Of a stretch of 64,000 nt of DNA, positions 1-64,000 are shown in pieces. How positions within the stretch are numbered: position 1 is the stretch's first letter; the number at the start of each line of letters is the position of its first letter. A program made the position numbers and the translations under genes. The DNA lies in the NCBI GenBank assembly GCA_965223415.1, contig OZ245002.1, forward strand, positions 5,536,001-5,600,000, read 5' to 3'. Under the pieces are notes generated by a model that saw only the letters and a program-made list of their open reading frames with translations, was not told the origin of the DNA and ran no database searches. The DNA is from Myxococcota bacterium (GTDB taxonomy: Bacteria > Myxococcota_A > UBA9160 > UBA6930).

Positions 1-120
1 CGATTCCGCCACCCCGGCCAGGCCCGTCCGCCGGGCACGTCTGGGCCCCGGAGGTCGGGCGCAGCGGCGCAACATAGCGGAAGGAGGGGCTTTCGCGCGC
101 CAGGGAGGACCTCCGTGGCG

Positions 121-149
121 TTGCGCCCCCTCGCAAGGGTGCGTACGTT
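121..149 (+). promoter_or_regulatory. Putative sigma70 promoter of tRNA-Lys
   Basis: TTGCGC(121-126)-17 bp-TACGTT(144-149), 11 bp upstream of the tRNA. Confidence 0.55.
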
Positions 150-160
150 CCGCCTCTCGT

Positions 161-236
161 GGGCGCGTAGCTCAGTTGGCAGAGCAGCGGACTCTTAATC
201 CGCCGGTCGAAGGTTCGAGCCCTTCCGCGCTCACCA
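161..236 (+). tRNA. tRNA-Lys(CTT)
   Basis: 76-nt cloverleaf: acceptor stem GGGCGCG/CGCGCTC, D-arm AGCTCAGTTGGCAGAGC, anticodon loop CT-CTT-AA, T-loop GGTTCGAGCC, encoded CCA. Confidence 0.97.
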
Positions 237-246
237 CCAGCCCGTC

Positions 247-644
247 GTGTTCGTCGTGAAGTGTGCCTCTCCCCTCCTCCTCCTGGTCGCGCTCGCGGCC
301 TGCACCACCACCCTCGGTGGCGGCGCCCCTGCGCGCTCCCTGCCCGAGGCGGTGAGCGTGTACGAGATGATGTCGGGGACGAAGGCCATGGCCCTGGCGG
401 TGACCCCCGAGGGCCGGCGTACCTGGGGCGTGGCTTCGGCGCAGCTCCAGTCGAGCGCCAGCAAGCGCGCGATCGAGACCTGCGAGGAGAACGTCGCGCG
501 CCTCGGCCTGCTCGCGGATTGCCACCTCCTCGCCGAGGGCAACGCACCGGCCCAGGCGACCGAGGCCGCCTGCTTCGCCGGCACCCTGCCGGAGCAGCGC
601 TGCCAGGCCCAGCGCGAGTTTGCCCCGGGCCGCACCAACACGCC

Positions 645-648
<4 letters not shown>
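247..648 (+). CDS. Hypothetical Cys-containing lipoprotein
   Basis: Hydrophobic N-terminus with LAAC lipobox, GC3-rich codons; exact start uncertain. Confidence 0.6.
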
Positions 649-4229
<3,581 letters not shown>

Positions 4230-4333
4230 CTTCGGCTCGCTGCGCGCCCCGGCAGGGCTTGCGGCGGACCCGGCTCGCGGCTTCGCCGCTCGCTCGCCTG
4301 CCGAGACGATCGGCTTCTCGGCGCCACCCGGGA

Positions 4334-6256
4334 TCAGCTCTCGCCGTAGAGCGCGGCGCGGAGATCGACGGCGAGGGAGCGGCCGTCGAGCCGGAGGTGA
4401 CGGCGATTGAAGCCGTCCTTGGAGATGGAGAGGACGAGCTGGTCCGAGGGAACGTCGCTCGGCACGCCGAAGCCGTAGACGCCGCCGGGACCGGTGGTGC
4501 CGGCGACGAGCTCCCGGGGCTCGTGGCCTTCCTCGTGCAGGGCGATCACCACCCGCGCGCCCTCGGCCGGAGGCCGCTCGCCGGAGGGCAGCGGGTCGTT
4601 CTCGAACACAAAGACGCGACCGGTGCGCCCGTCCGGTGCGCGCTCGACGCGGACCGCCAGGTCGTGCAGCCAGATCATCGGCTCCGCCACGGTGGCGGCC
4701 ATGCCGATCCGGTCGACGTGCCAGGCGGGGTTGGCGTTCAGGCTCACGTCCTGGGGTGCCATGCCGTGGTCCGACGTGACGACGAACAGGAACTCGTCCG
4801 TGAGCCCGGCCTCCTCGATCACGTCGAGCACGCGGCCGACCCGCCGGTCCGTCTCGTCCAGGGCGTCGCGCAGGCCCTCCGAGTGGGGGCCGTAGTCGTG
4901 GCCCACCCCGTCCGTGAGCACCAGCTCGTGGAAGACGAAGGACGGCGCCGGCGCGTCGTCGCGGGTGAACAGCTCGAGCACCTGGGCGACGCCACGCGTA
5001 TCGAGCACCGATTCGTCTTCGATGCCCGGAAGGTCCTCCCGCGCCCAACGCTCGTTGCGGTCGACCATGCACATCTCGGTGAGCGGGCGGAGGCGCCGCC
5101 GGTCGGCGGTGTTGCGGTCTTCCAGGGCCGCGTGCTTGGCCGAGCGGCCGAAGGGCGCGTAGATCGCGGCGGTCATGCAGTCGGCGCCGTACGCCCGGTG
5201 GAAGGCCTCGGCCAGGCTCTCGACGTCCGGCGACGAGAAGCCCTCGGTCTTCACCTGCTGGCCCTGGGGCGAGACGCTCTCGCGCTTGTCGCGCAGGTAG
5301 TAGGTGGGGTTCACGACGTCGTGGTGGCCGCACCAGGCGCCGGTGCCGATCGTCGTGTGGCTCGGCCAGGTGATCGAGGGGAAGTTCACGATCTGGCCTG
5401 AGGCCACCACCGCCGCCCGCTCGCGCAGGCGGCGCAGGTGCGGGAGCGCGCCGGGGGCATTCGCCAGGCGGTCCTCCAGCTCGGTCTGGTGGAGGCCGTC
5501 GAGGAGGAAGACATAGAGGCGTTTCGGGGGGTTGGGCGTCTCTTCGAGGATCTCCTCGAGGACCCGGCCGTCCTGGCGGCGGAGCAGGAGGTCGTGCCGG
5601 AGCTGGCCCGTGGCATCCCGGCCGCTGGTCGCGGGGAAGCGGAGCGCGGCCAGGCAGGTGGGTGCGATGTCCACGGAGCAGGCGACGGTCTCGTGCATCC
5701 CCGGCGTGACGCCTTCTCCCGCGAGCCAGAGCGGCCCGCGGGACTGGCGGACGTTCAGGGCGCCGTGGGTGGCCGGCTGGGTGCCCTGGCACCAATCCCG
5801 CGGCGACACGGCCAGGTCCGGAGCGTTCGGCGAGTCGAAGAGCTGGGCCACGCGCTCGTAGGCGAAGGGGTAGCTCTGGTGCTCGGGGGCGATGAAGCGG
5901 CGGCCCGGGTCGTCGGCGTCGAAGCCAGAGGCAGCCGCCGCCTCCTTCTCCTGGGCCACGGTGCGAAGGGCGGCCGGATCCTGGTTCGCGAGGGGGTTCT
6001 CGCCGACCACCTCCAGCACCTCGAACTCGAGACGTCCGTCGTCCCGGCGGTGGCGCTGGAAGCGCACCAGGCCGCGGGCCGACCAGGCTTCGTAGGCACC
6101 GGCCTCGTCGTCTCCAGCCCGCCAGGTGAGGACCAGGTCCGTCTGCGAGGCCACCGGGGCGTCGGCCAGCAACGCGAGGATGGCCCGGTTGCCGCTCTCC
6201 TCCTGCTCCCGGTCGAGGCCCTGCCCGCCGAGCCGCTCGGGTCCGTGGATCGCCAT
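4334..6256 (-). CDS. Alkaline phosphatase superfamily / nucleotide pyrophosphatase-phosphodiesterase
   Basis: [32 protein letters not shown] and VDIAPT motifs. Confidence 0.8.
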
Positions 6257-6268
6257 GGGGCGAGCGTA

Positions 6269-7828
6269 TCACTGGCCGCGTCCGCGGCGCAGGCGGGAGG
6301 CGACGTTGCCGAGCTCGTCGCGGAGTACGCTGTCACCCAGGAGCCGCGCCGCGAGCAGGCCGATCGCCGCGAAGACGGCGCCACGCACGAGCAACGTGAG
6401 GAGGGCGCCGAATGCGCCCTCACGGACGTCTGGCACCTGGGAGGCGAGGGCCGCCGCCACGAAGCTGGCCAGGGCCGCGCGGAGGAGCCCCACCGCGAGG
6501 GTGCCGAGGGGCGGCGCCCCGTGCAACCAGCGGGCCATGACGAGGGTCGCCGTGGCATTGACCGACACGGCGATCACCCCGGCCAGGGCGAGCCCCTTGG
6601 CGCCCAGCGGCGGCCCGAGGGCCCGGTACAGCGGAATCGCCAGCAGGGCGACGGCGGTGCCGAGCAGCATGGGGCGCCACATGTCCCCTCGCGCGTAGAA
6701 GGGGCGCACCGCCAGCATCTGCAGCACCCAGCCCGGGACGGCCAGGCAGAAGACGAGCAGCACCTCCGCGACCGGCGTGGCGTCCGCCGACGCGAACGCC
6801 CCGCGCACGTAGACCAGGGTCACGAGGGGTTGGGCCACTGCCGCGAGCCCGCCGGCAGCAAGGCAAGCGAGGCCACCGCTCGCCTGCAGCACGCGCTGCA
6901 CCAGCCCATTGAGCTGGTCGTGCCGTCCTTCGGCGTGCAGCCGCGAGAGGGTCGGCAGGGCCGCCGTCGCGACGGCGCCGCCGGCCAGGGAGACCGGCAC
7001 CTGCATCAACCTCCGGGCGAAGACCAGCGTCGCGATCGTGCCGGTGCCGAGCAGCCCGCCGAACCAGCGGTCGTACCACTCGTCCACCGTGAGCAGGGTG
7101 ACGCCCAGCATGAGGGGCGCGGCCAGCACCAGGTAGCGCGCGAAGTCCGGATCCCAGGGTGCAAAGCGCACGCGCACGCGCAGCTGCCGCGTCGCGTCCC
7201 ACAGGGCCAGACCGAAGGGACCCAGGGCGGCGCCGAAGAGCGCCCCCCATGCGAAGCCCTCGACCCCGATCTGCGGCGCCGCGAACAGGCCGCCGGCAAT
7301 GATCGCGAGGTTGTAGACGAGCGGGGCCGCGGCCTGGACGGCGAAGCGGTCCTCGGCCATCAGGGCCGCCCGGAGCACGCCGCCCACCACGAAGAAGACC
7401 TGGGCGGGCAGCACGATCCGGGTCAGCCGGACGGTGAGCGCGTGCTGCTCCGGGTCGAAGCGCGGGAACTGGAGACTGATCAAGGCATCGGCGAAGAGCC
7501 AGATCACCCCGGTGACGACGATCGCGATCACCGCCACGGTGCCGAGCACGGTCGCCAGCAGCCGCTCGGCCGCTGGGGATCCCCCGGCCTGCCGGGCCGC
7601 GTGGTAGAGCGGGATGAAGGCGATCGAGAGGGCCGCACCCGCCAGCAGGTAGTTCAGCAGGTCCGGGAGCTGGAAGGCGGCCTGATAGGCGTCGGTGGCC
7701 GCCCCCCGCCCGACGCGGAGCGCCAGCACCGCCTCGCGAACGAAGCCCAGCAGCCGCGAGACCAGGACGCTCCCTGCCAGCAGCGCCGCCACGCCGGCCA
7801 CGCGTCCGGCTCGCACCCCCTCCGCCAT
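6269..7828 (-). CDS. murJ: Lipid II flippase MurJ (MviN)
   Basis: SRLLGFVRE, DAYQAAFQLPDLL, AFIP, FYARGD motifs; many TM segments. Confidence 0.92.
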   Translation of the reverse strand: MAEGVRAGRVAGVAALLAGSVLVSRLLGFVREAVLALRVGRGAATDAYQAAFQLPDLLNYLLAGAALSIAFIPLYHAARQAGGSPAAERLLATVLGTVAVIAIVVTGVIWLFADALISLQFPRFDPEQHALTVRLTRIVLPAQVFFVVGGVLRAALMAEDRFAVQAAAPLVYNLAIIAGGLFAAPQIGVEGFAWGALFGAALGPFGLALWDATRQLRVRVRFAPWDPDFARYLVLAAPLMLGVTLLTVDEWYDRWFGGLLGTGTIATLVFARRLMQVPVSLAGGAVATAALPTLSRLHAEGRHDQLNGLVQRVLQASGGLACLAAGGLAAVAQPLVTLVYVRGAFASADATPVAEVLLVFCLAVPGWVLQMLAVRPFYARGDMWRPMLLGTAVALLAIPLYRALGPPLGAKGLALAGVIAVSVNATATLVMARWLHGAPPLGTLAVGLLRAALASFVAAALASQVPDVREGAFGALLTLLVRGAVFAAIGLLAARLLGDSVLRDELGNVASRLRRGRGQ

Positions 7829-7846
7829 GGCGCGGAGCATAGGAAG

Positions 7847-7939
7847 TGAGACAAGGGGACGTTCCTGACTGTCTCACTCCTCCCGGCGGGCGGGCCGCCC
7901 GGGTGGGGGTGAGACAATCAGGAACGTCCCCTTGTCTCA
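7847..7939. repeat. Long palindrome (REP/REPIN-like)
   Basis: 31-bp arms TGAGACAAGGGGACGTTCCTGA(C/T)TGTCTCAC in inverted orientation with 1 mismatch; each arm is itself bounded by TGAGACA/TGTCTCA. Confidence 0.85.
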
Positions 7940-9009
7940 GGCGGATTCGGCTCGCGCCAGCGTTGGCCGTTCCAGGCCTCGACCTCCACCACGTCCCCGT
8001 CGCGGCCGCGAAGGGCGCTGCGCTGGAGGGGGACCTTGCCGTGAGGGGTGTCGAGCACGTAGAGCGGGATGGCGTAGCCGCTGGTGCGGCCGCGCAGGGC
8101 TTCGAAGAGATCGAGGCCCCGCTCGATGGGGACGCGGAAATGGGCGGTGCCTTCGAGGAGCTGGGCCTGGTAGCAGTAGTAGGGCCGCACGCGCATGCGC
8201 ACGAGGCCCTCGCACAGGGCCTTCATCGTCGCGACGTCGTCGTTGATCCCAGCCAGCAGCACGCTCTGGTTGCCCACGGGAAGGCCGGCCCGGGTGAGGC
8301 GGTCGCAGGCTTCCGCGGCTTCCGGGGTGAGCTCCCGGGGGTGGTTGAAGTGGGTGTTCAGCCAGATCGGGTGGTAGCGCTCGAGCATCCGGCACAGCCC
8401 GTCGGTCACCCGGAACGGCAGGGTCACGGGGAGCCGCGTGCCGAGGCGGATGATCTCGATGTGAGGAATGGCGCGGAGCTCGGCGACGAGCCACTCGAGG
8501 CGGTCGTCGGCGAAGACCAGCGGATCGCCGCCGGTCAGCAGGACATCGCGGATCTCCGGCGTCCGGCGGAGCCAGTCGATGGCCGCGGCAAGCTCGCGCC
8601 GCTTCATCGTCCAGTCCTCGTCGCCGACCATGCGCTTGCGCAGGCAGTAGCGGCAGTAGAGGGCGCACTCGTTGTTGACGCAGAAGGCCACCCGGTCCGG
8701 GTAGACCCGCACCAGGTTCTTGACCGGCGAGTGGGCGACCTCGTCGAGGGGATCCGCCAGGCCGGCCGGATCGTCCAGCTCCACCAGCCGCGGCACGACC
8801 TGCCGGCGGATCGGGCACTCCGGGTCGTCCGGGTCGATCAACGACGCGTAGTAGGGCGTGATCACGAAGCGGAAGCGATCGCCCAGGGCCGCGATGGCCG
8901 CGGCCTCCTCGTCGCTCGGAGGGACGACGCGGGCCAGCTCTTCGGCGCGGCGGATGCGATGGCGCATCTGCCAGCCCCAGTCGCGCCAGCCGTCGGGCGT
9001 GGCGCTCAC
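7918..9009 (-). CDS. KamA-family radical SAM/PLP aminomutase (lysine 2,3-aminomutase-like)
   Basis: CALYCRYC (CxxxCxxC), LLTGGDPL, THFNHPRE, NQSVLL, RVRPYY, HGK (PLP lysine). Confidence 0.9.
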   Translation of the reverse strand: MSATPDGWRDWGWQMRHRIRRAEELARVVPPSDEEAAAIAALGDRFRFVITPYYASLIDPDDPECPIRRQVVPRLVELDDPAGLADPLDEVAHSPVKNLVRVYPDRVAFCVNNECALYCRYCLRKRMVGDEDWTMKRRELAAAIDWLRRTPEIRDVLLTGGDPLVFADDRLEWLVAELRAIPHIEIIRLGTRLPVTLPFRVTDGLCRMLERYHPIWLNTHFNHPRELTPEAAEACDRLTRAGLPVGNQSVLLAGINDDVATMKALCEGLVRMRVRPYYCYQAQLLEGTAHFRVPIERGLDLFEALRGRTSGYAIPLYVLDTPHGKVPLQRSALRGRDGDVVEVEAWNGQRWREPNPPETRGRS

Positions 9010-10004
9010 CGGAGCCCGAGCCTCGCGAGGCCGCCCCCGAAGACATCACCGAGCAGCGCCTCCACCGGCCGGCCTTCGAGCTCGGCGAGGACTCCGAAGG
9101 AGCCGCCCGGCGCGAAGGTGGGCAGCGGGTTGATCTCCAGGAAGCGCGGCTCCCCCGCGGCGTCGAGGCGGAAGTCGATGCGGGCGAAATCGCGGCAGCG
9201 GAGCGCGTCGAAGGCGGCGAGAGCGTGGCAGGCGAGCGAGGCCTCCAGGGCCGGGTCGAGCTCGCCGGGCGTGTGGTGGAGCCAGCCGCCTGCGGGCGCG
9301 GGCACGGAGGCGCGATCGAGGGCATGGAGCCCGATGCCGCTCCTCAGCTCGAGCGCCCGCTGGAGCACCGGAAGCGCCCGGGGCGGGGCGTGGCCAACGA
9401 CGGTGACCGTGTACTCCGCCCCGGGCAGGAAGGGCTCCACCAGGGCCGGCTGGTCATAGAGGCGCACCACCCGCTCCACGGCCGCCGCCAGCTCGTCCCG
9501 ATCGTGGACCTTCGAGGCCGGGATGATGCCCTTGGCCGTCCCTTCCCACCGGGGTTTCACGAACAGGGGGTAAGACCCCGGAAGCCGGGCTTTTTCCAGC
9601 TCGCCGGCGGATCCGATCGAGGCCTGGCCGGCGACCGGGACGCCGGCGGCCGCCACCACGTCCTTGGCCCAGGCCTTGTCCAGGGAGAGCGAGAGGGTGA
9701 GCGCGTCCGAGCCCAGACACGGCACGCCGGCCATCTCCAGGAGCACCGGTGCCCAGGCCTCCCGGTTCCGGCCGCCCTCCCCCTCCGCGATGTTGAGGAC
9801 CGCGTCGACGTCCGGACGGCGGGCCAGCAAGGCCCGGGGGCCGCCGAGCCGCACCGGCTCGGCGCCCGCTGCACGAAGCGCCGCCTCCAGCAGGGCAATC
9901 GTCTCCTCGGGCTCGTACTCGGCGTCGGCGTCCGGCGCGGGGCCGCGCGCGAGCGTCTCGCCGAGCTCCTCGAAGACGATTCCGACGCGCAGGGGCCTGC
10001 TCAC
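9006..10004 (-). CDS. D-Ala-D-Ala ligase-like ATP-grasp protein
   Basis: NIAEG, GSDALTL..SLDK, FVKP..EG, RIDFR, FLEINPLP; 4-bp overlap with the KamA gene. Confidence 0.88.
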   Translation of the reverse strand: MSRPLRVGIVFEELGETLARGPAPDADAEYEPEETIALLEAALRAAGAEPVRLGGPRALLARRPDVDAVLNIAEGEGGRNREAWAPVLLEMAGVPCLGSDALTLSLSLDKAWAKDVVAAAGVPVAGQASIGSAGELEKARLPGSYPLFVKPRWEGTAKGIIPASKVHDRDELAAAVERVVRLYDQPALVEPFLPGAEYTVTVVGHAPPRALPVLQRALELRSGIGLHALDRASVPAPAGGWLHHTPGELDPALEASLACHALAAFDALRCRDFARIDFRLDAAGEPRFLEINPLPTFAPGGSFGVLAELEGRPVEALLGDVFGGGLARLGLR

Positions 10005-10042
10005 CGCCGCAGGGTGGCCAACCCACTAACCTCCCGCCAACC

Positions 10043-11668
10043 ATGAGCGCCCTGGACCGCATCGAGCGCCTCGGCAACGCCCTGCCCGACCCGGCCACCC
10101 TGTTCGTGATCGGCGCGCTGCTGGTGATGGTGGCCTCCCAGCTCGCCGTGGGCCTCGACTGGCAGGTGGAGAAGACCGTCACCCGCGACGTCACGGTGCC
10201 GGTGCTGGACGCGGCGGGCGAACCCGTCGTGGACCCGGCGAGCGGCGAGCCGTTGCGCGCGGCGGCCGTCGATCCGGCCACCGGCGAGCCCCGCCGCGAG
10301 AAGGTGCAGGTGCCCGTGCGCCCGCGCAGCCTGCTCGACAGCGACGGCCTGTACTGGGCCGTGTCCCACCTGGTCGACAACTTCAAGAACTTCCCGCCGC
10401 TGGCGATCGTGCTGGTCGGGATGCTGGGCATCGGGCTGGCGGACAAGAGCGGCTTCATCGGAGCGCTGCTGAAGGCGATCCTGGTGGCCGTTCCCGCCCG
10501 CTTCCTCACGCCAACGGTCTTCTTCGTGGGCGTGCTCTCCTCGGTGGGTCTCGACGCGGGCTACGTCGTCCTGCCGCCGGTCGCCGCGGCGCTGTTCGCC
10601 GCGGTGGGGCGCTCGCCGCTCGTCGGCCTGGCGGCGGTCTTCGCCGGCGTGTCCGCGGGCTTCAGCGCGAACCTCGTGGTGACGAGCCTGGACGTGATCC
10701 TGGCGGGCTTCTCCACCTCCGGCGCCCAGTTCCTGGACGCCGCCTACCAGGTGCCGGCCACCGCCAACCTCACTTTCCTGCGGGTCTCGACCGTGCTGCT
10801 GGTTGCCGTGGGCTGGGCCACCACCGCCTGGTGGGTGGAGCCGCGCTACGCCCGCAGGCACGCCGAGGACGGCGGCGCCGGCGAGGCGGATCCGGAGGCC
10901 CTGCGGCTGGCGGCGGACGAGAAGCGGGGCCTGCGCGCGGGCGGCCTGACCCTGGCGCTGGTGCTGGCGGTGCTGATGCTCGCCACCTGGATCCCCGGCG
11001 CGCCGCTGCACGGCGACGACGGGCGCTTCCCCCGCTGGGTGGCGGCGATCGTGCCGCTGATCTTCCTGGCCTTCCTGCTGCCGGGCCTGGCCTACGGCCT
11101 CCGCACGGGCAGCCTGCGCAGCGATCGCGACGTGGCGCGCATGCTCGGCGAGGTGATGGCGGGCATGGGCCCCTACATCGTCCTGGCCTTCTTCGCGGCC
11201 CAGTTCGTCGAGTTCTTCCGCTACTCGGGCCTGGGGGAGATGTCCGCCATCGCCGGCGGAGGCCTGCTCGCACGGGCGGACCTGCCGGCCCCGGTGCTGA
11301 TGGTCGCCTTCGTCGCGGTGGTCGCCCTGGCCAACCTCTTCATCGGCTCCATGTCCGCCAAGTACGCCTTCTTCGCGCCGGTCTTCGTGCCCATGTTCAT
11401 GCAGGTCGGCATCAGCCCGGAGCTCACCCAGGCGGCCTACCGGGTCGGCGACTCCATCACCAACGTGGTCACGCCCCTCAACCCCTACGTCGTCATCATC
11501 CTCGTCTTCATGCAGCGCTACGTGCCGCGGGCGGGCATCGGCACCCTGGTGGCCCTGATGATCCCCTACGCCGTCAGCTTCTTCGCGGCCTGGTCCCTGC
11601 TGCTCGTCGCCTGGATCCTGCTGGGCGCCCCCCTCGGCGCCGGCGGCCCCCTCGAGTACACGCCGTGA
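10043..11668 (+). CDS. abgT: AbgT-family (p-aminobenzoyl-glutamate) transporter
   Basis: LDRIERLGNALPDP, NFPPL, AGFSANL, AYRVGDSITN motifs. Confidence 0.9.
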   Translation: MSALDRIERLGNALPDPATLFVIGALLVMVASQLAVGLDWQVEKTVTRDVTVPVLDAAGEPVVDPASGEPLRAAAVDPATGEPRREKVQVPVRPRSLLDSDGLYWAVSHLVDNFKNFPPLAIVLVGMLGIGLADKSGFIGALLKAILVAVPARFLTPTVFFVGVLSSVGLDAGYVVLPPVAAALFAAVGRSPLVGLAAVFAGVSAGFSANLVVTSLDVILAGFSTSGAQFLDAAYQVPATANLTFLRVSTVLLVAVGWATTAWWVEPRYARRHAEDGGAGEADPEALRLAADEKRGLRAGGLTLALVLAVLMLATWIPGAPLHGDDGRFPRWVAAIVPLIFLAFLLPGLAYGLRTGSLRSDRDVARMLGEVMAGMGPYIVLAFFAAQFVEFFRYSGLGEMSAIAGGGLLARADLPAPVLMVAFVAVVALANLFIGSMSAKYAFFAPVFVPMFMQVGISPELTQAAYRVGDSITNVVTPLNPYVVIILVFMQRYVPRAGIGTLVALMIPYAVSFFAAWSLLLVAWILLGAPLGAGGPLEYTP

Positions 11669-11745
11669 AGAAACGGGGCCAGAGTTAAGAATTCAGTTCC
11701 GCCCCGAAGGGGAGGAACTGAATTCTTAACTCTGGCCCCGTTTCT
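11669..11745. repeat. Perfect 32-bp-arm palindrome (REP-like)
   Basis: AGAAACGGGGCCAGAGTTAAGAATTCAGTTCC (11669-11700) pairs perfectly with 11714-11745; inner CCCC-GAA-GGGG cap. Confidence 0.9.
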
Positions 11746-11768
11746 GTACCCTGCCGTTGGAGGATCCC

Positions 11769-13451
11769 TTGAACGCCGCGCTGCTCGCCCTGGGTGTCTT
11801 CGTCCTGTTCGCGGTGGGCTATCGCTTCTACTCGGGCTTCCTCGCCCGCCGGATCTTCGCCCTGGCCGAGGACGAACCGGTGCCGGCCCGCGAGCTCGAG
11901 GACGGCGTCGACTACGTCCCCACCCGCAAGGACGTGCTCTGGGGCCACCACTTCACCTCGATCGCCGGTGCGGCGCCGATCGTCGGGCCCGCGATCGCGG
12001 TCATCTGGGGCTGGGTGCCGGCGCTGCTCTGGGTGGCCATCGGCACGGTGATGATGGGCGCCGTCCACGACTTCTCGGCCCTGGTCATCAGCTTGCGCAA
12101 CCGGGGCCGCTCGATCGGCGAGATCGCCGGCCACGTGATCAGCCCACGCGTGCGCACCCTCTTCCTGCTGATCGTCTCCTTCCTGATCTGGATCGTGCTG
12201 GCGGTCTTCGCCTTCATCATCGGCACCCTCTTCACCCAGTACCCGGGCTCGATCTTCCCGATCAACGTGCAGATCGCGGTGGCGATGGGGCTGGGCTGGC
12301 TCGTCTACCGCCGCGGCTACCGGATCCTCTCGCCGTCCATCGTGGCCTACGCCGTGCTGCTCGCCGCGGTCTTCTACGGCAACGCCTTCGCCGAGGCGGT
12401 GCCGGCGGTGAAGAGCATCACGGTCACCGGCTGGGTCTGGATCCTGTTGATCTACTCCTTCGTCGCCTCGGTGCTTCCGGTCTGGCTCCTCCTCCAGCCG
12501 CGGGACTACCTGAACGCCCACCAGCTCGTCACGGGCCTCACGCTCCTTACCCTGGGGCTCATCGTGCTCCAGCCCGCGGTGGTCGCTCCGGCGATCAACC
12601 CGAGCCCGGAGGGGGCGCCGCCGATGATCCCCTTCCTGTTCATCACCATTGCCTGCGGGGCCATCTCCGGCTTCCACGGCCTGGTGTCGTCGGGCACCAC
12701 CTCGAAGCAGGTCGGCTGCGCCACCGACGCGCGGATGATCGGCTACGGCGGCATGCTGGGAGAGGGCTCCCTCGGCATGCTCGCGGTGCTGGCCTCCACC
12801 GCCGGCTTCGTCTCCTTCCAGGACTGGTCGACCCACTACGCGAGCTGGGGCGCGGCCAACGGCCTCGGCGCCAAGCTCTCGGCCTTCGTGGACGGGGGGG
12901 CGCGCTTCGTCGCGTCCCTCGGCATCCCCGCCGAGACCGCGGCCACCTTCATCGCCGTGATGGTGATCGCCTTCGCGGCGACCTCTCTCGACACGGGCGC
13001 CCGCATCCAGCGCCTCGTGATCAGCGAGCTGGCCGAGGCCTACGGCTGGACCGCGCTCCGCAACCGCTTCGCGGCCGGCGCCCTGGGGATCAGCGCGGCG
13101 CTGCTCCTCGCGGTCACCCAGGCCGGCGGCCAGGGCGGACTGATCCTCTGGCCGCTGTTCGGGACGACGAACCAGCTCGTGGCCGGCGTGACGCTCCTCG
13201 TCGTCTCGGTGTGGCTGCGCAAGCAGGGCAAGCCCGTCGTCTACACCCTGGTGCCGATGCTCCTGGTCGGCCTCGCGACGGTGGTCGCGATGACCGGCGA
13301 GGTGATCGGCTACTACCAGGCCTTCTCGGAGCGCTGGCTGCTGGCGCTCTCCGGGAGCGTCATCCTGGTGCTCGACGTGTGGGTGCTGCTCGAAGGCACG
13401 AAGGTGCTCCTCGGCGCTCGGCCGGAGCACCCCGCGACCCAGGCCGCATAG
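11769..13451 (+). CDS. cstA: Carbon starvation protein A (peptide/pyruvate transporter)
   Basis: DGVDYVP, GHHFTSIAGAAPIVGP, GAVHDF, LLQPRDY, ACGAISGFH, LWPLFGTTNQL; TTG start after GGAGG. Confidence 0.92.
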   Translation: MNAALLALGVFVLFAVGYRFYSGFLARRIFALAEDEPVPARELEDGVDYVPTRKDVLWGHHFTSIAGAAPIVGPAIAVIWGWVPALLWVAIGTVMMGAVHDFSALVISLRNRGRSIGEIAGHVISPRVRTLFLLIVSFLIWIVLAVFAFIIGTLFTQYPGSIFPINVQIAVAMGLGWLVYRRGYRILSPSIVAYAVLLAAVFYGNAFAEAVPAVKSITVTGWVWILLIYSFVASVLPVWLLLQPRDYLNAHQLVTGLTLLTLGLIVLQPAVVAPAINPSPEGAPPMIPFLFITIACGAISGFHGLVSSGTTSKQVGCATDARMIGYGGMLGEGSLGMLAVLASTAGFVSFQDWSTHYASWGAANGLGAKLSAFVDGGARFVASLGIPAETAATFIAVMVIAFAATSLDTGARIQRLVISELAEAYGWTALRNRFAAGALGISAALLLAVTQAGGQGGLILWPLFGTTNQLVAGVTLLVVSVWLRKQGKPVVYTLVPMLLVGLATVVAMTGEVIGYYQAFSERWLLALSGSVILVLDVWVLLEGTKVLLGARPEHPATQAA

Positions 13452-13461
13452 GGAGATCGCC

Positions 13462-14304
13462 GTGGACGTACGCAACCTCGCGGGAAAGACCGCCCTCGTG
13501 ACCGGCGCCGCCAGCGGCATCGGGCGGGCCAGCGCCCTGGCCTTCGGGAGACGCGGCGCCGACCTGGTGATCTGCGACCTCGACGAAGCCGGCCTGGCCG
13601 AGACGGAGAAGGAGCTCACCGCCCAGGGGCGATCGGTCCTGGCCCGCCGGGTCGACGTCGCCGACCAGGAGGCGATGGGCGCCTTCGCGGAAGAGGTGGG
13701 GGACGCCTGCGGCGCGGTCGACTTGCTGATGAACAACGCGGGCGTCGGACTGGGCGCCCGCTTCCTCGACACCAGCCTCGAGGATTGGGACTGGATCCTG
13801 GGCATCAACCTGCGCGGCGTGGTCCACGGCTGCCACTTCTTCGTGCCGAAGATGGTGGAGGCGGGCCGCGGCGGGCACGTGGTGAACGTGTCGTCGGCGG
13901 CGGGCTACCTGCCGGGAAGCGTGCTCAGCGCCTACGTGACCACGAAGTACGCCGTGCTCGGGCTCTCCGAAGCCCTCTCCCTCGAGCTGGCGCCCCACCG
14001 CATCGGCGTCACGGCCCTGTGTCCCGGGATCATCGACACGCCGATCACGCGCTCGTCGCCCCTGCGCGGCGCGCTGGAGCGCCAGGGCATGCGGGACGAG
14101 ATGGTGGAGCGCTATCGCCGGCGCGGCTACGGGCCCGAGCGGGTGGCCGAGGGCCTGCTGAAGGCGATCCAGAAGAACCGCACGGTGGCGCCGGTGAGCC
14201 CGGAAGCCTGGATCGGCTACGGGCTGAAGCGCCTGGCGCCGGGCCTGGTGCGCTGGCTCGGGGCCCGGGCGGAGCGGAGCGCCCTGGCAGAGACCGACGC
14301 ATGA
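13462..14304 (+). CDS. SDR-family oxidoreductase
   Basis: TGAASGIG, NNAG, YVTTK (YxxxK). Confidence 0.92.
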   Translation: MDVRNLAGKTALVTGAASGIGRASALAFGRRGADLVICDLDEAGLAETEKELTAQGRSVLARRVDVADQEAMGAFAEEVGDACGAVDLLMNNAGVGLGARFLDTSLEDWDWILGINLRGVVHGCHFFVPKMVEAGRGGHVVNVSSAAGYLPGSVLSAYVTTKYAVLGLSEALSLELAPHRIGVTALCPGIIDTPITRSSPLRGALERQGMRDEMVERYRRRGYGPERVAEGLLKAIQKNRTVAPVSPEAWIGYGLKRLAPGLVRWLGARAERSALAETDA

Positions 14305-16073
14305 GCGAGCCGGTCCTCCTGCCGCGACCGAGGGAGCTCGAGCGCTTCGAGGGTGCGGGCGCCCCGGTGGACGCCACCGTGTTCGAGGCGGAGGAGCGCG
14401 GGCTCCCGCCCCAAGCCTACCGGCTGCGGACCGTGGGAGGACGGATTTCGTTGGCCTACGCGGACGAGGCCGGCCGCCGCTACGCCCACGCCACCCTCGA
14501 GCAGCTGAAACGGAGCGCGGTGGACGGCCAGCTCCCGCCCTACAACGTCCGGGACTGGCCGGACTTCCCGGTCCGCGGCCTCATGCTCGACGTCAGCCGC
14601 GATCGCGTGCCCACCCGCGACACCCTGGCGCGGCTCGTGGACGTCCTCGACCTGCTGCGGCTGAACCACCTCCAGCTCTATACGGAGCACACCTTCGCCT
14701 ACACCGGTCACGAGGCGGTGTGGCAGCACGCGTCGCCGATGACCCGCGACGACGTGGAGTGGCTCGACGCCCTGTGCGCCGAACGCGGCATCGAGCTGGC
14801 CGCGAACCAGAACACCTTCGGTCACATGGCGCGTTGGCTGCGGCATCCGGCCTATCGCGACCTCGCCGAGGCGCCGGAGGGCTTCACCACGAAGTTCGGC
14901 GTCCACCTGCCCGCCGGGGTGCTCGCCCCGACCCAGGAGAACGCGGACTTCGCCCTCGGGCTGTGCCGGGAGCTCCTCGCCCACCACCGGAGCCGGCGGA
15001 TCAACATCGGCTGCGACGAGACCTTCGAGCTGGGCCAGGGCCGGAGCGCCGCGGAGGTGGAAGCCCGGGGGAAGGAGCGGGTGTACCTGGAGCACCTGCT
15101 GCGGCTGGTGCGCGGGCTCCAGGCCGACGGCCGCGAGGTGCTCTTCTGGGGCGACATCCTGCGCGGGCATCCGGAGCTGGCCGCCGAGCTTCCGAAGAAG
15201 GACCTGGTGGCCCTCGCCTGGCACTACGAGGCGCCGATGGACCCGAGCGCCCTGCCCGACTCGCTCTTCGAGGTCCTCTCGGATTTCGGGGTCACCCGGG
15301 ATGCGCTGCGCGGCTTCGAGGGACACGTCGAGGGCTTCGCTCGGGCGGGGGTGCCCTTCTGGGTGTGCCCCGGCACGTCCACCTGGAACACCCTGATCGG
15401 CCGCTTGCGCAACGCACGAGGCAACCTGCTCGACGCGGCCGAGGTCGGTCTCGCGCGGGGCGCCGCCGGCTATCTGGTCACGGACTGGGGAGACAACGGC
15501 CACATGCAGCCGCTCTCGGTGAGCTGGCCGCCGCTCGCCTACGGGGCCGCGGTGAGCTGGTGCGCCTTGACGAATCGCGACGTCGATGTGACGCCGGCCC
15601 TCGACGCCTACGTCTTCGAAGACGAGGCCGGAGTGCTCGGCGGCCTGCTCGAGCGTGCCGGCAACCTCTACGACGCCACGGGCAAGACCGCCATGAACGG
15701 CAGCCCCCTCTTCACGGATCTGCTCACCGGCGGCGGCCTGCTGGGCTCGATGGGAGAGGCCGACCCGGAGCGGACCGCGGCGACCGTCGACGCCCTCGAC
15801 GCCTGCCTGGGAAGCCTCGCCGAGAGCGCCCCGGGGGCGGTGGACGGCGCGGTGGTCCGCCAGGAGCTCGAGGCCGCCCTGCGCCTGGCCCGCCACGGCG
15901 CCTGGCGCATCGCCCGCCTGGCCGGCTTCCCCGGGCGCCCCGGCGACGCGGCGCTCGCCGAAGACCTCCGCGAAGCCATCACCCTTCAACGCGAAGCCTG
16001 GCTCGCCCGCTCCCGGCCCGGCGGTCTCCCCGACAGCCTCGCCCGCCTCGAAGCCACGCTCGCCACGTACTGA
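14301..16073 (+). CDS. Glycoside hydrolase family 20 (beta-N-acetylhexosaminidase-like)
   Basis: DWPDFPVRGLMLDVSR, NIGCDETFELG, TDWGDNGH; ATGA overlap with the SDR gene. Confidence 0.87.
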   Translation: MSEPVLLPRPRELERFEGAGAPVDATVFEAEERGLPPQAYRLRTVGGRISLAYADEAGRRYAHATLEQLKRSAVDGQLPPYNVRDWPDFPVRGLMLDVSRDRVPTRDTLARLVDVLDLLRLNHLQLYTEHTFAYTGHEAVWQHASPMTRDDVEWLDALCAERGIELAANQNTFGHMARWLRHPAYRDLAEAPEGFTTKFGVHLPAGVLAPTQENADFALGLCRELLAHHRSRRINIGCDETFELGQGRSAAEVEARGKERVYLEHLLRLVRGLQADGREVLFWGDILRGHPELAAELPKKDLVALAWHYEAPMDPSALPDSLFEVLSDFGVTRDALRGFEGHVEGFARAGVPFWVCPGTSTWNTLIGRLRNARGNLLDAAEVGLARGAAGYLVTDWGDNGHMQPLSVSWPPLAYGAAVSWCALTNRDVDVTPALDAYVFEDEAGVLGGLLERAGNLYDATGKTAMNGSPLFTDLLTGGGLLGSMGEADPERTAATVDALDACLGSLAESAPGAVDGAVVRQELEAALRLARHGAWRIARLAGFPGRPGDAALAEDLREAITLQREAWLARSRPGGLPDSLARLEATLATY

Positions 16074-16135
16074 ACGCCGCGAGGGTGGACCCACCTGAAC
16101 GCACCCCAGGTGCGCGCTCAGGAGCGTCCCCGCTG

Positions 16136-17551
16136 TTATGTGCGGAACTTGGACAGGAGCGGAGGGGCGGCTTCGAGCAGAGTGGCGCGGAGGTGGGCGA
16201 CGAGGCGCTCGCGGGATTCGCGGCGGCCGATCGGGACGAGGTGGCTGCCGGGGGTCCAGTGGATGGCGGGGCGGTCCCAGTGCTCCCAGAGGGCGTGGGC
16301 CTGCGCGGGCGGGCAGATGCGGTCGGCCCGGGCGGCGATGATGAGCCGCGCCTCCGGCGCGACCCGGGGCGTGTGGGTCAAGGGGGAATGGGGCGCCCAG
16401 GCGTCGCGCCAGACATCGGCGCCCACGCCCGCCGCCTCTCGCGCCCGCCGCGCGGCGGCGCCCTGATCCTGCTCGAGCAGATCGTGCAGCGCGACCAGCG
16501 GAATGGACGGCACGGCACAGGCCAGCCCCGCGTCGAGCGACGCCCACAGGGCGGCCAGGTAACCTCCGAGGCTCATGCCGTAGACACCGACGGCGGGCGC
16601 GCCCTGCTGGCGCAGCCAACCGGACAGCCGTCGCAGCTCCCAGATCGCCTGGCCGAAGGCGGCGTTCGTCTCCAGCGGGTGCGCATCCAGGAAGCCGGCA
16701 CCGGAGCGACGACCGCTGGCCCGGGGGCCATGCAGGGGCAACGTCGGCACCGCCACGTCCAGCCCGAGCTCCCGGTGGAGGCGCTCCACCTCGAAGGCAC
16801 GGGCGTCCCAGGCGATCCGACCCATGCCGTAGCCGTGCAGGCAGACGAGCGTCGGCCGCGGCCGATCGCCGTGACGCCACAGGTGGACGTGGGCCGTCCG
16901 ATTCGCCGCCGCAGCGAGGTAGCGATCGCGGATCTCCGGATCCCGCGGCACGTACTCGCTCTCGAAGCGCAGGCACTCGGCCTGTCCGGCGCCCCACACC
17001 CGCGCCGGCGCGAGGGTGGCCTTCTCCAGGGCCGGGGGCCGCGGGTGCCCGAGGGCCGGATCGTCGACGGTGCCGTCGGCGCGATGGCGCAGGGCGGCGG
17101 CCTGCAGGTCCTCGGCCACAAGGTCCGGAGCCGGCGGCGGCGAGGCCAGGGCCGTGACCGCCCACAGGAGCCGGAGGCCCTCGTCGGTCGCCACCGCGGC
17201 CTGGGTCGCCAGGGACAGGGGATCGGGCAGCTCGACGCCTTCCGGCAGGGGCTCGTGGAAGAGGGACGCCTGGGCCCCGGTTCCGATCACCACCAGCCCG
17301 AGCAGCCCCACGAGCGCACCGGCGGCCAGGGACCCGGCCACTGCCCAGGCGACGCCGAGGAGCAACATCGCCCCGCCCGCGGCGAGGATCCAAGGCGGCA
17401 GCCGCCGGCCCTCGCCCTGGGCGAGCCGCGCCGCCAGCACCACGAGCCCGAGCGAGAGCGCACAGGCCGCGGCACCCGCGACGGCTCCCAGGGTGAGTCC
17501 GGTCGTCGCGAGGACGGCCGCGACGCCGGCCAGGATCCAGGCTCGCATCAT
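16136..17551 (-). CDS. Membrane-anchored alpha/beta hydrolase
   Basis: N-terminal TM helices; LHGY, LPLHGPR, GMSLGG nucleophile elbow, ADRIC, PGSH. Confidence 0.8.
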   Translation of the reverse strand: MMRAWILAGVAAVLATTGLTLGAVAGAAACALSLGLVVLAARLAQGEGRRLPPWILAAGGAMLLLGVAWAVAGSLAAGALVGLLGLVVIGTGAQASLFHEPLPEGVELPDPLSLATQAAVATDEGLRLLWAVTALASPPPAPDLVAEDLQAAALRHRADGTVDDPALGHPRPPALEKATLAPARVWGAGQAECLRFESEYVPRDPEIRDRYLAAAANRTAHVHLWRHGDRPRPTLVCLHGYGMGRIAWDARAFEVERLHRELGLDVAVPTLPLHGPRASGRRSGAGFLDAHPLETNAAFGQAIWELRRLSGWLRQQGAPAVGVYGMSLGGYLAALWASLDAGLACAVPSIPLVALHDLLEQDQGAAARRAREAAGVGADVWRDAWAPHSPLTHTPRVAPEARLIIAARADRICPPAQAHALWEHWDRPAIHWTPGSHLVPIGRRESRERLVAHLRATLLEAAPPLLSKFRT

Positions 17552-18150
17552 CAGAGCGGTCCCCCCGCGTCGGCCGCCGCGGAGGATGCCGTGGCGAGCT
17601 CGCCGGGCGCGGCGCTCCCCTCGATCTCCGTCCCCTCGAGCAGCCGCGCCTCTGCGTTGGCCAAGGTGATCCCGGGAACCAACGCGCGAAGGACGCCCAT
17701 GTGCGTCACCACCCCGAGCAGCCCGCTGGAACAGCGGGCCCGTGCCCGCGCGAGCGCCGCGAGGGCCCGCGCGCGCACCTCGCGACGGGTCTCGCCGCCA
17801 CCGGGGCGAACGTCCCAGTCGCCGCCGCGCACCCGCTCCACCAGATCCGGATGAAGGGCGAGCAGCTCGGCGTGCGGGCGAGCGCTCCAGCTGCCCACGT
17901 CCATCTCGCGCAGATCCGGCTCGAGCCAGGGCGTGAGCCCGAGCCGCTCCGCCAGGATGTCGGCGGTCTGCCGAGCGCGAGCCAGGTCGCTCGTCACGAG
18001 CGCGGCGACGCCGCGCCCCGCGAGCGCATCAGCCAGCCGTTGCGCCTGCTCCCGACCCCGCGGCGTCAGCGGCGCATCGGCCTGGCCCTGCCACACGCGG
18101 GCGGCGTTCATCGTGGATTCACCGTGACGGATCGCGAGCAGGGGCTCCAT
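17551..18150 (-). CDS. Histidine phosphatase family protein
   Basis: IRHGES, SDLARARQT, LREMDVG, VTHMG. Confidence 0.88.
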   Translation of the reverse strand: MEPLLAIRHGESTMNAARVWQGQADAPLTPRGREQAQRLADALAGRGVAALVTSDLARARQTADILAERLGLTPWLEPDLREMDVGSWSARPHAELLALHPDLVERVRGGDWDVRPGGGETRREVRARALAALARARARCSSGLLGVVTHMGVLRALVPGITLANAEARLLEGTEIEGSAAPGELATASSAAADAGGPL

Positions 18151-18213
18151 GCGCGCCCGAGGGTAGCGGCTCGCGACGCAGGGGTAGGCCTCGCGCCGGG
18201 CGCGGCCCACCGC

Positions 18214-19512
18214 TCACTTCGCCGGCGCGCGCTCCCGGATCCGGTCCGCCGTCGCGCGCACATCGGGATGGCCGGCGAGCCAGGCCTCGAGGTCCGGATA
18301 GTGACGTACCGGCGCGCGCCCGAGGAGCCAGCGACGCCCCGCCTCCTCCAATCCGCGCTCCACCAGCACCCGCGAACCGTTGCGTGCGACGCTCACGCCC
18401 GGCGCGAGCCGCGCCTCCGCGCGCTCCCGCAGCGCGGGCTCGAGGGCGCCGGCAGCTTCGGGGCTTCGCAGCAGGAAGAGCCAAGCCCACACGTCGCCCT
18501 GGGGACAGGCCAGCAACCAGGCCCGATCGGCCCGCCATGCGCCGGCGGCGTCCGCGGCGCGTGGCGTGCCGTCGAACCAGGCCTCGAGGCCAATCGCTCC
18601 GAAGCTGCTGCTCGAGCGCGTGCGGCAGTCCGCATCCGGAGCGAAGGCGCCCTCGGGAGCCTCGATCTCATCGCGCCCGGCGAGGCCGCGCTCCGGGTGG
18701 AGGAGTGCAACGCTGGTGAGGGGCGGCTCGCGCAGCAGCCTTGCGCGGCCCGCATCGCCTTGCGCGTCCTGCACCCCGCTCACCCAGCGATAGCCGAGCG
18801 GATACGGCCGCAGGAACATGGCGCGCAGCCAGGGGGAGCCCTCCGGCAGCGCAGCCTCCACGTCGATCTCGAAGTGCCGCGCCCAGACCTCCGCGTCGGG
18901 CATGGGGGTGCCGCGGCTCCGCTCCGCGTCGCGGTGCTCGGTCCAGAGGGCGTCGCCCTCGAGGACCGCGGACCATGCGAAGGCGACGTCGTCGAAGCCC
19001 TCCAGCCCCAGGCTCAGGTCGGGAAGCGGGGAGTGGGCGGCCTGGAAGGCGTGGGCCAGCTCGTGGACCAGCACCCGGGCGACGGCCGGCCGGGCCAGCG
19101 CCGCGGCCTTGCGCCCGCCGCCCCGGGCCACCACGTAGAGTCGTCGATCGATCGCGGTGAAGTAGCCCGCGACCGAGTGGGCCTGCAGCTCGAGCAGCTG
19201 GGTCCAGGGATCGGCGTCCGGCGCGATCAGGCCCAGGGCCCGCAGGAGCGCCGTGGTCGCCTCCCGTTGCTCCGGCGCCACCACCCGGTCCATCTCCCAC
19301 TCGATGCGCCCGCGCACGGCGGCCGGCGCGAGGAGCCGCACCTCGACGGCCGGGGCGCGCTCGACCCCGCGCGCCCGCCGGACCCGTTCCAGGTAGGGCG
19401 CGAGGACGTCCGGGGACAGCAGACCCGGCGTCGCGCAGGCCGCCAGCAGGAAGCACGCGACGAGCGCGGCCCGCCGGCCGCGCGCGCGCCCCCCCCTGCC
19501 CCGCTCCCCCAT
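18214..19512 (-). CDS. Putative lipoprotein, HExxH metallopeptidase-like
   Basis: LAAC lipobox; VAGYF, HELAHAFQ, downstream EGDA. Confidence 0.65.
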   Translation of the reverse strand: MGERGRGGRARGRRAALVACFLLAACATPGLLSPDVLAPYLERVRRARGVERAPAVEVRLLAPAAVRGRIEWEMDRVVAPEQREATTALLRALGLIAPDADPWTQLLELQAHSVAGYFTAIDRRLYVVARGGGRKAAALARPAVARVLVHELAHAFQAAHSPLPDLSLGLEGFDDVAFAWSAVLEGDALWTEHRDAERSRGTPMPDAEVWARHFEIDVEAALPEGSPWLRAMFLRPYPLGYRWVSGVQDAQGDAGRARLLREPPLTSVALLHPERGLAGRDEIEAPEGAFAPDADCRTRSSSSFGAIGLEAWFDGTPRAADAAGAWRADRAWLLACPQGDVWAWLFLLRSPEAAGALEPALRERAEARLAPGVSVARNGSRVLVERGLEEAGRRWLLGRAPVRHYPDLEAWLAGHPDVRATADRIRERAPAK

Positions 19513-19611
19513 CGCGCAACCGTGACAAATCTCCCCTCGAGGCGCCCGGCAGCGGGCCGGCCGGGAGAACCCGTGCCACGTCGCCGGACGCGCCGCCACT
19601 TCCTCTGACGG

Positions 19612-19914
19612 ATGCGATCCCCCCTCCCGAAGCGGCGCGCCTTCGACCACCTCCACGTCGAGCTCTCGGTGGCGACGGGCGTGGCCCTGCCCCGCTACGA
19701 CCTCTGGCTCTGCCTGCGCGAGGCCGGGCGCGACCCGGAGCTGCTCTCCCGGCGCGAGCTGCTCGCCGCCGTGGACGGCGAGATCGCGGGCTTCCTGGGC
19801 GAACGGGGCCTCGACCTCCCTCCCCGCCGGAACCGGGTCCTTCGCCGGCGCCTGCGACGCTACGACCCGGAGCTGCCGTCGCCGGAGGAGCGGCTCGCCG
19901 CCTGGCTGGAGTAG
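19612..19914 (+). CDS. Hypothetical protein
   Basis: 100-aa ORF with GC3-rich codons filling the gap. Confidence 0.55.
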   Translation: MRSPLPKRRAFDHLHVELSVATGVALPRYDLWLCLREAGRDPELLSRRELLAAVDGEIAGFLGERGLDLPPRRNRVLRRRLRRYDPELPSPEERLAAWLE

Positions 19915-20071
19915 GCCACCGCCGGAGCCCGAGCTGCCCGAGGAACGTCGGGCGCGTCGACCGACCGTTGCACCCGGACGATGGCAGGCCGCCGGTTTGC
20001 TGCCGGTCGCGGCGGCTCACTTTCCCGACACCGTTTCGTGGGCCGCGGCCACTCCCTAGCGAGGAGGAGCC

Positions 20072-20809
20072 GTGGACCCCGTCGCCCGCGACCCCGTCAT
20101 CCTGCGCGAGGATCCCCTGTCCCCGGCCGTCTCGGGCCTGGGCGAGCGGCTCGAGCGGCTCGGCTTCGCGCTGGCGCGGGTGTCCGAGGAGGCCGAGCTG
20201 CGGACCCAGCTCGCGCGATGCCAGGGGCCCCAGGCCCTGCTCCTGAACACCTCGCTCTCGGCCGCGGAGATCGCCGATTCCCTCGCTGTCGCCTCCGGAG
20301 CGCTGCGCAGCGGCCGGGTGACGGCCCTGGCCGTGGGCCAGGATCCGGCCGTCGCCACGCGCGAGGCCCTCCAGGGCGGCGGCGTCACCCTCGCGGCCCT
20401 GGGCCCGGTCGACGATTCCACCCTTCGCTTCCAGGTGAACCGCGCCTTCCTCGGCGCGCGCGAGGCGGGCCAGGCCCGCGTGGAGGTGCGCGCGCCCTGG
20501 GACGCTCCGGTGAGGCTGCGCAGCCAGGGAGGAGAGCACGCCGCCCGGCTCTACAACCTCTCGCAACACGGAGCCTTCCTCGAGCTCGTGCGCCCCCTGG
20601 CCGAGAGCAGCCCGGTGGACCTCGAGCTGCCGCTCGAATCGGGGCCCACCCGGATTCCCGGCCAGGTGGTGCGCCGAAACGCTCCTGGCTACCAGCGGCA
20701 GCGCCGGGCTCCGATCGGCATCGGAGTGCACTTCGACCCACTCCCGGAGGAGGTCCAGGCCGAGCTGGACGCGGCCGTCGCGAGCCGCAGCGAGCGCCTG
20801 CTCCTCTAG
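20072..20809 (+). CDS. PilZ domain protein with a degenerate receiver-like N-terminus
   Basis: RVEVR (RxxxR) and NLSQHG (N/DxSxxG) c-di-GMP motifs; GAGGAG RBS. Confidence 0.78.
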   Translation: MDPVARDPVILREDPLSPAVSGLGERLERLGFALARVSEEAELRTQLARCQGPQALLLNTSLSAAEIADSLAVASGALRSGRVTALAVGQDPAVATREALQGGGVTLAALGPVDDSTLRFQVNRAFLGAREAGQARVEVRAPWDAPVRLRSQGGEHAARLYNLSQHGAFLELVRPLAESSPVDLELPLESGPTRIPGQVVRRNAPGYQRQRRAPIGIGVHFDPLPEEVQAELDAAVASRSERLLL

Positions 20810-20856
20810 GCCGGGGGCCGCGAAGACCTCCTCCGCGAGGCAGCGGGAGGCCGAGC

Positions 20857-21450
20857 CTAGAGCCGCGCCAGCGCCGGCCCCAGGCCCCGCAGCGCCCGAC
20901 CCCGGTGGGAGAGCGCGTGCTTCGCCGCGGGCTCGAGCTCGGCCAGGCTCACCGCGTGGCCGTCGGGCTGGAAGACGGGGTCGTAGCCGAAGCCGCCGCT
21001 GCCGCGCGGCGCCTCGAGGATGACCCCCGGGCACTCGCCGCGGCGCACCTCGCAGCCGCCACCGGGCCGGGCGAGCGCCGCCACGCAGACGAAACGGGCC
21101 CGCCGCGACGCGCCGGACCGGGCCGCCAGGGCATCGAGCAGCGCCCGGAACCGGCCCGCATCGTCGAGCTCGGGTCCGCCGAAGCGGGCAGAGAGAGGAC
21201 CCGGTGCGCCGTCCAGGCCCTCGACCTCGAGGCCCGAGTCGTCCGCCAACGCGGGCAGGCCGGCGACCCGCGCCACGGTCTCGGCCTTGGCCCGGGCGTT
21301 GGCCTCGTAGTCGGTCCCTTCCTCGGGAAGGGCGCGAAGCTCGTCGGCGGTGGCGATGCGCAGCACCACCGGCACCTCGCTCAGCAGCGCCTCGAACTCG
21401 CGGAGCTTTCCCGGATTGCCGCTGGCGAGCACCACCGCGGGACAGGCCAC
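20857..21450 (-). CDS. rdgB: Non-canonical purine NTP pyrophosphatase (RdgB/HAM1)
   Basis: LASGNPGK, ADDSGLEV, GFGYDPVF, SHRGRA; follows rph. Confidence 0.93.
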   Translation of the reverse strand: MACPAVVLASGNPGKLREFEALLSEVPVVLRIATADELRALPEEGTDYEANARAKAETVARVAGLPALADDSGLEVEGLDGAPGPLSARFGGPELDDAGRFRALLDALAARSGASRRARFVCVAALARPGGGCEVRRGECPGVILEAPRGSGGFGYDPVFQPDGHAVSLAELEPAAKHALSHRGRALRGLGPALARL

Positions 21451-21455
21451 GGCGA

Positions 21456-22196
21456 CTAGCCCTCCTTCACGCCCGCCGCCTCCAGAGCCTCGCGCTGGCG
21501 AAGGGCGAGCTCGGCGATCCCGCGGAGGGCGAGATCGGTCAGCTGGTCCAGCTCCTCCCGGCTGAAGGTGGTGCCCTCGCCGGTGCCCTGCACCTCCGCG
21601 AGGCGGCCGCTTCCGGTGGCCACGACGTTCATGTCGACCTCCGCCCGGGCGTCTTCCTCGTAGGGGAGGTCGAGCAGCACGCGGCCGTCGACCAGGCCGA
21701 CCGAGACCGCGGCGATCGAGTCCAGGAGCGGGCTCCGATCCACCGCACCCCGTCGCTGCAGGCGGTGACAGGCCAGGGCCAGGGCCGTGTAGGCGCCGGT
21801 GATCGACGCCGTGCGGGTGCCGCCATCGGCCTGGAGCACGTCGCAGTCGACCCACAGGGTGCGTTCGCCCAGGGCCTTGGTGTCCACCACCGAGCGCAGG
21901 CTGCGACCGATCAGTCGCTGGATTTCGAGGGTGCGGCCGCCCTGCTTGCCCTTCGCCGCCTCGCGGTCGGTTCGCGTATCGGTCGAGCCCGGGAGCAGCG
22001 AGTACTCGGCGGTCACCCAACCCTTTCCGACCCCCTTGAGGAAGCGGGGCACGGTCTCTTCGCTGCAGACGGTGCACAACACCTTGGTCGCACCGAACTC
22101 GCACAGCACCGAGGCCAGCGGGTTCTGCGTGAAATCGGTGATCAGTCGGACGGGACGGAGCTCGTCCGCCGCGCGTCCGTCCATGCGCTTGGCCAT
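21456..22196 (-). CDS. rph: Ribonuclease PH
   Basis: [47 protein letters not shown]. Confidence 0.96.
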
Positions 22197-22248
22197 GCTA
22201 CCCCCCGCCTACCCTTGGTGGCTTCCGACGGCCGGGTCGGCGTCCCCG

Positions 22249-23049
22249 CTACCGGATGCGGCGCTCGCTCTCGCTTCGGGCGACGCCGCGCCGCGCATCG
22301 TAGCGCGCCCGGTAGGCGGCGACGGCCTCGGCGATCCCGCGGGCCAGGCGCTCGCGTTCGTCCTCGGCCTGGAGGGCCCGCTCGTCGGCCGGATGGGTGA
22401 GGAAGCCGATCTCCACCAGCACCGCGGGCATACGCACGCCCATCAGCACGACGAAGGGAGCCTGCTTCACGCCGCGGGAGCGCGCGGCCTCGGCGGTGGC
22501 GATGTTGTGCTGGGTGAGCCGCGCGAACTCCTGGGAGAGGGTGAGCTGCTCGGTGGCGGCCATGTCGCCGAGGATGGCGAGCACCGGATCGTCGGCGGCC
22601 GGCGGCGTGGCGTCCTCCCCGAAGGCCAGGTTCTCGGCCCGGGCCAGCTCGAGCGCGGCCTGGTCGGTCGCCTCCGGGGAGGCAAAAAAGGTCTCGATGC
22701 CCCGCGCGCCCCTGTAGGCGGAGGCATTGGCGTGGATCGAGATGAAGAGATCGGCCTCCGCCCCATTGGCGCGCTCGGTCCGGCCCTCCAAGGGGACGAA
22801 GCGATCCTGCTCGCGGGTCATCACCACCTGGAGGCCGTCGGCGCGCAGGCGCCGCTCCACCCGCTTCGCCACGTCGAGCACCACGTCCTTCTCGACCAGG
22901 CCCCCGCGGCCGCGGGCGCCGTGATCGTCGCCTCCGTGACCGGCGTCGACGACCACCACGTCGAACCGGTCCGCCTCCGCGGCGAAGCCCGGGCACGCCA
23001 GCGCGGCGGCCCACAGCAACGCGCACCCGATGCGCATCCACCTCGACAC
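22249..23049 (-). CDS. N-acetylmuramoyl-L-alanine amidase (Amidase_3)
   Basis: VDAGHGG, EKDVVL, ISIHAN, PAVLVEIGF; signal peptide. Confidence 0.9.
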   Translation of the reverse strand: MSRWMRIGCALLWAAALACPGFAAEADRFDVVVVDAGHGGDDHGARGRGGLVEKDVVLDVAKRVERRLRADGLQVVMTREQDRFVPLEGRTERANGAEADLFISIHANASAYRGARGIETFFASPEATDQAALELARAENLAFGEDATPPAADDPVLAILGDMAATEQLTLSQEFARLTQHNIATAEAARSRGVKQAPFVVLMGVRMPAVLVEIGFLTHPADERALQAEDERERLARGIAEAVAAYRARYDARRGVARSESERRIR

Positions 23050-23181
23050 GAAACACCCCCTGGGCCGCGAACGTATCAAAGGCGGCGCGGGCAGCGAGTC
23101 AGGCCCGACCGAGCGCCCTGGCGGCGACGAGAGAGGACCTCCAGCATGCCGGTCACGGGTCGCTTCCGTACTCTCGATCCG

Positions 23182-25284
23182 ATGCGCCCCCGACCCGCCC
23201 CCCTCCTCGCCGTCCTGGGTCTCGCCTTGGCGGCCGCCTCGCCGACCGGGGCGGCGCCGGCGGTCGCCCGACCGATGACCTCGGCGTCGGTGCCCGCGGG
23301 CGGCGGGGGCACGGCCTTCTTCCTGCGAGCCGGCGACGGCGAGACCGTCGCCGTGACCACGGCCCACCACTTCGACCTCGGCAGTCTCGGCCGGGCGGGC
23401 GAGGTGGAGTTCGTGCTCGGCCGCAGCCGCGCCCGGGTCACCGCGTCGACGCGCCTGTTCGCGGCGCCCGGCCGGCCCTTCTCGGAGCCCGGCGCGACCC
23501 TGGCCGAGGACTACCTGGTGTTCGCCTTGGACGCCCCGCCCCAGGGCGCCCGGGTGCTGGAGCCGGACAGCGGCGCCCCGGACGATCTGGTCGACCAGCG
23601 GGTGCGGATCCTGGGCGTGCCGGCCACCCGGCCCCAGGACGAGGACGACCTCTACGGCACCGTCCGCGAGAGCAGCCCGGGCCGGCTCGAGGTGGAGCTG
23701 GACGTCCCCGCGGATCTGCGCGGCTGGGGGGGCGCGCCGGTGCTGCGCCAGCCGGAAGGAACGGTGGTCGGCATCCTCCAGGCCCAGTGGCCGGAGGGCG
23801 ACACCCTGCGGCTGGGGGTGGGCCCGATCTCCGGCGTCCTTCGGGCCCTCGCAACACCGGCCGAAGGGGGCCTGGGGCTGCCCCTCACGTCCTTCCGTTC
23901 GTCCGAGGAAGACACCCCGGAGGAGGACGACGCGGGGGACCGCTCGGTCTCCGAGCAGCTCGCCATGGGCACCCAGCCACGAGAGCTCCCGGGCGAGGGC
24001 CCACTCCTGGGGCGTGCGGGCGTCCTCTCCACCCAGATCCGCCTCGAGATCGAGGAGCCGCCGGACGGCGCCGTCGTCGGCGAGGCGACCGGTGCCTTCG
24101 TGGCGGGGCGGGCCCTGGCGCTCCTCGGCGAATTCCGCCGCTTCGACGTGGTGCTGGTGCTCGACACCTCCGGGTCGACATCGGAGGCCAGTGGCGCGGA
24201 CATCAACGAGAACGGCATCGTGGGGAAGAACCGATGGGGCCTCTTCTCCTCCACGGATCCGGGCGATTCGGTGCTTGCCGCGGAGATCGCCGCCGCACGC
24301 CAGGTGATCCAGGGCCTCGACCCGCGGAACACCCGGGTGGGTCTCGTCACCTTCGCCGGCCATAGCGAGGACCTGCGCGATCCCCGCGCGGGGGGCAGCA
24401 TCGTGATCGGTCCGGCCACCGGCCCCGCAGCCCTCACCGAGGAGGCCCTCACCACCGATTTCGAGCGCGTCCACAAGGCGCTCCAGCACGTGATGGAGCG
24501 CGGGCCGACGGGCGGAACCAACATGGGCGCCGGCCTGCGCCAGGCGATCCGCGAGCTCAAGGGCTTTCGCGGCGGCCTCTCGACGCCGGACCCGGAGAGC
24601 GAGAAGGTGGTGCTGTTCTTCACGGACGGCGAGCCCACTGCCCCCTACGACCCCAGCGACGTGCGCGGAAACACGCGCACGGTGCTGCGCGCCGCCGATG
24701 CGGCCGCGCGCGCCCACGTGCGCATCCACTCCTTTGCGATCGGTCAGAAGGCGCTGAATCGGCCGGTGGCGGCGGTGGAGATGGCCTCGCGCACCGGGGG
24801 CTTCTTCACGCCGGTGCGGTCGCCGGGCGATCTGGTCGAGGTGATCGAAAACGTCAGCTTCGCGAACATCGAGACCATCGAGGTCACGAACCTCACCACG
24901 GGCCAGCCCGCCAGCGAGCTCCGCATCCAGGCCGACGGAAGCTACGGCGCCCTCGTCCCGGTGGAGACGGGGCTCAATCGCATCCGCGTGCTCGCCCGGG
25001 CCAGCGACGGCAGTGAAGCCACCGCCGACGTCTCCGTCGGACACGCCGAGGGCGTGAAGCCCGTGCGGCTTCCCCGCGAGCTCGTCGCACTGCGCAACCA
25101 GCTCCTCCAGGAGCGCCTCATCAACCTGAAGCGCGGCCGCGTCGCCGCCGAGCGCGAAGAGGCCGAACGCACCCGCAAGGAGCTGCTCCTCGACATCCAG
25201 GAAGAGCGCACCCGGGCCCAGGAACGCGCGGCCCGCCAGACGAAGGAGCTCGAGCTCGAGGTCGAGCCCATCGAGCCCGAGTAG
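23182..25284 (+). CDS. Secreted protein: degenerate trypsin-like domain + VWA domain + coiled coil
   Basis: Signal peptide; TTAHH and GWGGAP; MIDAS DTSGS..T..TDG. Confidence 0.75.
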   Translation: MRPRPAPLLAVLGLALAAASPTGAAPAVARPMTSASVPAGGGGTAFFLRAGDGETVAVTTAHHFDLGSLGRAGEVEFVLGRSRARVTASTRLFAAPGRPFSEPGATLAEDYLVFALDAPPQGARVLEPDSGAPDDLVDQRVRILGVPATRPQDEDDLYGTVRESSPGRLEVELDVPADLRGWGGAPVLRQPEGTVVGILQAQWPEGDTLRLGVGPISGVLRALATPAEGGLGLPLTSFRSSEEDTPEEDDAGDRSVSEQLAMGTQPRELPGEGPLLGRAGVLSTQIRLEIEEPPDGAVVGEATGAFVAGRALALLGEFRRFDVVLVLDTSGSTSEASGADINENGIVGKNRWGLFSSTDPGDSVLAAEIAAARQVIQGLDPRNTRVGLVTFAGHSEDLRDPRAGGSIVIGPATGPAALTEEALTTDFERVHKALQHVMERGPTGGTNMGAGLRQAIRELKGFRGGLSTPDPESEKVVLFFTDGEPTAPYDPSDVRGNTRTVLRAADAAARAHVRIHSFAIGQKALNRPVAAVEMASRTGGFFTPVRSPGDLVEVIENVSFANIETIEVTNLTTGQPASELRIQADGSYGALVPVETGLNRIRVLARASDGSEATADVSVGHAEGVKPVRLPRELVALRNQLLQERLINLKRGRVAAEREEAERTRKELLLDIQEERTRAQERAARQTKELELEVEPIEPE

Positions 25285-25310
25285 CCCGGCCGAATCGAAG
25301 GCGGCCGGCT

Positions 25311-25392
25311 GGGGCCTGACCCGAGACTGGGTGCGCCGGCTGGGCGTCGAGGCGCCGCGTCGACAAGGCGCGCGAGTCTCGGGTCGGGCTCC
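25311..25392. repeat. Intergenic inverted repeat between convergent genes
   Basis: GGGGCCTGACCCGAGACT (25311-25328) vs AGTCTCGGGTCGGGCTCC (25375-25392); 2 mismatches, both G-U compatible. Confidence 0.6.
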
Positions 25393-26471
25393 TACGGCCG
25401 AACCTCGTAGAAGGCGTTCACCGGGTGATCGATGTCGAGGCGCCGGAAGCGGGTGAAGCCGGCTTCGTTCACCATCGCCTCGCAGCGGGCCGGGTGCAGG
25501 CCCAGGGTGCCGAGGCCCGCTCCGTCCGGCTCCGAGAGAGCGGAGGACATGCAGGTCAGCACCGAGAAGCCGTACATCAGCGAGGCCATCGGGTTGCGCT
25601 CGGCGTTCTCGGCGAAGGTCGCGTGGGCCTTGATGTCCGCGATCATCCACACGCCGTCGTCTCGGATGGCGCGGCGGATCTGGCCGATCACCTGCTCCGG
25701 GTGGGCCATGTCGTGGAGGCAATCGAAGGTGAGCACGAGGTCGAAGCGGCCGTCCTCCGGCAGCGGGTCCTTGCGCGCGTCGTGGAAGGCCGCGTTCTCG
25801 GTGGCGGCCCTCGCGCGGTTCTCCTCCGCCCGCCACAGCGCGTGCTCGGAGATGTCGAAGCCGTGGAACTCGCTCTTCGGAAACGCCTCGGCCAGCTTCA
25901 GGATCGCGGCGCCGGAGCCGCAGCCCACGTCCGCCACCCGGACGCCCGCCTCGAGGGTCTCGCGCAGACCTTCGATGGCACCGACGCCGACCGGAACGAG
26001 GAAGTGCTTCACCCACGGAGCGAAGCCCCGCTCGACGCCGCGGGCACCGTCGGGACCGAAGGCGTCGTAGGGCAGGCCGAGGCCCGTCTGAAAGGACTCG
26101 CGCAGGCGCTCCGCCACCGCGAGCTGGGTCGGGAGCTGGGTGAACATGCCGGCTCCGAAGGCCGGGTGGTCCTCGTCGGCCAGGACCGCCGCCGCCTCGG
26201 GCGTGAGCCCGAAGCGCCCGCCCTCGTGCTCGACCAGGGCGGCTGCAGCCTGGTTGTGCAGCCACTCGCGCACCCAGCGCTCGTGGAGACCGGTGGCGGC
26301 CGCGAGGCCGGCGGAATCCGTCGGACCGTGCTCCGCCAGGGCACGGTAGAGGCCGAGCTCGTCGCCCAGGTAGACGAGCGCGGAGGTGACCGCGCCGTTC
26401 AGGAGGCCGAAGACGTGCTTCGCGGTCTCGCCGAGGCGCTCGGGATCGATCGGTCGGGGGGCCTTGGTCAT
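25392..26471 (-). CDS. Class I SAM-dependent methyltransferase with N-terminal wHTH
   Basis: GDELGLY, ERWVREWL, ADVGCGSG, FDCLHDM. Confidence 0.88.
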   Translation of the reverse strand: MTKAPRPIDPERLGETAKHVFGLLNGAVTSALVYLGDELGLYRALAEHGPTDSAGLAAATGLHERWVREWLHNQAAAALVEHEGGRFGLTPEAAAVLADEDHPAFGAGMFTQLPTQLAVAERLRESFQTGLGLPYDAFGPDGARGVERGFAPWVKHFLVPVGVGAIEGLRETLEAGVRVADVGCGSGAAILKLAEAFPKSEFHGFDISEHALWRAEENRARAATENAAFHDARKDPLPEDGRFDLVLTFDCLHDMAHPEQVIGQIRRAIRDDGVWMIADIKAHATFAENAERNPMASLMYGFSVLTCMSSALSEPDGAGLGTLGLHPARCEAMVNEAGFTRFRRLDIDHPVNAFYEVRP

Positions 26472-26496
26472 GGGCGGAGGATACCCCGCCCGGCCG

Positions 26497-27003
26497 CTAG
26501 CCCGGCGGGGAAGCGGCGTCGGCGGGGGGCCCGGGCAGGTCCGTGATCTTCGGTTTCACCCGCTGGAGCTCCACCTCCTCCCCCCTGCGGCGCTTCTTCG
26601 CCAGGTAGGCCTGGAACTTCTTGAAGGCCTTGGGGCGCTTGCGCTCGAACCACTCCATGAAGGGGTCGACCTCGCTCCACACCCACTTGTCCGGCGCCTC
26701 GTCCTTCACGTGCTGCTCGCACTCGCGCCAGTCGAACTCCTTGCAGATGACCGGCCGGGTCTCGTAGATGTTGCACAGCCCCTCCGCCGAGAGCTGCTTG
26801 CAGCGCGCCTCGAAGCGGATGTACCAGCTGTTCTCCCAGTCGACGAAGACCGACACGCCCTGGTGCAGCAGGTACCAGATGACGTAGTCGTATTCCTTGT
26901 TCGTCGTCGGCTCGTCGATCTCGACGGCTACGTAGGTGCAGCACTTCGTGCAGTCGAAGCACGGATGCTCCGACTCTTTCACGATCGGCAGCAGGTCGTC
27001 CAC
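26497..27003 (-). CDS. YkgJ-family CxxCxxCC cysteine cluster protein
   Basis: CFDCTKCC, C..L...GLCNIYETRPVIC. Confidence 0.85.
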   Translation of the reverse strand: MDDLLPIVKESEHPCFDCTKCCTYVAVEIDEPTTNKEYDYVIWYLLHQGVSVFVDWENSWYIRFEARCKQLSAEGLCNIYETRPVICKEFDWRECEQHVKDEAPDKWVWSEVDPFMEWFERKRPKAFKKFQAYLAKKRRRGEEVELQRVKPKITDLPGPPADAASPPG

Positions 27004-27065
27004 CGGCCCCCCCTTGCTCGCCGGCGAGAGTAACGTGCCGGGGCGCCGAGGTACACTCCGCCGCC

Positions 27066-27866
27066 ATGAACGACGGCCTTCCCTACGACTACGTGGACTC
27101 GGCGCTGCACGAGCGCCGGGAGCGGGTGTACCTCGTCCTGGCGGGCCTCTTCCTGGGCTCGATGACGATGCTGAACATCCTGGGCGTCTCGCGCTTCCTC
27201 GATCTCTCCTTCGAGCTCGGCCCGTGGACGATTCCCCTGCCCCTCGCCGTCGGCGTGCTCCCGTACCCGGTCACCTTCCTGTGCACGGATTTCATCTCGG
27301 AGCTCTACGGCCGCAAGCGCGCCAGCCACGTCGTGTGGGTGGGCCTCGGACTGAACCTGTGGGTGGTCTTGTTCCTGTGGCTGGGCGGCGTGCTGCCGCC
27401 GGAGACGGTCTTCGAGCCCACCTCCGGCCTGCCCGCCGCCGATGCTCACGACTTCGCCTTCTACCGGATTCGCCAGCTCACCATGGGCGCCGTGCTGGCT
27501 TCGATGGTGGCCTACCTGGCCGCCCAGCTCGTCGACGTCTACCTCTTCCACTTCTGGAAGCGCCTCACTCGGGGCAGGCACCTGTGGCTCCGCAACAACG
27601 GCTCCACCCTGGTGAGTCAGCTCGTGGACACAGTCTGCGTCATCACGATCACCCATTACTGGGCGCGGGGGCTGCCGATCGACGAAGCCCAGGCGATCTG
27701 GCCCCAGCTCGGGGTGTTCATCGCCTCCGGCTACGTGTTCAAGCTCGTCGTGGCGCTCGTCGACACGGTCCCCTTCTACCTGGGGACCGCCTGGCTCTCG
27801 CGCTACCTGCGGATCGACCCCCACGCCGAGCACCGGCTGTGGGAGGAGCGGGACGAGCAGGCCTAA
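27066..27866 (+). CDS. Queuosine precursor transporter (YhhQ/VUT family)
   Basis: YPVTFLCTDFISELYG, ASMVAYLAAQLVDV, LWLRNNGSTLVSQLVDT. Confidence 0.9.
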   Translation: MNDGLPYDYVDSALHERRERVYLVLAGLFLGSMTMLNILGVSRFLDLSFELGPWTIPLPLAVGVLPYPVTFLCTDFISELYGRKRASHVVWVGLGLNLWVVLFLWLGGVLPPETVFEPTSGLPAADAHDFAFYRIRQLTMGAVLASMVAYLAAQLVDVYLFHFWKRLTRGRHLWLRNNGSTLVSQLVDTVCVITITHYWARGLPIDEAQAIWPQLGVFIASGYVFKLVVALVDTVPFYLGTAWLSRYLRIDPHAEHRLWEERDEQA

Positions 27867-28534
27867 CGAGAGGCGAAAGCCAGGCTCGGCCGGACGCTGA
27901 ACTCGGAGGTCTCGCTGAAGACCTTCAGCGGCACCCAGCCGGCCACCTCGGACATGCGCGGCATGCCGCGGGTCATCGCGCCGGTCGGGTCGATCACCCA
28001 GGGATCGTCGGGTCGGTCGAACCAGAGGGTGACCATGTGGTGCTGGCCGTCGGAGGGCCGCACGACGATGGCGCGGAAGACGCGATCGTCCCCGAAGCCG
28101 AGGTCGCGCAGGGCGTGGTAGACGAGGAGCTCGAGGCCATCGCAATCGTCGCCACCCTTGGCCAGCGTGTCCTCGAGGGTCGCCCAGTGATCGATCGGCC
28201 CGTCGGGCACGTAGTGGGCCCGGGCCTGCTTCTGGATCCAGCGCGCCACGCCCGCGGCGACGTGGTGCCGGTCCACCGAGGCGCGCCGCTGCTGCTCCCG
28301 GAACCGCAGGTACTTGCCGCGGAGGTCGTGGGCGGGCACCGCGGCGACCGCCGGGACCGGCCGCTGCTCGCGCACCTGCCAGCCGGCGATCTTCGGGCTC
28401 CAGGGATCCCGGGCGTTCGGCGCCGAGAAGTAGTCGTAGGGCTGGACGGGCTCGGCGGCCGGAGCGGTGGCACAGGCCAGGCCGAGGGAGGCAGCCAGCG
28501 CGAGCACGGCGATGCGGTACGACGTGAGGGGCAT
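27863..28534 (-). CDS. Lipoprotein, transglutaminase-like cysteine peptidase (BTLCP-like)
   Basis: Lipobox GLAC; DHWAT, GDDCDG, HMV, WVIDP (Cys-His-Asp order). Confidence 0.7.
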   Translation of the reverse strand: MPLTSYRIAVLALAASLGLACATAPAAEPVQPYDYFSAPNARDPWSPKIAGWQVREQRPVPAVAAVPAHDLRGKYLRFREQQRRASVDRHHVAAGVARWIQKQARAHYVPDGPIDHWATLEDTLAKGGDDCDGLELLVYHALRDLGFGDDRVFRAIVVRPSDGQHHMVTLWFDRPDDPWVIDPTGAMTRGMPRMSEVAGWVPLKVFSETSEFSVRPSLAFASR

Positions 28535-28696
28535 TGCCCACACTCATCGTCCGCGGGTGCCGGGAGGTTTAGCCTAAGTGTTTGTTTTTGAAACGCTTAT
28601 GGCTGAGCCGGGGCGTTTTGGACCCGTCCCGTTTAGGGATGCAGATCACAGCTGCCGATTCTTGGAGCGGCAGCCAGCCGGCAGGCAGAGGGCAGC

Positions 28697-28834
28697 CTAG
28701 GCCGGGATCTCGGGGAAGACGTTCACCAGGGCGAAGAGGATCACGACGAACCCCACGATCGCGGGGATGCCGCCCAGGATGTAGAGCACGCTCACCAGGT
28801 CGACGGTTCCCTTGTCTTCGTTCTCTTCTTCCAT
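28697..28834 (-). CDS. Small single-TM membrane protein (45 aa)
   Basis: GGAGG RBS then MEEENEDKGTVDLVSVLYILGGIPAIVGFVVILFALVNVFPEIPA*; GC3-rich; below the ORF-track cutoff. Confidence 0.7.
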   Translation of the reverse strand: MEEENEDKGTVDLVSVLYILGGIPAIVGFVVILFALVNVFPEIPA

Positions 28835-28933
28835 GGAGCCTCCCGAAGTGGGCGCACACTAGCGGCCCCCCGTTCCAGCGTCGAGTCACGGAGGAGCGGC
28901 CGGGTATGCTCCGGCCTCGAGAGTGGGGGGGCC

Positions 28934-30115
28934 GTGGGGCGCAGGCGCGTGCTCGCCATCGTGGCGGGCGTCTACGTGGTGGAAGGGTTCCCGATGGGGC
29001 TCTTCTCCGACCTGCTGCCCGTGTACTGGACGCAGGTCGGCATTCCCCTCGCGACGATCGGCCAGCTCTCGGGGCTCTCCCTGGCCTGGGCGGCCAAGCC
29101 GCTCTGGTCCCCGCTGGTGCAGCGCTTCGGCGAGCACCGGGCCTGGATCAGCGGCTCGATGGCCGTCGTGGCGGCGGCGCTCTTCCTGGGCGGGAGCGAG
29201 CGGCCGGAGGTGTGGAGCCTGTGGCTCGCCACCGGCCTCCTGTGCGCCGCGTCAGCGACCCAGGACATCGCGATCGACGCGTACACGATCGGCCTGGTGC
29301 GCCGCGGCGACGAGGGCCGGGCGAACGCGGTGCGGATCACGACGTACCGCGTCGGCGTCATCCTCGCGGGCACGCTTCCGCTGCTGCTCGCCGGCCCCTT
29401 CGGCTGGCGCGTCGCCCATCTCGTCGGCGGCGCCCTGGCCGCGGCCATGGCCCTCGCCGCGTGGCTGGCGCCGCGGGTCCAGGCTGCCGAGGCGGCACAC
29501 GCCCCTCCTCTTCGACTCGCGTTCCGCACCTGGCTGGCGCGGGGCTCGCTGGCCCGGGTGCTCGTCTTCGTCCTGCTCTACCGGGTGGGCGACCTGGCGA
29601 TGGCGCCGATGCTGAAGCCATTCTGGGTCGAGCGCGGCCTCTCGAACGAGGAGATCGCGCTGGTGTCGACGACCCTCGGCACCCTCGCGACGGTCGCAGG
29701 CGCGGCGGTCGGCGGCTGGGCGGTGAGCCGCCTCGGGATCGGCCGTTCGCTCCTGTGGCTCGGCCTGTTCGCCCTCGGCTCGAACCTCGGCTACGCCGCG
29801 GCCGCCCAGCCCGGCATGCCTCGCGAGGCCGTGTACGCGGCGTCCCTCGTCGAGTCCTTCTGCAGCGGCCTGGCCGCGTCGGGCTTCCTCGCGTTCCTGA
29901 TGCGCATCTCCGAGCGCGAGTACGCCGCCGTCCAGTACGCGGTGCTCACCGGCGCCTACGCAGCCCTGGGCCGTCTCGCCGGCATGGGATCCGGCTGGGC
30001 CACCGAGCAGCTCGGCTTCGCCCTCTTCTTCGCCGCCACCGCCGCAATGGCCCTGCCCGCCTTCGCCTTCCTCCCCCAGGCCGCCCGCTGGATCGACCTC
30101 ATCCCCGAGGAGTGA
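28934..30115 (+). CDS. ampG: AmpG-like muropeptide MFS permease
   Basis: EGFP, KPLWSPLV, SATQDIAIDAY, LYRVGD, QYA motifs. Confidence 0.82.
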   Translation: MGRRRVLAIVAGVYVVEGFPMGLFSDLLPVYWTQVGIPLATIGQLSGLSLAWAAKPLWSPLVQRFGEHRAWISGSMAVVAAALFLGGSERPEVWSLWLATGLLCAASATQDIAIDAYTIGLVRRGDEGRANAVRITTYRVGVILAGTLPLLLAGPFGWRVAHLVGGALAAAMALAAWLAPRVQAAEAAHAPPLRLAFRTWLARGSLARVLVFVLLYRVGDLAMAPMLKPFWVERGLSNEEIALVSTTLGTLATVAGAAVGGWAVSRLGIGRSLLWLGLFALGSNLGYAAAAQPGMPREAVYAASLVESFCSGLAASGFLAFLMRISEREYAAVQYAVLTGAYAALGRLAGMGSGWATEQLGFALFFAATAAMALPAFAFLPQAARWIDLIPEE

Positions 30116-30133
30116 ACGTCGCCGGTGGGGCGG

Positions 30134-30598
30134 CTAGCTGCGCCAATCGGCGGGGACGGAGGCGAGGTCGGCTTCGACCTGGAGCTCGAGGAGACGGTTC
30201 TCGAGGCGCTCGATCTCGCTTCGGTGGCGGCGGATCTCCTGGCGGAGCTGGAAGTCGAGGGGGGCTTCGGCGGTGGTCACACCGGGCAGCGGCGGGGCTA
30301 CCTGCCAGGGCTCGGTGGCGGCGGCCATCTCCTCGAGCTCCCGCTCGGCCTTGGCCAGGGCCTCGCGTTCGCCCGCCAGGGCCTCGCGCACCTCGTCGAA
30401 GCGGCGGCGCCACTCGGACTCGGTCCGGCCCCCCTTCTTCTCGATCTCGTAGGTCCGGCCGCCGGGCAGCTCCAGGAGCCGATCGAGGCGCACCTTGGGC
30501 GCCGCCGGGGGCTCCTCCTCCTCCGCTGCCGCCGGCGCGGCCAGGCCCCAGACGAGAAGGGCGCTCAGCAGGGCGCGACGCTTGGGGGGCGAGGCCAT
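30134..30598 (-). CDS. Hypothetical secreted coiled-coil protein
   Basis: Signal peptide ending AAA; GRTESEWRRRF; C-terminal VPADWR. Confidence 0.65.
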   Translation of the reverse strand: MASPPKRRALLSALLVWGLAAPAAAEEEEPPAAPKVRLDRLLELPGGRTYEIEKKGGRTESEWRRRFDEVREALAGEREALAKAERELEEMAAATEPWQVAPPLPGVTTAEAPLDFQLRQEIRRHRSEIERLENRLLELQVEADLASVPADWRS

Positions 30599-30753
30599 GG
30601 GGGGCCCAGGATAGCGGTCGCTGGGACGGGGCGGGCACCCCGTCCCGGGGGGTCTCGGCCGCGGGATCGAGGTCAAGCGCCCCGGGGATCCGCCGATACG
30701 GGGAGATGCCCCACGGTCCCTCCAGGGCCGCCCGGGAGCCTCGAGGAAGCGAG

Positions 30754-31899
30754 ATGGAACGGGAGACGCTGTACCGGCTGCTCCGGCTCGGAATCGAGAA
30801 GGGCGCGTCGGACATCCACTTCCAGGTGGGAAACCTCCCGCTGTATCGCTTCAACGGAAACCTCGTCGAGCTCCGCTACAAGGTGCTGGAGCCCGAGGAC
30901 ACGGAAGCCATCGCCCGCATGCTGCTGGAGGACGACCCCCACGGCGAGACGATGGACTTCAACGAGCTCGACCTCGCCTACGAGCTGCCCGAGGAGGGCC
31001 GCTTCCGGGTCAACATCTCCCGGCAGCGCCGCCACTTCAACATCGTCCTGCGGGTGATCCCGCTGCAGATCCAGACCTTCGAGGAGCTGAACCTCCCCGG
31101 CGTGCTGAAGGACATCGCCCAGGTGCGGCGCGGCTACGTGCTCGTCACCGGTGCCACGGGCATGGGCAAGTCCACGACCCTCGCCGCCATGCTGAACGAG
31201 GTGAACCGCCAGCGGAAGGCCAAGATCATCACGGTCGAGGACCCGATCGAGTTCGTCTTCACCCACGACAAGTCCATCATCACGCAGCGCGAGATCGGCA
31301 CCGATACCGAGTCCTTCCCCGCCGCCCTGCGCGCGGCCCTGCGCCAGGACCCCGACGTGATCATGGTGGGCGAGATGCGCGACCTCGAAACGGTCGACAC
31401 CTCGATGAAGGCCGCCGAGACCGGGCACCTGGTCTTCTCCACGATCCACACCGCGGACGTCGCCTCGACCATCAACCGTCTCGTCTCGTTCTTCCCGCCG
31501 GAAGAGCACATGAACGTGCGGGCCCGGCTGGCGGACAACCTGAAGGCGATCGTGTCGCTGCGGCTCCTGGTCAACAAGAAGGAAGACGGGCGCGTGCCGG
31601 CGGTCGAGGTACTGCGGATGACCCGCACGATGCAGGAGTGCATCCGGGACCCCGCCAAGACCACCGAGCTCACCGACTACATCGCCCGCGGGCGCTCGGA
31701 GAAGATGCAGACCTTCGACCAGCACCTGCTCGACCTGCTCAAGGCGAACAAGATCTACGTCGAGACCGCGCTGGCGGCGGCGTCGAACCCGACCGACTTC
31801 CAGACGACCCTCTCGCTCGAGGGCCACGGCGAGGACGACGGCGAGGACGACGTGAAGCCGCCGGACCCCCTCGAGATCGAGTCGGACGGCAGGTTCTAG
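30754..31899 (+). CDS. pilT: PilT/PilU-family type IV pilus ATPase
   Basis: GASDIH, Walker A GATGMGKST, ITVEDPIE, LRQDPDVIMVGEMRD, TGHLVFSTIH; no AIRNLIRE motif, so probably a paralogue. Confidence 0.85.
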   Translation: MERETLYRLLRLGIEKGASDIHFQVGNLPLYRFNGNLVELRYKVLEPEDTEAIARMLLEDDPHGETMDFNELDLAYELPEEGRFRVNISRQRRHFNIVLRVIPLQIQTFEELNLPGVLKDIAQVRRGYVLVTGATGMGKSTTLAAMLNEVNRQRKAKIITVEDPIEFVFTHDKSIITQREIGTDTESFPAALRAALRQDPDVIMVGEMRDLETVDTSMKAAETGHLVFSTIHTADVASTINRLVSFFPPEEHMNVRARLADNLKAIVSLRLLVNKKEDGRVPAVEVLRMTRTMQECIRDPAKTTELTDYIARGRSEKMQTFDQHLLDLLKANKIYVETALAAASNPTDFQTTLSLEGHGEDDGEDDVKPPDPLEIESDGRF

Positions 31900-33165
31900 A
31901 TGGCCGCCGGCGTGGAGGGGAGCCCCGACCGGACCCTGGCGGCCGCCCTGGGCCGCGCCGCGGCCCGGGCCGCGGAGCAGATGCCCGGCGCCGCCGCGCT
32001 TCTGCTCGTATCCGGCTCGGACGGCAAGCCCCGGCTGCGCGCCGCGGCAGGCCTCGCCTCGCCGGAGCAGGCCCGAGAGCTCTCGGCCCAGCTCGGGCCC
32101 CTGGTCGCCGACGTGGTCGCCACCGGCGCCCGCCAGCGACGGCCCGGCGACCCTGCCGCGGCACCCCAGCAGGCCGGTGGCGTGCTCGGCCTGCCGCTCC
32201 AGGCGGAAGAGGGTCCCTGCCACGGTGCCCTCCTCGTGCTGTGCCCCCAGGAGCCGAGCCTGTCCCTGGCCGAGGGCGCCGCCCATCTCGCCGGTTCCGT
32301 CGGCCTGCGTCTCGACCACGAAGCGCTCCAGCGGCGCTTCCGGGAGCTCGAGTCCGATCTCTCCGAGCGGGGTCAGGCGGAGGACAAGAGCGGCGACGAG
32401 ATCCTCAAGCTCTCCGAGGCGCTGTTCGCCCAGGACATCGAGCTGCTCCAGAGCCAGGAGCAGCTCGGTAGCGTCCAGAAGCTGAAGAACGACTTCATCG
32501 AGAAGATGTCCCGCGAGCTGCGCACGCCGCTGAACAGCATCATCGAGGCGATCATCTCGGTGCTGGCGGGCGAGAACGAGCAGCTCTCGGAGTCCGCCAA
32601 GGCCAGCCTGCGCGGCGCCCTGGACGAGGGCACCGTCTTCCTGCGCACCCTGCAGAACATCCTCGACCTGTGGCGTCTCAAGCAGGGCGAGCTGTCGCTC
32701 TCGGAGCAGGACGTGAACTTCCGCGAGGTGGTCGAGGAGGCCATCTTCAGCGTCCAGGACACCCTGGGCGACAAGCCGGTCCTGATCGAGAAGGCGATCG
32801 TCGAGCCGCTGCCGAAGATCCGGACGGACCTGGCGAAGGTGAACCAGATCCTCTTCCTCCTGCTCGACAACGCGGCCAAGTTCACCCTGCAGGGCCGCAT
32901 CGAGATCGGGGCCGAGGTCCGCGACGATCGCCTGCACTGCACGATCGAGGACTCCGGGATCGGCATCTGTGCCGACGACCAGGAGTTCATCTTCGAGGAG
33001 TTCTTCCAGGTCGACGACGCCTCGTCCGCCGCCTACCGGGGCGCGGGCCTGGGCCTCACCCTGGTCCGGGAGCTCCTGGCGCTCCTCGGCGGCAGCATCG
33101 AGCTGTCGAGCGAGGTGGGCCGCGGGACGCGCGTCGGCTTCGACGTGCCGGTCACGCTGGCGTAG
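31900..33165 (+). CDS. Sensor histidine-kinase-like protein with H-box His replaced by Arg
   Basis: MSRELRTPLNSI, DNAAKF, DSGIGI, IFEEF, GAGLGL. Confidence 0.85.
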   Translation: MAAGVEGSPDRTLAAALGRAAARAAEQMPGAAALLLVSGSDGKPRLRAAAGLASPEQARELSAQLGPLVADVVATGARQRRPGDPAAAPQQAGGVLGLPLQAEEGPCHGALLVLCPQEPSLSLAEGAAHLAGSVGLRLDHEALQRRFRELESDLSERGQAEDKSGDEILKLSEALFAQDIELLQSQEQLGSVQKLKNDFIEKMSRELRTPLNSIIEAIISVLAGENEQLSESAKASLRGALDEGTVFLRTLQNILDLWRLKQGELSLSEQDVNFREVVEEAIFSVQDTLGDKPVLIEKAIVEPLPKIRTDLAKVNQILFLLLDNAAKFTLQGRIEIGAEVRDDRLHCTIEDSGIGICADDQEFIFEEFFQVDDASSAAYRGAGLGLTLVRELLALLGGSIELSSEVGRGTRVGFDVPVTLA

Positions 33166-33204
33166 GAACCGCGCTGGCCGGATCCGAAAGCGGCCCCGGG
33201 CGGG

Positions 33205-33420
33205 CTACTCCTCGGCCTCTTCCTCCGCGACCTCGTAGTCCGGCGTGATGTGGCCGGCGGCCACCTCGCGCAGGGCGGTCACGATCTCCTTGTTCTCGTC
33301 CGTCTGGACGAGCGCGCGGGCGCCCTTCTTGAGCTGCTTCGCGCGGATCGCCGCCATCTGCACCAGGTGGAAGCGGTTGGGGATCCGGGCGGTGCAGTCC
33401 TCGATCGTGATCCGTGCCAT
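33205..33420 (-). CDS. rpoZ: RNA polymerase omega subunit
   Basis: [34 protein letters not shown]. Confidence 0.96.
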
Positions 33421-33494
33421 GGGGCTCCTCCGCCCCCTGGGGGGCTGCCGCAGCTGAGAGAAGGCGGCCGAGTCTACCAGCCGCCCTGAAGAAG

Positions 33495-33525
33495 GAAACC
33501 CCGGCCGGCAGGTGCCGGCCGGGGT
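33495..33525 (-). terminator. Intrinsic terminator downstream of the histone-like gene
   Basis: 12-bp stem ACCCCGGCCGGC/GCCGGCCGGGGT followed by a short T run on the minus strand. Confidence 0.6.
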
Positions 33526-33555
33526 CCCAAGACCTTCCGTGAAGGTCGGCGCTGG

Positions 33556-34023
33556 CTAGCGCCGCCGCCGCGTGGCCTTCTTCCGGCGCGTGGCCTTCTT
33601 GCGAGTCGCCTTCTTCCGGCGGGTCGCCTTCTTGCGCGTGGCCTTCTTCCGGCGGGTCGCCTTCTTGCGCGTCGCCTTCTTCCGGCGCGTGGCCTTCTTG
33701 CGAGTCGCCTTCTTCCGGCGCGTGGCCTTCTTGCGCGTGGCCTTCTTCCGGCGGGTCGCCTTCTTGCGAGTCGCCTTCTTCCGGCGCGTGGCCTTCTTGC
33801 GCGTGGCCTTCTTCCGGCGGGTCGCCTTCTTGCGCGTCGCCTTCTTGCGCGTGGCCTTCTTGCGCGTGGCCTTCTTGCGAGTCGCTTTCTTGCGCGTCGC
33901 CTTCTTCCGGGTGGCCTTCTTGCGCGTCGCCTTCTTGCGAGTGGCCTTCTTGCGCGTGGCCTTCCGGCGCGTCGCCTTCTTGCGCGTCGCCTTCTTGCGG
34001 GTTGCCTTCTTTCGAGCTGCCAT
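33556..34023 (-). CDS. Histone H1-like / Hc2-like basic repeat protein (KKATR)n
   Basis: 155 aa made only of M, K, A, T and R; 28 KATR units with synonymous codon variation. Confidence 0.85.
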   Translation of the reverse strand: MAARKKATRKKATRKKATRRKATRKKATRKKATRKKATRKKATRKKATRKKATRKKATRKKATRKKATRRKKATRKKATRRKKATRKKATRRKKATRKKATRRKKATRKKATRRKKATRKKATRRKKATRKKATRRKKATRKKATRRKKATRRRR

Positions 34024-34186
34024 TTCTTGGGTCACCCCCCGTTGGGCGCTCCGGACCCCCCTGTGGAGCCGGAACACCGCGGTGTTGGTGGTTCCAGCCC
34101 CTATCGGAGGCAGGAACCTGCGACTTGAAGGGGAAGACCCCTCTTTCCGTCGCAATTTGCGGCGACTAGCGCCGAAGTTGCGATCG

Positions 34187-34216
34187 AAGCTAACCGCGCG
34201 AAATCGAGGCCGTCAA
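34187..34216 (-). promoter_or_regulatory. Putative sigma70 promoter of the histone-like gene
   Basis: TTGACG-18 bp-TAGCTT on the minus strand. Confidence 0.45.
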
Positions 34217-34406
34217 GAGAGAAACGCAAAAAAATCAAGACGATGGAGGCCCAAGCTGCGGGCGATCGGACGAAATCGCCGTGAACTCGACCGAGCGGAT
34301 CCGCGGACCGGCGGCGGAGAGCCGGAAATGCGCGGCGGCGCGCGGAGTTGACGCGTCGCCGCGGAGCCCCTATTCATCCCGGCTCTTCCGAGCCCGAGGA
34401 GCCCGC

Positions 34407-34499
34407 GTGGGTAGCGTCATCAAGAAGCGCCGCAAGAAGATGCGCAAGCACAAGAAGAAGAAGCTGCTCAAGCGCGCCCGCCACAAGCGGAAGCGCTAG
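34407..34499 (+). CDS. Small ribosomal protein bS22 (AURKAIP1/COX24 family)
   Basis: MGSVIKKRRKKMRKHKKKKLLKRARHKRKR after a GAGGAG RBS. Confidence 0.88.
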   Translation: MGSVIKKRRKKMRKHKKKKLLKRARHKRKR

Positions 34500-34568
34500 A
34501 GCCCCAGTCCGGGATTCCGGCGATCCGAGACCGGCGGGAGCCCGACTTCGGCGCCGGAGCGCGAGCCC

Positions 34569-35048
34569 TCAGGCGGTCTGTTGAACGGGCAGGGATGGCG
34601 CCCCACTGCCGGGCCAGGCCCGGCGAACGCGCCCGAGCAGCCGGTTCACCGGGTGTCGCCGCGGCAGGAAGGAGAGCACCGGCGCCCGGCGCATGCCCAG
34701 GCCCTGGAGCTCCCCCAGCATCTCGCCGTTGCCCGGGTCGATCATCAGACCCCGGCGCAGGTAGCGGATCGCCTCGGCCTTGAAGCCGAAGGCCAGGTGG
34801 ACCCGCGAGAGGTTGTGGTAGAGCTCGGGGTTGAAGAACTCCTCCTTGGCGGCGGAGCGGCAGAGCTCGAGGGCGCGGTCGAAGCGGCGCTCCACGAGGG
34901 CCAGGCCCAGACCGTAGTAGGACCGGTAGCGGGGATTGGCCTGGTCGAGGTTGTGGGCGTTGCGGAAGTGCTCGAGCGCCTCGGCGAACTGCCCCGCAGC
35001 GAGCAGGTCGCGGCCCCGTCGGTACTGCTCCTCAGCGGTCACGGACAC
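34569..35048 (-). CDS. Tetratricopeptide repeat protein
   Basis: TPR-like helices (YYGLGLA, LYHNLSRVHLAFG..EAIRYL..GLMIDPGN); GGAG RBS. Confidence 0.78.
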   Translation of the reverse strand: MSVTAEEQYRRGRDLLAAGQFAEALEHFRNAHNLDQANPRYRSYYGLGLALVERRFDRALELCRSAAKEEFFNPELYHNLSRVHLAFGFKAEAIRYLRRGLMIDPGNGEMLGELQGLGMRRAPVLSFLPRRHPVNRLLGRVRRAWPGSGAPSLPVQQTA

Positions 35049-35130
35049 GTTCTCTCCTCCGTCCTCATCGTCCGGTGCGGCCCGGGGCTGGAGTGACCCG
35101 GCTCACCTTCTGACGTGCAACCGCACACAA

Positions 35131-35146
35131 GGCAAGACGCGTGCCG
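35131..35146 (-). promoter_or_regulatory. Putative sigma54 (-24/-12) promoter of the TPR gene
   Basis: CGGCAC-GCGTC-TTGCC on the minus strand, about 85 bp upstream of the start. Confidence 0.5.
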
Positions 35147-35303
35147 AGGGTTCTCCCAGGGGCAGCGGGGAGTGCCACGGACACACCCGGTCAGGGGAAT
35201 CCCGCCTCCGGGACCGATCGTGGCCGGTTCCCTACGAGAACGATCTCGTAACCGGCAAGCACGAGATCGTTCCCGGTGGATGGGAGAAGCAGGGCGGCGG
35301 CGC

Positions 35304-35537
35304 TCAGTACTCGATGATCTCGAGGATGTAGCGCTTCTTCTCCTTGCCACTGGCGGCGGCCATCAGGGTCCGGATGGCCGAAGCGTGGGCGCCCCCCTTG
35401 CCGATGACCTTGCCGAGATCGTCCTTCGCGACGCGCAGCTCCAGCACGTGGGCGTGCTCGCCCACCACCTCCTTGATCTGGACCTCGTCCGGCTTGTCGA
35501 CCAGAGCATGGACGATCGCTTCAATGAGCTGCTTCAT
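35304..35537 (-). CDS. khpA: KH-domain RNA-binding protein KhpA
   Basis: ALVDKPDEV, ELRVAKDDLGKVIGKGG, AIRTL. Confidence 0.9.
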   Translation of the reverse strand: MKQLIEAIVHALVDKPDEVQIKEVVGEHAHVLELRVAKDDLGKVIGKGGAHASAIRTLMAAASGKEKKRYILEIIEY

Positions 35538-35708
35538 GAGCTCCCTCCAGCGTCGGACCTGCGCACGGAGCTACGGCGTCAGCCACCCACTGCTGGGGCG
35601 ATGCGGGCTGATCGCCCGAGTGTACGCCCTCCGGTGGATCCGCTGCCATCGGAAACCCCCGACCTGGGCGTCTCCGATGACCCCCTAGGGGTTTTTTTCG
35701 TCCTCGGG

Positions 35709-36581
35709 CTACGAGGGGGACGCAGGGGCCGGGCGACCGGGAGGGATCGCCCTCCCCTCCCCGAGCACCCGCCGGCCTCCGGCACGCCAGGCCGCGGGGA
35801 CCGGTGTGGCGAGGACACTTCGCGCCAGGCGCAGAGAGCTGTCGAGGGCGCGGCCCCGCCCGGCCAGGCGAGCCCGCCGTGCCAGCTCCGACGGCTCCAC
35901 GTCGTTGCGGACGATCAGGCGATGGATGTCGAGGAGTCCCACCCAGCGCCCGAAGCGATCCCGGCCGAGGCCGGCCGCCGCGTCCAGGAGGTGATCCGTC
36001 GCGTCCGCCGCCGGTCGCCCCGGGTGGAGCTGGAGAGCCAGATCCCAGCGGCCGATGGGCCGCCACAGCACGCGGCTCTCCTGCCGAAGCCCGAAGCCCA
36101 GGCCCCGGGCGACGTCCCGGAGCTCGACCTCGGCCTCGGCGGGGAAGCTGAGCTCCAGGCGATCGACGGGACGCTCGCCCGGATCCGGGTGGACCGGCGC
36201 CGAGCCGCGCAGGAGCGACCAGGGCCCGCGGGGCGCCGTGGCGAGCCCACGCTCCGCGGCCAGGCCGAGCAGCGCCTCACCGACCTCGAGGGTGACGAGG
36301 TTGCGGCGGAGGGTCGTGAAGTAGGCCTGCCGGCAGAGGCCGACGAAGTCGATCGGCAGGGCCGTGCCCAGGAACCCCTGCTCGAGAGCTGGATGCAGGA
36401 AGGCCGCCACCCGATGGCGCATCACCGCCTGGACGAGGAGCTCCTCGTGGGTGCCGTCCCGCAGGCGGGGCGCGGTGCCCGCCGATGCGGTTCCCAGGGC
36501 GCGGCGCAGGGCCTGCACCAGCACCTCGCGGGCGCCCCGGGCCTCAGACCGGCCGTGAACATCGGGTGTGATCGCTTCCAT
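35709..36581 (-). CDS. Hypothetical protein, possibly a degenerate nucleotidyltransferase-family member
   Basis: RH.V..L, RNL, PDPGERP pattern; the usual KG and DxD motifs are not retained. Confidence 0.45.
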   Translation of the reverse strand: MEAITPDVHGRSEARGAREVLVQALRRALGTASAGTAPRLRDGTHEELLVQAVMRHRVAAFLHPALEQGFLGTALPIDFVGLCRQAYFTTLRRNLVTLEVGEALLGLAAERGLATAPRGPWSLLRGSAPVHPDPGERPVDRLELSFPAEAEVELRDVARGLGFGLRQESRVLWRPIGRWDLALQLHPGRPAADATDHLLDAAAGLGRDRFGRWVGLLDIHRLIVRNDVEPSELARRARLAGRGRALDSSLRLARSVLATPVPAAWRAGGRRVLGEGRAIPPGRPAPASPS

Positions 36582-36885
36582 GGGAGCTCCCCCCTGTCCG
36601 GACCCGGGCCTTCGCCCGGGGCCTGCTGGGGTTTCGGCCGGGCACGCTGCCGGCTTGAGCGAGGGAAATCACCGCATTGGCGGGGACTTGCCGGTGCGTG
36701 CTGCGCGCCCACGGGAGCGCAGGGCGTGGGTGCGGCGAAGGCGGCCCAGATTCGGTACATCCCCGCGGAATGGAACCCATCGTGGGCGACGAGCCGCAAC
36801 CTACCTTCCACCGCCCAGGACGCCGGGAAGGACGACTGCCCGTCTAGGGTGCCCGCCGGGCCCCTGCGGACAGGGGGCCTCGGTC

Positions 36886-38244
36886 ATGGCGACCTCCCAT
36901 CAGGAGACGACGCGCATCCTCCGTCGGCTGCTCGCAAGCGGCATGACGGCGCGTGCGGAGCGTCTGCTCGGGCGGATGCGACCGGCCGATCGGGGGCCGG
37001 TCATCTCGGCTCTCACGCCGCCCGAGATCCGCACCGTGATCGATCTGCTCTTCGAGCAGCATCGCGCCGCCAGCACGCTCATCGAGCTGCCGCCGGAGCT
37101 GCTGCCCCAGGTGTTCGACGCCCTCGGCGACGAGCGCCTGGCCCAGATCCTCGGACGCCTCGAGCTCGACGACATGCTCGAGTTCGTCGAGTGGCTCGAC
37201 CCGGAGCGTCGCGAGCCGATCATCTCGCTGCTGCCGGACGGCGCGCGGGCGGAGCTCCACAAGGCGGAGCTCTACCCGCCCTCCAGCGCCGGCCGGGTGA
37301 TGACCACCCAGTACGTCGCCCTGCACATGGACATGACGGCGCAGGAGGCCATCGATCGCATCCGGGCCGCCGGCGTCGAGGACGACGAGGCCATCCTCTA
37401 CCTCTACGTGGTCGACGAGAAGTCGCGGCTCCTGGGGGTGGTGCCGCTGCGGCGGCTGGTGGCGGCCAGCCCGGAGCGCCGCTGTGCCGACCTGATGGTG
37501 ACGGAGCCGGTCTCGGTCCCCGCCCACGCCGATCAGGAGGAGGTGGCCCAGCTCGTGGGTCGGTACAACCTCCTGGCCGTTCCGGTGGTGGACGACGAGG
37601 AGCGCATCCTCGGCGTCATCACCGTGGACGACGTGATCGAGGTGATCAACGAGGAGGCCACCGAGGACATGTACCTGCTGGCGGGCCTGTCCGAGGAGGA
37701 TCGGGTCTTCAGCCCGGCCCACCACGCGGTCCGCAAGCGCCTGCCATGGATGCTGATCAACCTGGGCGCGACCTTCCTCGCGGCCTACGTGGTCGGCCTC
37801 TTCGAGCGGACCCTCGAACAGATCGTCGCCCTGGCCTTCTTCATGCCGGTCGTCGCCGGGATGGGCGGCAACGGCGGCATCCAGTCACTCACCGTCATCA
37901 CCCGGGCCATCGCCCTCGGCGAGCTGGAGTTCTCGAGTGGCCTGCGGGCGATCGGGAAGGAGGTGAGCGTCGCCATCGTCATCGGTCTCGTCACCGGCGC
38001 CGTGAGCGGCGGCCTCGCTTACCTCTGGCAGGGCAACGCGTATCTGGGCCTGGTCCTGTTCGCGACGATGATGGCCACCATGGCGGTGGCCGGCGTCCTC
38101 GGTGCCGCCGTGCCGCTGATCCTCAAGGCCGCCGGCCAGGACCCGGCCGTCGGCTCCGGCGTGTTCGTCACCACCCTCACCGACATCTTCGGCTTTGCCG
38201 CCTTCCTCGGCATCGGCACCACCCTGCTCGACCGTCTGGTCTGA
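36886..38244 (+). CDS. mgtE: Magnesium transporter MgtE
   Basis: SAGRVMT, CBS pair, GVITVDDV, RLPW, GMGGNGGIQS, DPA..SG.FVTTLTD. Confidence 0.94.
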   Translation: MATSHQETTRILRRLLASGMTARAERLLGRMRPADRGPVISALTPPEIRTVIDLLFEQHRAASTLIELPPELLPQVFDALGDERLAQILGRLELDDMLEFVEWLDPERREPIISLLPDGARAELHKAELYPPSSAGRVMTTQYVALHMDMTAQEAIDRIRAAGVEDDEAILYLYVVDEKSRLLGVVPLRRLVAASPERRCADLMVTEPVSVPAHADQEEVAQLVGRYNLLAVPVVDDEERILGVITVDDVIEVINEEATEDMYLLAGLSEEDRVFSPAHHAVRKRLPWMLINLGATFLAAYVVGLFERTLEQIVALAFFMPVVAGMGGNGGIQSLTVITRAIALGELEFSSGLRAIGKEVSVAIVIGLVTGAVSGGLAYLWQGNAYLGLVLFATMMATMAVAGVLGAAVPLILKAAGQDPAVGSGVFVTTLTDIFGFAAFLGIGTTLLDRLV

Positions 38245-38253
38245 CCGCAGCCC

Positions 38254-38949
38254 CTAGGTGGCGTAGACGCGGTCGAGGTAGGCCAGGATGTCGGCGGACT
38301 CGAAGAGCTCGGTCCCGGTGTTCGGGTCGCGCAGCCAAGGCACCTGCATGCGGCCGGATTGCTTCACGAAGGCCTCCCGGCGTGGGCTGCCCTTGGCCAC
38401 GTTGTGCAGGAGGTAGGGGATCTCGAGGCTGCAGAGCTTCTCGCGGACGATGCGGCAGAACGGGGACGCCTCGAAGCTCCACAGCTCGAGGGGCGCCTCA
38501 GGCGGCCGGGACGGCTCGACCCGCACGCCCTTGGTTCCGCGGGTCGCGCTCGCGAGCTGGGCGCCCAGCAGGGTGAGCGGGCCCAACCGGAGCCCGAGCG
38601 GCGGCGCTCCCTTGCCGTAGTGCTCGTAGAGGTAGGCGACGATGTCGTCGGACTCGTACATCTCCACGTCGGTGTTGGGATCGACGAGATAGGGGAACAT
38701 CGCCTTGCCGCCGCGCTTGACCAGCTCGGGCCGGAAGCGGGTCCCCTTCTTCGGGCACGGCAGGACGTGGGCCTCGAGGTCGAGGTCCGAGAGCGCCTCC
38801 CGGACCTTCCGGCAGAACGGGCAGTTCTCGAACTCGTAGAGCACGAGGGGCTCCGCCGGCCTCGCTCCCGGCGAGCCCACGCTCATGCCAGAAGCGCCCC
38901 GCGCGAGGGTCGCCGCCACGGACAGGCCGACGTCGACGGATCGGTTCAA
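38254..38949 (-). CDS. GST N-terminal / glutaredoxin-like tandem domain protein
   Basis: CPFCRKVRE..PYLVDPNT..MYESDDI and SPFCRIVRE..VPWLRDPNT..FESADI; TTG start overlaps the upstream TGA. Confidence 0.85.
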   Translation of the reverse strand: MNRSVDVGLSVAATLARGASGMSVGSPGARPAEPLVLYEFENCPFCRKVREALSDLDLEAHVLPCPKKGTRFRPELVKRGGKAMFPYLVDPNTDVEMYESDDIVAYLYEHYGKGAPPLGLRLGPLTLLGAQLASATRGTKGVRVEPSRPPEAPLELWSFEASPFCRIVREKLCSLEIPYLLHNVAKGSPRREAFVKQSGRMQVPWLRDPNTGTELFESADILAYLDRVYAT

Positions 38950-40316
38950 AAGAAGACCTCCACCAGAACGTAGACCAGCGCCTGGGCATCTCCGAATTGC
39001 GAGCGCCGCCCCCCACCGAAGAGCTGGGCGCCGACGGTGATCTCCGCGTCGTTCAGCCCGGTGAAGGCCACGGAGGGAAAGACCGCCGTGCTGTGACCGT
39101 TCCAGTCGTGAATGACGAGGAGGTTGGCGTTCACGGCCGTGACGATGTCGGTCCCGACCTGGAGGCCCGTCTGATGCCGCGCGTTCGAGACAACGCCGCT
39201 GCCGCCGAAGCGGGCCGCCGATACCGGACGCACCACCGGGCCCGTGGGACCGAGCGGACCCACCGGCCCGGGCATCGCCTCGAAGAGCGGGAGGAGCGTC
39301 CCGGCCCTGCCTTCTCCGAAGCCCAGGGCGTTGCCGTCGTAGAGGTGCTCGACGAGCGTGTAGATCCCGTTGCCGACGTCGAAGTTGTAGTCGAGGGAGA
39401 CGACGGCCTGCCAGAAACGGTCCAGCTCCCGCGGCGCCTCCCAGCCGATCTCCCGGACGTCGCGCTCGGGATCGGTGTAGACGGCCTCCACCCGCCAGGC
39501 GGCGTCGCCCAGGTTGCCCGCCAGATCGAAGCCCAGCGTTCGCGCTTCCTCGAACACCCCCGCCATCAGACCGACGTCGGTGTCCCGCAGGACGCCGTCG
39601 AAGCGCAGGGCGTACCGCGCGTCGTCGCTGCGGGTCCCGGGGGCGTAGACGAGCTGGAGGTAGTCGAAGTCCGAGAGCAGCCAGCGGGCCTCGACGGCGT
39701 CGATACCCGCGGACTGGTCGCCCTCCAGCGCCAGCGGACCGATCGGATTGAAGCGGTCGATGGGATTCCAGAGGCGGCCGACGCCCCAGGGAATTCGCTG
39801 CCGGCCCACCGTGATCTGCGCCTTCCGGCCCTCGTAGCGGACGTAGGCGCGGTACAACAGGTGGCGCCAGCGGCGGTGGGAGGCGTCGTCCCCGAGGCCG
39901 AAGGCGTGGATCTCGTCTTCCAGGCCGAGGAAGGTGTCGGCATCCCCGCCGCCGAGACCCAGGCGGTCGAGGGTGCCCACCCGCAGCTCGTGGTCGTACA
40001 TCAGGACCGCCGACCATCCACCCCCGGCCTCGAAGTCGAGGCGCTGGCGCAGCCGGGTGAGGCTCTCCCAGACGTCGCGGTCGCCAACCAGGTCGAAGGC
40101 GGGGCAGTCCGGGAAGAGCGCGGCCAGGGCGCAGGTCGGGCCCGCGGCGGCGACCGCCGCACGGAACTTGGCGCCGTCGGTGCCGTTGCTCGTGGTCACG
40201 AGCTCCCGCACCGAGCCGCTCCACTCGAGCGAGCGCTCGCCGGAGCTCCACAGCTCGACGGCCGCGCAAGGCGCGGCCAGCGCGAAGGCGAGGATCGCCG
40301 AGGCGGATCGCCTCAT
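38946..40316 (-). CDS. Putative outer-membrane beta-barrel partner of the ABC system
   Basis: Signal peptide, ITVGRQRIPWG..WNPIDRF, C-terminal Phe. Confidence 0.7.
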   Translation of the reverse strand: MRRSASAILAFALAAPCAAVELWSSGERSLEWSGSVRELVTTSNGTDGAKFRAAVAAAGPTCALAALFPDCPAFDLVGDRDVWESLTRLRQRLDFEAGGGWSAVLMYDHELRVGTLDRLGLGGGDADTFLGLEDEIHAFGLGDDASHRRWRHLLYRAYVRYEGRKAQITVGRQRIPWGVGRLWNPIDRFNPIGPLALEGDQSAGIDAVEARWLLSDFDYLQLVYAPGTRSDDARYALRFDGVLRDTDVGLMAGVFEEARTLGFDLAGNLGDAAWRVEAVYTDPERDVREIGWEAPRELDRFWQAVVSLDYNFDVGNGIYTLVEHLYDGNALGFGEGRAGTLLPLFEAMPGPVGPLGPTGPVVRPVSAARFGGSGVVSNARHQTGLQVGTDIVTAVNANLLVIHDWNGHSTAVFPSVAFTGLNDAEITVGAQLFGGGRRSQFGDAQALVYVLVEVFF

Positions 40317-40996
40317 GCGGCCTTCTGCTCGTCCGCCACCACCTGCCCGTCGCGGAGCCGCACCGTCCGCCGCGAGCTCTCGATCACCATCGGGTCGTGG
40401 GTCGAGAAGAGGAAGGTGACCGCGTGGCGCTGGTTCATCTCCTGCATCAAGTCGAGGAGGGTCTGGGCGGTCTTCGAATCGAGGTTCGCGGTGGGCTCGT
40501 CCGCCAGCACGACCCGCGGGTCGCTCACGATCGCGCGGGCCACCGCCACCCGCTGCTGCTGGCCGCCGCTCATCTCGAGGGGCCGCTTCTCGGCCATGTC
40601 CGCGAGGCCCACCTCGTCGAGCATCTCCATCGCGCGCTCCCTGCGCTCGGCGGCGGCGACGCCCTGGAGCTCCATCACGAACTCGACGTTCTCCCGGGCC
40701 GAGAGCACCGGGATCAGGTTGTAGGCCTGGAAGATGAAGCCCAGCTTCGTGAGCCGGAGGCGCGCGAGCTCCGCCGGCGAGAGGCCGGCCAGATCCTCGC
40801 CCTCCAGCCGGATCGATCCGCGCGTGGGCACGTCCAAGGCGCCGAACAGGTTCAGGAGCGTCGTCTTGCCGGAGCCGCTGGGCCCGGCGAGGGCGGTGAA
40901 CTCACCCTCGCTCACCGTCAAGCTGACGTCCTGCAGCGCGACGGTCTCCACCCCTCGCGTCTCGTAGACCTTCCAGACCTGGGCCGCTTCGAGCAT
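40313..40996 (-). CDS. ABC transporter ATP-binding protein (LolD/MacB type)
   Basis: GPSGSGKT, MSGGQQQR, LADEPTANLD, STHD. Confidence 0.93.
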   Translation of the reverse strand: MLEAAQVWKVYETRGVETVALQDVSLTVSEGEFTALAGPSGSGKTTLLNLFGALDVPTRGSIRLEGEDLAGLSPAELARLRLTKLGFIFQAYNLIPVLSARENVEFVMELQGVAAAERRERAMEMLDEVGLADMAEKRPLEMSGGQQQRVAVARAIVSDPRVVLADEPTANLDSKTAQTLLDLMQEMNQRHAVTFLFSTHDPMVIESSRRTVRLRDGQVVADEQKAA

Positions 40997-41004
40997 GAGC
41001 TCTC

Positions 41005-42267
41005 CTAGACGTGACGAACCGCTTCGGCGGGTCGGATGCGGATGGCGCGCACCGCGGGCCAGAGGCTGGCCAGGAGCGCCGTCAAGACGGCGATGCCGAG
41101 GGGCTGGGTGACGTCGGCGGTGCGTACGAGGGGTACGATCACCGGGGACATGCCGTAGGCCTCGAGCCCGTCCGCCCAGGCGGAGAGGTCGATGCCGCCG
41201 GACAGCGCCCACACGCCGAGGAAGCCCAGGGCCACGCCGCAGGCGACGCCCACCAGGGTGAGGATCAGCGATTCGGCCAGCAGCGAAGCGACGAGCCGGG
41301 CCGGCGGCATGCCCAGGGAGAGCACGATGCCGATCTCGCGAATGCGTTCGTAGAGCGACATCAGGAGCACGTTGGCGATACCGAAGGCCATGGCGATGAA
41401 GATCGCCGCGTACATGATCCAGCCCATCTGGTCCATGATCTCGATCATCGAGACCAGCACCGGGCGCAGCTCGCCCCAGGTGCGCACCTCCAGGTCGGCA
41501 CCGAGTCGCTCCTCCAGGCGCGCGGCCAGACCGTCCAGGGCGCGGTCGTCGCCGGAGACGATCACGAACTCGGAGATGTCCCCGCCGATGCCGAGCAGGC
41601 GTTGGGCCTCCTCGATGTGCAGGAAGAGCGCGCCCTCGTCCAGCTCCCGGGACGGGGTGCGGAAGAGCCCCGCCACCCGGTAGGCCTCGCCGGTCAGGTC
41701 GCCGCTCACGTCCTGCACCGAGAGGACGACCTTGTCGTCGACGGCGACCTGGAGGCGCTCGGCCAGGCGCTCGCCCAGCAGGACGCGACGGCGCTCGCCG
41801 TCCAGGTAGCGGCCGGCGGTGAGCGACTCGTCGATGACCGACACGCCGGCTTCGCGCTCGGGGTCGATCGCCACGAGACGCACGCCGACGCTCGCCCGAG
41901 GCGAGGACACCAGCCCCTCGTGGCGCACCCGAGGCGCCCAGGCGATCACCTCCGGCAGCCCGCCCACCAGCTCCGGGCCGACGCCCTGCCCCGGCGGAAT
42001 GCGCAGCTCGATGCCGGGCTTCGCGTCGAAGCCCGCCGCGTGGATCTGCACATGGCCGAGCTCGGTGCGGATCGCCGTGGCCACCATCTCGAACATCAGC
42101 CCGTAGTTGACGGCCATGGCGAGGATCGTGGCCCCGAGGCCGACGGAGATCGCCGAGCCCACGATCAGCGTGCGGCGGGGATTGCGCCCGACGTTGCGCC
42201 AGGCGATGCGCCAGGTGGCCGGTCGCACCAGCGCGGTCAGGAACCCGAGGACGCCGCCGGTCGCCAT
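41005..42267 (-). CDS. ABC transporter permease (FtsX/LolE/MacB type)
   Basis: AWRNVGRNPRRT, GHVQI, FGIANVLLMSLYERIREIG. Confidence 0.9.
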   Translation of the reverse strand: MATGGVLGFLTALVRPATWRIAWRNVGRNPRRTLIVGSAISVGLGATILAMAVNYGLMFEMVATAIRTELGHVQIHAAGFDAKPGIELRIPPGQGVGPELVGGLPEVIAWAPRVRHEGLVSSPRASVGVRLVAIDPEREAGVSVIDESLTAGRYLDGERRRVLLGERLAERLQVAVDDKVVLSVQDVSGDLTGEAYRVAGLFRTPSRELDEGALFLHIEEAQRLLGIGGDISEFVIVSGDDRALDGLAARLEERLGADLEVRTWGELRPVLVSMIEIMDQMGWIMYAAIFIAMAFGIANVLLMSLYERIREIGIVLSLGMPPARLVASLLAESLILTLVGVACGVALGFLGVWALSGGIDLSAWADGLEAYGMSPVIVPLVRTADVTQPLGIAVLTALLASLWPAVRAIRIRPAEAVRHV

Positions 42268-42269
42268 CG

Positions 42270-43505
42270 TCACAGGCTCCGCAGGGCGTCGACGGGGCGG
42301 GCGCGGCTCGCCTTGATCGCGGGATAGAGGGCCGCCAGGGCCGCTACGCCGAAGATCGTGATCGCCGAGCCGATCGGGTTCAGGGGCTTCAGCTTGAACG
42401 TCATCACCGGCTCCATGGCGATGATCTCCGCCATGCCCTCCATGTCCCCGCTCAGGGGGATCGGATGTCCCTGGAGGTAGAGGACCACCGGAAGGGCCAG
42501 CACGAGGCCGATCGCGAGGCCGATCCCCGCGAGCATCATCGATTCGAGGTAGACGACGCGGAAGATCGAGGCGGGCTTCAGGCCGAGAGCGAGCATCACA
42601 CCGAGCTCGCGCGCCCGCTCCAGCACCGACATCAGGATCGTGTTGAGGATCCCGAAGGCCACGACGACGACGAGGATGGCGAGCATGATGTACATCCCCG
42701 CATCGTCGATGAAGATGAACTGCTCGAGCTCCGGCATCACCTCGTTCCACGCGTGGAGCTCGAGGGTGCCGCCGGCCCGCTCGGCGAGGAGGCCCTCGAG
42801 GTCGCCCTCCAGGGCCTCCACGTGGTCGGCGCTCTCGGCCAGGAGCGCGATCTCCGACACCCGGTCGCCGTAGGCGAAGAAGGCCTGGGCGTCAGCCAGG
42901 GAGACCACGGCCAGGACGCGCTCCAGCGCCGGCTCGGGCAGGCGCAGGGTGCCGACCACGGTGAAGAGGTCGTAGGCGGTCTCCATCGAGTAGGCGACGG
43001 AGTAGAGCAAGAGCTCGTCGCCCAGCTCGGCACCCAGGTTCTGGGCGAGGCGCTCGCCGAGCACGATGCCGCGCGGCATGCCGTCGACGAAGACGCCGGT
43101 CTTCACCCGGGTCGGCAGGCTCGACACGCTGCCCTCGCGCTCGGGATCGACCCCGAAGAGCGCCACGCCGTAGGTCGAGCTGCCCTTCGACGCCAGCCCG
43201 AAGCCCACCACCCGGGGTGCCACACCCTCGACGCCCGGCGCGGTCTCGAGGCTCTCGAGCAGCTCCGGATCGAGCTCGACGAACTGCTCGAGGGTGCGCT
43301 TCTCCAGGTAGTCCTCGCCGGAGACCTGGAGGTGCCCGGAATGGATGCGCACCCCGTCCTCGATCATCTTCTCGTGCACGCCGGCCGCCATCGCGACGAA
43401 GACCACCACGAGGAAGACGGCAAACACCGTGGCCGCGACGGTCAGCCCCGTTCGCCGGACGTTGCGGCCGATGTTCCGCTTGGCAAGGCGGAGCTCGAGG
43501 CTCAC
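42270..43505 (-). CDS. ABC transporter permease (FtsX/LolE/MacB type)
   Basis: AKRNIGRNVRRT, SGHLQV, FGILNTILMSVLERARELG. Confidence 0.9.
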   Translation of the reverse strand: MSLELRLAKRNIGRNVRRTGLTVAATVFAVFLVVVFVAMAAGVHEKMIEDGVRIHSGHLQVSGEDYLEKRTLEQFVELDPELLESLETAPGVEGVAPRVVGFGLASKGSSTYGVALFGVDPEREGSVSSLPTRVKTGVFVDGMPRGIVLGERLAQNLGAELGDELLLYSVAYSMETAYDLFTVVGTLRLPEPALERVLAVVSLADAQAFFAYGDRVSEIALLAESADHVEALEGDLEGLLAERAGGTLELHAWNEVMPELEQFIFIDDAGMYIMLAILVVVVAFGILNTILMSVLERARELGVMLALGLKPASIFRVVYLESMMLAGIGLAIGLVLALPVVLYLQGHPIPLSGDMEGMAEIIAMEPVMTFKLKPLNPIGSAITIFGVAALAALYPAIKASRARPVDALRSL

Positions 43506-43539
43506 GGGCCGCGTCCCAGCGCGAGCTGGGTTCTCGGGT

Positions 43540-44340
43540 TCAACGATCCCCTCCCTGCGTCAGGTGGCGCTTGGTGAAGATCGTGTCCTCGAACTCCTCG
43601 TCGAAGCGGATCTCGTGGATCTCGATGGCGGTCTCGTGCCCCTCCTTGTCGAGGGGCACCATCGACCACTTGTGCGGGTAGGGCCGGCCGCTCACGTCGC
43701 GGATCTCGGAGAAGCGCATCTCGCGGAGCCGCTCACCGCCTTCGTCGTAGAAGTCCTGGCGAAGAGGCGCCGAGCGCTCCACGTCGACCCAGGTGAGGAT
43801 CTTCCCCCAGACGACCGGTGCGTCCTCGTGGGGCTCGTACTGGAGCACGTAGGCCCGCGGGCCCGCGCCATCCGGATCGATCCCCAGCAGCGTGTGATCG
43901 TAGTCGTCGAGCTGGCTCGACTCGCGCACCAGATCGTCGTTGGTGAAATCGCTGCCCATCCAGCTCTGGAGCATCATCGACGGCGGGATGCGCAGGGTGC
44001 GCTCCACCCGCGGAATGTAGTTCCACATGTTGGGGTGCAGCTTCAGGAAGCCCATGCCCTTGTCCTTGGGCGGCCCGAGGATGCGGATGAAGGAGCGCTT
44101 CTTCGGGCGGTCGTCCCAGCCCTTGAAGGTCACCCGACGCGGCTCCGGCAGACGCGGCGAGACGATCGTCATCGTCGCCTCCATGTAGGAGGTCTGCCCG
44201 CGAAAGATGTCCTCCACCCGCTCGGCGATCTCGCGCCCCGTGAGGCCTTCCGGCGCCGGGTCGAGCGCATCGTCCTGGGCGAACGCGCCGCCCGCGACGA
44301 AGGCGGCTGCGAGCAGCGCGATCCTCCACTTCCACGTCAT
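43540..44340 (-). CDS. LolA-like outer membrane lipoprotein-sorting protein
   Basis: P.KDKG..FLK...MWNYIP, SWMGSDFTNDDL, VVWGK. Confidence 0.85.
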   Translation of the reverse strand: MTWKWRIALLAAAFVAGGAFAQDDALDPAPEGLTGREIAERVEDIFRGQTSYMEATMTIVSPRLPEPRRVTFKGWDDRPKKRSFIRILGPPKDKGMGFLKLHPNMWNYIPRVERTLRIPPSMMLQSWMGSDFTNDDLVRESSQLDDYDHTLLGIDPDGAGPRAYVLQYEPHEDAPVVWGKILTWVDVERSAPLRQDFYDEGGERLREMRFSEIRDVSGRPYPHKWSMVPLDKEGHETAIEIHEIRFDEEFEDTIFTKRHLTQGGDR

Positions 44341-44936
44341 GCGACGAGACCTCCCTTCAAGACCGACACCACCCCCGGCCAGTGGGCGAGCGGATCGTAG
44401 TCCGTGTCGACCGAGGCCTGCAGCAGGATGCCCTCGGTGACGCCGATCAACAGCGATGAGACGCTCGCGACCGGCGCCCGCTTCAGCTCACCCTGCTCCA
44501 TGGCGCGCTCGAGCAGGGCCTCGAGCTGTCCGCGGCTGCGACGGTAGGCCTCGGCAAAGCGCGCGCGCGAGGCGGGGTGCGCCAGGAATTCGATCCACGC
44601 CCGCATCAGATCGCGCCGCTCCATGACCGTGCGCAGCGCCAGCTCGCCGCCGGCCATGATGACGTCGAGGACCGGTCGCGTGCCGTCGTCGAGGGCCTCC
44701 CAATCCGCGAAGTAGCCCTCCATGAACCGGTCGAAGAGCGCGAGGAGCACCTCCTCCTTGCTCTCGAAGTGCCAGTAGAGGCTCCCCTTCGAGAGCCCCG
44801 AGGCCCGCACCAGATCGTCCATGCTCGCCGCGTGGTAGCCCCGCTCGGAGAAGCAGCGGAGCGCCGCGTCGAGGATCTGGGCACGTCGGACCTCGCGGGG
44901 CGCGCGGGTTCGCGGTCGGGAGGCGGGAGTCGCCAT
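44337..44936 (-). CDS. TetR-family regulator
   Basis: QILDAALRCFSERGY..SMDDL..SGLSKGSLYWHFESKE. Confidence 0.92.
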   Translation of the reverse strand: MATPASRPRTRAPREVRRAQILDAALRCFSERGYHAASMDDLVRASGLSKGSLYWHFESKEEVLLALFDRFMEGYFADWEALDDGTRPVLDVIMAGGELALRTVMERRDLMRAWIEFLAHPASRARFAEAYRRSRGQLEALLERAMEQGELKRAPVASVSSLLIGVTEGILLQASVDTDYDPLAHWPGVVSVLKGGLVA

Positions 44937-44941
44937 GAACT

Positions 44942-44977
44942 GACTAGTCAGTCTAGTCGTCTTTCGCGGATCGTCAA
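44942..44977 (-). promoter_or_regulatory. tetR promoter with overlapping palindromic operator
   Basis: TTGACG-16 bp-TAGACT; palindrome GACTAG-N5-CTAGTC (44942-44958) covers the -10 box. Confidence 0.6.
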
Positions 44978-45053
44978 GGGGCGGGAAACCTGGCACCGGA
45001 GCGGACGACGCACCGTATGGCGGGCAAGGCGTGGGCAGGTGAAGCGGCAGTCG

Positions 45054-45081
45054 GGCTGCCATAACCACTTTTATGAATGAC
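45054..45081. other. Degenerate dif-like site (left border of the cassette)
   Basis: GGCTGCCATAA-CCACTT-TTATGAATGAC: CATAA-N6-TTATG core at the drop in GC content. Confidence 0.4.
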
Positions 45082-45192
45082 CAACAAGGGGCCAAGTTAG
45101 CCCCGAGGGGACCAGTCGAGACGACCATATGTCCCGCGTTTTAGGTCAGGATTCGGGGAGCTCGTGAGGCTCGAGCGAGCTGCTGGCGGTCG

Positions 45193-45228
45193 AAACCCGG
45201 GACGTAAGGTCCACTATGTCCCGGGTTT
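45193..45228. other. Tyrosine-recombinase-like core site
   Basis: AAACCCGGGACGTAA-GGTCCA-CTATGTCCCGGGTTT: 15-bp arms (2 mismatches) around a 6-bp spacer; related half-site TATGTCCCGCGTTTT near 45128-45142. Confidence 0.45.
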
Positions 45229-45297
45229 TCGCTTCGCGAGAGCCCTTTCGCACAAGGCAAGAGGCCGAGGCGAGGAGCTGCCGTCTCCCGTTTCGAG

Positions 45298-45807
45298 CTA
45301 GCCCAAAGAGGAGTCGGTGTGGGACGTGAGCTGCTGCCGGTAAACCTCTGCCCGCTCGTATGCGAAGTGGTCCACGAAAAGAGCCGTGAGCCCCAGCATC
45401 ACCATCGTCAAGCCAGCCGCCTTGGCGTTCGGCCCGGCAGCAATGAAGAAGAGCACGAGTCCCGCTACCACCAGGAAGGCTCCCGATGGGAACGTGACGC
45501 GGAAGATGGCGTCGAAACTCTCAACTCGTTCAACTTCGGCGCGAACGAAAGCTTCAGCGTCCACCGCGATTGCCTCCTGGAACCGGGTGATGCGCTGGTT
45601 GTTGTTCCAGATTCCGTATGCGGAGGCTGAGGTTGTGAGCACGGAAAACAAGAGGAACGGGAGCACCAAGGACCTGGCGTTCGGCGTTTCACCGAATGTC
45701 GCGAACGCAGCCGCCGCGGTGCCGACGATGACGCCAGCGGTTCCTATTGCGAACGCCTCCGTGATTTCGCCTCGGCACCAGTCCAGGGAGTACTGGACGA
45801 TGCTCAC
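45298..45807 (-). CDS. Hypothetical 4-TM membrane protein (cassette cargo)
   Basis: GTG start lies within the left copy of the IS3 duplication; four hydrophobic segments. Confidence 0.75.
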   Translation of the reverse strand: MSIVQYSLDWCRGEITEAFAIGTAGVIVGTAAAAFATFGETPNARSLVLPFLLFSVLTTSASAYGIWNNNQRITRFQEAIAVDAEAFVRAEVERVESFDAIFRVTFPSGAFLVVAGLVLFFIAAGPNAKAAGLTMVMLGLTALFVDHFAYERAEVYRQQLTSHTDSSLG

Positions 45808-45875
45808 GTTACCGCGTCCCCCTTTGCTGGGTTGACACATTCGGGTTAGGAAATCCCCTTCGCAGAGAGGGGAAG

Positions 45876-46286
45876 ATGAGCAGGAAGCAGAGCAGGAGTC
45901 GAAGGGGTTCGGGGTCGCCGAGGGGCGGAGCCGAGCGGAGCGAGGCGGAGGCCCTCGGCGACCCCGTGCGCGGCCGGCCGGGTCGTCGTAGCACCGAGGA
46001 GCGGACAGAGGCGGTGCTGGAGCTCTTGAGCGGCAAGGCCAGCGTGGACCAGATTGCCCGGCGTTTCGGCGTTCGCGCGAGCACGGTGGAGGGCTGGCGG
46101 GAGCAGGCGATGGAGGGCATCGGCCAGGCGCTGCGCCAGGGCTCGGGCAAGTCGGCCCGGGAGCTGCAGCTGGAGAAGGAGCTCGGGAGCCTGGAGAAGG
46201 CCTTCACGCACCTGGCGATCAAGCACGAGCTGGTGGATCGGGCGCTCAAGGACCGCCCTTCACGGCCCGGGAGGTCTCGACGATGA
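45876..46286 (+). CDS. IS3-family OrfA (HTH)
   Basis: EAVLELLSG..SVDQIARRFGV..STVEGWR plus a zipper-like tail. Confidence 0.85.
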   Translation: MSRKQSRSRRGSGSPRGGAERSEAEALGDPVRGRPGRRSTEERTEAVLELLSGKASVDQIARRFGVRASTVEGWREQAMEGIGQALRQGSGKSARELQLEKELGSLEKAFTHLAIKHELVDRALKDRPSRPGRSRR

Positions 46287-47170
46287 GCCTCACCACGTCC
46301 CGGGGTGAGGCCAGGGTGGGGCAGCTGTGCGAGGCCTTCGGGATCTCGCGCCAGGCGTACTACACGGCGCGCAAGGCGCCGTCCTCGGCGCAGGAGCCGG
46401 AAGCCCTCCGGCGTCCGGAGCGCCGGGGGCCGTGGGTCTCGGATGCGACGCTGATCGAGAAGATCAAGGACGTGGTGGCCGAGTTTCCGGCCTGGGGCGT
46501 TCGCAAGGTCTGGGCGTACCTGCGGCGGCTGGGGACGGTCGTGTCGCGCAAGCGGGTCTGGAAGCGGATGAAGGCCTTGGGGCTTTGCCTGCCGCCGATC
46601 TCGGAGCGGGCCCAGCCGCTCCAGGGAGGGCATGTGGCGGTGCCGGAATCGAACCGGCGCTGGGCCACGGACCTGACGACGACCTGGACGGCCCAGGAGG
46701 GCACCGTAGCCTTGGTCCCGGTCATCGACTGCGGCGACCGGGTGGTGTTCGACGTCGAGGTGACGAAGTCCCAGGAGTCGCCCGCCGTCCTGGCGCCGGT
46801 CGAACGGAGCCTCGAAGAGGCCTTCGGGTCGCGCGCGTCGGTGCCCGAGGGGCTGGAGCTTCGCAGCGACCACGGGCCGCAGTACACGGGCTCGGACTGC
46901 GAGGCCCTCTGCAAGGCCTGGCGCCTCGACCACACGTTCGCGCCCGTGGGCCGACCCACGGGCAACGCCGTCGCCGAGCGCTTCATCCAGACGCTGAAGG
47001 TGGAGCTGATCTGGACGCAAGACTGGCAGACCGTCGCCGAGCTTCGCGAGGCCGTGAAGCAGTGGCTGCACGTCTACAACCACGTCCGGCCTCACCAAGC
47101 TCTCGGCTGGATGACGCCTGCCGAGAAACGAGCCGAGAACCTCGGTATCGAGTTCAACCAGGCCGCTTGA
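46283..47170 (+). CDS. IS3-family OrfB DDE transposase
   Basis: WATDLT, IDC, RSDHGPQY, NAVAERF..TLK, YNHVRPHQALG; -1 frame with ATGA overlap. Confidence 0.92.
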   Translation: MSLTTSRGEARVGQLCEAFGISRQAYYTARKAPSSAQEPEALRRPERRGPWVSDATLIEKIKDVVAEFPAWGVRKVWAYLRRLGTVVSRKRVWKRMKALGLCLPPISERAQPLQGGHVAVPESNRRWATDLTTTWTAQEGTVALVPVIDCGDRVVFDVEVTKSQESPAVLAPVERSLEEAFGSRASVPEGLELRSDHGPQYTGSDCEALCKAWRLDHTFAPVGRPTGNAVAERFIQTLKVELIWTQDWQTVAELREAVKQWLHVYNHVRPHQALGWMTPAEKRAENLGIEFNQAA

Positions 47171-47242
47171 GGCCGCAACCAGGAGGGGATTCCCAGCTCA
47201 GATCGTGTCAACCGCCAGGGGGGACAGGGCACTGGACGATGC

Positions 47243-47443
47243 TCACGTGGCAAGACCTACGGCGCTCTCACTGATGCGCATGAGCCTCGAAACGGTTTCG
47301 GAATCGCGCGTCTCTGGGTTCGGGGGCCGCACAGTATCCTCGTAGACATACTTGCCCGAAACGCCCTCGAATGAAGAGGAGACCGCGAGTCTGGCGATTC
47401 GGTCTGCGCCCACCTCCGCTGGAGACGCGAGGAACCGCATCAT
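47243..47443 (-). pseudogene. SDR oxidoreductase, 3' fragment
   Basis: Joins in frame (GRP-MMRFLAS) to 52282 after removing the IS21 and one ATCAT. Confidence 0.85.
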
Positions 47444-47551
47444 CCTCGGTGGACACCCAAAACCGGCCATAGAAGGACGTCTGAAAAGCGGCCATAGGGG
47501 CTGACGCCCAGGACGTTGACGACGGCGAGGGACCTGCGATCCCCCGCCGCC

Positions 47552-47772
47552 ATGGCGAACCTTCTGGGCAACGAGAAACGCGAGCAGATTCTGGCACTTG
47601 GCCGCCTCGGCTGGTCGCTTCGGCGGATCGAGGAGGCGACGGGCGTGCGCCGGGAGACGGCGAGCCGTTACCTCCGGGCCGCGGGGATCGCGGTGCGATC
47701 TCCTGGTCGCTGGGGGCACGGGGCCCCAAACCCGGCCATAGAGGCGTCCACCGACTCGAAGGCCCCGGCAAA
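47552..47772 (+). pseudogene. istA: Outer istA, 5' fragment (HTH)
   Basis: MANLLGNEKREQILALGRLGWSLRRIEEATGVRRET; rejoins 50081 in frame. Confidence 0.87.
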
Positions 47773-47870
47773 TGTCGCAGGACGTGATATTCGAGGGCTA
47801 AGAGGACACGTAGATTTGCGCACCTCCTGTTGAGCCGCTGCGCGGCACGTTCCCCGTGAGGGAGGGGGGC

Positions 47871-49142
47871 GTGGGGCAGCGGCGACTGAGGCAGGAGGAA
47901 GTGATGACGATCGAAGTGCTGCACGAGCGGGGGTGCTCGAACCGGGAGATCGCCCGCCAGCTGGGGATCCGGGAGAGCGCGGTGCGCTACCGGCTGAAGC
48001 GGCTGGCGGAGGGGGCGCGAGACGGCCGGAGCGGGAAGCCCTTCCTGGCCGAGGCGGTCCACGAGGTGATCGCGGAGTGGCTGGAGGCGAGCTCGGGAGG
48101 CCGTGGCGTGAACCTGCAGGAGCTTCACGAGTTCCTGGTGGAGGAGCACGGGTACACGGGGAGCTCCAAGAGCGTGCAGCGGTACGTGCGGGCCCGGTTC
48201 CCGAGACCGAAGGTGCGGAGCCGGCGTCGGGTGGAGACACCGCCCGGGGCGCAGGGTCAGGTGGACTGGGGCGAGTTTCCGGGCGTGCGGATCGGGGGCC
48301 AGGAGGTGGACCTGCATGCCTTCCACCTGGTGCTCTCGCACTCGCGGCGAGAAGCGGTGGTGTGGTCGGAGCGGGCGGACACGCTGGCGTGGCTGGACGT
48401 GCACAACCGGGCCTTCGAGCGGCTGGGCGGGGTGCCGGCGGTGCTGCGGGTCGACAACGTGAAGACAGCGGTGGCGAAGGGGGCGGGGCCATGGGGGACG
48501 GTGAACCCGGCTTACGCGAGCTATGCCGGGGCCCTTCGCTTCCACGTGGACGCCACCCGTCCCCGCCAGCCGCAGGAGAAGGGGAAGGTGGAGCGTCGGA
48601 TCCTGGGGCACCGGCGGGGCTTCGATCCGCGTCGGCGGGAGCACGAGAGCCTGGAGTCGCTGCAAGCGTGGACGGACGGCCAGGTGGCGCGCTCGAGCCA
48701 CCGGCGGCAGTGCCCGGCGACGGGCACGACGGTCTTCCAGGCGTGGGAGGCGGAGAAGCCCCATCTCGGGGCCCTGCCCGAGCGGCTTCCCGAGCCCTTC
48801 GACCTGGCCGTGATGCGACGTGTCGGGCGCGACGCCACGGTGCGCTTCGAGGGGCGTACCTACAGCGTCCCCTTCCGCTTCGTCGAGCAGAGCGTCGAGG
48901 TGCGCGGCTGCGCCCGGCAGGTGCAGGTCTGGGCCGAGGGCTCGGTGGTGGCCGCGCACCCGCGCCACACGCGAAGCCGCCTGCTGCTGGACCCGAGCCA
49001 CTACGAGGGGCCGAGCACGGAGGGGGTGGAGGCGCCCGTACCGCTCGGGCGCATGGGTCGACGCCTCCAGGAGCTGTGGGCGATGGAGCCGGAGCAGCGG
49101 CCGATCGACCTCTATGCCGATCTGGCGGAGGTGGCGCGATGA
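47871..49142 (+). CDS. istA: IS21 transposase IstA (inner)
   Basis: ETPPGAQGQVDWG, LSHSR, DNVKTAV, KGKVER, YSVP; start uncertain. Confidence 0.92.
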   Translation: MGQRRLRQEEVMTIEVLHERGCSNREIARQLGIRESAVRYRLKRLAEGARDGRSGKPFLAEAVHEVIAEWLEASSGGRGVNLQELHEFLVEEHGYTGSSKSVQRYVRARFPRPKVRSRRRVETPPGAQGQVDWGEFPGVRIGGQEVDLHAFHLVLSHSRREAVVWSERADTLAWLDVHNRAFERLGGVPAVLRVDNVKTAVAKGAGPWGTVNPAYASYAGALRFHVDATRPRQPQEKGKVERRILGHRRGFDPRRREHESLESLQAWTDGQVARSSHRRQCPATGTTVFQAWEAEKPHLGALPERLPEPFDLAVMRRVGRDATVRFEGRTYSVPFRFVEQSVEVRGCARQVQVWAEGSVVAAHPRHTRSRLLLDPSHYEGPSTEGVEAPVPLGRMGRRLQELWAMEPEQRPIDLYADLAEVAR

Positions 49143-49939
49143 CGGCGGGAAACCCGGTGCCCAAGAAGGGCGGCAAGGTGGATCTCGACCCGACCCGCGA
49201 GCGGCTCGTGCGCCTCGGCCTCCATCACGCGGCCGAGCACATCGGCGAGGAGCTGGCCCGAGCGACCAAGGACGACCTCGTGCCCCACCGCTTCCTCGAC
49301 CTGCTGCTCGAGGCCGAGCTGCAGCACCGCGAGGAGCGGAGGATGAAGACCTCGCTCCGTCTCTCGGGCCTTCCCACGGGGCAGACCCTCGGCAACTTCG
49401 ACTTCGCCTTCCAGCCGAGTGTGGAGCGGAGCCGGATCGAGACGCTGGGCACCTGCGCGTGGATCCGGGCCAAGGAGAGTCTGCTGATCCAGGGTCCGCC
49501 GGGAGTGGGCAAGACCCACCTGGCGGTGGCCCTGGGGGTGCGGGCCGTGGAGAACGGCTTCTCCGTGGCCTTCCATCGCCTCGAGGACCTGCTGGCGGCC
49601 CTCAAGCGCGACGCCGAGATCAGCCCGCAACGGCTGCGGCGGCGCAAGCACATGAACGTGGCGCTCCTCGTCATCGACGAGGTCGGCTTCGAGCCCATGA
49701 CGCGCCAGGAGGCGAGCCTCTTCTTCCGGCTCGTCTCCTACCGCTATGGGAGGGGCTCGATCCTGATCACCACGAACAAGGGCATCGCCGACTGGCCCGA
49801 GGTGCTGGCGGGCGACGAGGTGCTGGCCACCGCCATCCTCGATCGCCTCCTCCACCACAGCCAGGTGCTCAACATCTCGGGGCGGAGCTACCGGCTCCGC
49901 GAGCTCGAGCAGGCCGCGGGGCAAAGCGCCCAGCGTTGA
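49139..49939 (+). CDS. istB: IS21 helper ATPase IstB (inner)
   Basis: FDFAFQP, GPPGVGKTHLA, VIDEVG, AILDRLLHH, SYRL. Confidence 0.94.
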   Translation: MTAGNPVPKKGGKVDLDPTRERLVRLGLHHAAEHIGEELARATKDDLVPHRFLDLLLEAELQHREERRMKTSLRLSGLPTGQTLGNFDFAFQPSVERSRIETLGTCAWIRAKESLLIQGPPGVGKTHLAVALGVRAVENGFSVAFHRLEDLLAALKRDAEISPQRLRRRKHMNVALLVIDEVGFEPMTRQEASLFFRLVSYRYGRGSILITTNKGIADWPEVLAGDEVLATAILDRLLHHSQVLNISGRSYRLRELEQAAGQSAQR

Positions 49940-50080
49940 GGCCCCAGAGGGCGGCCTGACGGCCGTGCTCTCCTTCGGAGAGCGGAAGAGAAGAAGGAAG
50001 AACCGAACATCAACCCAGGGGGGTGCGCAAAACTAGCCGTCCTCTTAGCGCGCAAGAGATGACGTCCCTCGACAAGCAAA

Positions 50081-51449
50081 AGCGGCCAAAGAGGCGTCCA
50101 CCGATCCGGCCTGGCCGCCGATGCCGGGCCGGAGCCCCCAGGCCAGCGCCTGCGAGCCCTACCGCGAGTGGATCGAGGCGGGCGTGCGCCAGGGCCGGAC
50201 GGCGATGGCGATCTGGCAGGACCTGGTCGATGACCACGGCTTCGCCTTCAGCTATGCGAGTGTGAAGCGCTTCGTGGCGAAGCAGCGAGCCGCGGCGCCG
50301 CGCGAGGCGCACCCGGTGATCGAGACGGCACCGGGAGAAGAGGGCCAGGTCGACTACGGCGACGGGCCGATGGTGCGGCATCCCGGGTCGGGGAAGTACC
50401 GGCGCACGAGGCTGTTCGTCTTCACCCTGGGCTACAGCCGCAAGTGCGTTCGGCTGCTCGTGTGGAAGTCGAGCAGCCAGGTCTGGTCGGAGCTGCACGA
50501 GAAGGCCTTCCGCCGGCTGGGCGGTGCACCGCGCACCGTCGTCCTCGACAACCTCAAGGAGGGCGTTCTCAAGCCCGACGTCTACGACCCCGCGCTCAAC
50601 CCCCTCTACCGCGATGTGCTCGCCCACTACGGCGTGACGGCGCTTCCGTGCCGGGTGCGCCACCCCGATCGCAAGGGGAAGGTCGAGTCCGGGGTGCGCC
50701 ACGCGCAGCAGAAGGTCCGCGGGATGCGCTTCGAGTCGCTCGAGCAGGCCCAGGCCTACCTCGACCGCTGGGAGCGCCGGTGGGCCGACACCCGCATCCA
50801 CGGCACGACCAAGCGCCAGGTGGCGGCGATGTACGAAGAGGAGAAGCCGCACCTGCTCGGGCTTCCCATCGAGCCCTTCCGCTACTACCAGCACGGCGAG
50901 CGCACGGTGCACCTCGACGGGGCCATCGAGGTGGAGGGGGCCTACTACCACGCGCCGCCGGGCTGGCTGGGGCGGCGGGTGGCCGTCCAATGGGACGGGC
51001 TGCGGGTGCGGATGCTCGATCTGCAGACGGGGGAGCTGCTGCGCGAGCACGTCCGCCAGAGGCGGGGGCGCCGCAGGATGCGGGAGGAGGACCGCCCGAA
51101 GCGGACGCCGGCCACGACCCTCCAGCTGCTCGCGCGGGCCCGGCGGGCCGGCGCCCACGTGGGCGAGGTGTGTGAGGCGATCCATCGCCTGGACGGCGAG
51201 CCCGGGGTGCGCCGCATCCTGGGCGTGCTCTCCCTGTGCAAGCGCCACGGCATCCCTCGCGTCGACGATGCCTGCGCCACCGCCCTGGCCCTCGAGCTGC
51301 CCACCTACGCGTTCGTCAAGCGCTACCTGGAGCGTCAGCCCGAGCTGCCGCTCTCGCTCAAGCAGGTGGACCCGCTCATCCGCCAGCTCACCCACTACCG
51401 CGATCTCATCGATCGCCGCACCGAGGAGACCTCTCGTGAATCTGACTGA
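50081..51449 (+). pseudogene. istA: Outer istA, 3' fragment (DDE core)
   Basis: ETAPGEEGQVDYG, LGYSR, DNLKEGV, KGKVE. Confidence 0.88.
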
Positions 51450-52197
51450 ACTCGATCCCGCACTGCGCAAGCTCCGGCTCTCGGGCATGGCCGAGCATCT
51501 GGAGATGCGGCTCCTCGAAGCCCAGAAGGGCGAGTGGGCGGCCATCGACCTGCTCTCGGCGCTCGTCCAGGACGAGCTCGAGCGCCGGCAGGACCGACTG
51601 CTGGCCCGGCGCATCAAGCAGGCCCGCTTCCGCGACGCCAACCGGACCCTCAACGGCTTCGACTTCCGCTTCAATACGAAGATCGATCGCGCCCTGGTCT
51701 TCGAGCTCGCCACGGGCCGCTTCCTCGAGCAAGCCGAGGACGCTGTCTTCCTCGGCCCGCCGGGCACGGGCAAGAGCCATCTCGCCCAGGCGATCGGACT
51801 CGCCGTCATCCACCAGGGCCATCGCGTCGCCTACCGCGAGGTCCACGTCCTCCTCGAGGAACTCGCTGATGCGACCCTCGACGGCACCCGCAAGGAGTAC
51901 CTGGCCGAGATCGCGAGAGTGCCGCTGCTCATCCTCGACGACCTCGGCATGCGCAAGCTCCCCACCACGGCCGCCGAGGACCTCCTCGAGCTGATCATGC
52001 GCCGCTACGAGCGCACCAGCACCCTCGTCACCTCGAACCGACCCGTCGACGACTGGGGCCGGCTCCTCGGCGACACGGCAGCCGTCACCGCCATGCTCGA
52101 CCGCCTCCTCCACCACGGCCACCTGCTCAAGTGCGGACCCCGCAGCTGGCGCACCAAGAAGACCACCGCCTTGCCGAAGGAGGCCCCGGCGCGGTAG
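51436..52197 (+). CDS. istB: IS21 helper ATPase IstB (outer)
   Basis: FDFRFN, GPPGTGKSHLA, ILDDLG, AMLDRLLHH, SWR. Confidence 0.93.
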   Translation: MNLTELDPALRKLRLSGMAEHLEMRLLEAQKGEWAAIDLLSALVQDELERRQDRLLARRIKQARFRDANRTLNGFDFRFNTKIDRALVFELATGRFLEQAEDAVFLGPPGTGKSHLAQAIGLAVIHQGHRVAYREVHVLLEELADATLDGTRKEYLAEIARVPLLILDDLGMRKLPTTAAEDLLELIMRRYERTSTLVTSNRPVDDWGRLLGDTAAVTAMLDRLLHHGHLLKCGPRSWRTKKTTALPKEAPAR

Positions 52198-52276
52198 AAC
52201 CCCTCTGTCCTGGGCGCGGCCCTTTGGCCGCCTTTGAGACGTCCACCTTTGGCCGGTTTTCAGACGTCCACCGAGG

Positions 52277-52923
52277 ATCATTGGGCGCCCAATGGCTTCG
52301 AAGCCTCGAAGGTCCCGAAGAATGTTCGACTTGATGAACCCCGGGTTCAGAGAGTTTGCCGATACGCCAGTCCCTTCGAGCTGTCGCGCGAGGTCGATGG
52401 TGAACATGTTCAGTGCGAGTTTTGCGCGCGCATAGGCTCTCGCGGGGCTGTATCCGTGCTCGAGCTGGAGGTCCTGAAAGTTGATGTGGCCGACGGCTTC
52501 CGTTGCGGACGACACGTTGACGATGCGCGCGGGCGCCGAGGACACGAGGCGGTCGAGGAGAAGATTCGTCAAGAGAAACGGTCCGAGGTAGTTGACAGCC
52601 CAATTGCGCTCGAAGCCATCGTCAGTCACGGCTCTTTCCCGAAAGTTCGCTCCGGCGCAGTTGACGAGGACGTCGATTCGCTTGGCGTAGCTCAAGACTC
52701 GTTCAGCGCACCGCCTAACGCTCTCCATCGAGAGCAAGTCGCATTGCTCGAAGGAGATGGCCCCGTCGCCAGCCGACGCGGCAGCTTCTGAAATCACTGC
52801 CTTCCCTTTGGTTTCGTCGCGGCCCAACAGGATGACGCTTGCGCCCATTCGGTAGAGAGTTCCGACGGCGACGCGGCCCATCCCGTCGGTGCCTCCGACG
52901 AAGACCACAGTCTTCCCGCCTAG
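52277..52923 (-). pseudogene. SDR oxidoreductase, central fragment
   Basis: VGGTDGMG, NCAG, VNYLGPFLLT, YARAK. Confidence 0.9.
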
Positions 52924-54214
52924 CAGGCTGCGGAAAAACCCCGTGCGACGGGTCGAATCGGTTGGTACAGGCATACCGGGGGGATGGAGATGCGCGGAAC
53001 CGATCGAACGCAGTCCACGATGTTCAGCTACGTGTCGCCGGAGGCGCGTGTCCCCGCCGATCATCCACTGCGCGTGACGCGGGAGATGACGAATCGCGCC
53101 CTGGTCCGGCTGGACGGGAGGTTGCGGAAGCTGTACTCGCGGACGGGTCGGCCGTCGATTCCGCCCGAGCACCTGTTGCGGGCCCTGCTGCTGCAGGTGC
53201 TCTACTCGGTGCGAAGCGAGCGGATGCTGATGGAGCAGCTCGAGTACAACCTGCTGTTCCGCTGGTTCGTGGGGCTCGAGATGGACGACCGGGTCTGGGA
53301 CGTGACGGTGTTCACGAAGAATCGGGATCGGTTGCTTCGGGGAGAGATCGCGGAGGGGTTCTTTCAGGCCGTGTTGGCGGAGGCCCGCGAGGAGGGGCTT
53401 CTGTCGGACGAGCACTTCACGGTGGACGGCACGCTGATCGAGGCATGGGCGGGGCAGAAGAGCTTTCGGCCGAAGGACGAGGACCGGGGCGGCCGCGGGG
53501 GTGGACGGAAGGCGACGGAGCGGGACTTCCACGGTGAGCGTAGGAAGAACGACACGCACGCCTCGACGACGGACCCGGAGTCCCGGCTCTACCGCAAGGG
53601 GAAGGGGAAGGAAGCGAAGCTGTGCTTCATGGGCCACGTGGTGACGGAGAACCGGCATGGCCTGGTGGTGGCGGCCAAGACGACGCTGGCCACGGGCACG
53701 GCGGAGCGCGAGGCCTCGGTGGCGATGGTGAAGCGGGTGCCACGCGGACGGCGATCGACGTTGGGCGGAGACAAGGGCTACGACACGGTGTCGCATGTCG
53801 AAGAGCTTCGAGAGCTGGGCGTGACCCCGCACGTTGCGCAGAACGACAAGGGCCGCCGCAGCGCGATCGATGATCGAACGACGACGCACGTGGGCTACGA
53901 GATCAGCCAGCGCAAACGCAAGGCGATCGAGCAGGTCTTCGGCTGGGGGAAGACGGTAGGCCCGATTCGCAAGGTGAAGCATCGCGGCAAGGAGCGGGTG
54001 GGCTGGATGTTCACGTTCACCCAGGCGGCCTACAACCTTGTGAGGATGAGGAACCTGCTATGCCCCACGTAGCTTGTCGGGTCGAGTGGAGGGCCCCGTT
54101 GGCAGCGAGCCGGGCGTCAACCGGCGGCAAGGCCTCGATTCCGCGCTCCTTTCCTAGCCAAAGCGCCTCCAAGGCACCGTTCTCTGCGTACCATCGGCGT
54201 TCTTCCGCAGCCTG
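52924..54214 (+). mobile_element. IS5-family element
   Basis: IRs CAGGCTGCGGAA/TTCCGCAGCCTG; CTAG duplicated at 52920-52923 and 54215-54218. Confidence 0.9.
52990..54072 (+). CDS. IS5-family transposase
   Basis: VPADHPLR, GRPSIPPE, VDGTLIEAWA, GDKGYD, RK.IEQVFGW.K. Confidence 0.93.
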   Translation: MRGTDRTQSTMFSYVSPEARVPADHPLRVTREMTNRALVRLDGRLRKLYSRTGRPSIPPEHLLRALLLQVLYSVRSERMLMEQLEYNLLFRWFVGLEMDDRVWDVTVFTKNRDRLLRGEIAEGFFQAVLAEAREEGLLSDEHFTVDGTLIEAWAGQKSFRPKDEDRGGRGGGRKATERDFHGERRKNDTHASTTDPESRLYRKGKGKEAKLCFMGHVVTENRHGLVVAAKTTLATGTAEREASVAMVKRVPRGRRSTLGGDKGYDTVSHVEELRELGVTPHVAQNDKGRRSAIDDRTTTHVGYEISQRKRKAIEQVFGWGKTVGPIRKVKHRGKERVGWMFTFTQAAYNLVRMRNLLCPT

Positions 54215-54329
54215 CTAGGTCCTTGTCCGCCTCGGGAATGGCGTGTCGAGGGTCGGGCGTCCTCCTTTGTGGAAGAAGTGACGTGAGTAGGAGACGGAGG
54301 GTTCCAGGTAGGTTCAATGCAGTCCTCAC
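54215..54329 (-). pseudogene. SDR oxidoreductase, 5' fragment
   Basis: ..EADKDL joins GGKTVVFVGG in frame; reconstructed protein is 317 aa (start uncertain). Confidence 0.75.
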
Positions 54330-54340
54330 AAGATGGCCGC

Positions 54341-54386
54341 GCGGAGGAAATCCTCCGCATTGTTAGCAGCGGAGAATTTCTTCCGC
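54341..54386. promoter_or_regulatory. Two TetR-type operator palindromes between divergent SDR and tetR
   Basis: GCGGAGGA-AA-TCCTCCGC (54341-54358) and GCGGAGAATTTCTTCCGC (54369-54386). Confidence 0.65.
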
Positions 54387-54417
54387 CAGTGGCCTCTCGC
54401 CGCTAGTCTCCGGCTTC

Positions 54418-54867
54418 ATGACCAAGCCCGAAGCCGACTCCATCGACGACAGAATCCGGTTCGCCGCTCTCCGACTGTTCAATGAAAGGGGATATGGAGC
54501 GGCAACCGTCGAAGACATCGCGCGCGTGGCGGGCGTCGGTGTCGGCACGATTTACAGGCGATGGCCGGACAAGCCTGCGCTCGCCAACGAGCTCTACACC
54601 CTCGTGCTTGAGCGAGCCGCCTCCTACGATGCCCGCCAAGGCAAAGGGCGGGGAAAGAAGGGGCGCTTCCTCGGCCTCCTGCAGTCGTTCGCCGCTTTCG
54701 CGAAGGACGAGCCAGAAATGATGCTCTTCCTCGTCGCGCAGCCGCACAACGCGTATCTGGACCCGAAGAACCGACGAAGGCAGGCGGCGAAAGACGCGGA
54801 AACCTTGCAACTGGTGAGCGAGACCGGAGTCACTGCTTCTCCCGAGTTCGCCGCTGCAATGGTCCTA
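54418..54867 (+). pseudogene. TetR-family regulator, 5' part (interrupted by IS630)
   Basis: AALRLFNERGY..TVEDIARVAGVGVGTIYRRW. Confidence 0.87.
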
Positions 54868-56079
54868 GTGTCCTGTTTCGGAAAAAAGTACGCAAAATAG
54901 TGCGAACTCCCAACGTGCAGGGGGCATCTTACCGGCATCACGTTGGGGGGACGTATGGCGAATCGTGGCCGGCCCAAGACGCCGATTGTGCTGACGGATG
55001 CGGAGCGAGAAGAGCTCCAGACGCACGCCAGAAGGCGGAAGAGCGCGCATCAGTTGGCCTACCGCTCGCGCATTGTATTGCTCGCAGAGCAGGGGCTGAC
55101 GAATGGGGAAATCGCGGAACGCGTAGGCAAGCGACGAGAGACCGTCGGGATCTGGCGCAAGCGCTTCGTCGAAAAGCGGATCGCTGGGCTCTACGACGAG
55201 CCCAAGCCGGGAGCGCCCCGGACGGTGACCGACGAGCAGGTCGATGAGGTCGTGCGCTTGACGCTAGAGGAAACGCCCACGGGAGCGACGCACTGGTCCG
55301 TTCGCCTGATGGCGAAGCGGGTAGGCCTCCCGACGACGACGGTTCATCGCATCTGGCGAGCATTCAGCCTCCAGCCGCACCGAGTCGAGCGCTTCCGGCT
55401 CTCCAACGATCCCCATTTTGTGGACAAGGTGGTGGATATCGTCGGCCTGTACATGTCTCCGCCGGCGAACGCGGTCGTCCTCTGCGTCGACGAGAAATCG
55501 CAGATCCAAGCGCTGGAACGGAACCAGCCTGTCTTGCCGATGCAACCGGGCCGGGCGGAGCAGCGCACACACGGATACCTACGCCATGGCACGACGACAC
55601 TCTTTGCCGCACTCAACATCGCAACGGGCGAAGTGATCGGATCCCTCCATCGCCGGCACCGCACGGAGGAGTTCCTGAAGTTCCTCAGGACGATCGACGA
55701 CAACGTACCCGCCGAACTCGACATCCATCTCGTGCTCGACAACTACACCACGCACAAGACGAAGCGAACTCGGAGCTGGCTCGCGCGCCACCCTCGTTTC
55801 CACGTGCACTTCACCCCGACGTACAGCTCATGGCTGAATCAGGTCGAGCGGTTCTTTGCACTCATCACCGAGCGTTGCATCCGTCGCGGCGTGCATCGCA
55901 GCACGAGGGCGCTCGAGAACGACATCCGGAGCTTCCTGAAGACGACGAACGACGATCCGAGACCCTTCGTCTGGACCAAGACCGCGGATCAGATCCTCGC
56001 GAGTGTGCGGCGCTACTGTGGTCGCGTCCTCGACGTCCACTCCGATTCTAATCGAGTGGTTTCTTCTGGAACAGGACAC
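54868..56079 (+). mobile_element. IS630-family element
   Basis: IRs GTGTCCTGTT/AACAGGACAC; TA duplicated within CTAG. Confidence 0.9.
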
Positions 56080-56082
56080 TAG
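54955..56082 (+). CDS. IS630-family transposase
   Basis: [39 protein letters not shown]. Confidence 0.94.
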
Positions 56083-56168
56083 GAACGATTGCTCAGTGTG
56101 TTCGGACTGGCGCCGATTTCGAAGCCGAGGACTTAGCGGAGCGGCTGTGGAGAGCGCTCTCTACGTAA
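56082..56168 (+). pseudogene. TetR-family regulator, 3' part
   Basis: [28 protein letters not shown], in frame with the 5' part (178 aa reconstructed). Confidence 0.8.
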
Positions 56169-56226
56169 AGAGCAGCCGCAGAAGGGTCAGCCCTGAGCTG
56201 CGGTTCTCACTTGACATTATGCGGCT

Positions 56227-57244
56227 CCTGCCTATCGGCTTCGCTCAGCTACCAGTCGGCGATACGGGAACGGCTCGCCCTGGACAGCGCGGTTGAGGAC
56301 GAAGCCGAAGAGCTCGCCTTCACGCCAACGCCGGTCGAAGCGATAGACGAACTCCGCGAGGTAGTGAGGGAGGTGCTTGCCGCTGACTCCGTGGAAGGTG
56401 CCCCGCAGCCAGGTCTTGAGGTTGCCGAAGACCCGGTGCACCCAGGGCAGGATCTCGGCCGACCGGTCGGGGTCCAATCCTTGGACCAGCCGTTCGTGCT
56501 GGACGCCGACCTTGGAGAGGCGGCGGTAGCCTTGGAAGCCATCGGTTCGCACCGTGGCATCGGTGGCGTCGATGACGCCGCGCACGAAGGGGCCGAGGTC
56601 GTGTTCGAAGGTGAGCCCCTCGATGACGGCAAGTCGAGCGCGACCTGCGCTGTGCTTCCGCTGCTCGACGGCTCCCGCCACGAGCGTCTTGCCCACGAGC
56701 ATGCGTCCACCCAGCAGGCCGCGTTCCGTTCCCCCCACGTAGCTCTCATCCGCCTCGACGAGGCCCGTGAGCCGATCCTCGGGGCGCGGCCCGAGGGCGG
56801 AGCGCAGCTTGTGGAGCATCGTCCAGGCTGTCTCATAGCTCCCGATCCCCGTGTCCCGTTGCAGCTGGAGCGCCGAGATTCCCTTCTTGTGGCGAGCGAG
56901 AAAGAAGATGGCCCAGAACCAGGTGAGCAACGGAACCCGGGTCGCATGGAAGATCGTCCCGGCGGTCACCGAGCACTGGTACCGGCAGCCTCGACACTGC
57001 TCGAGGCGCCGGGTCGAGATCCAACAGCTCTCTCGAGAGTCGCACCGAGGGCAAACGAAGCCCCGTGGCCACCGTACGTTTCGCAGCGCCTCCCAGCACG
57101 TTTCCTCGTCCGGGAATGTGGCCTGGAACTCCTGAAGCGTCTTCGGAAACCTCATCGCTCGGCCCTCCTCGGCTCAATCCAAGAGGAAGGTCCGATCTCT
57201 CCGTGACAGGGCCGGTCACGAGCTGAGCGAAGCCGATAGGCAGG
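56227..57244 (-). mobile_element. IS1595-family element
   Basis: Perfect 24-bp IR CCTGCCTATCGGCTTCGCTCAGCT; 8-bp duplication ATGCGGCT at 56219-56226 and 57245-57252. Confidence 0.93.
56232..57155 (-). CDS. IS1595-family transposase
   Basis: Zn ribbon CPRC..CRGC, TAGTIF, VEADESYVGG, TDG, HGVS.KHL..YLAEFVYRF. Confidence 0.94.
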   Translation of the reverse strand: MRFPKTLQEFQATFPDEETCWEALRNVRWPRGFVCPRCDSRESCWISTRRLEQCRGCRYQCSVTAGTIFHATRVPLLTWFWAIFFLARHKKGISALQLQRDTGIGSYETAWTMLHKLRSALGPRPEDRLTGLVEADESYVGGTERGLLGGRMLVGKTLVAGAVEQRKHSAGRARLAVIEGLTFEHDLGPFVRGVIDATDATVRTDGFQGYRRLSKVGVQHERLVQGLDPDRSAEILPWVHRVFGNLKTWLRGTFHGVSGKHLPHYLAEFVYRFDRRWREGELFGFVLNRAVQGEPFPYRRLVAERSR

Positions 57245-57311
57245 ATGCGGCTTATCGGACACAAACCGTTGAAATCAATGGCTTTATCAATGTCCGAGTG
57301 CGGCTCGAGCT

Positions 57312-60131
57312 TCAGGGTGACCGGGGTGCACTCCCCGGCGCCCGCCTACGCCAACCGCCCTCCTCCCACCGCAGCTCTTCCAACGGCCAGTGCCCGGGAT
57401 CCAGCTCCAGGGTCCGCACGCTCACCTTGCCCTGCAGGTCCACCGTGCGCAGGCGGACCGAGTCGCCGTCGCCCTTCCCCGCCACGGCCGCCAGGAAGGC
57501 GTCCAGGCCCTCGACGGGGCGGCCGTCGACGGCCACGATGCGGCGGGTGGCGTGGATGCGGTAGCGGTCGGCGGGGGATCCGCGCCAGCGGCCGGCCACG
57601 TAGACGCCGGTGCGCGGAAGGCCCCGCTGCCAGGCGAGCTCCTCCGGCGGGTCCTGCAGCAGGGCGCCGGCCCAGAGCAGCGCGCGACGGGTGCCCTGGG
57701 TCGATCGCGCGGTGGTGGGCACCTGGAGCTCCAGCCGTCGTCCCAGGCGCAGGATCTCGAGATCGACGGCCTCGGCGCGCGCGGCGCGCTCGAGCTCCCG
57801 GAAGCGGGTCACCGGCTCGCCGCCGGCGGCCAGGATGAGATCGCCGGCGCGCAGCAGCTTCGCAGCCGGCGTGCCGTGGGCGACGCGCGCGACTCCGAGC
57901 ACCCGCCGCGAAGCCGGATCGTGCTCGCCGAGCCGGCGGGCGTCCTCTTCGGAGAGACCGAGGGCGCGGGCCCGCGCGAGCGGTGCCTGCAGCAGCTCGA
58001 CGCCGAGGCTCCGCCAGGTGAAGGGCTCGCCTTCACGAAGCGGCACGGTGAGATCGAGCAGGTGGTGGCTGGGGAGCCCGGCGAAGAAGGAGCTGGTCTC
58101 CCCCCGCCGCTCCGTGGAGAACGAAGCCCAGAGCGCGAGCACGCGGCCGAAGCGATCGACGAGCACGCCGCCGACGCTGCCCAGGGGCTCGGCCACCGCA
58201 ACCAGCTCCGAGTTCGTCTCCCGGAAGCGCGGGGCCCGCGGCAGCGGAACGGTCGGCGGGTCGACCCGCGAGACCTGGGTGCGAACCGAGAGCACCTGCT
58301 GGCGGTTCGTCACGGCGACGAGCGTCACGTCGTCGCCGGCCTGGAGGGCTGTGTCCCGCAGGCGCGCGCTGCGCACCGGCGTCTCGCCGAGCAGGGCCGG
58401 GTCGTAACGGACCACGGCCAGGTTGTGGGCCGGGTGGAAGCCGACGACGCGGCCGGGCACCTCGACGGAGCCGCCGAAGGTGATGCGCACGTCGCCCAGG
58501 GTCACCGGGACCGTATCTCGATCGACGACGACGAAGCCGCGCTCGGCGTCCACCACGAGGCCGGCACCGGTGAAGGCGCGGCCCTGGACGCCGTCCACCG
58601 CGTAGGGGACGTCGAAGCTCACGACCGCGAGGGAGCGCGCCGCCACCCGGGAGGCGTAGCTGCCGTTCGCCTCCAGGCTGGCCGTCGCCGGTCTCAGCGA
58701 CTCGGGCTCCGGCGGCAGCGCCGAGGCCTTGCATGGGTAGCGCCCCGCCCTGTCGTCCCGCTGGCAGTGCCGCATCGAAAACCACTTCCGGTCCATCGTG
58801 ACGACGCCCAGGTGGGGCGCACCCGCAGCGGCCGGGGAGAAGTAGCGGACCTGGAAGCGCTCCCCGTCCGCCACGGCCGCCAGCTGCTGCTCCAGGCTCT
58901 CGAGGTCGCGGACGGGAACGCCGTCGACGTCGGTCAGCACCGAGCGGGCGGGGATGCCACCCCGCGCGAAGACGTAGCCCGTCGAGGCCAGGTACACGCC
59001 CCGTCCCGGCAGCCCGTAGCCCCGCGCGAGCTGGTACGAGAGCGGATGCAGCACCGCGCCGCCCACTTCGAGGAAGGCGTCCGGCGTGACGGCGTGCAGG
59101 TCCCGCACCGTCAGCGCGAGCTCGAGGGATGCCCCACCCCGCTCCACCTGGAGTCGCACGGACCGCCCTACCGCGGCGTCGAGCACCGCCTCCAGGGACA
59201 CGAAGTCGGCGAGGGGACGGCCCTCGAGGCCGACGAGCACGTCACCGGGCTCGAGCACGCCGTCGGCGGGGCCGCCAGGAACGATCTCCCGGACCACCAG
59301 GAGGCCGGTGCCGCCGGGGAACTCCCGGCGCAGGCGCGCCTCGGTCTCCGGTGCCAGGCCCAGCCGGTGCAGCTCGTCGTAGGGCTCGTGGACGAAGACC
59401 GCCTGCAGCGTTCCGCGGGCGACCGGCTCACCCCGCCGGAGCGCGGCCAGGGCCCGCACGACCCGATCCAGCGGGAGGAAGAAGCTCGACGCCGCGCCGC
59501 GGCTGCCACCGGCGTTCAGGGCGACGACCCGGCCATCCCGGTCGACCACCGGAGAGCCGGAGGAGCCGCCGGAGCTGCTGGACGCCGCCTGGTAGTAGAA
59601 GGTGTTGAAGTCGTTGTAGCGGCCGCGGCCGTAGTCCGGCGCCCGGCGGTCGAGGCGCGCCAGGGTGCCGTCGAGGATCGAGAGCTTCTCGCCGGCATCG
59701 TTGCCGATCACCCGGATCTCGGTGCCGACCCGCGCGGCCTCCGGCGCCAGGCGGAGCTCGGCCAGCTCCATGAAACGGACGTCCGCAGGATCGAAGCGGA
59801 AGAAGCCGAAATCGTGGACCGGGTCCCGGTAAACCGGCCACACCCGCACCTCTTCGTGGTTCAGGAAGATCGCGTCCGCGGTGACCGGGCCGGAATGCAC
59901 CACGTGCCGGTTCGTCAGGATGATCCCGCGCTCGGCGTCGACCACGAAGCCCGTCGCCACCGAGAAGGAGGCCGTCTCCGTGTCGAAGGAGCGGCTCGCC
60001 GCCACCCGGAGGGCGACGACGCTGCGCGCCGCGCGCTCGACGGTCGCCTCCCAACGGGCGTCCTCGGCGGCCGTCGTCGCGGCAGCGACGAGCAGGAACG
60101 AGGCGCCCAGGATCGCAGCGCGTCGGCTCAG
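57312..60131 (-). CDS. Nma111/Deg7-like HtrA serine protease (two trypsin-like domains + PDZ domains)
   Basis: LTNRHVV, YRDPVHDFG, GNDAGEKLSIL, NDFNTFYYQAAS..GGSSGSPV; signal peptide reached only from a CTG at 60131. Confidence 0.85.
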   Translation of the reverse strand: MSRRAAILGASFLLVAAATTAAEDARWEATVERAARSVVALRVAASRSFDTETASFSVATGFVVDAERGIILTNRHVVHSGPVTADAIFLNHEEVRVWPVYRDPVHDFGFFRFDPADVRFMELAELRLAPEAARVGTEIRVIGNDAGEKLSILDGTLARLDRRAPDYGRGRYNDFNTFYYQAASSSSGGSSGSPVVDRDGRVVALNAGGSRGAASSFFLPLDRVVRALAALRRGEPVARGTLQAVFVHEPYDELHRLGLAPETEARLRREFPGGTGLLVVREIVPGGPADGVLEPGDVLVGLEGRPLADFVSLEAVLDAAVGRSVRLQVERGGASLELALTVRDLHAVTPDAFLEVGGAVLHPLSYQLARGYGLPGRGVYLASTGYVFARGGIPARSVLTDVDGVPVRDLESLEQQLAAVADGERFQVRYFSPAAAGAPHLGVVTMDRKWFSMRHCQRDDRAGRYPCKASALPPEPESLRPATASLEANGSYASRVAARSLAVVSFDVPYAVDGVQGRAFTGAGLVVDAERGFVVVDRDTVPVTLGDVRITFGGSVEVPGRVVGFHPAHNLAVVRYDPALLGETPVRSARLRDTALQAGDDVTLVAVTNRQQVLSVRTQVSRVDPPTVPLPRAPRFRETNSELVAVAEPLGSVGGVLVDRFGRVLALWASFSTERRGETSSFFAGLPSHHLLDLTVPLREGEPFTWRSLGVELLQAPLARARALGLSEEDARRLGEHDPASRRVLGVARVAHGTPAAKLLRAGDLILAAGGEPVTRFRELERAARAEAVDLEILRLGRRLELQVPTTARSTQGTRRALLWAGALLQDPPEELAWQRGLPRTGVYVAGRWRGSPADRYRIHATRRIVAVDGRPVEGLDAFLAAVAGKGDGDSVRLRTVDLQGKVSVRTLELDPGHWPLEELRWEEGGWRRRAPGSAPRSP

Positions 60132-60742
60132 GCGCTCGCTCCCTGCCCGGCTCCGCCCCGGGCCAGGTACTGCTTCACGTACTTCCCGAGCACGTCCGCC
60201 TCGAGGTTCACCCGCTCGCCGCCCGCCAGGCGGCCGAGGGTCGTGACCTCCAGGGTGTGGGGGATCAGGGCGACGTCGAAGCCGTCGTCCACCAGGCCTA
60301 CCACCGTGAGCGACACGCCGTCGATGGTGACGGAGCCCTTCTCGACCAGCAGGTCCGCGAACTCGCGGCTCGTGGCGATGTAGAGGCGCACGTCGTCGCC
60401 CTGCCGCTCCACGCCCCGGACGCGCCCCGCCTCGTCCACGTGACCCTGGACGATGTGCCCGTCGAAGCGACCGTCGGCGCGCATCGCGCGCTCGAGGTTC
60501 ACCGCGTCTCCCACGGCCAGATCCCCGAGGCTGGTCTTCTGTATCGTCTCGGCGATCGCATCGAAGGTGATGCGACCGTCGCCGAAGGAGGTGACCGTGA
60601 GGCAGGCGCCGTTCACGGCGATGCTGTCGCCGAGGCCGACCTCGGCGGCCAGCCGCGGCTCGGCGATCGCGAGCCGGACGAGCTCGCCCTCCGGCGTGAC
60701 CGCCTCGACCCGGCCCAGCGCTTCCACGATTCCGGTGAACAT
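60128..60742 (-). CDS. ribE: Riboflavin synthase alpha chain
   Basis: MFTGIV, GDSIAVNGACLTV, GHIVQGHVD, KGSVTIDGVSLTV, VNLEAD. Confidence 0.96.
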   Translation of the reverse strand: MFTGIVEALGRVEAVTPEGELVRLAIAEPRLAAEVGLGDSIAVNGACLTVTSFGDGRITFDAIAETIQKTSLGDLAVGDAVNLERAMRADGRFDGHIVQGHVDEAGRVRGVERQGDDVRLYIATSREFADLLVEKGSVTIDGVSLTVVGLVDDGFDVALIPHTLEVTTLGRLAGGERVNLEADVLGKYVKQYLARGGAGQGASA

Positions 60743-60833
60743 CAGGTGCCCCGCCCGCTGCCGGTTCCGGTGAACATCAGGTGCCCCCGCCGCTGCCGGT
60801 TCCGGTGAACATCAGGTGCTCCGCCCGCTGCCG
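60730..60833. repeat. Three tandem 35-bp copies of the thrC/ribE junction
   Basis: TTCCGGTGAACATCAGGTGC...GCTGCCG(G) starting at 60730, 60765 and 60800. Confidence 0.93.
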
Positions 60834-62173
60834 AAGCGCAGGTCGATCTCGCGCAGCATGCGGTCGCGGACCTGCTCGTAATCGGCGGGCAGCTCGATGG
60901 CCGGGTTCGGCCGGTCCGAGACGATGCCGTCGAGGGTCATCTCGTGATAGGCGACCTTGAAGTCGGTGAACTTGAGGCCGTGGGCGGTGGAGACGACGAC
61001 CACGCGATCGGAGCTGCGGATCGTCCCCCGCTCGACCAGCTTGCGCGTGGCCGCGAGGGCGACACCGGTGTGGGGGCAGTTGAAGAGCCCGGTCCGGTCG
61101 GCCCGGGCGCACTCCTCGGCCAGCTCCACCTCGCTCGCCTGCTCCACGATCCCGTCGTAGCGCTCGATGGCGTCCCGGGCCTTCGCGTAGGACACCGGAT
61201 TGCCGATCTGGATGGCCGACGCGAGGGTGGGCTGGGCGCGAATGGGCTCGAAGCTGTCGAAGCCGCGCTGGTAGGCCCGGTAGAGCGGGTTCGCCTGCTC
61301 CGCCTGGGCGCACACGATGCGGGGCCTGCGATCGACCAGCCCGAGCTCGAGCATCATGTCGAGCCCCTTGGCGAGGGCCGACACGTTGCCCAGGTTCCCA
61401 CCGGGGATCACGATCCAATCGGGCACCTCCCAGTCGAACTGCTGGACGATCTCGATCCCGACGGTCTTCTGGCCCTCGATGCGGAGGCTGTTCATCGAGT
61501 TGGCCAGGTAGATGCCGTCCTTCTCGGCCACCTGCTTCACGATCTCCATGCAGCCGTCGAAGTCCGTATCGAGGGCGAAGACGATGGCGCCGTTGGCGAT
61601 GGGCTGGATGAGCTGGGCGGTCGAGATCTTGCCCCGGGGCAGGAACACGATGGCGGGGATCTCGGCGGCGGCCGCGTAGGCCGCGAGGGCGGCGCTCGTG
61701 TCGCCGGTGGAGGCGCAGGCGACGGCCTGGATCTCCCGGCCCCGCGCCCGCATCTCCTTCACCATGGAGACGAGGACGGTCATCCCCAGGTCCTTGAACG
61801 AGCCGGTGTGGGTGTTCCCGCAGAGCTTGAGCCAGAGCTCGTCGAGCCCGAGCTCGCGGCCGTAGCGGTCGGCCCAGAAGAGGTTCGTGTGGCCCTCGTA
61901 CATGGAGACCACGTTGTCCGCCTGCACCTCCGGGAGCACCCACTCCTTCTTGCCCCACACCCCGGAGCCGTAGGGCCACTCGGTCTTGTGGCCGCGATCC
62001 TCGAAGAGCTTCTTCCAGTCGTCGGCCGACACCTTGCGCAGCTCGTCCATGTCGTGGGCGACCTGGAGGAGGCCCCCCTCCCGATCCGTGTAGACGACGT
62101 CGTCGAGGGGGTAGCGTTCGGCAGGGTTCGCCAGGCTCTGGAACCAGGCCTTGGGCTGGCTCTTGTCGGACAT
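60812..62173 (-). CDS. thrC: Threonine synthase (plant-like subfamily)
   Basis: [31 protein letters not shown]. Confidence 0.95.
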
Positions 62174-63504
62174 CACAGGTCCTCCTCGATCCGCACCAGG
62201 CGCGTCGGGGCGCGCACCTCGTCGAGCCGGTCGACCTCGGCCATGGCCGCCTGGACGGCCTGTTCGTGAGCGGGGTGCGTCAGCACGACCACCGGCACGG
62301 CGCGGGCGCCCGGCGCCGGCGATTTCTGGATCACGGATTGGATCGAGATGCCGTGCTCGCCGAGGATCGAAGCGATGTGGCCGAGGACTCCGGGCCGGTC
62401 CTCGGCGCTGAACACCAGGTAGCAGCGGGCGTGCAGCTCGCTGGAGGGCACCAGGGGCTTGCGCTCCAGGTGGTCCGGCACGTAGGAGAGCGGTGCGACC
62501 CGCCCGGCGCTGCCGCGCCGGATCTCCCGGGCCACCTCCATCAGGTCGGCGACGACGGCGCTCGCCGTCGGCAGCTCTCCCGCGCCGGCCCCGTAGAAGA
62601 GGGTCGGGCCCACCGCGTCGCCGTGGACGGCGATGGCGTTCATGGCGCCGTCGACTTTCGCGAGCAGGCTTTCGCGGGGAATCATGGTCGGGTGCACCCG
62701 GGCCTCGATGCGCTCGTTGCCGTCCGGGCCCTCGTGGCGCTTGGCGATGCCGAGGAGCTTGATGCGGTAGCCGAACTCCTCCGCGGCCTCGAAGTCGAGC
62801 GGCGCCAGCCCCCGAATGCCCTCGGTGGGGATGTCCTCGTCGGTCAGCTCGGCGCCGTAGGCCATGGCGACGAGCAGGGTGAGCTTGTGAGCGGCGTCGA
62901 TGCCGTCCACGTCGAAGGTCGGGTCGGCCTCGGCGTAGCCCAGCTCCTGGGCCCGCTTGAGCACGACCTCGAAGTCCTCGCCGGTCTTCTCCATCTCCGT
63001 CAGCACGTAGTTGGTGGTGCCGTTCATGATCCCGTGGAGGCTCTGGATGCGGTTGGCGCTGAGCCCTTCCCGCATCGAGCGCAGGATCGGAATGCCGCCG
63101 CCGACGCTGGCCTCGAAGGCCACGTCCACGCCCTGTTTGGCAGCGGCTTCGAAGATCTCCTTGCCGTGCTTGGCGAGCAACGCCTTGTTGGCGGTGACGA
63201 CGTGCTTGGCGGCGCCGATGGCCTCCAGGGTGAAGCGGCGGGCCACCTCGTAGCCGCCGATCAGCTCGACCACGATCTCGACTTCGGGATCGGCGATCAG
63301 GCCGGAGGCGTCGGCGTCGAAGCGGACGCCACTGAGGTCGACACCGCGGTCCGTCTCGAGATCCAGATCCGCCACCCGCGCGAGGCGGAGGGGAAACCCC
63401 AGCCGCTGGCTGATGACGGAGGCGTTCTGGGCCAGCACCTTCGCCACGCCCGTGCCGATGGTTCCCAGCCCGATCAGGCCGACGCCGACGGCGTCCCTGC
63501 TCAT
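62173..63504 (-). CDS. hom: Homoserine dehydrogenase with ACT domain
   Basis: [41 protein letters not shown]. Confidence 0.96.
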
Positions 63505-63577
63505 GGTCCCTCCCGCCGCCCCGAGCCGGAGCGGAGCGTTCAGATGGTCTTCGTCCGGACGGCCACCGCCCGCGCGG

Positions 63578-64000
63578 TCAGACCGTGGTGGTCCGCAGGA
63601 AGCGGCGGATCCCGCGCACGGCCTGACGGATGCGATGGGTGTTCTCGACCAGGGCGAAGCGCACGTAGCCCTCCCCTCCCTCGCCGAAGCCGACGCCCGG
63701 GGCCACGGCCACCTGGGCCTCGCGCAGCAGCTTCTTCGAGAACTCGAGCGAGCCCAGGCTACGCAGGGGCTCCGGAATCGGTGCCCATACGAACATGGTC
63801 GCCAGGGGCTTCTCGATCTTCCACTGGCCCGGGCCCGGCTGTCCCAGCCCCTCGATCAGCGCGTCGCGACGGGCCTGGTACTCGTCGCACACCTCGGTGA
63901 CGCAGTCCTGGGGCCCGCGCAGGGCGACGATGGCGCCGACCTGGATCGGCGTCGGGATGCCGTAATCGAGGTAGCTCTTGATGCGCGTGAGCGCGTGGAT
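63578..64000 (-). CDS. PLP-dependent class I/II aminotransferase (AlaC-like), 5'-truncated by the window edge
   Basis: [37 protein letters not shown]. Confidence 0.85.

Follow-up and report, generated by a model that had tools for sequence, protein, structure and literature searches.

To our knowledge, dif hunting by insertion sequences has been described for the IS1202 family only, whose members land beside their sites. ISAjo2-type members of this family in Acinetobacter were termed 'dif/pdif site hunters' (Harmer, Pong and Hall, 2023, PMC10132070); these are 1.5-kb elements with a TnsB-like transposase of 441-457 aa and they insert on the outer side of the XerC arm, at a distance of 5 bp and in a fixed orientation, generating a 5-bp duplication and leaving the site intact; aiming at dif through XerC was proposed for them (PMC10132070). 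Secondary dif-like sites with non-chromosomal spacers, located on accessory DNA, are also a feature of dif modules and IMEX, such as the pdif modules of Acinetobacter and the CTX and TLC elements of Vibrio, which rely on two sites or on integration at dif.

Other insertion sequences, namely IS1397 and ISKpn1 of the IS3 family and the REP-hunting elements of the IS110 family, aim at repeated extragenic palindromes. Members of the IS1595 family are typically ~1 kb long, encode one transposase with a zinc ribbon and a DDE domain, end in inverted repeats and generate an 8-bp duplication (ISfinder description). A literature search of sources that were in part accessible returned no report of target specificity in the IS1595 family, whether for dif or for LexA boxes.

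The element described here is an IS1595-family insertion sequence within a dif-like site of a Myxococcota genome, found in a stretch of 64,000 nucleotides (hereafter, the window). Its nearest precedent is the IS1202 family, with which it shares a DDE transposase and a position at Xer sites of the dif type (for IS1202, secondary as well as chromosomal ones). However, it cannot be classed as an IS1202-type hunter, as the transposase (a 307-aa zinc-ribbon protein), the position (within the spacer), the duplication (8 bp) and the orientation (either one) all differ from what is described there, and as its insertion would destroy the site. It matches typical IS1595 elements in size, transposase domains, repeats and duplication, and differs from them in its strict choice of target. 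Similar to the REP hunters, it is inserted in the middle of a short intergenic palindrome, its relatives mostly hitting a ~90-bp intergenic repeat, but it belongs to another family, its palindrome is a dif-like core, and the window site shares the core of that repeat only. In contrast to the dif modules and IMEX, the window holds a single site, 769 kb away from dif, for which no partner was found.

An IS1595 element in the centre of a dif-like site

The genome of the window (G000) is a single contig of 5.83 Mb with 71% G+C. The transposase of the element (Table 1) matches the Pfam families DDE_Tnp_IS1595 (PF12762, 2.8e-29) and Zn_ribbon_IS1595 (PF12760, 4.6e-13, residues 15-60), as well as the NCBIfam model transpos_IS1595 (NF033547), with 194.7 bits against a cut-off of 75. 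These matches bear out the family assignment made in the original prediction, and the element displays the whole set of IS1595 features, i.e., the DDE_Tnp_IS1595 domain, the zinc ribbon, a length of ~1 kb, one ORF, inverted repeats and an 8-bp duplication. No second copy was detected by blastn in the whole 5.83-Mb genome, where the element matches itself only. Its own terminal repeats contain CCGATAGG and carry the word TATCGG (CCGATA on the other strand) 6 bp from each tip, and each junction between the element and its target after insertion reads CCGATA-N14-TATCGG.

Removal of the element and of one repeat copy by script restores an empty site that reads GTGTCCGATAA-GCCGCA-TAATGTCAAGT on the minus strand. 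This reconstructed site is 28 bp long, has an 11-6-11 layout and is split by the element in its centre, the 8-bp duplication corresponding to the 6-bp spacer plus one base from each arm. The original prediction had placed the insertion exactly in the centre of a dif-like XerCD site and had derived the duplication from the spacer and one base per arm; coordinates, repeats and reconstructed site all agree with it. The two arms share 19 of 22 positions (10/11 and 9/11) with those of the chromosomal dif, whereas the spacer is GC-rich in the window site and AT-rich in dif. The window site is dif-like, with a likeness beyond chance, and, judged from its sequence, a putative Xer substrate. A hairpin beside the XerD-type arm in the window was not significant (z -1.6).

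Table 1. Positions of the features discussed in the text; coordinates refer to the window unless marked as genome positions of G000.
Feature	Position	Strand	Remarks
Genome-specific insert, ~12.3 kb	~44985-57300		tblastx synteny against L099, L100 and L101; dif-like site at right edge
TetR gene	ends near 44940		
IS3-type element	45876-47170		inside insert
IS21-type element	47856-49939		inside insert; ~20 copies in genome
Second IS21-type element	50121-52197		inside insert
IS5/DDE_Tnp_1-type element	52984-54072		inside insert
tetR-like fragment	54418-54900		inside insert
IS630-type element	54943-56082		inside insert
Outside flank, ACTTGACATT	56209-56218		
XerD-type arm, TAATGTCAAGT on minus strand	56209-56219	-	9/11 against XerD-side arm of the genome's own dif
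Target-site duplication copy 1, ATGCGGCT, 8 bp	56219-56226		direct repeat
IS1595-family insertion sequence, 1018 bp	56227-57244	-	read from sequence
23-bp terminal inverted repeat, transposase-stop end, CCTGCCTATCGGCTTCGCTCAGC	56227-56249		perfect reverse complement of 57222-57244
Transposase ORF, 307 aa	56232-57155	-	N-terminal zinc ribbon and DDE domain
23-bp terminal inverted repeat, transposase-start end	57222-57244		exact reverse complement of 56227-56249
Target-site duplication copy 2, ATGCGGCT, 8 bp	57245-57252		direct repeat
XerC-type arm, GTGTCCGATAA on minus strand	57252-57262	-	10/11 against XerC-side arm of the genome's own dif
Outside flank, TATCGGACAC	57253-57262		
Trypsin/PDZ protease gene	57312-60005		
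~90-bp repeat copy	~3,033,254-3,033,359 (genome)		
~90-bp repeat copy	4,182,894-4,182,999 (genome)		
~90-bp repeat copy	4,185,020-4,185,109 (genome)		
Chromosomal dif, ATGTCCGATAA GATAGA TTATGTAAAGT	4,823,244-4,823,271 (genome)		unique, intact

The chromosomal dif

Both strands of the 5.83-Mb genome were scanned with the two arms of the window site. Besides the two halves split by the element, the best match (19/22) starts at position 4,823,244, the next best reaching 17/22, and this site is where the cumulative GC skew peaks (4.81 Mb at 10-kb steps). A pattern search across 31 genomes of the same family returned a match in 28 of them, nearly all with exactly one site of 0-1 mismatches, and almost none when the pattern was reversed as a control. 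The spacer of these sites is AT-rich and conserved, of the GATAKA type (GATAGA, GATATA and close variants). Since it is unique per genome and carries this shared AT-rich spacer, the site at 4,823,244 is the dif of the family. Weaker extra sites with GC-rich spacers turned up in several family genomes in the same search.

The possibility raised in the original prediction that the window site was the chromosomal dif is therefore rejected: the true dif is intact at 4.823 Mb, with a spacer type conserved across the family, and the comparison with the skew-derived terminus, also foreseen there, places it at the cumulative-skew maximum. The window site is a secondary kind of site with a GC-rich spacer, 769 kb from dif. 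As for the recombinases, the genome encodes a XerD-like protein (328 bits against a cut-off of 329.6) and a XerC-like protein (300 bits against a cut-off of 335), the latter with a counterpart in 41 of the 41 genomes of the order searched.

The cumulative GC skew of G000 is irregular, with dnaA at 2.83 Mb, next to a local minimum, and dif at 4.82 Mb, which gives replication arms of ~2.0 and ~3.8 Mb, and with a stretch of reversed skew at ~1.3-2.8 Mb; this may reflect large rearrangements mediated by insertion sequences or a fault in the assembly. IstB-like (IS21-type) matches occur within 1-2.5 kb of dif in this genome.

Accessory DNA around the window site

The window site lies at the edge of DNA that is peculiar to this genome. 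In three relatives of the same genus (L099, L100 and L101), the trypsin/PDZ protease gene has its 3' end ~50-110 bp from the TetR gene; as the protease and TetR regions are joined directly there, the ~12.3 kb between them in the window are specific to the window genome. This insert consists mostly of insertion sequences, six in number and of five or six families, the IS1595 element included, and its unique non-IS stretches are limited to 44,937-45,806, ~54,224-54,864 and ~190 bp that hold the dif-like site. None of five same-genus genomes has a dif-like site (at least 14/22) at the orthologous place. Thus, with the empty site absent in five relatives and the insert absent in three, the site arrived with accessory DNA.

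The original prediction had further supposed that inactivation of the site locks a cassette in. This idea found no footing, as no partner dif-like site (at least 14/22) was found in the 12.3-kb insert, its left border included, most of which is taken up by the six insertion sequences; a cassette bounded by two dif-like sites, as in a dif module, therefore has no support. The combination of an ISCR-like Y2 transposase and a tyrosine recombinase that is found at 4.18 Mb (see below) is absent from the window, the Y2 gene being single-copy.

Relatives repeatedly split dif-like sites

Relatives of the transposase were collected from genome contigs (65 loci), from 401 genomes of the phylum (28 with a match) and from metagenome contigs (223 relatives, 80 kept). 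Flanks were read at loci whose transposase is at least 50% identical, the ends of the element being located by its conserved tip. The close relatives (50-94% identity) come from Myxococcota. Both flanks are visible at 22 loci, six of which show a perfect 8/8 duplication, and in five of these six (the window, L002, L108, L117 and L075) the element lies inside the spacer of an 11-6-11 site, with a XerC-type arm on one flank and a XerD-type arm on the other, each matching the dif arms of G000 at 7-10 of 11 positions. The transposases of these loci are 78% (L002), 94% (L108), 69% (L117) and 51% (L075) identical to that of the window, L075 coming from another class of the phylum. At the sixth locus (L073, 56% identity) the element sits 25 bp beside an intact dif-like core. 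Two further loci represent spacer insertions, one with a 6/8 duplication (L116) and one with a repeat copy that is cut at the same position (L225).

Among the 64 distinct flanks, 12 match a dif arm at 8 or more of 11 positions with the expected spacing, the G000 genome predicting 0.07 such matches, and 23 do so at 7 or more of 11, against 0.6 expected; the corresponding binomial P (<1e-20) is overstated, as the loci are related and the null was drawn from one genome, yet the effect is still very large. An AT-rich spacer of the chromosomal type was found in none of the 64 flanks. A clean duplication is missing from the other 16 of 22 paired loci, several of which have one flank in common with another locus (e.g., L117 and L118); we infer that they are mostly chimeric assemblies across a 1-kb repeat or products of recombination between copies.

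This clade of Myxococcota elements thus aims at dif-like sites. The original prediction had conceded that a single event could be chance, and, with one copy of the element in the genome, G000 alone could not exclude an untargeted insertion into a dif-like sequence. However, the empty sites reconstructed for the homologues are enriched in dif-like sites and do not amount to unrelated targets, and, as sites of this kind are split again and again by independent relatives from other genomes and metagenomes, a chance event is scarcely credible.

Some metagenome and genome loci show additional peculiarities. At L127, L134 and L110 (metagenome, 65-70% identity) identical inverted flanks extend for at least 47-70 bp beyond the usual tip of the element, their inner part reading CCGTAGC, a degenerate CCGATAAGC arm word; either terminal repeats of greater length or an artefact of assembly may account for them. 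At L069 (G313, a contig of 1531 bp, 70% identity) an intact dif-like core and a 17-bp linker are found, inverted, directly outside both ends, a layout like that of a dif module with the insertion sequence as cargo.

The target and a ~90-bp intergenic repeat

A position table of the flanks delimits what these elements select. Of the 64 flanks, 63 extend far enough for tabulation, and each of these has A or T at position -9, in DNA of ~70% G+C; ATA dominates at positions -11 to -9 and C at -13, and the duplication tends to start with A and to end with T. These frequencies place the target in the inner, symmetric portion of both arms, the cuts being separated by 8 bp: the elements insert between inverted half-sites, ..C(C/G)GATA - A-N6-T - TAT(G/C).., that represent the palindromic portions, on the inner side, of the XerC- and XerD-type arms. 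Both orientations of the element relative to the arms occur (L075 and L001 are opposite to the window), which fits a symmetric read-out.

Most relatives hit one particular context for this core, a ~90-bp intergenic repeat (31 copies aligned) with the core consensus GAgGTCCGAtAA-6-..TGA.CAAcT, which is flanked by GCGGATAGG..AAGCGG upstream, on the XerC side, and by a CCCCGGGG hairpin and GACCGTAGGCGG downstream. The repeat is present in 37 of 121 genomes of the order, its copies being intergenic, often 1.4-8 kb apart and in one orientation, amid ordinary genes (P450, desaturase, acyl-CoA dehydrogenase, KatG/Fur). So many dif-like cores per chromosome are unusual. The window site is not a member of this repeat family, as it lacks the conserved flanks and matches the repeat profile (nhmmer, 31 copies) over the 27-nt core only (E 5e-4). 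Since this core is all that the window site and the repeat family share, the core is what is recognised. More distant relatives use a second hot spot within the ~90-bp repeat, GGATA-(8 bp)-AAGC (L072, L073, L213 and L221).

The composition of the repeat allows another explanation, namely that the targets are no Xer substrates at all, and that the cores and the GGATAGG words are transposase-binding words of a repeat related to the ends of the element, their likeness to dif being coincidental or convergent. The ~90-bp repeat indeed contains three words that resemble the right end of the element (GCGGATAGG and CTAGCGAGACCGTAGGCGG at its two ends, GGTCCGATAA in the core), the terminal repeats of the window element include CCGATAGG as well, and some relatives (L069) carry the intact core and linker directly outside both ends. 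However, the sites of the window and L002 have only the core in common with the repeat family, and the cores match the unique dif of the family in both arms, the XerD-type arm having no counterpart in the ends of the element. This reading of the targets is thus improbable.

In G000, a tyrosine recombinase gene (525 aa) adjoins an ISCR/IS91-like Y2 transposase gene (561 aa) at 4,178,910-4,182,754; the Y2 protein matches the NCBIfam model of ISCR clade Ia with 1.9e-117, under its cut-off. Downstream of the Y2 gene, at ~140 bp, there is a dif-core repeat, which is followed after another 2.1 kb by a second copy, beyond a DinB-family and a urate-oxidase-N-like ORF, and then by a PIN/MazE pair. A Y2 gene is found beside the repeat in the same relative orientation at L217 and L228 as well.

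A sister clade and LexA-box-like palindromes

A sister clade of the transposase, with ~40% identity, occurs in Beta- and Gammaproteobacteria (L012-L036, L064 and L144-L181). Its terminal repeats, AAGGGGTATCC.CTTAGCTCCA, differ from those of the window element. Where the duplication is at least 7/8, CTGT-(8 bp)-ACAG is exact around the insertion in 17 of 25 loci, the N8 being exactly duplicated, and the other loci are mostly off by one or two bases or by one letter. The motif CTGT-N8-ACAG is the LexA box of Beta- and Gammaproteobacteria. Some of the split sites are located 30-90 bp upstream of SOS-type genes, i.e., those for a Peptidase_S24/UmuD-like protein (L023), SRAP (L179), a PHP-domain protein (L018) and YafO (L012). 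The sister clade thus splits LexA-box-like palindromes with the same geometry as the window clade, which suggests that the target preference travels with the transposase lineage.

Recognition of the target

The favoured reading is that a dimer of the transposase itself recognises the half-sites, and we give this direct reading about an even chance. The element moved by the ordinary DDE route, with staggered cuts 8 bp apart giving rise to the 8-bp duplication, and its insertion into the central region of a secondary dif-like site left two half-sites 1 kb apart, which would destroy whatever recombination function the site may have had. Chromosome dimer resolution is untouched, because the true dif is intact elsewhere. 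Direct reading is favoured mainly because the sister clade combines the same geometry with other half-sites, and it would be consistent with the presence of the same CCGATA/TATCGG word in the terminal repeats of the window element. Mimicry of the ends of the element is no general rule, though, as the repeats of the sister clade have no obvious copy of CTGT. Moreover, the half-sites coincide with a recombinase-binding site, and the bound protein could equally be the signal.

Accordingly, aiming could be guided by a protein, as the original prediction had supposed for Xer: XerC/XerD or another tyrosine recombinase sitting on the core would recruit or position the transposase, the cuts falling 1 bp outside each Xer cleavage position. 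The targets have the full dif architecture, with asymmetric XerC- and XerD-type arms that go beyond a short palindrome, the genome encodes XerD-like and XerC-like proteins, the latter found in all 41 genomes of the order that were searched, and the second hot spot (L072, L073, L213 and L221) is likewise located 8 bp away from a word, GGATA, that resembles the XerC arm. The IS1202 family offers a precedent, with the proposal that XerC directs the element to dif (PMC10132070). In addition, the target of the sister clade would be the operator of another dimeric host protein, some sites preceding genes for Peptidase_S24, SRAP, PHP and YafO. On the other hand, such guidance would require different host partners in the two clades, which is costlier than drift of a direct read-out. 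The AT-rich chromosomal spacer is found in 0/64 flanks, although its absence could result from selection against insertions into the real dif. Finally, both orientations of the element occur, whereas IS1202-type elements keep one (PMC10132070). Recruitment by XerC/XerD or another bound recombinase appears less likely than direct reading, albeit worth serious consideration.

A broader version of protein guidance would extend to both clades: an IS1595 branch led by host dimers, XerC/XerD on dif-like cores in Myxococcota and LexA on SOS boxes in Beta- and Gammaproteobacteria, would insert exactly between the protomers, with duplication of the spacer. This version is unlikely; if true, these IS1595 elements would be natural 'operator hunters', open to retargeting, that inactivate recombination sites or relieve SOS genes of repression.

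Implications for transposition and Xer recombination

Insertion sequences with precise targets are rare and useful, and those described here would represent site choice by a one-protein DDE transposase, with neither helper proteins nor guide RNA. The parallel targeting of LexA-box-like palindromes in the sister clade suggests that one and the same scaffold allows its specificity to be re-tuned. A second family of insertion sequences, unrelated and of much smaller size, that lands inside the dif spacer and thereby kills the site would offer a compact system in which to study target capture, and the finding is of interest for work on transposition and on Xer recombination alike. In the cell, a spacer-splitting IS1595 element would be a natural antagonist of Xer-dependent mobile DNA.
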